A stretch of 63,989 bases of DNA, the filler included, from Hausera hauseri (lineage: Eukaryota), in the NCBI GenBank assembly GCA_046269625.1. It is 12 parts of 12 records of this genome, joined end to end, with 100 filler letters (N's around TTAATTAATTAA, not from the genome) between each part and the next. Parts side by side here need not be neighbours in the genome. Positions count along the whole stretch, not along the records: positions 9,029 to 17,033 come from JBJURY010825416.1; 11 more parts are not named here. The stretch is one strand, 5' to 3'. A program made the position numbers and the translations under genes. This document shows, one piece after another, positions 1 through 63,989 of this stretch (position 1 is the first letter of the stretch; every line of letters begins with the position of its first letter). The notes beneath the pieces are model-generated. The model was not told the origin of the DNA, searched no databases, and saw only the letters and a program-made list of their open reading frames with translations.

Positions 1-199
1 ATCACAAACATTATTTGACTGACTTCGCATTAAAGTCAAAGAAGATCATCTTTAATGAACATAAGCCACTTGAACAGCCTGCAGTTCCACAGCCTGCAGT
101 ACAGCCAGGTGCAACACTAAAACGCGCATCAGGCGCATCAGGCGTAGCGGCTCCATCAAAGAGTCAAAGACAGAGGCCAGTTTATGCTGCAGCATAAAG

Positions 200-3100
200 A
201 GGAAATTCAGCAAATATGTCTTTGATGCAACTGGTCAAACAATCATCAAGGAGTTCCTGGAGTACACAGAGGAATAAGCAGAGGGAATTCTCTATGACAA
301 CATAGCTGAGTTCAAGGCCATTAAAGATAATATGAAACTTGAGGCCACATATATCAATGTTGATGGCGAAGAGTCCAAAAACGCCTTCAAAACCAGAAAT
401 AGACCCATTTTGAAGCCACAAATATAGTAAAATGGCTACATGAAGATCATGCAAAGCTGATCCGTGAAGCCAATGAGAGCCAGAGTAAGAAGAGCGGATG
501 GACTCTGGCTAACATCAAGAGATTGCTTGTGTATGTGCACAGATTCTTCCCCATGCGCGGTACTTCATATATTTAACTACCTAATTGGATCGCTAATAAA
601 AAAGCATGTGTCAGTGTCCAAAATAATGACAACATGTGTTTCCTGTATGCCATTCTACCAAAACTCGTGCCTGGTCAACATAATGCTTCACGAGTTTGGA
701 TATATAAGAATGTGCAGCAAAACTATGACGCCCAATGTACCACATTCCCTCCATCCTTAGATGAAATTAAGAAGTTCAATCGAATAAACAACATATCAAC
801 CAACATCATTGGATTGGATGAGGAAGATAAATTCTATCCCCTGCAGATATCTGATACTGAATTGGAAGATCATAAGGATCTGCTCCTAGTAGACGATGGA
901 TAAAAGAAACATTACTGTTTGGATTAAGAACTTTGAGCTTCTAGTCAGATCCCAAATTACGAATCATCATAGACAAATAGAAATATGTAAACGATGTCTG
1001 TCTCATTTCAGTGGTGATTCAGCAGTGGACAAGCTTGCAGGGCACAAGATGTATTGCAGCAACAATTACTGTGAAAGACCAGAATTTCCCAAGGAAGACC
1101 ACATTGAATTCAAGGAGTTCGAGAAGAATATCAAGGTCACAATAGTTATCTATTGCGATTTTGAAGCTATTCTCAGGCCAGTTCACAGCTGCACTCTCAG
1201 TCTTCAACATAGCAGCACAACAGCATACCAATATCATGAACTCTCATCATATTGCATGTATGCCAAAGGACTGGAAAGTGAACCATTTCTATTTAGAGGT
1301 CCAGGTGCAGCAGCACATTTCATGAAACGAATTGAAGATATGGCTCATAAGCTTCAAAACATGCTTCAGCCACATAAACATAGTATGAGCATGTCGTGGA
1401 AACAAGCAGAAGAATGGTGCAAGGCAACAACATGTTACTTGTGCGACAAGTCCTTCACCAATGAAAATCATAAAGTCAAGTATCATTGCCATTTTACAAG
1501 TGCATATCGAGGAGCAGCATGCGACAACTGCAATCTTCGCTACAAAACATGCACATATGTGCCTGTAGTGTTCCATAATCTCAGTGGCTATTATTTCCAT
1601 TTCATAGTCCGAGAATTAGGCAACAATGATGGTAATATAGATTTGATCCCAAACAGTGAGGAGAAATATATCACTTTCACTAAGCATTTTGGGAAAATCC
1701 GACTTCGCTTCATAGACAGCTTTCACTTCATGTCGTCTTCACTGAAAAGTTTAGTGGAGAATCTCCCTGCAGAAGAACTCAAGAAGATGACGCGATTCTT
1801 CCCCGCTACATTTGACCTAGTCAAGAGGAAATGCGTGTTTCCCTACGACTACATAACTTCATGGGAAACACTGGATGAGACCTCATTGCCGGATAAAGAG
1901 GAATTTTATAGCCAGTTGTCGGACTGTGATATCAGTGATGCTGACTACAAGCATGCTCAGAACGTCTGACATGCATTCCAATGCCGAACATTAGGCGAAT
2001 ATAGTGATATATATGTCCAAACCGATGTGCTGCTGCTGACAGATGTCTTTGAGAGTTTCATAGATGTTACAATGAAGAGCCATGCTTTGGATCCGGCTCA
2101 TTTCTTTAAAGCTCCATAGATGAGTTGGGCAGCAGTGCTGCGCTATACTGGTGTTAGGCTGCAGATTATTAAGGATTACGACATGATCCTAATGATAGAG
2201 AGAGACATTGAAGGCGGAATATGCCAAGCCATTCATCGGTATAGTTAGGTCAACAACAAGTATATGGCCAAATACGACTCAACAAAGGAATCCTCGTATA
2301 TATCATACCTGGATGCCAACAACTTGTATGGATGGGCTATGAGCACCCCATTGCCATATGATAACTTCAAATGGATCGAGAATCCTGAAAACATCCATAT
2401 ATTGTACCTAGATCCCACTGAAGACACAAGATACATACTGGAGGTGGATACGGAATATCCGGCTTCCATCCATGCAAGGTATCAACAGCTGCCTTTCCTC
2501 CCTGAGAGCAGGTCTCCACCTCATGGAAAGCAGCAAAAGCTGTTTTCTCAACTGGGTAATAGGGAGAAGTATGTAGTTCACTACATCAATCTCCAGCAAG
2601 CTGTTAAACATGGATTCCGCATTACTAAGATCCATACAGCCCTGCATTTCAACCAGTCCGTGTGGCTGCAGTCATACATAGATCTCAATTCGAAGCTTCG
2701 GTCTAATGCCAAAAACGACTTTGAGAAAGATCAATTCAAACTATATAATAACAGAGTTTTTGGCAAGATCATGGAGAATATCCGCAACAGAATTAACATT
2801 GAGCTAGTATGTGATTGGAAGCGGGCAAAGAAGCTTATTACCAAGCCTAACTTCCATAGCAGCACCATATATACTGAGAACCTGGTAGGAAAACATATGC
2901 TGAAAACAGCATTGGTATTCAACATGCCCATATATGTGGGTATGGCAATATTGGATTTATCAAAGACCTTAATGTACAGATTCCATTACGATATAATGGT
3001 CCCCAAGTTAAAGTCCATGCAGCTGATGTACATGGATACTGACAGTTTTATCTATCACATCTATACAGAGGATATTTATGAGGACTTTGCCCAATTGGTC

Positions 3101-3395
3101 AAACATGTGCATACCTAGGACTATCCGAAGGACCATCCCAACTATTCAATTGCCAATAAGAAAGTCCTTGGGATATTCAAAGACCAGGTGAATAGAGTAA
3201 TCATCTCATGATTTGTAGCTCTCAAATCTAAAATGTATGCTCTAGACGTATGTGGGCAAATCAAAAAGAGAGCCAAGAGCGTTCAAAGGGCTACCTTAGC
3301 CAAAAAGATCAGTTGTCATGACTATGTGACAGTTCTACAGGAGCAGATTCACATCATTTTAGAAATGAAAAGGATCCAATCTAGAAATTAATTGA
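200..3395 (+). pseudogene. Protein-primed family B DNA polymerase (Polinton pPolB) with endonuclease VII-like insert, disrupted
   Basis: Exo I VIYCDFEAIL, endoVII-like CYLC...HCHFTSAYRGAACDNCNL, Exo II FHNLSGY, Exo III YVQTDVLLLTDVFE, Pol motifs YLDANNLYGWAM, KLYNNRVFGK, YMDTDSF. Split over ORFs 634-903, 896-1969 and 2264-3118 by stops and frameshifts. Confidence 0.93.
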
Positions 3396-3669
3396 CCTCA
3401 TTATTATCCACGTGTTGAATTATTCATGCCCTGTTTATACATGTATCCATCTCCGAGGTAGTTTCAATTTTCTCGCAGCAACTAATTTAGCCGCAGTTTT
3501 ATGTATGGGCATTGGTTTCTTAACTGTCTTTCTCTTTGGCTTGTTAGTCATTGGCTTTTAACCACTAGCTTTTTAGCCATGGGTTTTTTAGCTATTGGCA
3601 TATTAGCCTTTGAAATATTAGCCTTTGCTTTGACTTTGATATACAGTTAGCGAAAATTCATAATTGCAT

Positions 3670-4309
3670 ACAGATGCAATTCGAACAACGATAAAAAAGG
3701 TTTAACCTAGATATGTGCAGACTGATTTAGGAAAGGAATTCTATAATAGTAAAGTAAAGTCTGTATTTGACAATTATGGAATCAAACACTTCTGTGTTTT
3801 GATCCAACGAGGCATGCATTGTTGAATGATATAATCGGACAGTGAGAGGAAAGATTGTAAAATATGTAACTTATACTGGTAAAAGGTATGGTACAATGTT
3901 CTGGCTAAACATGTTTATGGATGTAATAATAGTCCACATCGTGGATTGAATAGTCTTCGTCCAGTAATGTTACTAATGACATGTACATATTCTTACATAG
4001 TGATGATAAAAAACATAGAAAGCCCAAATATAAAATTGCTGATTATGTTCGAATCAGTAAACAAAGCATAACACCTCTTATCAGGAACTTTAATAATAAT
4101 TGTAGTGATGAGGTGTTTCGAATAAGTGGAATTAATACGAGGCAAATGCCTATAATGTATGATATAACAGATGATGCTGATGATGAAATTGTTCAGGGAA
4201 AATTTTATGAGCAGGAATTAAATGTTCTACCCAAGAAACCTGAGGTGTACAGAGTGGAGAAAATCATCAGGTCTAAAGGAATAGGGAAAGACAAACAGTA
4301 CCTTGTCAA
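3670..4309 (+). pseudogene. Polinton integrase (rve core C-terminal half plus start of chromodomain)
   Basis: PRYVQTDLGKEFYN at about 3706, CIVE*YNRT, then KYKIADYVRISK...GKFYEQEL...YRVEKIIRSKG..KQYLV. Truncated by the contig end. Confidence 0.85.
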
Positions 4310-4409
4310 NNNNNNNNNNNNNNNNNNNNNNNNNNNNNNNNNNNNNNNNNNNNTTAATTAATTAANNNNNNNNNNNNNNNNNNNNNNNNNNNNNNNNNNN
4401 NNNNNNNNN
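4310..4409. other. Artificial contig spacer N44-TTAATTAATTAA-N44 (first of 11)
   Basis: The same 100-nt block recurs at 8929-9028, 17034-17133, 22159-22258, 27342-27441, 33663-33762, 40612-40711, 46383-46482, 50527-50626, 55164-55263 and 59944-60043. The core gives stops in all six frames. Confidence 0.98.
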
Positions 4410-6007
4410 CAAGTTTGAATTTTTAAAATAACTCTTTGATAATTTCATTTCCTTTGGGCAAAATAAAATTGATGATTAATCGGTAAACTAATTTCATTAA
4501 TTAAACATGACATAGGGCAACCATTAACGATATCAAAATACAATTTGAATGTAATTTAAATATTGCTTTTATTTTAATAATTGTAATCATTTTAAATTTA
4601 GTTATTTCGTATTAATTTTGATTTTGCATTTTTCCACTTTTGTGAAAAACGAGGTAATCAGCAAAAATCAAATGTGTTTCTTTAAATATTATGGCGTCAA
4701 GTAAATTGAACAAATATATGTAATTTCGTGCTTTATACATAAAAGTGTTGCTTTCGTGTGTAATAATTCACAGTGAACTATATTGTTCATTTATTTTTAG
4801 CGGTCAAAAAGGTTAAATAGTGGATTATAATTATTAATCACCCTTACAATTACATCTATAACTAATACTCAAGCAAAATAATATCATAAACACAGATAGC
4901 AAATATTGTGTATGTGTAGAAAAAGCCTGATACAGTTGTTTAAAACAACAGAATTTCAGTCAGAAAATATTTCTCTTTACCCTAAAATATTTTATAATGC
5001 ATAATGCAAGTTATTTGAGGTTGAATATGAAATTTAATGCAAAAGTTGGTGTCAATGNNNNNNNNNNACGTATGTTTTACAATAATATAGGTCTGTTATT
5101 GACTCGGGTGAAAATGCGAATATTTGTCATAAACACAATTTTAAAGTTAAAAACAACATTCTTCGTCAAATCAAATGCAACTTTGAATATAGTCGAGTAA
5201 ATTTGTGAATAATGGAGTAATTTGAACATGGTATTATGAAAACAGCGGCAGTGAGTGATCTCAACTCCATTCATTTTTATGATTAATTAGTAAATATAAA
5301 TTATGAAAAGGAAAATTAAATTCGTACATTGCCTTTATTTTTCAAACAATGCCCAATTTACTCCATTATACATTAAAATAGTATAACAATAGTATAGTCA
5401 ATAAATAGTGCCATACAGTAGTTAAGTAATACAATTGATAAGTAGTCAGTTAATACGTTTGTGTAATATTGAATTTGTCTAATTATTTGAACAATGTACC
5501 ATCAACAAGATCAACACCATCATTCTCATCGACATCGGTATTGTAATTGTATATGTTATCATCAAATTATCTATCTGGAATAGATCCCATTCAAGCAGCA
5601 GTTCGGATAGTTCTGGACACGGACATGGCCACAAACATGGACATAAGCATGGTCACAAACATGGACACGTGAGTTTTGGTGAAATGATTATATGATTTGA
5701 TTCCATTTGGTGATTATGACGATCTCCTTCAAGTAACGGGTTTCTTAACACTCGTATGGCTGTGGCCGGATGTAGAACTTTATTAATTGAATTAGTACTT
5801 TCAAAAGCAACATAAATTTTAAAATCTGAACTTGGACTATTCAACAGAAATGTTGTTTTTTCACCGTCTTTCCAAGACAAAAATGTATAAATAAATAAAG
5901 ACAAAAGTATATACAATTTATTTACATACAACTACATACACTACTTATAATAATTTTTATTTACAACACAAAATATAAACACTTTATTTACAATGAACAA
6001 TATACAT

Positions 6008-6886
6008 TTACTTGTAATAATTTTTATTAACAATATGGCAGTTCTTGTATACTGTCTTCATCTTCCCATCATCCTTTCTCCTTCCTTCTTCATCGGTTTG
6101 CATCCCGATTTCACTATTTCCAACAACAATTGTCTGCGTACATATTCCAACTGTTTCTATCTTCTCTGTTTGTACGCCACATTTTCTCATAATACAACAC
6201 CTTTCTTCATTCACCTTCTCTGTCTGAACGCCTATATTATTATTCTTCTTTCCCTCAACAAGCTTTGCTATACTGAATGATGAAGGCACAGTCTTTCCCT
6301 TCGACTCTACAATACTTTGCTTCTCTACAATGGTTTGTGTTTCGACATTCTTCATCACCTTTCTCAACTGCTTAATATACCTGTATATCTCCTTCGATTG
6401 TTCTTCAATCCTGCTTTGAAAATGTTCATTTTGTAACTTCAGTTTCTTATTTTCTGCTTCCAGCCGCTTCTTTTCTGCTTTAATTTGTATCATTTCCTGC
6501 GTTTCTCCATTTTCTTTTGCTTTGGTCTTTATTTCGAATCTTTTGTCCAAATTACATCGCATCTTCGGATCACTGACACAATCCATCTGCACTTCTTTCA
6601 CCCTTGCGCTTACTGCTCCCTTACGCCTTCTATGATATTCCTCATTCCATTTGTCATAAAACCTATTTCGAACGGCATTTCTTTCCATAGAATTATTTGC
6701 CGCATCACAGGCTTTCTTCAAGATTTCCCGCCTTTCCTTTGTGATGCGGGCCTCACAAACTACTTTTCGTTCCTTAGGGATACTTTTCTTCTCTGACGAA
6801 ACATCGGACAAAAAATCATCGTCACTTAATTGAATATCTTCCCGAACTTGATCAATGTCTACATCTAAACGAAACTTTAAATCCAT
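6008..6886 (-). CDS. Hypothetical 292-aa charged coiled-coil protein with five TQT-like motifs
   Basis: Long intact ORF. E/K-rich heptads (AEKKRLEAENKKLKLQNEHFQSRIEEQ) followed by VETQT, GVQTE, GVQTE, CTQT, GMQTD. Confidence 0.55.
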   Translation of the reverse strand: MDLKFRLDVDIDQVREDIQLSDDDFLSDVSSEKKSIPKERKVVCEARITKERREILKKACDAANNSMERNAVRNRFYDKWNEEYHRRRKGAVSARVKEVQMDCVSDPKMRCNLDKRFEIKTKAKENGETQEMIQIKAEKKRLEAENKKLKLQNEHFQSRIEEQSKEIYRYIKQLRKVMKNVETQTIVEKQSIVESKGKTVPSSFSIAKLVEGKKNNNIGVQTEKVNEERCCIMRKCGVQTEKIETVGICTQTIVVGNSEIGMQTDEEGRRKDDGKMKTVYKNCHIVNKNYYK

Positions 6887-7784
6887 CTGTATATTACAAT
6901 TTCAATTACCTGTTTGTTTTGCTGCAATTATAATTTCCTCTGTTAAGTTCTCCTTCGATGTTGTTGTTTCTAAATTATTATATATTATATTTAATATTTT
7001 TTTTTCTGGGTTTTTAAAGGATTTTAGCATGTGTTAGGGTTTGGGGCTTATTTTTAGGCCTTGGGTTTTTCTTCTAGAACATACTGTCTTTATGAATGAT
7101 CTAGGCATTACTCAGTAACAATAAGATAAATATGAATTAACATACTGATTGCATAATTCTAGCACTTCTTCAACGGCGTTTCGAAGGATCCATCCTCTGT
7201 CACCAACCAATACATGTGGAAAAAGCTTATACAGCTTTCTATAGGGATCCTAGAAAACATAACAAAACTTATATCTGGTACATATAATCAATAATTATTC
7301 ATTAAGGCTCGGATTTATATGCATTTATAACTACCAATATATGCATCAATTACGCATTTAAAAACTAATAAATAAAAGAACTCATAACTATCATTATGTG
7401 TATTCTGTGACATGCTTTTCAATAAAATTTGTGGTTGCTATGTATTTGATTTTTTAATGGTTATAAATGTGACAAGTTCCACAGATTTATCTTTTAAAAT
7501 ATGCAGAACCTTCAAATGCAAAAATACATTAAAATTACTAACTGATAGATTCTCTAAAATAAAAAGTAAATAAAAATCAAAATGAAAAGTAAATAAAAAT
7601 CAATTACCTTTACAATCGATTTAAAACTACTCGATCTAAAATAAAAATGAAATATAAACAATCAGAAATGTAATCAACAATTACCTGTGATAGACTTGAA
7701 CTGATTGACTGATGGGCGATAATTGCTTTCCGTTTATTTTGTAAAACGGTACATTTATTTAATGGAATTGTACATTTTTCTTGT

Positions 7785-8928
7785 TTGGAGAAATTGCAAT
7801 TGGAGAAATTAGCGCTGGGGAAATTAGCAGCTAGAGCATACCCAGACGCCACGATAAGGAACAATGCATTGTTAGCTCAGTTCCAATACGGATTGGAAGA
7901 AAAGTTAAGGATAATAATTTCTCAAGTAGATAGGCCTACGTTCCAAGAAGCAATAAGGAAAGCACGAAAATCTGAACGTGATGCGGAACTATATAGATGG
8001 AATAAGTCCAGAAGTAATAATAGTAATTACGATAGATAAAAGAATAATAGCACACGAAGATAACAACGGTATAATAAGAACAGGAGCCCATTCCAAACAT
8101 CGCCTACAAAAGCTGAATCAGATGTGGAGAAAAAGGTCAGATTTAAGCCGAAGAATGATGAAGAAAAGTCAAACTATAAGACGAAATCTTCCATGAAAGA
8201 TGGAAGGGAATTACCCAATATAGATTCAGATGGGAGATTAAAGTGTTTCAACTGTAATAAATACGGCCACATAGCAAAAACGTGCAGGTCAAGAAAAAGA
8301 GATTATTCAAAGTCCAATGGTAATAAACAGAAGAAGAAAGATTATACATCAGCCACATCGGGTGAGTCATCCGATAAAGAATATGAAACAGAGGATAGTG
8401 AGCATGAAAGAAAGATAAAAAGAAAGAAAGTGTAAATTATGTTAAGGAGATATTATTTCAACATATGAAATAGCAGTTGGCCATAGAACTAAAGGATTAT
8501 AAAACTCGACAGAAACGATTAACAGAAAATAGTATTTACGTAACGGAAGAAAAGTCAAAAGGAGGAAAACCCCGACAAGGAAGAAAGAAGGGTAATAAAA
8601 AGACAATAGAAGAGGAGGAATCCAGAGAAACCTCTGCGGAGAAAAGCGATGTAGGACAAAAGAAAAGAGGACAAAAGAAAAGTAAGTCTGGCGAGTCAAC
8701 GTCAAGGAAAGTGAAAAAGAAGTGCAACCTACAAAAATTTTTGATAAAACCGTCATTGAACAAGTAATAAATGATATATAAGTAGATTTAGATACTGCAA
8801 ACGACCTTATCCAAGCAGTAATTGCTATAGATCCTGAAAATATATAAGACGTAAATCAAGCGACAAGTACAATACTAAAATTAATAGACAGTAAGGTATA
8901 TACAGTTAAGACAAACGAAATTTTATTC
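7785..8928 (+). pseudogene. LTR-retrotransposon Gag with CCHC zinc knuckle and basic linker
   Basis: Capsid-like LAARAYPD...LLAQFQYGL...PTFQEAIRKA. Knuckle CFNCNKYGHIAKTC at about 8243-8285. Several stops. Confidence 0.8.
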
Positions 8929-9028
8929 NNNNNNNNNNNNNNNNNNNNNNNNNNNNNNNNNNNNNNNNNNNNTTAATTAATTAANNNNNNNNNNNNNNNN
9001 NNNNNNNNNNNNNNNNNNNNNNNNNNNN

Positions 9029-10438
9029 CATCACCCAGGTTCCAAGGCTACATTCCGCCTTCTCAAACGTCACGTAACATGGCCATCAATGAGGTCTGAT
9101 GTACAAAACTGGGTTAGGCAATGCATAGCTTGCCAAAAGTTCAAAGTAGCCAAATATCTTAAACCACCATTATTCCATTTCCCATGTACATCCCGTTTTG
9201 AGTCAGTGCATATAGATATCGTTGGCCCATTACCTCCTGATAACGGCCACCAATTCATCTTAACAATGATGGACCGCGCGTCTCGTTGGCCTGAAGCCGT
9301 CCCTTTGCGCTCCATCAATATAGACTCCATTGCCGACGCGTTCATAAAGATCTGGATTAGCCGGTTCGGTTCACCTCGCTACATAATTACGGACCAAGGT
9401 CCTCAATTTGAGTCAAATCTATTCAAATCTTTAGTTAACCGACTGGGCATAAATCACATTCACACAACTCCGTATCATCCCCAGTCGAACGGCTTATTAG
9501 AACGCTTTCATCGCACTCTCAAGATTTCGCTAAAAATCCTGGCCGAAAGTAATAAGAATTGGACAACCATCCTTCCTTTTGTTTTACTCGGGTGGCGCAA
9601 CACGCCGTCTACTACCACCGGTTGCGCACCTGCTGAAGCACTCTTTGGTACTACAATTCGGGCACTTTTTGAGCTCACCGACTTAGATAACACACCAACT
9701 GACGAAACAATCAGATCTGCACAAAATCATTTCGTTCAGATAAGCCAGGATTCTTTCTGTAAAATAGTACATGGAGACAAAACTTACTTACCTGACTCGC
9801 TATTTAACGCAAAATTTGTTTGGCTAAAAAACCCTTCACCTACAGGATTCCAACCAAACTATTTAGGACCATTTAAAGTCCTCAACCTAAGTTCGCACAC
9901 GTTTACCATACTCAAAAACGATAAAGAGCAAAATGTGCACATAAATAACGTAAAACCAGCATTCTTCGTCGATGATACACCGGAATCTTCAGCTGAATCT
10001 ACATAAAACTTTCTTGACTCTTTCAGTTCTTCTCCCATTCTGCCTGCACGACAATCTGCTACTCCAAAACCTGAAACAACTCAAAACATTACACCAAATG
10101 CTATACCGATCAGTTCTTAAGCTACTGACATGTCAGATCAAAGTTTAACTTCCTCCCAAACAACTCAGCAATCAATAAAACAATACAGTAAAGAAATAAG
10201 ACTGTTACCTTCAGCAAATACAGCAGAGAACAGAATGTAGACAAAATTCAACGCCTTGTCCATATGCAATAGCTGACAAAACTTATTCTTTCCACGTTTC
10301 TGATCCAATCACACAAAACTCGCTTTTTTCAATTGTCCGTCTACACCTCACTGCTTTGTCTTCTTGCTCTCGCCCAGACAGTGTCATTTTATAACGGGGG
10401 TAGTGTGGTGCTGCGGGCTTGGGTGCGTCACACCACCA
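9029..10438 (+). mobile_element. CsRn1-like Ty3/Gypsy element, 3' part (copy D)
   Basis: Integrase, S/T/P-rich tail, G-rich PPT (CGGGGGTAG, 10395-10403), then a TG-starting GC-rich terminal segment 10404-10438. Confidence 0.88.
9089..10006 (+). CDS. Gypsy integrase (CxxC of the zinc domain, DDE core, GPY/F motif)
   Basis: CIAC, VHIDIVGPLP, IITDQGPQFES, YHPQSNGLLERFHRTLK, YLGPFKV. Open for 305 aa; the N-terminus is cut by the contig start. Confidence 0.93.
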   Translation: MRSDVQNWVRQCIACQKFKVAKYLKPPLFHFPCTSRFESVHIDIVGPLPPDNGHQFILTMMDRASRWPEAVPLRSINIDSIADAFIKIWISRFGSPRYIITDQGPQFESNLFKSLVNRLGINHIHTTPYHPQSNGLLERFHRTLKISLKILAESNKNWTTILPFVLLGWRNTPSTTTGCAPAEALFGTTIRALFELTDLDNTPTDETIRSAQNHFVQISQDSFCKIVHGDKTYLPDSLFNAKFVWLKNPSPTGFQPNYLGPFKVLNLSSHTFTILKNDKEQNVHINNVKPAFFVDDTPESSAEST

Positions 10439-11897
10439 AGACAACATCTTTCGACCATCCAACAAGTATTGTAAAATATACTATATGAGACGTTTGATAA
10501 TTTTTGCCAAAAGAAGTTTCCATGAAATCTTCTATTTACGGACCAATTAGTTCTTTAGGAATGTTCGTCGTACTGATTAGAAAAATTAATATGGACACAT
10601 CAGCCATTAAAAGTTTGAAAAACAAAATAAAGGAAAATTATAAGAAAAACGACTACTGTTCAGTTATTGGTAAACATGAGTCAAGTTCAAAATGTTAACG
10701 TGTACTAGCTAGTACGAGTTCAGAATCAAACTTTTCAGATGCATTTTTTCCCAAACATAATTAGACAGTCTTTGGTAATGAAACTGTTGTCGAAAATAAA
10801 TATAATAGTACACGTTATGCATACATGCAGACGATTAAACGTTCAATCTATCAATAATCCAGAATACAGAATGTTTTAAATCCGAATCACTCAGAAGAAC
10901 GATTTTTAAATATCAGTAAATAATCCGTTATGCACAAGGCACAGATTTTATCCTTTTGATTAAATGCGAATACAATTTTGAATACAATTCGTCATTTCTG
11001 TTAAAAATTCGAACAAAATATTTTAGATTCTGTTGTAATCAAAATTTCCTTTTGGCCAATGTAATTGTCATTTACCTTTGTTTTATAAACGAATTAGTGC
11101 CGTGATCACGGATTGGGTTGTGCTGCCAATCTGATGCTGTTTTAATAAATAAAATAGATAAGCGTTAACTGATAAAAAAAAGAAGTGTTTGGTGATACTG
11201 TTATAGAATACAATCTTTTGAATTTTAATCAAATGGTTTTGTTTTTTAATATTGACAGTTTGAAGATTATTTATTTGGATCGAAGATGTTATTCAGTGCC
11301 ATTTAATTTGACCCTGAGTGGTCAAAAATGGCACTGAGGTTGGTTATGTTAACCGTAGTCTGGATCATTTAATTGACAAATTTATGTTTGGCCTAACTAT
11401 CCTGACGAAAGAACAATGGTGTCAAAAGCACAGAAAATACTCTACCGCTTTATGCATTTCGTACCGGTTTTGCTATGGGACATTTCAAAACAGTGTAAGG
11501 TTGGTGGTTTGCTCATTCTGTGGTTTGCGGCACTTTTTACGTTTTTATTTCTTTGTTGAATTTAAAATGAAGAATGTTTTAAAAGAAAACATAGAAAACT
11601 TATTTAATCTCATTCTTCATACTTCTCTATTCTTATTAAACAGTCAATTATTGGCACAAAAAACCATTTTATATGCTGTCACTTTTAAAGGTTCAAAACG
11701 GTTGTCCATACTAATAATTTACAATGACATATATTTGTTTAAATTAATCATTAAATTCCAATTGAAACAGTCACTTTTCAAATTCTATTTTTTGAAATTT
11801 AATACGCGTCTATTGTCGTTGAAATATGTTGATGAATTGCACGAAATGTCATTCAACGATGTCGATTACAAAATAGTAGATTTAATTTTATCCACAG

Positions 11898-12105
11898 GTC
11901 AGTTATCGAAAGAATCTAGAAATGATCCAACTTTTCACCAATGTATTTACGAATCAGCTACGTTGCCACTTTGTTGTTTATCGGATAAACCATCGTATTT
12001 ACGTGAGAATTGTAAACGAATTGTTGAAGAAAACTACAAATTAGCATTTGACAATTATTGTACATTTATTCAAACGGCCGAATGTACGAAAGAAATATTT
12101 CGAGA
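11898..12105 (+). pseudogene. Possible UBE2Z-like E2 C-terminal fragment
   Basis: HQCIYESATLPLCCL...KRIVEENYKLAFDNY weakly resembles the UBE2Z C-terminal extension as recalled from memory. Preceded by an acceptor-like ttatccacag. Confidence 0.22.
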
Positions 12106-12109
12106 TTTC

Positions 12110-13870
12110 AAAAAAGTTGTATCCGGCTATCGAATTATAATTGATAATCAAACGATAGCGTTTGAATCAGAAAGGGATCCATCTGTTTTAGTATCCCCAT
12201 CCAGTGGAAAGCTAGTTCAATTTAGTGCTGAAAATGGCGACCATGTATTTGCAAATAGTGTGTATACATTAATGGAAGTTATGAAACTTTCTATGGAATT
12301 TAAAACTGTTGCTTCGGGATGTATTCATTACGTAAAACTACCCGGCGCAATATTGGATGCTGGTCATCAAGTAGGTACATTGACACTTGATGATTCTGGT
12401 CAAATTAAATAGGAACTCATGTCACAAATATCTGGTCGAATACCTACGAATGTCGAACGAAGCATAAAGCAACAGATGCCTGTATATGCAAGCAATGCTG
12501 TTGTCATTTTTCAGGATCCTCTTTATTGTTCTTCGAATATTGACGAGGAACCATTCCACATTATCAATATTGCCTTACGGGAATGTACTATGACATATGA
12601 TGATAACGAAAAAATTTTCGAAGATTTCTGTCAACGAAAGGAAAAGATTCTTAAAGAACGTAGAATTCGTCATGTTACCTTTTTGATTACATCTATGGGT
12701 ACCTTTCCTCGGTAATTTACTTTCCGAGCAAAAAATAATTTCAAAGAGGATACCATTTATTGTCATTTTGAACCAGCGTTAGTTTTCCAACTAGAAATAA
12801 ACAGGATGCGCAATTTCGATTTGGGGCCAATAACAGTTGTAAATTGTCGAATGCATTTATATTTAGCTCACGCAAATGTGTCTGTAGGACAGGAAGTTAC
12901 TGACTATAGATATTTTGTTCGCAGCATAATTAGACATGATGATTTGGTGACGATAGAGGCATCATTTGAGTATGTTGCTAACGAGGCTGAGCGTACCTTT
13001 TTGGAGTCTCTCGATGCTCTGGAACTGGCTATGTCTTATCCAGATGGTCAGAAAACGTGCAATCATGTATTTCTTAATTTTGCTGACCCTAACCTTGCCA
13101 GATCTCGGTAGGTTGGAAAAAACAGTTCGACGAATGGTTATGCAATATGGATCTCGTTTGTGGAAACTAAGAGTTTCACAGGCTGAATTGAAAATGATGG
13201 TCCAATTCAGTGACAACGAACAACGAATACCAATCCGAATGTGGTTGGCTAACGAGAGTGGTTACGACTTAGAAATATCTATTTATAAAGAAGTCCTTGA
13301 TTCGGCAACCGGGCAAATTCAATTTCTATTATTTGAAAACGGAAAACGAGGCAAGCTGCAGTGTTTTATATTGGACACACCATACCAAGCAAAAGATAAT
13401 TTGCAGTTAAAACGACGTCAAGCACTTCAGTTTAACACAACATACGTTTACGATTATTTTAAATTAATTAATCAGGCTCTTGAAGGAATTTGGAAAGCAT
13501 ACAACTCTCAATTCCTAATTGATAATCCAGCCATAGAATTGGTATCAAGTTTGGAGTTGGCTATTGATTCGAGCAACCGTATTCTTCAAGAAATTCAACA
13601 TACTCCAGGATCCAATAAAATTAGCATGGTTGTCTGGCGAGTAAAACTGACGACCCCTGAAATTTATCCAACGGATCGTGAGATCATTTTGATACGTAAT
13701 GATGTCACTGTCAAAATGGGTTCATTTTTCATTGTCGAAGATCAGCTATTTAAGAAAGCGTCCGAACCTTCTCGAAAACTGGGAATTCCCCGCGTATATT
13801 TTGCGTCAAACTGTGGAGCCCGAAGTGGATTAATGAAAGAAATTAAGAATATTTTCATAGTCGTTTGGAA
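12110..13870 (+). pseudogene. ACACA: Acetyl-CoA carboxylase fragment (biotinyl domain, part of central domain, start of carboxyltransferase), internally deleted
   Basis: ERDPSVLVSPSSGKL...MEVMKL (biotin lysine), [68 protein letters not shown]. Stops at 12410 and 12713, frameshift near 13090. Confidence 0.93.
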
Positions 13871-15309
13871 TAATTTTCTCCAGTGCGGATATAGTCATTT
13901 AACCAGACTTCTGAGAACGTTGGCGACAAATGATCCATTTTTCCACACTTCAAAATATATAGAAACTACCCGATTTCATTTGTTTGACACTACAACACAA
14001 TATACATCCGTGTTCCGTGATGATGAAAATCAACTGGTATTAGACAGCACGAGGTACCATCATAGCCTCTCATTTTCATCGTGGTTTGTCATGCATATTC
14101 GGACATTTCTGGCAAGTTTGGCAGCCGATCTCTATGACATTGTTCACAGTAGTGTTTATTACGGTAACATCGGCAATCCGTACACGATTGTAATACCGCA
14201 ACCAGTTTTACTCACTGTCTCCGTTCTTTATAACTATCCTTCCACAATTCATCATAACGAGGACACATTGAACGATAAAATATTGGATATGGTTCTCTAT
14301 CTGATCAATGAGATGTTATTGGAGGATGTTTCCCGATTGGATGGCAATTATCCGTTATTTATTAATACGGCTGGTAATTATAATGATTCGGTAAGTATGG
14401 TTAACCAGTCCAAATTATCCAAAGCCGTTTGCGAAAAAACGATGAGTTCCACCATATGAATCACGGTTAACGAAACACATACTCTGCAGGTATTATGCAT
14501 TCCTATTACAACAGTGCACAAATAGTTCGCAGGTCAACAAACAAACCGCTACTTCGGCATTCGAGACAAATGCAGGGCAAACATGCTTCCATTTACATTG
14601 GACATGATATGTATCCGCGTAAGGAATATGACCTTTTTGGCAATCAATTTAAATTTGGCAGAGACAATTTAAATCGGCACATAATTAGCACATCTCATAC
14701 GTACACTCCAAGATGGCATAGATCGAGTGAAGCGGGCTCAACTATATTTACGAGAAATTATCGATCAAAAACACCATTTATGCTGAATGAGCATTTGTAA
14801 GAAGCAACAAGTAGTAAAGGATATGAAGGTGATTCTTGTCGTATGTTTAATGAAAAAGACTGTGAAACGGGAGATTATCATACTGACATTTGCGAAAATA
14901 TTAATGAAGACGGAAATGAAAGACTATGTAATCATTGTTATTCATTTGGTGCCATTTTTTATAAAATTAATACCTGTGTAAAGTACGTTAATCAACGTAC
15001 GCTTCTTGAAAAATTATTTGAAAGTCGAATTTGTTCGGATTTGTTAGTACCAGAAGATTCAGCTAATTTAAAATGAGAAGAAAATCAAGAACTATGTAGC
15101 GAAGCATATAGATTTTTTTATACATTAAATACGACTACATCTAAAAATTGTTTACCAATTCCAACAAATGATTATTTTTATTCTTATAAAATCTGGCATG
15201 ATCTGACCGGTTGTTGTATAGAAAAAACATGCGCCATGTCAAATTTAAGTGAAAATCACTTTATAAAGACGACAAATTTTTTTCCGAGAAGTCTACTGCT
15301 GAAAATTTT

Positions 15310-15560
15310 TCCAATTTCCTTGAGTCATTTCCTGTAGAGCATCTTGATTAACAATTCAACTGTCTGACAATCTTTTTCATTCCTTTACCATATCCTAATT
15401 TGAAGGAATTACTGGTAACATATGATCATATCAAAGTTTTTTCCGCTGAACACACATCGCTCATTCCAATTATTTTTACATTGGCATTGGCTAACAATAA
15501 GCTTTCCAGAATTCCAAATAAAATATCCAATTTAAGCAAACTAGTCAATATCAACGTAGC
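15310..15560 (+). pseudogene. Leucine-rich repeat fragment
   Basis: PNLKELLVTYDHIKVF, IFTLALANNKLSRIPNKISNLSKLVNINV match LxxLxLxxNxL periodicity. Confidence 0.7.
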
Positions 15561-16581
15561 AATGGCATCGGGAATGCAATCATTGAATCGCACAACAATA
15601 AGCGATTCCACGGACCTATACGTTAGATTCGTTTTTACGTTATGCATTCCATTTCTTATTGATTATTTTAATTTGAATATAAGGTATATTAAGTGGAACG
15701 AACAATTTATCACAGGGTATAGCTACCTGCGTGGCAAAATTGCATATAGTTTTTTACTATTAATTCCTTCTAACACGAAAATAATTGAATACGCCGTACA
15801 AGACATCACCGTATTCATTGTGTTGTTTACTATTTTGCATGCACCTATTTTATTGCTATACTATCAATCCATCTTTTTAATATCGCAAATGTTCCACCTT
15901 TATACATACGAATTAGACAATAATGCAAATTATCTTATGCATACTTTGAGTATCTCCTCAGCATTTTACACTGGACAAACCCTGCTGTGTATCGAAAACA
16001 ATGAACCGTTGGTAAAGTATCTGCTAATCGTTACCATAATCAATACTAACTCAGCTATGTCATTTAACTTTAAAATCGAATATACTATTCATTCGACATA
16101 TCATAGTACATTTACCGAGAATGTTATTTCTGAAAAACGTTCGCCATCTAAAGGAAATATATACATTAAAGGAACTATTTTCAGACGAAATATTCAGCAT
16201 CAGCTAATTATGTATACCTGTGAATATTTATACTATGTCGAAATTGTTAAATTTCTAACTATTTTTGAACATTTTCGATCGAATTTTATAATAGACGAAA
16301 TCAAAACTTCGAAATTGACTATCGAAATAAAACCAATGATCTCGTGCTCTACTGCCGTTCCGATTCCCCTGGTGAGAAAGATAATAGGGACTCTGGGTGC
16401 GACCGTGTCCCCGGCGACGCACTATACCCCTAAAGTGACACATGTATTTTTCTCTATCTGTCTTTTCCAAAACATACATACCCACACACATCACACATAT
16501 ACCAAATCTCAATTAGACTACCCTCAATCAACTATCTCCTCGGCCAGAAAGACAGACCATTATAACTTGAATACTTTGGGC

Positions 16582-17033
16582 ATGTCTATGTCTTACGCAC
16601 CACGTTGCATACACGACTTATCTGATAAATTCGTGCCACTAACACTGCTATTTGAAAACGGACATACCCAAACTTATTACATCTATAAATTTACAACAGT
16701 TGCCAAATTTTCGTGCACACTACAGCTGCAAACATCTTTAGCTAATTTCCGCCTCAGCTTTAACGGACTATTCCTCCAACAATCAGACGTAATAACTGAT
16801 TACACTCATTTATCCTCTACAGCCATACTCACTGTACATTCCCGTCTGTTAGGCGGATCTGATCCCAAAACATCTAAGGAGCAACAAGATTTTACTGACA
16901 TCCCCACCATACATGTCCCACTAAAACAACCTCCTTCAGTCCTACCGACAGCATCTTCTTCGGTCAATTTTCCTTGTGTTGACTATTTCACGGACAAACA
17001 ACACTCCAGTCGTACGTGGCTAGAATTCCATGC
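16582..17033 (+). CDS. Ubiquitin-like domain fused to Gag N-terminus (CsRn1-like copy A, 5' part)
   Basis: Ubl at about 16630-16857 (LTLLFENGHTQTYYI...FRLSFNGLFL...DY...ILTVHSRLLGG). Downstream FPCVDYFTDKQHSSRTWLEFH is homologous to the Gag start of copy B (LHCTEYFIDNEKSSKTWLHFH). Confidence 0.8.
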
Positions 17034-19139
17034 NNNNNNNNNNNNNNNNNNNNNNNNNNNNNNNNNNNNNNNNNNNNTTAATTAATTAANNNNNNNNNNN
17101 NNNNNNNNNNNNNNNNNNNNNNNNNNNNNNNNNAAGTAAGGTAGAAAGAAAAACATCTGGGTAATCACAAAAGAAGTTTTCCAAAATAGAATTTCTCCAT
17201 CTATTGATGAATTGTTTGTGGTGTACTTTACAAGTCTATAACTGACAAATATTAAAAAATTTGTATAAAATTTGATATCTGATTTGGCCCTTGGGAATAT
17301 TGGGAAATAATCAAAATGTAACTTATACGGATAAAAGTGGCTTAGAAGCTTTAAAGAAATGAATCGTTGGGAATATAAAAAATATCTAGAGAATTTTCTG
17401 TACATGTAATATCTTAAATCTCAAATAAAATTATAAATATTATTATAATAAGAGTAAGGAGAAAATGTAGACTCGGTCACACCCCGGGGAGGGGGATAAT
17501 ATCGATAAATCGGTAATTGACTGTTACCATCGAGACCACCACATGGTGTTCGTTACTATGGTAATTGTTCCCATGACTACGAACATATCGATCGAGTAAT
17601 AAATTAGTGTGTAGATTTTCCATAAATCTACAGGTTATTAGTTCATCAATGAACAAATCGATCAGGTCAAAGTGCTAATCGAGAGTACACATACATGCGC
17701 ATCGATCTGTGAACTTTTCACATTAGCCGCACTATTTGAAGTGGGTGGAAATCAGAGATATGGATTTTCCAATATGTCCGATATTCATGATTCTAAAATT
17801 AAACTAAGTCCTGTCGATGAAAGAAATTGTGCACTATATAACTGTGTAAACCGTTTTTAAATCGGTCGATTGGATTTTGAATTATAGCGAATCAAAGTTG
17901 GCGAAAGTGAACCTACGTTTTTTTCTGCTCGAAGGAAGCAAAAATTAGAAAATCTTTAAGCTGGTGTAGATAGGAACCCATATATGAATAGGCAGAGTCC
18001 GGTGTCCGATATTGGAGAACAGGTTCACGAATCTAAACTTACAGGGTAAAACTCGAAAACTCGGTGAACCGTATATTATTCGGATAATCTACTTGCTTCA
18101 ATAGGTTCGCCATGTGTGAAAATCTTTGTAATTAATATAATTTGTCATCGTCCACAACGTACTGTAAAGTTAAAATATCAATAAATAAACAAGTAGACAT
18201 TATATGCTCAAGGAAGCAGAAATCGGAAATATGTCAACATGTAACTGAGATTCACAAAACCTCTAAGTCACGGTCGCAGGAGGAAGCCTCATCCAATGGC
18301 AACCTGGAACACACAGTCAGAGCACTAATCTCCAGGCACATGCCACCAACTGCTGTTTTGTTTGATTCAACGTCAACAAAGCGCTTGATTCTGAAAGATG
18401 AGGACTTCATCCGACGTACATTATGTTTTTCAGACTTTGTGCACAATAAGAACATATACTGTTTGTCTGCACGGATCATGATCACTACTTAACCTTCTAG
18501 CGTCGGCTGAAAAAGAAACTTGCAAACTTGTTAATCCAACCAAGTCACCGTATATAGAAGGATATACTATAGGATACGGGGGAACCTTAAAAACTCTGTT
18601 CAGCAGCTTCCTCCGAAAAGAAAAGAAAAGTTCGTGTCAGCAAAACAAATAGAACTACACGAAAACGCATGCCGCGACTGTGCAAGTATCATATGAATGA
18701 CTGTTGTAGAAGATCTAAAGATCACCTCACCAGCAATTATCAACTTATGTCTTATGAAAAGCTAACTCCTGACCATAGATAACCATTAGATACTACAACT
18801 ATCAATCCAAAATAGATTAGTAACAAGGCACTCATTGAACAATCGGAAACAGACAGCTGCGGATCGTGTTACTGTCATGACATCGAGAAAGCTATAAACA
18901 AGCTACACTCTTACATCCCTCAAATACGTGATTAAAAGACTCCAAAGAAAAACATTTGGCGGGACCACAAAACCTTCGACCACCTGATAGGTGAAAGGAA
19001 AATTAGAAAGAAATACTTCAAGGGAAAAATTGCATGGAAAGAATCATGGATGAGTCACTAATCTTCGATCATCCATCCCGTGAAGACAATGTTCATTACT
19101 ACTCTGAAGAGTCGCGTACCAGAACCAGTAGACTGAAAT

Positions 19140-19894
19140 GGTGGATTGTGCTTGCGGCAAGGACGCAATTTCCAACTTTATATACCTTTGGCTGAAGAAA
19201 TCCGAAAGCATATAAGAAAACTCAAGAATTGCGCAGCTGGTGAAGACACCATCTTCTACAAAGAAATCATACGCAACCCAGAGTGCAAAATGCTAGAATC
19301 TATCTTCATCAAAATAATATCAACTGGCACTACTCCATCATGTTCGAAGCAGTTCAAAATCCGACTTATCCCAAAGAAAGACAAAGACGGCCAATACAAT
19401 TTAATTAAATCATGGAGACCAAATGCACTCCTCTTTTCCTCGTACAAAATATTCACCGAACTACGAGATCCAAAATGACAGCTAAATGGATCCAAAATGA
19501 CAACATGTTATACCCGTTACAGAAAAATGTGGGTCCACATGAAGGATGTGCCAAGCAAAATTTAGCCCTCACGTCAATCCTTGAGCACGAGAAAAGACAA
19601 CACCTTAAAATGCAACATCGCCTTTCTAGATATCAAAGATACCTTTGGGACTATTCCAGCAGAACTAATCCACGGGTTACTGACCCAAATGGGCTGTCAT
19701 ATTGATTCATCCAACATGACAAAGGCTCTGTATGAAAGTTTCAGCTCATCTTACATATGCAGAACCATAATCAGTGGGCACAGATCTGTTCAGCTGGACG
19801 TGAGACAAGGTTGCCCCTTGTCAATGCTCCTACTCAGCATCGGCATCAGTCCTCTGCTAGAGTCTAAAGCAGGTTACGCGCTTCACGGTCAAAG
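19140..19894 (+). pseudogene. Non-LTR retrotransposon reverse transcriptase (R2/NeSL/Utopia-like), truncated before YxDD
   Basis: AAGEDTIFY, RLIPKK, SWRPNALLFSSYKIF, LQKNVGPHEGC, IAFLDIKDTFGTIP, VRQGCPLSMLL. Frameshifted; interrupted at 19895. The element probably extends upstream to about 18250. Confidence 0.85.
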
Positions 19895-20180
19895 TGTTAG
19901 GGTTTGTTAATTAACATATACCCCAACCTATACCCCAAACTATCAGTCCAAACAGAAAACCAGATTACAAATTATAACCAATTCAATCCCAAAACATATG
20001 ACCGTAATCACTGACGATTGATTGGTGATCCCAATAAAAACTATGACTTTATATGATCAACCCAATACTACAGACTATGACTGTGTGTATATTATTGTGA
20101 TAATTAATAAACCTTATATATAACTGTCTTGCCTTTTGTGTTTTTGATGGGTATCTCTACCACACCTGTTTATGTACACA
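19895..20180 (+). repeat. Probable 5' LTR (TG...CA, 286 bp) inserted into the non-LTR RT
   Basis: Starts TGTTAGG exactly where RT homology stops, has AATAAA at 20106, ends TACACA. Followed by a PBS-like TTGTTAACCAGAGCGG and a degraded internal region. Confidence 0.5.
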
Positions 20181-21984
20181 ATTTGTTAACCAGAGCGGCT
20201 AAATAATAATTAATAAATTCAGCAGTTTTTATCTCAAAATCCACACAACGAAAAAGACGAAGGTTAGCTAAACAATTATCCTCACAACAAAGAAAACTAA
20301 ATTTCAATTTAAATTAAAATTCAAATTAAAGTCAACTATTATTCCTTGATAGTTCGGTCTCAAAGAGCATTCCCTATGGAAATCCGGACAATATAAACCA
20401 AAATGATGTTTATCTGGAATTGACAGAATTATCTAAATCTGTCAGAAATATCTAATCTAACATTATTCCATAAATCAGATTTTCCACAGAAATCCGAGCA
20501 ACAAACGTTTACCCAAATGTCAAAATTATTAACCGAAATCAAAAATTGTTTATCACAAAGAATTCTATGACCAAAAGCACTTATCTTGAATTGTCAAAAT
20601 TGAATTGCAAAATAAACAATCTGGGCAATTCGATTATGGAAACGAATAAACAAAATTCACCAAAACGGTATATAAACCGTCCTAAAACGACAAACCAATG
20701 AACTAAAGAAAACAAAATCGTAATAATAATAACTTTAAACGGAGAAGAATTTTGATCCTTGAGTAAGTTGTATTCCTTATTGAAGGATAAAAGATTAATA
20801 CAATCATAGCAAAACAGATATAGAATCGTTTAAACAGTTCAGGAAGAATAGCAAAGGTTTCCAATCCGGATAAATCATTATTGTCAATTTCTGCCCTACC
20901 TAAATTTACCCAGTGTTGATTTCTCGAAGAACAGCCTAACAAAATGATGATCGATCAAGAAAACAAGGAGGATTTTCTGGTAAATTTCTTTTCTTATAAT
21001 ATTAAGAAATTTAAGTTATGACTAAGAAATTGTGAACCGTGATACTTAGATATAAATTTCGATTAAAATAGAAGCTGCTGAAATTTTATGTATAATTTTT
21101 TCTAATAAATCTTAATTACACAGATAAATTTGTTTGATGATGAATATGCCCCGTGTGGTGGATAGTTTTGACTGTAGCAGTACTAATTATGGGAATGTAC
21201 CCATGTGATCTCACTCGAACAATTTACCACATTGTCGAAACTGGCTTGCGAGAAGATCATGATTCCCACCGTGTTTACGTATTAAAATTGATACAATCAG
21301 GACAGTACAATCAAAGGTCAATATGAATAGTCGATGATCAAAACATCCATGCATAATTGGGCATGACGAAGGGCAATCGTATATGATAATTGTGATGGTT
21401 GAATAGTACAAACGACGGACGTATGAAATCCCAATCCCAAAGATACATCAGCCGAACTGAATGCGGGGTTGATTGTTAGTTTTGTTTAATTAGGCACGAC
21501 AACCAAAGGAGGGTGTGCGAGAACAACAGTGCTTGTCAATCAATATACACAAATTAGGTTGAGATATTCGAGCAATGACCCATCTAATACAGATTGATCG
21601 GCCTTATCGATAAAGGCAACTGCGACGACCAATTACGGAGCTATCAACTAAAAAGGGATATACGCTAACTGTCAACCATATTACTAAATCGAGTGAAAGC
21701 TACAGACCCGATATCTTCAACATTCTCGATGAGACCATGAATTTTGTTCAGGATAAACGTGTTATTCGATTGTTAACATTTAGTTAGATATGTCAGGAGA
21801 AAATTATCGGTGTCGGTCATTGTTGCCTTCATTTAATCTATGCGCTTTCATCGGGTATGAATATATTTGGGAGATTTCTTTATCGGTGTGTCCGGTAATA
21901 GTATGAAGCACTGAAGAACTAGCCGATATTAACACTATATCGTCCCACTTAGCATTAGCACTATAGTGTGGAATTGTAGTAAAT

Positions 21985-22158
21985 TGTTAGTATTATATTT
22001 TGGGGATATATTAGATTGTTTGATCCTTCGAATATTGATAATGATAGCATTATATTTTGGGGGTTATATATTAAATTGTTTAGTCTATAAAATGTTGGTA
22101 ATGCTAGCATTGAATTTTGGGGATTATACTAAATTGTTTAATCTATTGAATGTTAGTG
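21985..22158. repeat. Minisatellite, about 59-60 bp unit, three copies
   Basis: Recurring tag(c/t)att(a/g)(t/a)attttgggg...ta(a/g)attgttt...aat(a/g)tt unit up to the contig end. Confidence 0.75.
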
Positions 22159-22258
22159 NNNNNNNNNNNNNNNNNNNNNNNNNNNNNNNNNNNNNNNNNN
22201 NNTTAATTAATTAANNNNNNNNNNNNNNNNNNNNNNNNNNNNNNNNNNNNNNNNNNNN

Positions 22259-23030
22259 CTAATATATGCAAATCCCGAGTTGGCATCACCAATAATTCCG
22301 ATGAAGGAAGGTGTTTTTGGACGAGTAACCGGAGAAGTCCTATTGACGTATAAATGCGAGAAGAAAGACGTACCAATTAATGTGAAAGAGAAGAGATGCA
22401 TACAAGAACTTCCAGCAATATACCAGGATGTACCAAGATTAGTAACACAAATTACCAGAGTACTATTGGCTAATGCTACTCGGCGACAATCTAAAAAGAC
22501 TGTAAAACCAGTTTAGGCAAGCCGATGTTTAGACATAGCAAAACTGACTGGGTAAGTCTACCGAACGGTGGTATTATTGCACCACCTACCAAACTGACAG
22601 GAACAAACTTAATAAAAGGAATAAATGATGATATATTTCAGGATACAGCTATCAAAGGATATCTATCGATCAAAAGAAGTAGAGGCATTCAGACAATTTC
22701 TCGCTTTTCCCCATCAGCGCACACATGAATTAAACAAAGCAATGCATACAATATTAGAGGACTTGCGTTACCAAGCGAAATGGGAGTCACTACTTGGTGT
22801 TGGCTATTACAAGAAGGTAACCACGAAAATATTATACAAAATATGGGGACGATTTCAGATATTCGGACAAACCGCGTCAGAATTTCTAGCGATATACTTC
22901 TTAATTCCACTGGTAAAAGCTATAATTCAAGCAATTATAAATGGGTACGAGATATTCACCTTGACAGGATTTTTGTGCAAAATTTTAACAGATATTATTA
23001 CACCCTTCGGCAAATTCTTAAAGGCTTATG
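22259..23030 (+). pseudogene. Chuvirus-like / gB-like (class III) envelope glycoprotein, C-terminal half with TM region
   Basis: GVFGRVTGEVLLTYKC...RCIQELPAIY...ITRVL, IY..KEVEAFRQFLAFP, IWGRFQIFG...LAIYFLIPLVKAIIQAIINGYEI match the pattern of chuviral glycoprotein endogenous elements as recalled. Confidence 0.72.
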
Positions 23031-36400: not shown

Positions 36401-37269
36401 TAATAACTGATCGACAAACGCGCAGGCAATGGTGAGCGGTTTCGTGACTCAGAACGGGTACGGTCAGCGGCAAACCTCCCCCCGTCGTGACAGAGACAAT
36501 TCGTTTAACTTATTGTTGATATTGTTGATTATTGCATGTAGTGCAATGTTTTCAGCACGTAGCTGATTGAGTTGTTGTTCTATGGATGTAGTATTTGATT
36601 GCATATCGTTAGTTGTGACTGGTGCTGAAACTACTGGTGGGGAATTTAAATGTAGGACATTGTGTGTCCTATTGGCCAATTCGGCTAATTTCTCAAGCGG
36701 CGTGTAGTCCCCCACCACGGTAAGGAGGGCCTGGATTTGGACAGGTAGCGCATTAAGAAAATAGTGACGTAGAAGATCTGGGTTGTGCTCCTTAGTGATG
36801 TCAAGAGTACGCAAGTGTGCTAACAAGGTGCGTAGGAAATCACTTGGTTTTTGTCCCCAGTGCATTTTCATTAAAGAAACGTTGCATTATGGAGTCAATT
36901 GAAGGTTTGGTCTGTTTTAATACAGCGTGGAATAATTGGGTATAAGGGTCAGGGTGTTGAAAGATGTCTAGCAAGTTATTTATTGAGGCTTTTCTGGAAT
37001 TTGGGAGATATAGTAATCTGCGGGCTTTAGATAAGGAGTCTTGATACTGTTGGACTGTAACCAGAGTTGATGGAAGTGAAGCCACGTTTTACTGGACTTT
37101 TCATTATCTATGAAGTATTCAGTGCAATGTAAAGTATGGACAGGATTTTTGTTTGAAGAATTTAAGTCGGTTAAAGTAGGTGGATGATTTGGTCTGGTGT
37201 AGTAGAGAATGGGTATTGGCTTTTTGTGGTTGTTGTATCCGTGGTATCAGTGATTGTCGGAGAGTTCAT

Positions 37270-37470
37270 TCCACCACGGATACGGAGATGTATGTTGAAG
37301 CAAGCGTGATTTGAAAAAGGTAAAGTTTCGTTGAGATGTATGATAGCGCCGTGATGGCTAAGATAGAAGTCTGAAGAACCAAGGAAAGAAATGCGGGTCT
37401 GAAGGGTGGGAATGTGTCTGTGTTATGTTGAGGGTATAAGTATGTTTATTGTTAAAAAAGAAAAAAATGG
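37270..37470 (-). pseudogene. Ubiquitin-like domain at the Gag N-terminus (copy B), one frameshift
   Basis: SIFFFFNNKHTYTLNIT / PTLQTRISFLGSSDFYLSHHGAIIHLNETLPFSNHACFNIHLRIRGG-M. LRIRGG lies at 37287-37270. Confidence 0.82.
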
Positions 37471-37502
37471 AAGTGGGCGCAGTGGTGGGCCTGGGGGTGT
37501 GA

Positions 37503-37671
37503 TGTGGGGCCGACGGCGAAGGCGCCTTCCGACCGACCGGCACAGGGTTGGCGGTCGGAACCTCCGCTCCAGCAGGGCGGGCACCAAAATGCAGGGTGCC
37601 CGAGTTTCCCCCAAAAGGTGCCGTCAATGTTGCTCGGCATTTCTGGGTTGCCGTCATATATTCCCCGCACA
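37503..37671 (-). repeat. Short GC-rich LTR of copy B (169 bp, TG...CA)
   Basis: Ends TGTGGGG / CCCCGCACA form imperfect inverted termini. Sharp GC contrast with the flanks. Confidence 0.7.
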
Positions 37672-37734
37672 AATTCCTCAATGCTCGATAATTGAATTCA
37701 AAATTCACGCTGCTCGACACGTTTTCGTCTTTCG

Positions 37735-38066
37735 AATCTTGTCAATACTGTCGATATTTCGTCGCAGTCATGACGCTTTCGACGGTACACAATGCAGGAA
37801 TCAATTGGGTTCGTATTATCCAAAGGCAATTTGGGATTTCCCAATGATTTCATCAGAAAATCAAACATGCGTTTCTCTGATTGTTCAATCAAATCGGTAA
37901 ATTGAACATCATGAAACAAATTATTCCGCAAAACCGGCATTTTAAACATGCGATGATTACAAAAACACAACGTACTCACAAAGTCCAATTCCACACGTCC
38001 AGTAGCAGTTGCTGTCAATGCCAAATACGGAACATCCTTCAATAGTTCCATTCAAAGTTTGCCCAA
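37735..38066 (-). pseudogene. RECQL5: RecQ5 helicase fragment (motif III to IV)
   Basis: LGKL*MELLKDVPYLALTATAT...FKMPVLRNNLFHDVQF...SCIVYRRKRHDCDEI parallels RECQL5 (CVALTATAT...RANLFYDVQF...CGIVYCRTR). Confidence 0.8.
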
Positions 38067-39400
38067 TTTCTTATCGAGTCGCTTGACGAAAATGTTTAGT
38101 ATCGATGGGAGATTTTCCCATTTCAAGTAGAACTCGTCAAGATTATCACAATACTTGAGGATACTGTTGATATCCTTCGTTTTTTGCGCAACATCTTTAA
38201 TCTGGCCGATCAATTTGGTCTGTCATGAGAAGCCGCTGTTGAATCCCAATCGACACTATTTTCCTGTGCAATTTGTTCAAAAGCCAAATTGATAATGTCA
38301 CAACACAGCGATTTCGTCAGCAATTTCCGCAATTGTTCCACAATAGAATCTTTGTGGATCTGGCAAATGCCCTTATCAAATAGACGAATTTTGTTCAGCG
38401 ACAAGGAAATGTCCGATTCCAATTTTCGACGCTCGGCTTCCATCTGCGCCATATCAACTGCCGTTTGTTGAACGATTGACTCGCATGCCGAACTGAATTT
38501 CATGTTCAATTCTTTTTCAATCAGTAAAAAAATTTCCGCGAATAATGTGTTGAAACATTGTCCCATTTGGACAGGAGAATGGTGACGGCTTCTTCATTTA
38601 ATGAGATTTGCAATTTGTCGAGGGAATCCGTCGGCAATCTACCGGATTTCTTATCGATGAGATATTTGCTTTTCACTGCTCCATATTTAACTTCTCTCCC
38701 GCGTTGGCCCCCACCTGATTTTGCTTTAAAAGTTTTGGAAAATGTTGAAGCAAAACTTGTTACTGTGGTCAAAATAAAATTCCGCCGATGACGATTCTAA
38801 CAAAGTAATAACTGTCCCTTTGCCGTTTGTCTTAACAAATTCATCGGATTTCTGTTGGATTATCTCATCAAAACTTGTAATGCATTTCTGAATAAAATCC
38901 CTGTACACGACGAAATGTGTGCCCAATAGTATTAAATTATCCACATTTTTATTGATTTAGAAATAAGCGCTTTCAAATCATCCAAATCCGTCATGGCGAA
39001 TAGAATTTGACTACAATCAACGAAAGTCCTCGATTCAGCAGCCTCATTAAATACCATTTCCAACTGAAGCGTATTGGATTCCGCAATGATACATGACGGC
39101 AATACCATAGAATCAGGAAATTCCGCGTCGACGCATTTATTGGGATTCTGAATGCCAACCTCAGACATGGTGGAAAAGTCCAAAATCCATTTTGTTCGTA
39201 CAATTTCTGAAGATAATTCCTTTGATTTTTCAAATAAATATCCGGAATACATTGTAATTTCTGTCCATCAAGTTTTCCATGCAACCGTTTCATTTCAATA
39301 AGATATTTCTGTACGAAGGAAATTACATTAACTGGTTTCTGACACCAATTTGTTGTATAAACTGCAACTTTCTTTAAAATGGTAAAAATACGCCAATTCG
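38067..39400 (-). pseudogene. UFL1: E3 UFM1-protein ligase 1 internal fragment, frameshifted
   Basis: RLHG..CIPDIYLKNQRNYLQKLYEQNGF, SGGGQRGREVK, NKIRLFDKGI...LTKSLCCDIINLAF, IFVKRLDKK are collinear with UFL1 (FVPDIY..QNGYLEF, GGGGNAREYK, NNIRLFEKGM, IMVKRGDKK). Confidence 0.85.
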
Positions 39401-39692
39401 AAATGAGGATAAAATTATCCCATAATATAAAAATCTGAAGAATAAATACTGCAATCACAAATTAAATTTCCACTCGATGTGTAAATATGATAATTTGTTA
39501 TAGCGAAGAAAATAATATACGATAACGTAGATGATTAAAAATTCCAAAATGGATGTAAATATCGATTTATTTCTAATTCATTCACAAAAAGTTCATAACA
39601 TAAATACAATATTTAAACAAAAGTCATTTTCCCTTTTAAATCTACTATAATGTAATTATCAACAGGTAAGCGTAAACCCACAAATGGATTTT

Positions 39693-40365
39693 TTAATCGA
39701 ATCGGAGCTTCTTAATATCGATAAAGTTCATTAAAGGTACAATGACGATATTTGTGTGTTTCTCATCCTTAATTAAATTATACATTTTCTCACATGTGTA
39801 TGACTGATCTCTAAAATCAACAAAAGGTGTCGTCGTTAATACGATTGTAGATTTTGGCAATGAAGGATTTTGACATCGTTTAAAATTAACGGAGATTTTC
39901 GATTTTTTCACTAACGTAAACTGAATCTTCAACTTTGATATTCGAGAATATTGAATTGTTAAAGTATTTCTCGTATCTCCCAGTGTTTTACGTTGTGAAA
40001 CTTTCTGAACAAGTGTAATTGAAAGCCATTTTCCAAACTGTTGCCTAACTCTTGTTATGATAATCGTAACATTCTTTACAATGCTTTCGGATTTTAAGTC
40101 TTTCGATTCTTCAATAAACATTAGGCTAAATTCTAGAATTGTAACCGTCTTGCCATTTAACAGATCTACTTGAATTTCATTAATTCCTATGTTTAATGTT
40201 GTTGCTTTCCACGGTTGTTTAAAATCATAGCGTAAATTCTTTATACCAACCGAGCTTAAAGCTGGAGCCGCAAGAAGTTTGGTGAGATTTTCATCCTTCA
40301 GTAAGTTATATACTTTGTTATATTTATAGTCTTCACCTTTAACTAATGAAATAGGAGTTGTTGAA
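39693..40365 (-). CDS. Unknown ORF with an internally duplicated segment
   Basis: TTP...YKYNKVYNLLKDENLT...IKNLRYD (about 40360-40225) recurs as TTP...YTCEKMYNLIKDEKHT...IKKLRFD (about 39835-39696). Confidence 0.4.
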
Positions 40366-40711
40366 ACGCTGGATTGCTTAAATCAGCCTTGAATACGAAA
40401 GAAAATGTGTAGCGAAATCTTTGAATTTATTCTAAATTTAACTTACTTTTTTCCTAAACGAAAATAAATAAATAAATAAATTATGAATAGTAAAAATGAC
40501 AGAATTAAAACAATTTCATGATCTTAAATTTATTCTGGAGGTGACATTCAAAAATCAACTGGTAATGCAGCAAAATATTTACGAAAATTCTTGAAAACTA
40601 AATATTGTAAANNNNNNNNNNNNNNNNNNNNNNNNNNNNNNNNNNNNNNNNNNNNTTAATTAATTAANNNNNNNNNNNNNNNNNNNNNNNNNNNNNNNNN
40701 NNNNNNNNNNN

Positions 40712-43700
40712 AAGCTTACTGAGCCTTCAATCGACTCCATCATTCAAAGGTTCTTCAACGATAACGCCATGGGCCTTCAGAAGCCTTCTGAATTCTTACG
40801 CACATCCTTGTCACATCTCAACACCCTTGGCATGACATCTGAGCATAGTCCAAAACTTATTCGTCGCTATTTTTTAAATGCATTGCCCCTTCAAATAAGA
40901 GCTTTGCTTACCGTGGTCGAAGACTCCAGGGCTCTGCACAAGCTAGCTGAAATGATAGATAAAGCATATGAAGTTCTGCACTCATGCACAACACCAACTG
41001 TCTCTGCAGCATTAAAAACAGACCAACAACAATAAAATGCAATGCTGCAGCAACAAATTGCGCAATTACCCACGGAAAATGAAAAGTTACAGAAGACAAT
41101 TAACAACATAAACGAAAAATTAAACGAATTAACGCTGCCTCGACGGGATTTTTAGGGCTGCTTCCCCTAATGTGTTTAATCAAGGTAAAAGACGGTCATC
41201 TTCGCCTGCGAGGTCATCTATTTGCTATTATCATAGCAAATTTGATAACAATGCTCAGAAATGCTGCATTGGTTGTAAATTTTACTCCCCCGATTTTAAT
41301 CGAAGCAACATCGTTTGCATCTATCACTCGAAATTTGGCACAAAAGCACAAAAATGCCTATTTGGCTGTACCGACAACACACACAATAAGACCAACACTA
41401 CTAAGCTCACGCAAAATAGTAGGCCAAACTCACCAGCTACAAAAAACTGATTTCGCCGCTAAGACACACGGCAAGTTCTAGCAAGGGCAATAATCTACAA
41501 AAAGCTGGCCGACACATTTCTTTTGCTGTATTCACGTTGGAAGCGACAGTTGTCACTCCAACAAAGCAAAACATTAATTTTCTCATAGACACCGGTGCAG
41601 CAATCTCTTTACTACCACCAACACAGCACATCCAAAACAATTTTGCTTCAAAAAAGCAACTGTTCACTGCGTGCGGTGAACCTTTACAAACTCTTGGAAT
41701 TAATTAATTAACTTTTACCGTAATAAATTTCCCAAACACATTTACCTGGAAATTCACAGTAGCCAATGTATGCACACCTATATTGGATTCAGACTTTCTG
41801 TCCCACTATAATTTACATGTATACTGCAAACGATGTTCTTTAAAGAGCAGGAATAACACTAATCAAATTAGCAGCATTTCAATGACCACCCGGCGACCGC
41901 TGCCAGCAAGTCAATACTAAAAAAACGACTTCCGATTTGAATTATTTTTATATTCATTCATTATATAGAAATTTGTATTACTGTAACAAATACGATATTG
42001 CCAACTGCGTGGCACCCACTTCTCATAGTACAGCTGCCAACACTATCTTCAACACGAACATCCTGCACCTAATACCACCCAGACACAACACCTCGTCTAC
42101 AACTCATACCTCAACTGCATCCATTCACGATGCATCGACACCATCTGAAAACTTTTCATCATTACCCTCTAACTTACAGCAATATATTTCGTCTTCCTGC
42201 ACGCGTCTGTTGCAAAAAAACAAATTATTCGTACCACCTAAATCCACCTTCCATCACATAGTTACAGCACATCAAAGACCAATACGTCAAAAGGTCCGCC
42301 CACTATCGCCTCTTCGCAGACAGGCAGTGGAGTCTGAGTTTCTCGAAATAGAAAGATCAGCAATATTTAGAAGATCCAAATCCCCTTGGTCTTCACCACT
42401 GCATGTGGTTCCAAAAAATGTCACCTTTCGCCCATACGGTGATTACCACCAACTCAACATCATAAGAACAATGGATGCCTACCCTCTGCCATTAATCAAC
42501 GATATCCTTCACAGGCTCCACCGTTCAACCATTTTTTCCTGCATTGATTTGCACAAAGCATACCACCAAATTCTGGTGGCCCAGCAGACATTCCGAAAAC
42601 GGCTGTCATTACATCTTTCGGCCCTTTCGAATACCTTTTCATATCTTTTGGACTCCGTAGCGCTTCCCAAACGTTCCAAAGGCATATCAATACAGTCCTA
42701 TCAGGTTTAGACTTCGCCTATCCCTATATAGATAATATCTTAATTGCATCATGTTCATCAAAACAACACTACATACACTTACGTTTGATCTTCCATCGTT
42801 TGCACCAAAACAATTTGCAAATCAATTTCTCCAAATGCCCCTTTTTTAACGTAAAATCAACTTCCTAGGACATGTTATTAGCTCTTCCGGACATTTACCT
42901 CTGCCAGAGCGCATCACACAGCTCAGAAACATATAGCTACCACCTACGTCAACAGAGATGCGTTCTTTCCTCGGAACCTTGCACTTTATTCATAAGCATA
43001 TTGCACACTGCGCCACTCTTGCCGCTCGATTTGCCTCACTAAGCTCTGGCAAGAAAAAACAACCTATTCAATGGACCGCCGAGCTAGTCAACCCTTTCGA
43101 TGACCTCAAATACAAATTAACAACCGTGGAAATCTGGGCCTATACCGACACCCATGAAGAACTCTTCTTAACTACGGATGCATCCACAATAGCTGCAGGT
43201 GCTGTCTTCCATCAGTTTAAAAATGGATCTTATGAGCCATTGTAATTCTTTTCTCGCAAATTCACGGCACAAGAGCAAAGATATTCCACCTTTGATAGGG
43301 ATCTTCTTGCAATGGTCCTTGGCGTAAAATACTTTAAGCATCTGCCAACCGCACGATCCTTTACATTGCAAACTGACCACAAGCCCTTGCTTCAAATTCT
43401 TACCATAAAATCGCCTTCTCCACGTAAGGAGAAAAAAACATCGTATTTTTCCACATTTAATTTTGAAATTAAGCACTTAAACGGAGTCGACAATTTAGTA
43501 TCTGACTTTTTGTCCCGATGGGTCAGCTCGACTAATTTTACACTAAGTTTCCCCCAATCCAAACTTAAAGAAAACCAGCTATCTCCTGACATCTTTAAAT
43601 CTTATAAATTGTTCAAAACCATCGACGGTGTGGCCTTTGACACCTCCAAACCTAATAATCCTAAAATCATTCTTTCAGAGTCGCTTCAGAAAGAAGCATT

Positions 43701-45766
43701 TAACAACTTCCATTTGTTGCATCATTCCGGCGCCAAGGCCACTTTTCGACTCTTACAACGCCAAGTAGTATGGCCGTCAATGCGCTCTGACGTGCAGGAT
43801 TGGATTAGGCAGTGTGTGGCATGCCAAAAACGCAAAGTTACTAAGCACTTAAAGCCACCACTATATCATTTTCCCTGCACATCTCGTTTTGAATCTGTTC
43901 CCATTCACCTGGTAAGCCCACTACCCATAGACAACGGCCATCAGTTTATCCTCATAATGATAGACCGTGCCTAGCCATGGCCAAAGGCTGTCCTGCTTCG
44001 CAGCGCCAACACATAAACCGCCGCAGACGTTTTCATCCGCACTTGGATCAGCAGATTTGGATCACCTCGCCACATCATTTCGGACCAAGGCCCACAGTTC
44101 GAATCCAACCTGTCTAAAGCTCCTGTCAATCGATTGGGAATTAACCACATTCATACGTCACCATATCATCCCCAATCAAGTGGCCTTTTTTAACGCTTTT
44201 ACCGAACGATGTAAACATCTCTCAAAATCCTTGCTGAAATCAATCACAGTTGGACTACACTCATTCCGTTCGTTCTGCTTGGCTGGCGGAACAAACTATC
44301 TACTTCTACAGGCTGTTCACCTGCAGAAGTATTATTTGGCACTTCTATCAGACCATTTTTAAGCTGACTGAGCTGGACAATATTTCTACAGACAAAACCA
44401 TACAAGCGACACAGAGATACTTCGTTGAGATCAGCAAAACTCATTTTGTAGACTATTACACGGAAATAAACCTTACATACCCGACGATTTATATACTGCC
44501 AAATTCGTATGGCTAAAGAATGAGACGCCGTGTGGGTTTCAACCTCAGTATGTTGGCCCTTACAACGTAATTCGTTTACACTCCCACAATATCATCATCC
44601 TCAAAGACGACAAAGAAGTAACAGTCCACATCAATAACGCCACACCGGCCTTCCTCATTGACGATACGTCTCCCATCGAAGTCACTTTGCCACCAACATC
44701 TTTGTACGACGCTCAGCAATCCAACAATTCAACTTCCATCTCTGCTCAATGTCTTAATCCACTTTCCCCTGTTTTCTCTCAAAACTTTCACTTCAGTTTC
44801 TTCTCACAATTCAGCTTCTTTCTCCCCACCCGATTTTGTACATTTAAGTCTTCCAACACCTCCTCCATCCCCTGGTAACAACCTGTTTTCTCCTCTTACA
44901 ATACATGCTCTATCATACACCATTTCGACTTTACCAATCTCTCCATCTACACCTTTTATCATTCCAACCTTTTGCATACCACCCTCCAACTATTTCCCTT
45001 TGCCTTCTTTATCTTATCGCTCTCTTTCGCCTTGTACCTCTTCACCTTTCTTTCTCTTTCTCTCTCCTTCTTCTTCTACACCTTCCTCATCTTCGGGGCT
45101 TTCCTTCTCCCTTTCTCTTCACACATCGCCTTCTACTCCTTTCATTTCCGCTTCGCAACTTTCTTCTCTATTTACTTTTATCCCTATCTCTCTTCCTTTC
45201 TCTACCACTACTTCTGTTTCAACTTTCACTTCCACTCTTTCACACAATTCCATTCCAACTTCTACTCCAACTCTTTTCTCTCTTTTATCCAACACTACAC
45301 ATTTTATCATTCCTCCATTTTCTAACTTTTTGAATACCCTTAACAATCCGTCTTCAACAATCTCTCTTCCTCCTTCACCTTCTTCTTCTCTTTATTCTGA
45401 CTCATCTTTGCACAACACAACACTCACAACAAAATCCGACAATTTTTTCTACAACTTCAAACTCTGCAAGCAAACACAGAGCATAAAACAAAACACGCAG
45501 TCACATTTAGCAAGTATAGCAGGAAAAAATCACTAGAAGGCACCCAACGTATCGTCCACACTAAGACCAACTGACACAGACACTGTTTCGTTTGAGCGAT
45601 TTTTTCTTCTTTCCGTCCATTTTGCTCTATATAGTTTCAGCTTTGCCACGGGGGGTGATGTAGTGGCCACGGAGGCCGGCGCCGTCTGCCCAATTTGGTT
45701 GGACACGTCCGGGTTTTCCGCTGCCGCCGCATCGGGCCCATAGGCGGGTCCCCATCTTCCACCTCG
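40712..45766 (+). mobile_element. CsRn1-like Ty3/Gypsy element (copy C): Gag, PR, RT, RH, IN, tail, PPT, terminal GC-rich segment
   Basis: Gag homologous to copy B, ICYYHSKFDNNAQKCCIGC and VCIYHSKFGTKAQKCLFGC, FLIDTGAAIS, SPWSSPLHVVPK, PYIDNIL, TTDAS, IN to about 44660, GGGGGGTGA at 45650-45658, then TG at 45659. Confidence 0.93.
41441..41482 (+). promoter_or_regulatory. -1 ribosomal frameshift signal at the gag/pol junction (A AAA AAC plus downstream structure)
   Basis: Slippery heptamer directly before the gag TGA. The -1 frame is open into the protease. The same arrangement is in copy B at 36190-36148 (minus strand). Confidence 0.85.
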
Positions 45767-45801
45767 AAAGAAATGTATTAGCTGTTTGGTTCTACTTAAT
45801 T

Positions 45802-46338
45802 ATGCATCGGATGCTTTTCTCGGAAATAAACGGTGATAAAAAGAAAGTATTACTAGTTTACATTGATTCTAAATTTAACGAATTTAATTCAATTACCGAT
45901 TATGTTAAAGCAGTATCACAGAATCCCTTAGTTTCATTTGAAAATCAGATTTGTGGAAAAGAAGAATTTGATGACTTATATTAACATTTAAACTTTGTTG
46001 GAATGATTGCACAAAAGCACTTAAATTTGTACAAAAATTATAAACTTTACAAGGACGGTAAAATCATATCAGTTAATTCTGAAGTTTTTGACAGCAAAAC
46101 TATGAAACAGCATTACGACAGTGTATTAAGAAATTTTGAAACAATTCCTCAAGAACCACCCACTGAAGAATGTGTGAAAAATTGGATTCTTCAGTACGTT
46201 GCACATTTCCATTTCATTTTATTTGAGGACCAAAGACGCCATGCGGAGGAATTGAAAATCAACATCAATAGTTTGAAGGAAAATTATATTTCAGATGACC
46301 AGGTAAATAATTCGCATTTTGTTAAAGTGAAATTGTAA
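45802..46338 (+). pseudogene. Unidentified coding fragment
   Basis: Two same-frame ORFs (45802-45984, 46003-46338) separated by one stop. Protein-like composition, no family recognised. Confidence 0.35.
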
Positions 46339-46482
46339 AGTGTGTCTGTATGAAAGTGACTATAATTCAATAACATGTATCGNNNNNNNNNNNNNNNNNN
46401 NNNNNNNNNNNNNNNNNNNNNNNNNNTTAATTAATTAANNNNNNNNNNNNNNNNNNNNNNNNNNNNNNNNNNNNNNNNNNNN

Positions 46483-48290
46483 GAAGAAATTTTACGAGTG
46501 AATTATTCGAGAGGATTACCAAATATTCGAAATCGAACGATTAACTACTATTGCGTATCACCCTCAGTGTAATGGAATGGTTGAACGAATGAATTCAACT
46601 GTCATACGCATACTATCAATAGTAGTAGCTAAGGACCAAAAAGATTGGGACGAATTTTTAGAAGGAACTCAATTTGTTATTAATACCACTCCACATCCGG
46701 CAACAGGATTTACGCCATTTTTCATGATGTATGGACGTGAAGCTGTTACCCACAGACTTAGGAATGACGCCGTACACGGTCAATTTCGAAGATTTAAAAC
46801 AAGACTTCGCAGACGTATTATAGACGCGCTTACAAAAATGTTGGGAAATAGCCAAGGAGCTATCCCAAGAATATCAAGAACAATTTAAAAAGCAATATGA
46901 TAAGGAAGCGAAACCGTATGATTTAGAACCAGGAAATTGGGTCTATGTACATTATCCAGTAGCGAATAAAGGCACATCATTAAAATTGTCTCGCACATGC
47001 AGAGGACCGTACGAAGTGACTAAAGTCACGCCAACTACGGTGTACATCAACAAGAATGGAAAGGAAGAAGTCGCGTCAGTACAAAGAGTTGTTAAGACAG
47101 AGATACGGCCCAATAAACGTTACAATTTACGTCAACGCGAGATAAAAACTTCCTCAGTAATTGCTAGACCGATATCATACGTTCAGATAGATTTAGCACT
47201 ATCGTTAATTGCTTTTTACATCCAAAGAATACAAACGCAATGGTGGGACGATGAAACTACGCTCGGAGACGTATATGGAACACGGAAGTGCGGACTAAAA
47301 GCGAAAAATATCACAGCAGAAAAGAAACCAACGGCCGAAGAGATCCAAAAACGAGAATACACTGTTCTGTTACAATCAATGAGAATCCGTTACTTTTCGC
47401 CTGACTCTGTGTGTTGGGTTTAAAGCTTAGAAACCACATTGCGATTTCGGAAGATTTCAAATTGTATTATACGATGTGGCAACAAAAGAAGTAAAAAATT
47501 GCGATTTTGAACCCGGATATTATACGCAGTGCTGCGACATAGATTTTGGACACGTTTACATCCTTACGTATCGACTATACTTACCAGACTCATCAGAAGT
47601 CTATATCGAAGTAAACCCACAACTTCAGTTGGTCATCCCGACTTGGCCTAGACGATTCGAAGTGAAATCCGAAGAAATGCTACAATCCACTGACCTAAAT
47701 ATAAAGATATTAGATGAAAATATCAAAGGGATCTCAGTAAACCAGGGTAAACAATCCATTCAAGTAGATGCTTGAACAGGATTAACTCTTAGTCAAGAAA
47801 TTAGTATTGTTTTAGAAGCAGTAGACGGAAAAACTCCGAACACAAAATACTGTTCCGTTCATGCCGGTGTTCAACACCCATGTTGTAAGTTACCAGTAAG
47901 CCAAGAATTCAAAATAAAATTTGACTTATATGAAGTAAGACCGAATAAACCTAGCAAACATTTGCGAACTTGTTACCCAAAGAATAGAATATGGAAGATT
48001 CCAGTAGAAACGACAACCGAAAAGCCGACTACTCGAGTTAGTGCCATTACGAGACCCGTTACCTCAAGCAGTGTGCCTAAAAGAGAATTAGAAAGTATAC
48101 ATATTAAATATTCGGCGCATCGATCTAATATTGTGTTTTTTGTAGAACGGTTTCCATCAGTCGATGGGTTTACCGCAATAGTATACGGTAACGTCGAGCT
48201 GAAGTCAAGAGAGAGATATGACAACTGGTATGGTAACACGTGACAAGAACTGAAACTAATGTGGTAAAACCAGAAAATGAATGACATCAC
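46483..48290 (+). mobile_element. Gypsy integrase C-terminal half fused to a signal-like segment and a Cys-containing ectodomain-like ORF
   Basis: Near-identical to 26550-27300 (VIRILS.VVAKDQKDWDEFLEG), GPYEV, KRYNLR, hydrophobic ISYVQIDLALSLIAFYI, then C..CC domains and TTTEKPTT. Confidence 0.82.
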
Positions 48291-61665: not shown

Positions 61666-61749
61666 ATAAAATCGGCTGTGTCTCACCTTTTCTTCGTCGC
61701 AGTACTATGAATTAATTTATTACTACTATTACTATTATACTTAATTCAC

Positions 61750-62101
61750 ATTTAGCTCCAACAAGCTCATTCACTACGGAAAACTGCTCTTGGGCGTGAA
61801 AGTTCGTGACGTGTTTCCACTGGACTGTGTGCCGCGTGATCTGCGACAAACCGGCGGCTTTATTGTCAATATACACACTTCATCGTTGCCGGACGAACAT
61901 TAAATTGCTGTGTACATCCACCATCCGACCCTCGTCGTCAGAGTATTCGATCCGCTCGGATATTACTATCCGTCATCGTTAGTTTCTCAAATTGAACTGC
62001 AATTATTATCATCATACCGTGTTGAATATAATCGAGTTCATTATCATCATCCAATGACTACACTGTGTGGACATTACCGCTTATTGTGGCTTACATTATA
62101 A
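61750..62101 (+). pseudogene. Adenain-like cysteine protease
   Basis: VFPLD...FIVNIHTSSLPDEH*IAVY...VFDPLG...TTLCGHY carries the H, D and C catalytic positions. Confidence 0.82.
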
Positions 62102-62300
62102 TCACTTTTGTGAAATATGTGTATTATTTTATTGCTGTTGTTTTTCTGAACAAATCACGAGAAGCAATATAATATGTGTTACTTTTCATCACAATCATTC
62201 CCCTTGTGAGTTGTGAGTAGTAGTAGTAGTAGTACTCAACCATGAGCTCGTCGTCGTCGTCGCCGTCGTACACGACTATTTACAAAACAAAACGAAACGA

Positions 62301-62894
62301 GATTTTGACTTTTTAACAATGCGTTTTTTCTTTTGTTCGTTCGTTCGTTGCATTTTCCACCCCGATAGATTGGTCTAATCGTGAGGCGGCTATAATATAA
62401 AATGCTCAACTGCTGATGGGCTACGTGCTCAACCCATTTCCACACCCAGTAGACTTGAACAGTGGGAAATTTTTACCCTTTCAAATGTTCCCATTAATAT
62501 TTCCTCATGTTTCCATCGTCAGACTGAGTTGAAATTGTGTGCATTCGACTCACCGACATTCATTTGACATTGGCACCAAACATTGCGAAATTCGTAACTC
62601 GTGTTTCGTTCCTCGTAAAACATTTCTCGTTTTGCGTCTTTTGCTTCTTGCGCCGGCCCATAAAATTTTCGACTCTCGCCGCGCTAGAAAATTTTGATCC
62701 ACTCATCGAGCTCTACCGATTTCCATAGGTGATATTTGCGACACATGACATGTGCTTCCAGCTGAGGGGGGGGGGCGGTTTCCGAGCACAAAACACCAAA
62801 TGATCAGAATTGTGAGATAGGTGGGGAAAACTTGATCCCAGGTCGATCTGAGCACTTTTTGGGAAGTTGACTAAAACCCTCACTTCTACCTACT
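62301..62894 (-). repeat. About 590-bp Polinton-type terminal repeat unit 1
   Basis: Begins GATTTTGACTT on the plus strand, ends CACTTCTACCTACT. First 200+ bp are homologous to unit 2. Confidence 0.62.
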
Positions 62895-62906
62895 TTTTAA
62901 CAATAT

Positions 62907-63497
62907 GATTTTGACTTAGACTTTTAACAATGCGTTTTTTCGGTTTGTTTGTTCGTTCGGTTGCTATTTTCACCTGGATCCTTTCGTCTGATCGTGAGGC
63001 GGCTATAATATTGAGCAATATAAATTGCTCTACTACTGATGGGCTATGTGCTCAACCCATTTCCATCGACGTTTGACTTGTGTAAGGAGAAATTTTCCCC
63101 CTTTAAATTTTTCCATCGATTTTTCCCAATGTTCCCATAGTTTGACCGAGATACAACAGTGTCTATTGCAATCGTCAATATAGATTTACCCCTTGTACAC
63201 ATTTTGTCAGTGCTATCAACATGCTTCGCGTTACACGTAGATCATTTACTGATTTGCTTCTTCCTTCTCTAGCGCCTTTCCCTTACACTTTTTGTATACC
63301 ACATCTATATTAACTTTTGCTCAACTTGTCACGGGCTATCGACACCACCTGGTCCCAAGTCCACTGCTTGACATCCTTTCCGGCCAGGGGGTTCGTGAGA
63401 AAATTTTAGTGAAATACTGAAAATAGCCAATCAGGTGGGGAAAACCAGTCGGCTGGCCAATCAGAGAAGTGTGGCAGATCACTCACTTCTACCTACT
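62907..63497 (-). repeat. About 590-bp Polinton-type terminal repeat unit 2
   Basis: Same ends as unit 1. The distal 400 bp match 29065-29470 inverted. Confidence 0.65.
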
Positions 63498-63989
63498 ATC
63501 TATCAATTAATGATACTTCTGTTCTTGGATTCAATGTTAAAGCAGGAACCTGTAATTCTAAATTTGTTAATTTCAGCTTTGCTTCTGCTGTATTATCCTC
63601 TCCATAAAATATTAACTTATCATATATTTGTCTGGTTAGACTTAATTCAATATGTGTTATGATTATTTTTTGCTATAGTTTTGCAAAATCTAAATAAATG
63701 TTTTAATTCAAAAAAATCAGTGAATTTTTTCGCTGTATTGTACAGATTTTTCCTTTTTTGATATCCGCTATTTTTAAATGCACCAGTAACTTTGTTATCT
63801 GCTGCAACTTGTGTGAACAAACATTTCGTATCATCAGGAATTTCTCCAGTTATTTCACCATATTCCTTTTTATATGCTTCATCTATTAATATAAAGTTCA
63901 ACATACTTGAATATATTCCAGGATTACTAATATTTTCCACCTCATATAAAGCAATTCTTAATTTCATATTTGAAATAGGTTTTGGAAAA
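63498..63989 (-). pseudogene. Second, divergent Polinton-type major capsid protein fragment
   Basis: EVENISNPGIYSSML...NSGYQKRK...LKHLFRFC, then after a frameshift IELSLTR...KLKLTNLELQVPALTLNP. Cut by the repeat terminus at 63497. Confidence 0.6.

What the first reader, a model, noticed from the sequence alone, without database searches (positions are those of the whole stretch)
11318..17033. Host-gene mosaic kept almost open as one plus-strand frame that runs into Ubl-Gag
Seen: plus-strand ORFs tile 11318-17033 nearly continuously (364, 98, 101, 497, 101, 77 and 561 aa), and several are separated only by single stops. They stitch together junk-like AT-rich sequence, a possible E2 piece, deleted ACC, an orphan segment, Cys-rich pieces and LRRs. 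The last ORF reads through the LTR-like end at 16421 in frame into Ubl-Gag. Hundreds of stop-free codons in non-coding-looking AT-rich DNA (11318-11900, 15560-16580) are unexpected. Copy B is also preceded by co-oriented UFL1/RECQL5 pieces, and copy C is followed by a co-oriented fragment. Inference: Ubl cleavage would let Gag-Pol be made from any upstream in-frame fusion, so these elements could tolerate or accumulate translated cargo. Alternative: a uni-strand piRNA-cluster-like graveyard, which explains the orientation but not the open frames.
Basis: partly seen in the sequence, partly recalled or inferred. Interest (0 to 1): 0.8.

Follow-up and report, generated by a model that had tools for sequence, protein, structure and literature searches.

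The report
Host-cDNA mosaic fused to Ubl-Gag retroelement
A 5-kb patchwork of intron-less pieces of at least four host genes sits head-on against a retrotransposon copy whose Gag is preceded by a ubiquitin-like domain; its reading frames stay far more open than chance allows, so it is most likely a young, decaying product of reverse-transcriptase template switching, and only perhaps translated "cargo".

Summary
The ORF tiling is real but uses three frames, not one. Block I (11318-14456) has 2 stops and 1 frame shift, block II (14471-15334) has 2 stops, and block III (15352-17032) is unbroken into Gag. No dinucleotide shuffle reaches these open runs.

The content is a cDNA-like mosaic:
- COG8 from its own start codon (11846).
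- An internally deleted acetyl-CoA carboxylase (ACC) piece that replaces the middle of COG8.
- COG8 again.
- A Cys-rich stretch with a faint SZT2 match.
- Weak LRR and Na+/H+-exchanger pieces.
- An unrecognisable 540-nt segment, S2.
- A short leader, then a ubiquitin-like domain ending LLGG, then Gag.

No E2 piece was found. Six of eight homology-defined junctions are in frame.

Two segments are stop-free without explanation: 11318-11845 (upstream of the COG8 ATG) and S2. They have no relatives and no coding-like codon usage (P about 3e-5 and 3e-6).

Differences from another run's contigs fall evenly on codon positions, which indicates neutral decay.

Best reading: retroelement-mediated chimeric retroposition, a known kind, joined in frame to an unusual leader-Ubl-Gag ORF. 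Other family copies, LTR positions and RNA data could not be obtained.

The parts
9029..10006 (+). 3' end of the pol gene of an upstream retroelement copy (integrase zinc-binding and core domains), cut by the piece's edge
   Evidence: Pfam Integrase_H2C2 1.4e-13 and rve 2.9e-12. Its codon usage cross-validates with the Ubl-Gag part.
10007..11292 (.). Non-coding spacer between the integrase and the mosaic. It shares no LTR with the downstream element. AATAAA lies at 11144 and an A8 run at 11174-11181.
   Evidence: 22-28 stops in every plus frame. No significant similarity to 15858-16640. Homopolymer and signal scan.
11293..11337 (.). 45-nt near-perfect palindrome at the 5' edge of the open block; part of a more highly repeated stretch
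   Evidence: Self reverse-complement alignment. Depth is 122 in 11298-11495 against 12-30 in the mosaic, and run X1 shows an opposite-strand joint 11335/11499.
11318..11845 (+). 'unk1': 176 stop-free codons of AT-rich sequence directly upstream of, and in frame with, the genuine COG8 start codon; no relatives
   Evidence: 0/14/14 stops in the three frames, P about 3e-5. No hits. Codon usage is not best in the open frame.
11846..12109 (+). COG8 (Dor1) N-terminus, from its own Met
   Evidence: P0013 residues 1-88 align at 65% identity starting at its Met1. Pfam Dor1 positions 4-58.
12107..12403 (+). ACC piece a: biotin-carrier domain (human ACC1 residues 727-825), joined in frame to COG8
   Evidence: PDB phmmer 1.5e-24. 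Pfam Biotin_lipoyl 7.8e-10.
12416..12691 (+). ACC pieces b1 and b2: human residues 902-944, then 1282-1332. Both internal deletions (826-901 and 945-1281) keep the frame. A stop sits at the first junction (12410-12412).
   Evidence: Two colinear stretches in PDB phmmer.
12716..13875 (+). ACC pieces c and d: human residues 1356-1740 (end of the central domain and start of the carboxyltransferase). The match is contiguous and uninterrupted. A stop at 12713-12715 and a small frame-shifting indel near 13085-13100 lie inside the homology.
   Evidence: PDB phmmer 5e-46 and 3e-67. Sequence read.
13875..14456 (+). COG8 middle part (Dor1 positions 198-287, 13875-14141), joined in frame to ACC, then 105 further open codons without a match
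   Evidence: Pfam Dor1 1.2e-10. Zero-stop P 0.003 for 14142-14456.
14471..15334 (+). Block II: an orphan piece (14471-14797) and two Cys-rich pieces (14801-15073, 15077-15334). The first Cys-rich piece has strong coding periodicity and a faint SZT2 match.
   Evidence: Frame map. SZT2 residues 1938-1991, E 0.18. GC at codon positions 1/2/3 is 0.42/0.35/0.14. Codon test. X1 contigs read a sense codon at the 14798-14800 stop.
15352..15857 (+). Start of block III: degenerate LRR piece (about 15394-15555) and the C-terminal transmembrane part of a Na+/H+ exchanger (about 15622-15850), in frame with each other
   Evidence: LRR_8 E 0.0014 and Na_H_Exchanger positions 300-367, E 7.7e-5, both below Pfam cut-offs. 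The Atlas's best named hits are Na+/H+ exchangers at 0.88.
15858..16397 (+). 'S2': 180 stop-free codons with no relatives and no coding-like codon usage. It is shared by a multi-copy set in run X1 whose upstream sequence differs before 15858.
   Evidence: 0/16/12 stops, P about 3e-6. No hits. Codon tests. X1 record 6 (depth 66) matches from 15858 on. X1 record 7 bridges 16398 with no differences.
16398..16581 (+). Leader in front of the first Met of Ubl-Gag. More-divergent copies lose alignment upstream of 16394-16398. It is open and in frame, but not significantly so on its own.
   Evidence: Loose ends in X1 and X2 at 16394/16398. P 0.09. It scores best in frame with the retroelement codon model.
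16582..16857 (+). Met (16582/16588) and ubiquitin-like domain (about 16633-16857) ending ...SRLLGG (GG = 16852-16857)
   Evidence: The top two PDB hits are ISG15 Ubl domains, end to end, E 0.4-0.7. All named Atlas hits are in the ubiquitin clan, 0.90-0.92. SRLLGG is invariant with P0012. The AlphaFold model was unusable.
16858..17033 (+). N-terminal part of Gag, cut by the edge of the piece; a very high-copy sequence
   Evidence: Aligns to P0012 with conserved F.C.D.F.D.Q.S.RTWL.FH. Summed contig depth is about 16,000 against 12-30 for the mosaic.

Best explanation
The stretch is a young, now neutrally decaying chimeric retrocopy. A retroelement reverse transcriptase copied pieces of several host mRNAs by repeated template switching: COG8, acetyl-CoA carboxylase (ACC), a Cys-rich (possibly SZT2-like) gene, an LRR protein and a Na+/H+ exchanger. 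The enzyme most likely belongs to the integrase-bearing family seen on both sides. The product is joined head-on to the 5' part of a copy that encodes leader-Ubl-Gag.

The COG8-ACC-COG8 interleaving, with two further skips inside ACC, is the signature of copy-choice between two templates.

Much of the open frame is a legacy of coding cDNA of recent origin joined mostly in frame. The 1.2 kb next to Gag (15352-16581) forms an unbroken in-frame leader of the element's own ORF.

Shown: the pieces, their order, the frames, the excess of openness and the neutral substitution pattern. Inferred: the RNA origin, the enzyme, and the age.
For: - About 1.77 kb of ACC coding sequence (12107-13875) matches the human protein colinearly with no intron-like interruption, apart from two in-frame internal deletions.
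- COG8 starts at its own Met and is split by the ACC piece, with both junctions in frame.
- Six of eight homology-defined junctions are in frame (P 0.02).
- The stop at 12713 and the shift near 13090 lie inside contiguous homology, so they are later lesions. X1 contigs read a sense codon at the 14798 stop.
- The 38 listed differences from X1 fall 11:15:12 on codon positions, with 11 synonymous and 27 non-synonymous, which is neutral.
- There is no poly(A) at the 3' end of the mosaic.
- Retroelement coding sequence lies on both sides and shares codon usage.
- Chimeras of two or more genes made by LTR elements, including a Pao element, are documented in animals (PMC5131818).
Against: - The order here is pol end, then mosaic, then leader-Gag. 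That is the reverse of the published internal-replacement chimeras (5' part, retrocopy, 3' part). No LTR, PBS or PPT could be placed, so it is unknown whether the mosaic lies inside an element.
- Two long stop-free segments are not explained by a coding legacy. These are 11318-11845, upstream of a genuine start codon, and S2. They have no relatives and no coding-like codon usage.
- The excess of in-frame junctions is not predicted by random template switching.
- The parental genes were not available, so intron loss and microhomology at switch points are untested.
Confidence: 0.55

Rival explanations
1. Translated cargo. The mosaic, or at least its proximal part, lies in the transcribed leader of an element. 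It is translated as an N-terminal fusion and removed by host deubiquitinases cutting after the LLGG of the Ubl. Only openness is then selected, not the amino-acid sequence. Old cargo would therefore become junk-like yet stay stop-free, and new cargo could accrete at the 5' side.
For: - Stop-free stretches have no relatives and no coding-like codon usage: 11318-11845 (P 3e-5) and S2 (P 3e-6).
- Block III has 560 codons and no lesion. Blocks I-II carry 5 observed lesions, or 9 if they were once continuous with it (P 0.22 to 0.02).
- The proximal host pieces (LRR, Na+/H+ exchanger) are degenerate and lack the codon-position GC gradient that the ACC pieces show, yet they are open.
- The S2-leader junction is multi-copy in X1.
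- Depth rises stepwise toward Gag.
- The relative P0012 has about 100 residues before its Ubl.
- A 429-nt (143-codon) in-frame variant without the Ubl exists in X2.
- Junctions are in frame more often than chance.
Against: - There are no RNA, ribosome or protein data.
- The three blocks are not continuous.
- Substitutions in blocks I-II are neutral.
- The leader holds about as many out-of-frame as in-frame ATGs: 8 against 7.
- A filter cannot easily create 176-180 open codons from non-coding DNA unless selection was long-lasting.
- The Ubl assignment is weak (E 0.4; the model failed), and cleavage is only inferred.
- Ordinary LTR transcripts start in the 5' LTR, and it is unknown whether the cargo lies downstream of it.
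Confidence: 0.25
2. A uni-strand piRNA-cluster-like graveyard: fragments accumulate in one orientation in a transposon trap and are kept as a small-RNA source.
For: All pieces are co-oriented and lie between two retroelement fragments of the same orientation.
Against: - The fragments are host coding cDNA, not nested transposon debris.
- The interleaving of COG8, ACC and COG8 with in-frame joins, and the stop-free frames, are not expected in such a graveyard.
- No small-RNA data are available.
Confidence: 0.05
3. DNA-level gene-fragment capture by a Helitron-like or other DNA transposon, with the palindrome at 11293-11337 as a terminal hairpin.
For: A 45-nt palindrome with raised copy number sits at the exact 5' edge of the open block. 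Helitrons are known to stack co-oriented fragments of several genes (PMC4224331, listed).
Against: - The ACC piece is uninterrupted coding sequence, with deletions that keep the frame.
- COG8 is split by ACC and resumes in frame.
- No Helitron termini or Rep/helicase were seen.
Confidence: 0.05
4. A chimeric host gene that is, or recently was, functional. Its protein sequence mattered, and it happens to abut a retroelement.
For: Long open frames and in-frame joins. Some LTR-mediated retrocopies are under constraint (PMC5131818).
Against: - Codon positions are hit evenly, with 27 of 38 differences non-synonymous.
- ACC lacks its biotin carboxylase domain and most of its carboxyltransferase.
- There are several stops and shifts.
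Confidence: 0.05
5. An assembly artefact: a contig stitched from unrelated reads.
For: The X1 and X2 contigs are short, and most junctions could not be shown to be bridged.
Against: - Every bin of the stretch is covered in X1.
- X1 record 7 bridges 16398 with no differences.
- X2 contig 9 (11874-12129) reaches about 20 nt past the COG8-ACC joint, short of the 31 nt on each side needed to count as a bridge.
- In-frame joins and shared frames are not what misassembly gives.
Confidence: 0.03

Closest known systems
LTR-retrotransposon-mediated retroposition with multiple template switches (Tan et al. 2016, Genome Res, PMC5131818; e.g. the two-gene chimera made by the Pao element BATUMI in Drosophila)
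   Same: Partial, intron-less, sense-oriented host gene fragments from more than one gene. Retroelement sequence lies on both sides. There is no poly(A) tail. The ORFs stay in frame with the parental proteins while young, and the chimeras can be re-copied.
   Different: The order here is pol end, mosaic, leader-Gag, rather than 5' part, retrocopy, 3' part inside one element. At least four or five genes and about ten joins are involved. The join into the element's ORF is in frame. There are long stop-free segments with no coding signal. Microsimilarity at the joins could not be tested.
Retroviral transduction of host cDNA as Gag fusions, and the maize Bs1 element (cited in PMC5131818)
   Same: Host cDNA pieces, with deletions, are fused in frame to gag by copy-choice recombination.
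   Different: In those cases the cargo lies downstream of gag and replaces element genes, and the frame is kept because the fusion protein is selected. Here the cargo is upstream of gag, and its sequence evolves neutrally.
Ubiquitin-fusion processing: host ubiquitin-ribosomal protein fusions and polyubiquitin, and cytopathic pestiviruses with ubiquitin inserts (from general knowledge, not tested here)
   Same: A ubiquitin fold ending in GG sits directly in front of the functional protein. That would let host deubiquitinases free the downstream protein whatever lies upstream.
   Different: The Ubl here is highly diverged (no Pfam hit). It sits in front of a retrotransposon Gag. Cleavage is not shown.
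5' transduction or exon trapping by non-LTR elements (e.g. SVA with MAST2 exon; from general knowledge)
   Same: Host exons stack at the 5' side of a retroelement, with a copy-number gradient toward the element.
   Different: That mechanism needs target-primed reverse transcription of a read-through, spliced transcript. This family has an integrase. The COG8-ACC-COG8 interleaving cannot come from splicing of one transcript.

Membership tests
LTR-mediated chimeric retrocopy (PMC5131818) | Host fragments are intron-less copies of mRNA | tested here: inconclusive
   ACC homology is contiguous over 12716-13875 and, with two in-frame skips, from 12107. COG8 starts at its own Met. The parental genes of this species could not be fetched, so intron loss is inferred, not shown.
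LTR-mediated chimeric retrocopy (PMC5131818) | Retrocopy replaces an internal part of one element and is flanked by its 5' and 3' parts and both LTRs | tested here: not met
   Integrase lies upstream and leader-Ubl-Gag downstream, which is the reverse order. No repeat is shared between 10007-11317 and 15858-16640. The piece may hold two elements or a tandem; LTRs could not be placed.
LTR-mediated chimeric retrocopy (PMC5131818) | Microsimilarity at switch points | not testable with these tools
LTR-mediated chimeric retrocopy (PMC5131818) | No L1 hallmarks (poly(A) tail at the 3' end) | tested here: met
   The only A/T run of 8 or more in the piece is at 11174-11181, upstream of the mosaic.
LTR-mediated chimeric retrocopy (PMC5131818) | Can combine two or more parental genes | tested here: met
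   COG8 and ACC are firm. Na+/H+ exchanger, LRR and SZT2-like are weak.
Ubiquitin-like domain | Beta-grasp fold of about 75 residues ending in a di-glycine | tested here: inconclusive
   There is no Pfam hit. The top two PDB hits are ISG15 Ubl domains, end to end, at E 0.4-0.7. All named Atlas hits are in the ubiquitin clan at 0.90-0.92. LLGG is conserved with P0012. The AlphaFold model has pLDDT 33.
Uni-strand piRNA cluster | Dense nested transposon fragments in one orientation that give rise to piRNAs | tested here: not met
   11846-15850 is host coding sequence, not transposon debris. Small RNAs are not testable, because no RNA run is on record.
Helitron with captured gene fragments | 5' TC and 3' CTRR ends with a sub-terminal hairpin; captured fragments keep their introns | tested here: inconclusive
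   A palindrome at 11293-11337 begins with TC. No 3' end was identified, and the ACC piece has no intron-like interruptions.

The most novel reading that the evidence does not exclude
An integrase-bearing retroelement family puts a deubiquitinase-cleavable Ubl in front of Gag. Any in-frame upstream sequence can then be translated and clipped off. Host cDNA pieces added to the leader by template switching are kept only if open. They then drift into junk-like but stop-free sequence, which makes the leader a growing record of captured host genes.
Probability: 0.22. Interest if true: 0.85.

Novelty: new variant of a known kind. Interest (0 to 1): 0.58.

Why it matters
The ordinary reading would make this one of the most complex retroelement-made gene chimeras described in an animal: about ten joins and at least four or five genes. 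It also shows copy-choice between two host mRNAs. The less ordinary reading would reveal a new translational strategy for retroelements. A Ubl 'cleavage cassette' would make Gag-Pol expression independent of what lies upstream. That would explain how such elements can carry and shuffle host coding sequence, and it would give a natural example of selection on openness alone. The leader-Ubl-Gag architecture is itself rare: only one distant relative was found among 1.8 billion representative proteins.

Tried and rejected
- E2 piece: no UBC-type hit anywhere. The stretch is COG8.
- Shared LTR between 10007-11317 and 15858-16640: none by repeat search, blastn with word size 7, or Smith-Waterman against shuffles.
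- Tandem repeats as the cause of openness: none.
- tRNA or Rfam features: none.
- Genes on the minus strand: no family hits.
- Relatives of S2 and of 11318-11845: none in the word-indexed protein search. The Atlas recognised only the Na+/H+ exchanger part.
- Close relatives of the 500-aa ACC/COG8 ORF: only ordinary ACC fragments at 55% identity or less, so no annotated copy of the mosaic exists in the collection.
- Exact look-up of the window ORFs: not in the collection.
- Ubl-Gag relatives: one (P0012) in the exhaustive search. None in JGI metagenome contigs by protein pattern or DNA pattern.
- AlphaFold model of Ubl-Gag: pLDDT 33, unusable, so no fold search was run. A profile search of the PDB gave nothing.
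- PBS-like reading of TGG at 16395: rejected by eye, because it does not fit tRNA 3' end invariants.
- Short intron models across the block I/II gap: considered by hand and dropped as unsupported.
Other genomic copies, the contig of P0012 and earlier notes could therefore not be consulted.
- No RNA runs are on record for the stretch.

Full report
**Scope.** Only places 9029-17033 are genome; everything outside is N or linker. All work was done inside that range. Breaks are described but not mended.

**1. The observation**

A six-frame stop map shows three blocks on the plus strand.
- Block I: frame 2 is open over 11318-12409, 12413-12712 and 12716-13108, separated by single stops. Frame 0 is open over 12957-14456. 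The two open windows overlap, as expected for one small indel.
- Block II: frame 2 is open over 14471-14797, 14801-15073 and 15077-15334, again separated by single stops.
- Block III: frame 1 is open from 15352 to the edge of the piece (560 codons, no lesion).

So there are three frames, not one. At the I/II and II/III borders the open windows do not overlap, so continuity there would need at least two lesions each.

The minus strand has nothing longer than 102 codons (99 within the finding's range).

Openness is far beyond chance. None of 1000 dinucleotide-preserving shuffles reaches the observed runs, and the open frame has 0 stops where the other two plus frames have 14-39. The adjoining spacer 10007-11317 has 22-28 stops in every frame.

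**2. What the pieces are**

- 9029-10006 is the integrase end of a retroelement pol.
- 11846-12109 is the N-terminus of COG8. A 211-aa COG8 fragment of a relative (P0013) aligns at 65% identity from its own Met1 to residue 177 of the window ORF, so 11846 is a genuine start codon.
- At about 12107 the sequence passes, in frame, into acetyl-CoA carboxylase (ACC). The human ACC1 residues matched are 727-825, then 902-944, then 1282-1332, then 1356-1740. The two internal deletions keep the frame.
- At 13875 the sequence returns, in frame, to COG8 at Dor1 profile position 198. ACC therefore replaces the middle of a COG8 cDNA.
- ACC lacks its biotin carboxylase domain and most of its carboxyltransferase, so it cannot be an enzyme.
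- Block II has no firm relatives. 14801-15073 has strong coding periodicity (GC at codon positions 1/2/3 of 0.42/0.35/0.14) and a faint match to SZT2 (E 0.18).
- Block III begins with a weak LRR match (E 0.0014) and the last transmembrane part of a Na+/H+ exchanger (E 7.7e-5, below Pfam's cut-off; the Atlas's best named hits agree at 0.88).
- Then comes S2 (15858-16397), with no relatives.
- A 184-nt leader follows, then Met at 16582/16588.
- Next is a ubiquitin-like domain of about 75 residues ending SRLLGG (GG at 16852-16857), and then the N-terminus of Gag.
- No E2 piece was found.

**3. The Ubl-Gag**

Pfam sees no ubiquitin domain, and an AlphaFold model from a two-sequence alignment was unusable (pLDDT 33). 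Three weaker lines support a Ubl:
- The two best PDB matches for the 82-residue stretch are ISG15 Ubl domains aligned end to end, with LRLRGG over SRLLGG (E 0.4-0.7).
- All named language-model neighbours are in the ubiquitin clan (0.90-0.92, recognition 3102).
- The LLGG and the following Gag motif are invariant in the only relative found among 1.8 billion representative proteins, P0012 (33% identity).

P0012 has about 100 residues in front of its Ubl, so the Ubl is internal there too. I take the Ubl as likely. Cleavage after GG is inference from how ubiquitin fusions are processed in general.

**4. Other copies**

Two public runs hold parts of the stretch as short contigs. No RNA run is on record.
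- In X1 every bin is covered, but at the listed differing places all of its contigs read another letter than the window. X1 therefore holds related copies, not this exact one. The longer listed pieces over the mosaic (X1 records 1-5) differ at about 2-5% of places.
- Summed contig depth rises toward Gag: 12-46 over 11694-14465, then 25-276 over 15060-16247, then about 500-670 over 16248-16643, then about 5,000 and 16,000 over the Ubl and Gag. The tool warns that summed depth is no copy number, so this is only a hint of a nested family.
- A depth-66 contig matches from 15858 onward and has 1.1 kb of different sequence upstream.
- A contig of the same depth bridges 16398 without a single difference. 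The S2-leader-Ubl arrangement is therefore probably repeated in X1.
- More divergent copies lose alignment upstream of 16394-16398.
- In X2 one contig joins 16467 to 16897. It skips 429 nt (143 codons, in frame), which removes the Ubl.
- The 38 listed differences that fall within the open frames hit codon positions 11:15:12, with 11 synonymous and 27 non-synonymous. This is a neutral pattern.
- At the in-frame stop 14798-14800 the X1 contigs read a sense codon.
- The stop at 12713-12715 and the shift near 13085-13100 lie inside otherwise contiguous ACC homology.

Taken together, these lesions arose after the mosaic was made.

**5. What is and is not explained by a coding legacy**

Six of eight homology-defined junctions are in frame (P 0.02), including all four inside block I (P 0.012).

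Two long segments remain stop-free without explanation:
- 11318-11845: 176 codons upstream of a real start codon, with stops 0/14/14 across the three frames, P about 3e-5.
- S2: 180 codons, with stops 0/16/12, P about 3e-6.

I ran a simple codon-usage likelihood test. It was trained on the homology-supported host pieces (leave-one-out) or on the retroelement pieces.
- It puts the true frame first for 7 of 8 known host pieces, and for integrase and Ubl-Gag in cross-validation.
- It does not put the open frame first for 11318-11500, 11501-11845, 14471-14797 or S2.

The test is weak, because the training set is small and it is dominated by amino-acid composition. It does suggest that these segments are not ordinary coding sequence.

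The leader 16399-16581 is not significantly stop-free on its own (P 0.09), but it scores best in frame with the retroelement model.

Block III has no lesion. From the lesion density of blocks I-II one would expect 1.5 to 3.7 lesions there, depending on how lesions are counted (P 0.22 to 0.02).

**6. Mechanism**

COG8-ACC-COG8 interleaving, skips inside ACC, a genuine 5' end of COG8, uninterrupted coding sequence and no poly(A) tail together fit copy-choice reverse transcription between co-packaged RNAs. This is the process described for LTR elements in flies, mosquito, fish, chicken and mouse, including a two-gene chimera made by a Pao element (PMC5131818). That paper also notes that young copies keep ORFs in frame with the parents and can be re-copied.

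I therefore file the origin of the mosaic under that known process (confidence 0.55), with these reservations:
- The order here (pol end, mosaic, leader-Gag) is the reverse of an internal replacement.
- No LTR is shared between 10007-11317 and 15858-16640.
- No PBS or PPT could be placed.
- The parental genes were not available.

**7.

The idea that the Ubl lets Gag-Pol be made from any upstream in-frame fusion is not shown.

It gains some support from the unexplained stop-free segments, the lesion-free in-frame leader made of degenerate host pieces plus S2, the repeated S2-leader junction, the leader of P0012, and the excess of in-frame joins.

Against it:
- The blocks are discontinuous.
- Evolution in blocks I-II is neutral.
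- The leader holds about as many out-of-frame as in-frame ATGs (8 against 7).
- There are no expression data of any kind.
- A filter cannot create 180 open codons from non-coding DNA unless selection on openness was long-lasting.

I put it at about 0.25 for the proximal leader and lower for the whole 5.7 kb.

The piRNA-cluster reading (0.05) does not fit the content. DNA-level capture (0.05) is suggested only by a 45-nt palindrome at 11293-11337. Misassembly (0.03) is unlikely given the frames and the bridged junction.

**8. Limits**

The protein collections hold no copy of the mosaic, and metagenome scans found no relatives. The decisive comparison across family copies could therefore not be made.

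**Verdict.** The anomaly is real and statistically strong. Its origin is most likely a known process in an unusually elaborate form. It is attached to a rare leader-Ubl-Gag architecture, and whether that architecture tolerates translated cargo remains an open and testable question.

Noticed in passing
window 11293-11337: A 45-nt near-perfect palindrome (TCAGTGCCATT...AATGGCACTGA) sits at the 5' edge of the open block. The surrounding 11298-11495 has about five-fold higher contig depth than the mosaic, and run X1 shows an opposite-strand joint 11335/11499. It may be a small foldback or MITE-like repeat, or a transposon terminus.
   Followed up: partly
window 16467-16897: In run X2 one contig joins 16467 to 16897. 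It skips exactly 429 nt (143 codons, in frame), which removes the rest of the leader and the whole Ubl. Ubl-less variants of the family therefore seem to exist, and the Ubl may itself be an in-frame acquisition.
   Followed up: no
window 10007-10660: The stretch after the integrase stop keeps the C-rich, G-poor composition of the retroelement. It scores best with the retroelement codon model in the integrase frame, although it now has many stops. It may be a decayed C-terminal extension of pol or the element's 3' region.
   Followed up: partly
window 11144-11181: AATAAA at 11144 is followed by the only A8 run of the piece, at 11174-11181. This could be the 3' end of some other retro-copied sequence upstream of the mosaic.
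   Followed up: no
P0012 (ENA metagenome assembly, contig 8454 bp): This is the only detectable relative of the Ubl-Gag. It is 515 aa, with a leader of about 100 aa, a Ubl ending SRLLGG, a Gag with a weak DUF7041 match, and two C..YH..F....A.KC knuckle-like motifs. Its contig could not be fetched.
   Followed up: partly
window 9029-10003 and 16582-17032: Integrase and Ubl-Gag predict each other's reading frame by codon usage, so the two flanking retroelement fragments probably belong to the same or a related family. Even so, no LTR-like repeat is shared within the piece.
   Followed up: partly
window 15603-15837: An X2 contig of 566 nt matches only 15603-15837 (7% different) and has unlike sequence on both sides. 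It may be an exon of the parental Na+/H+ exchanger gene, or another mosaic with different neighbours.
   Followed up: no
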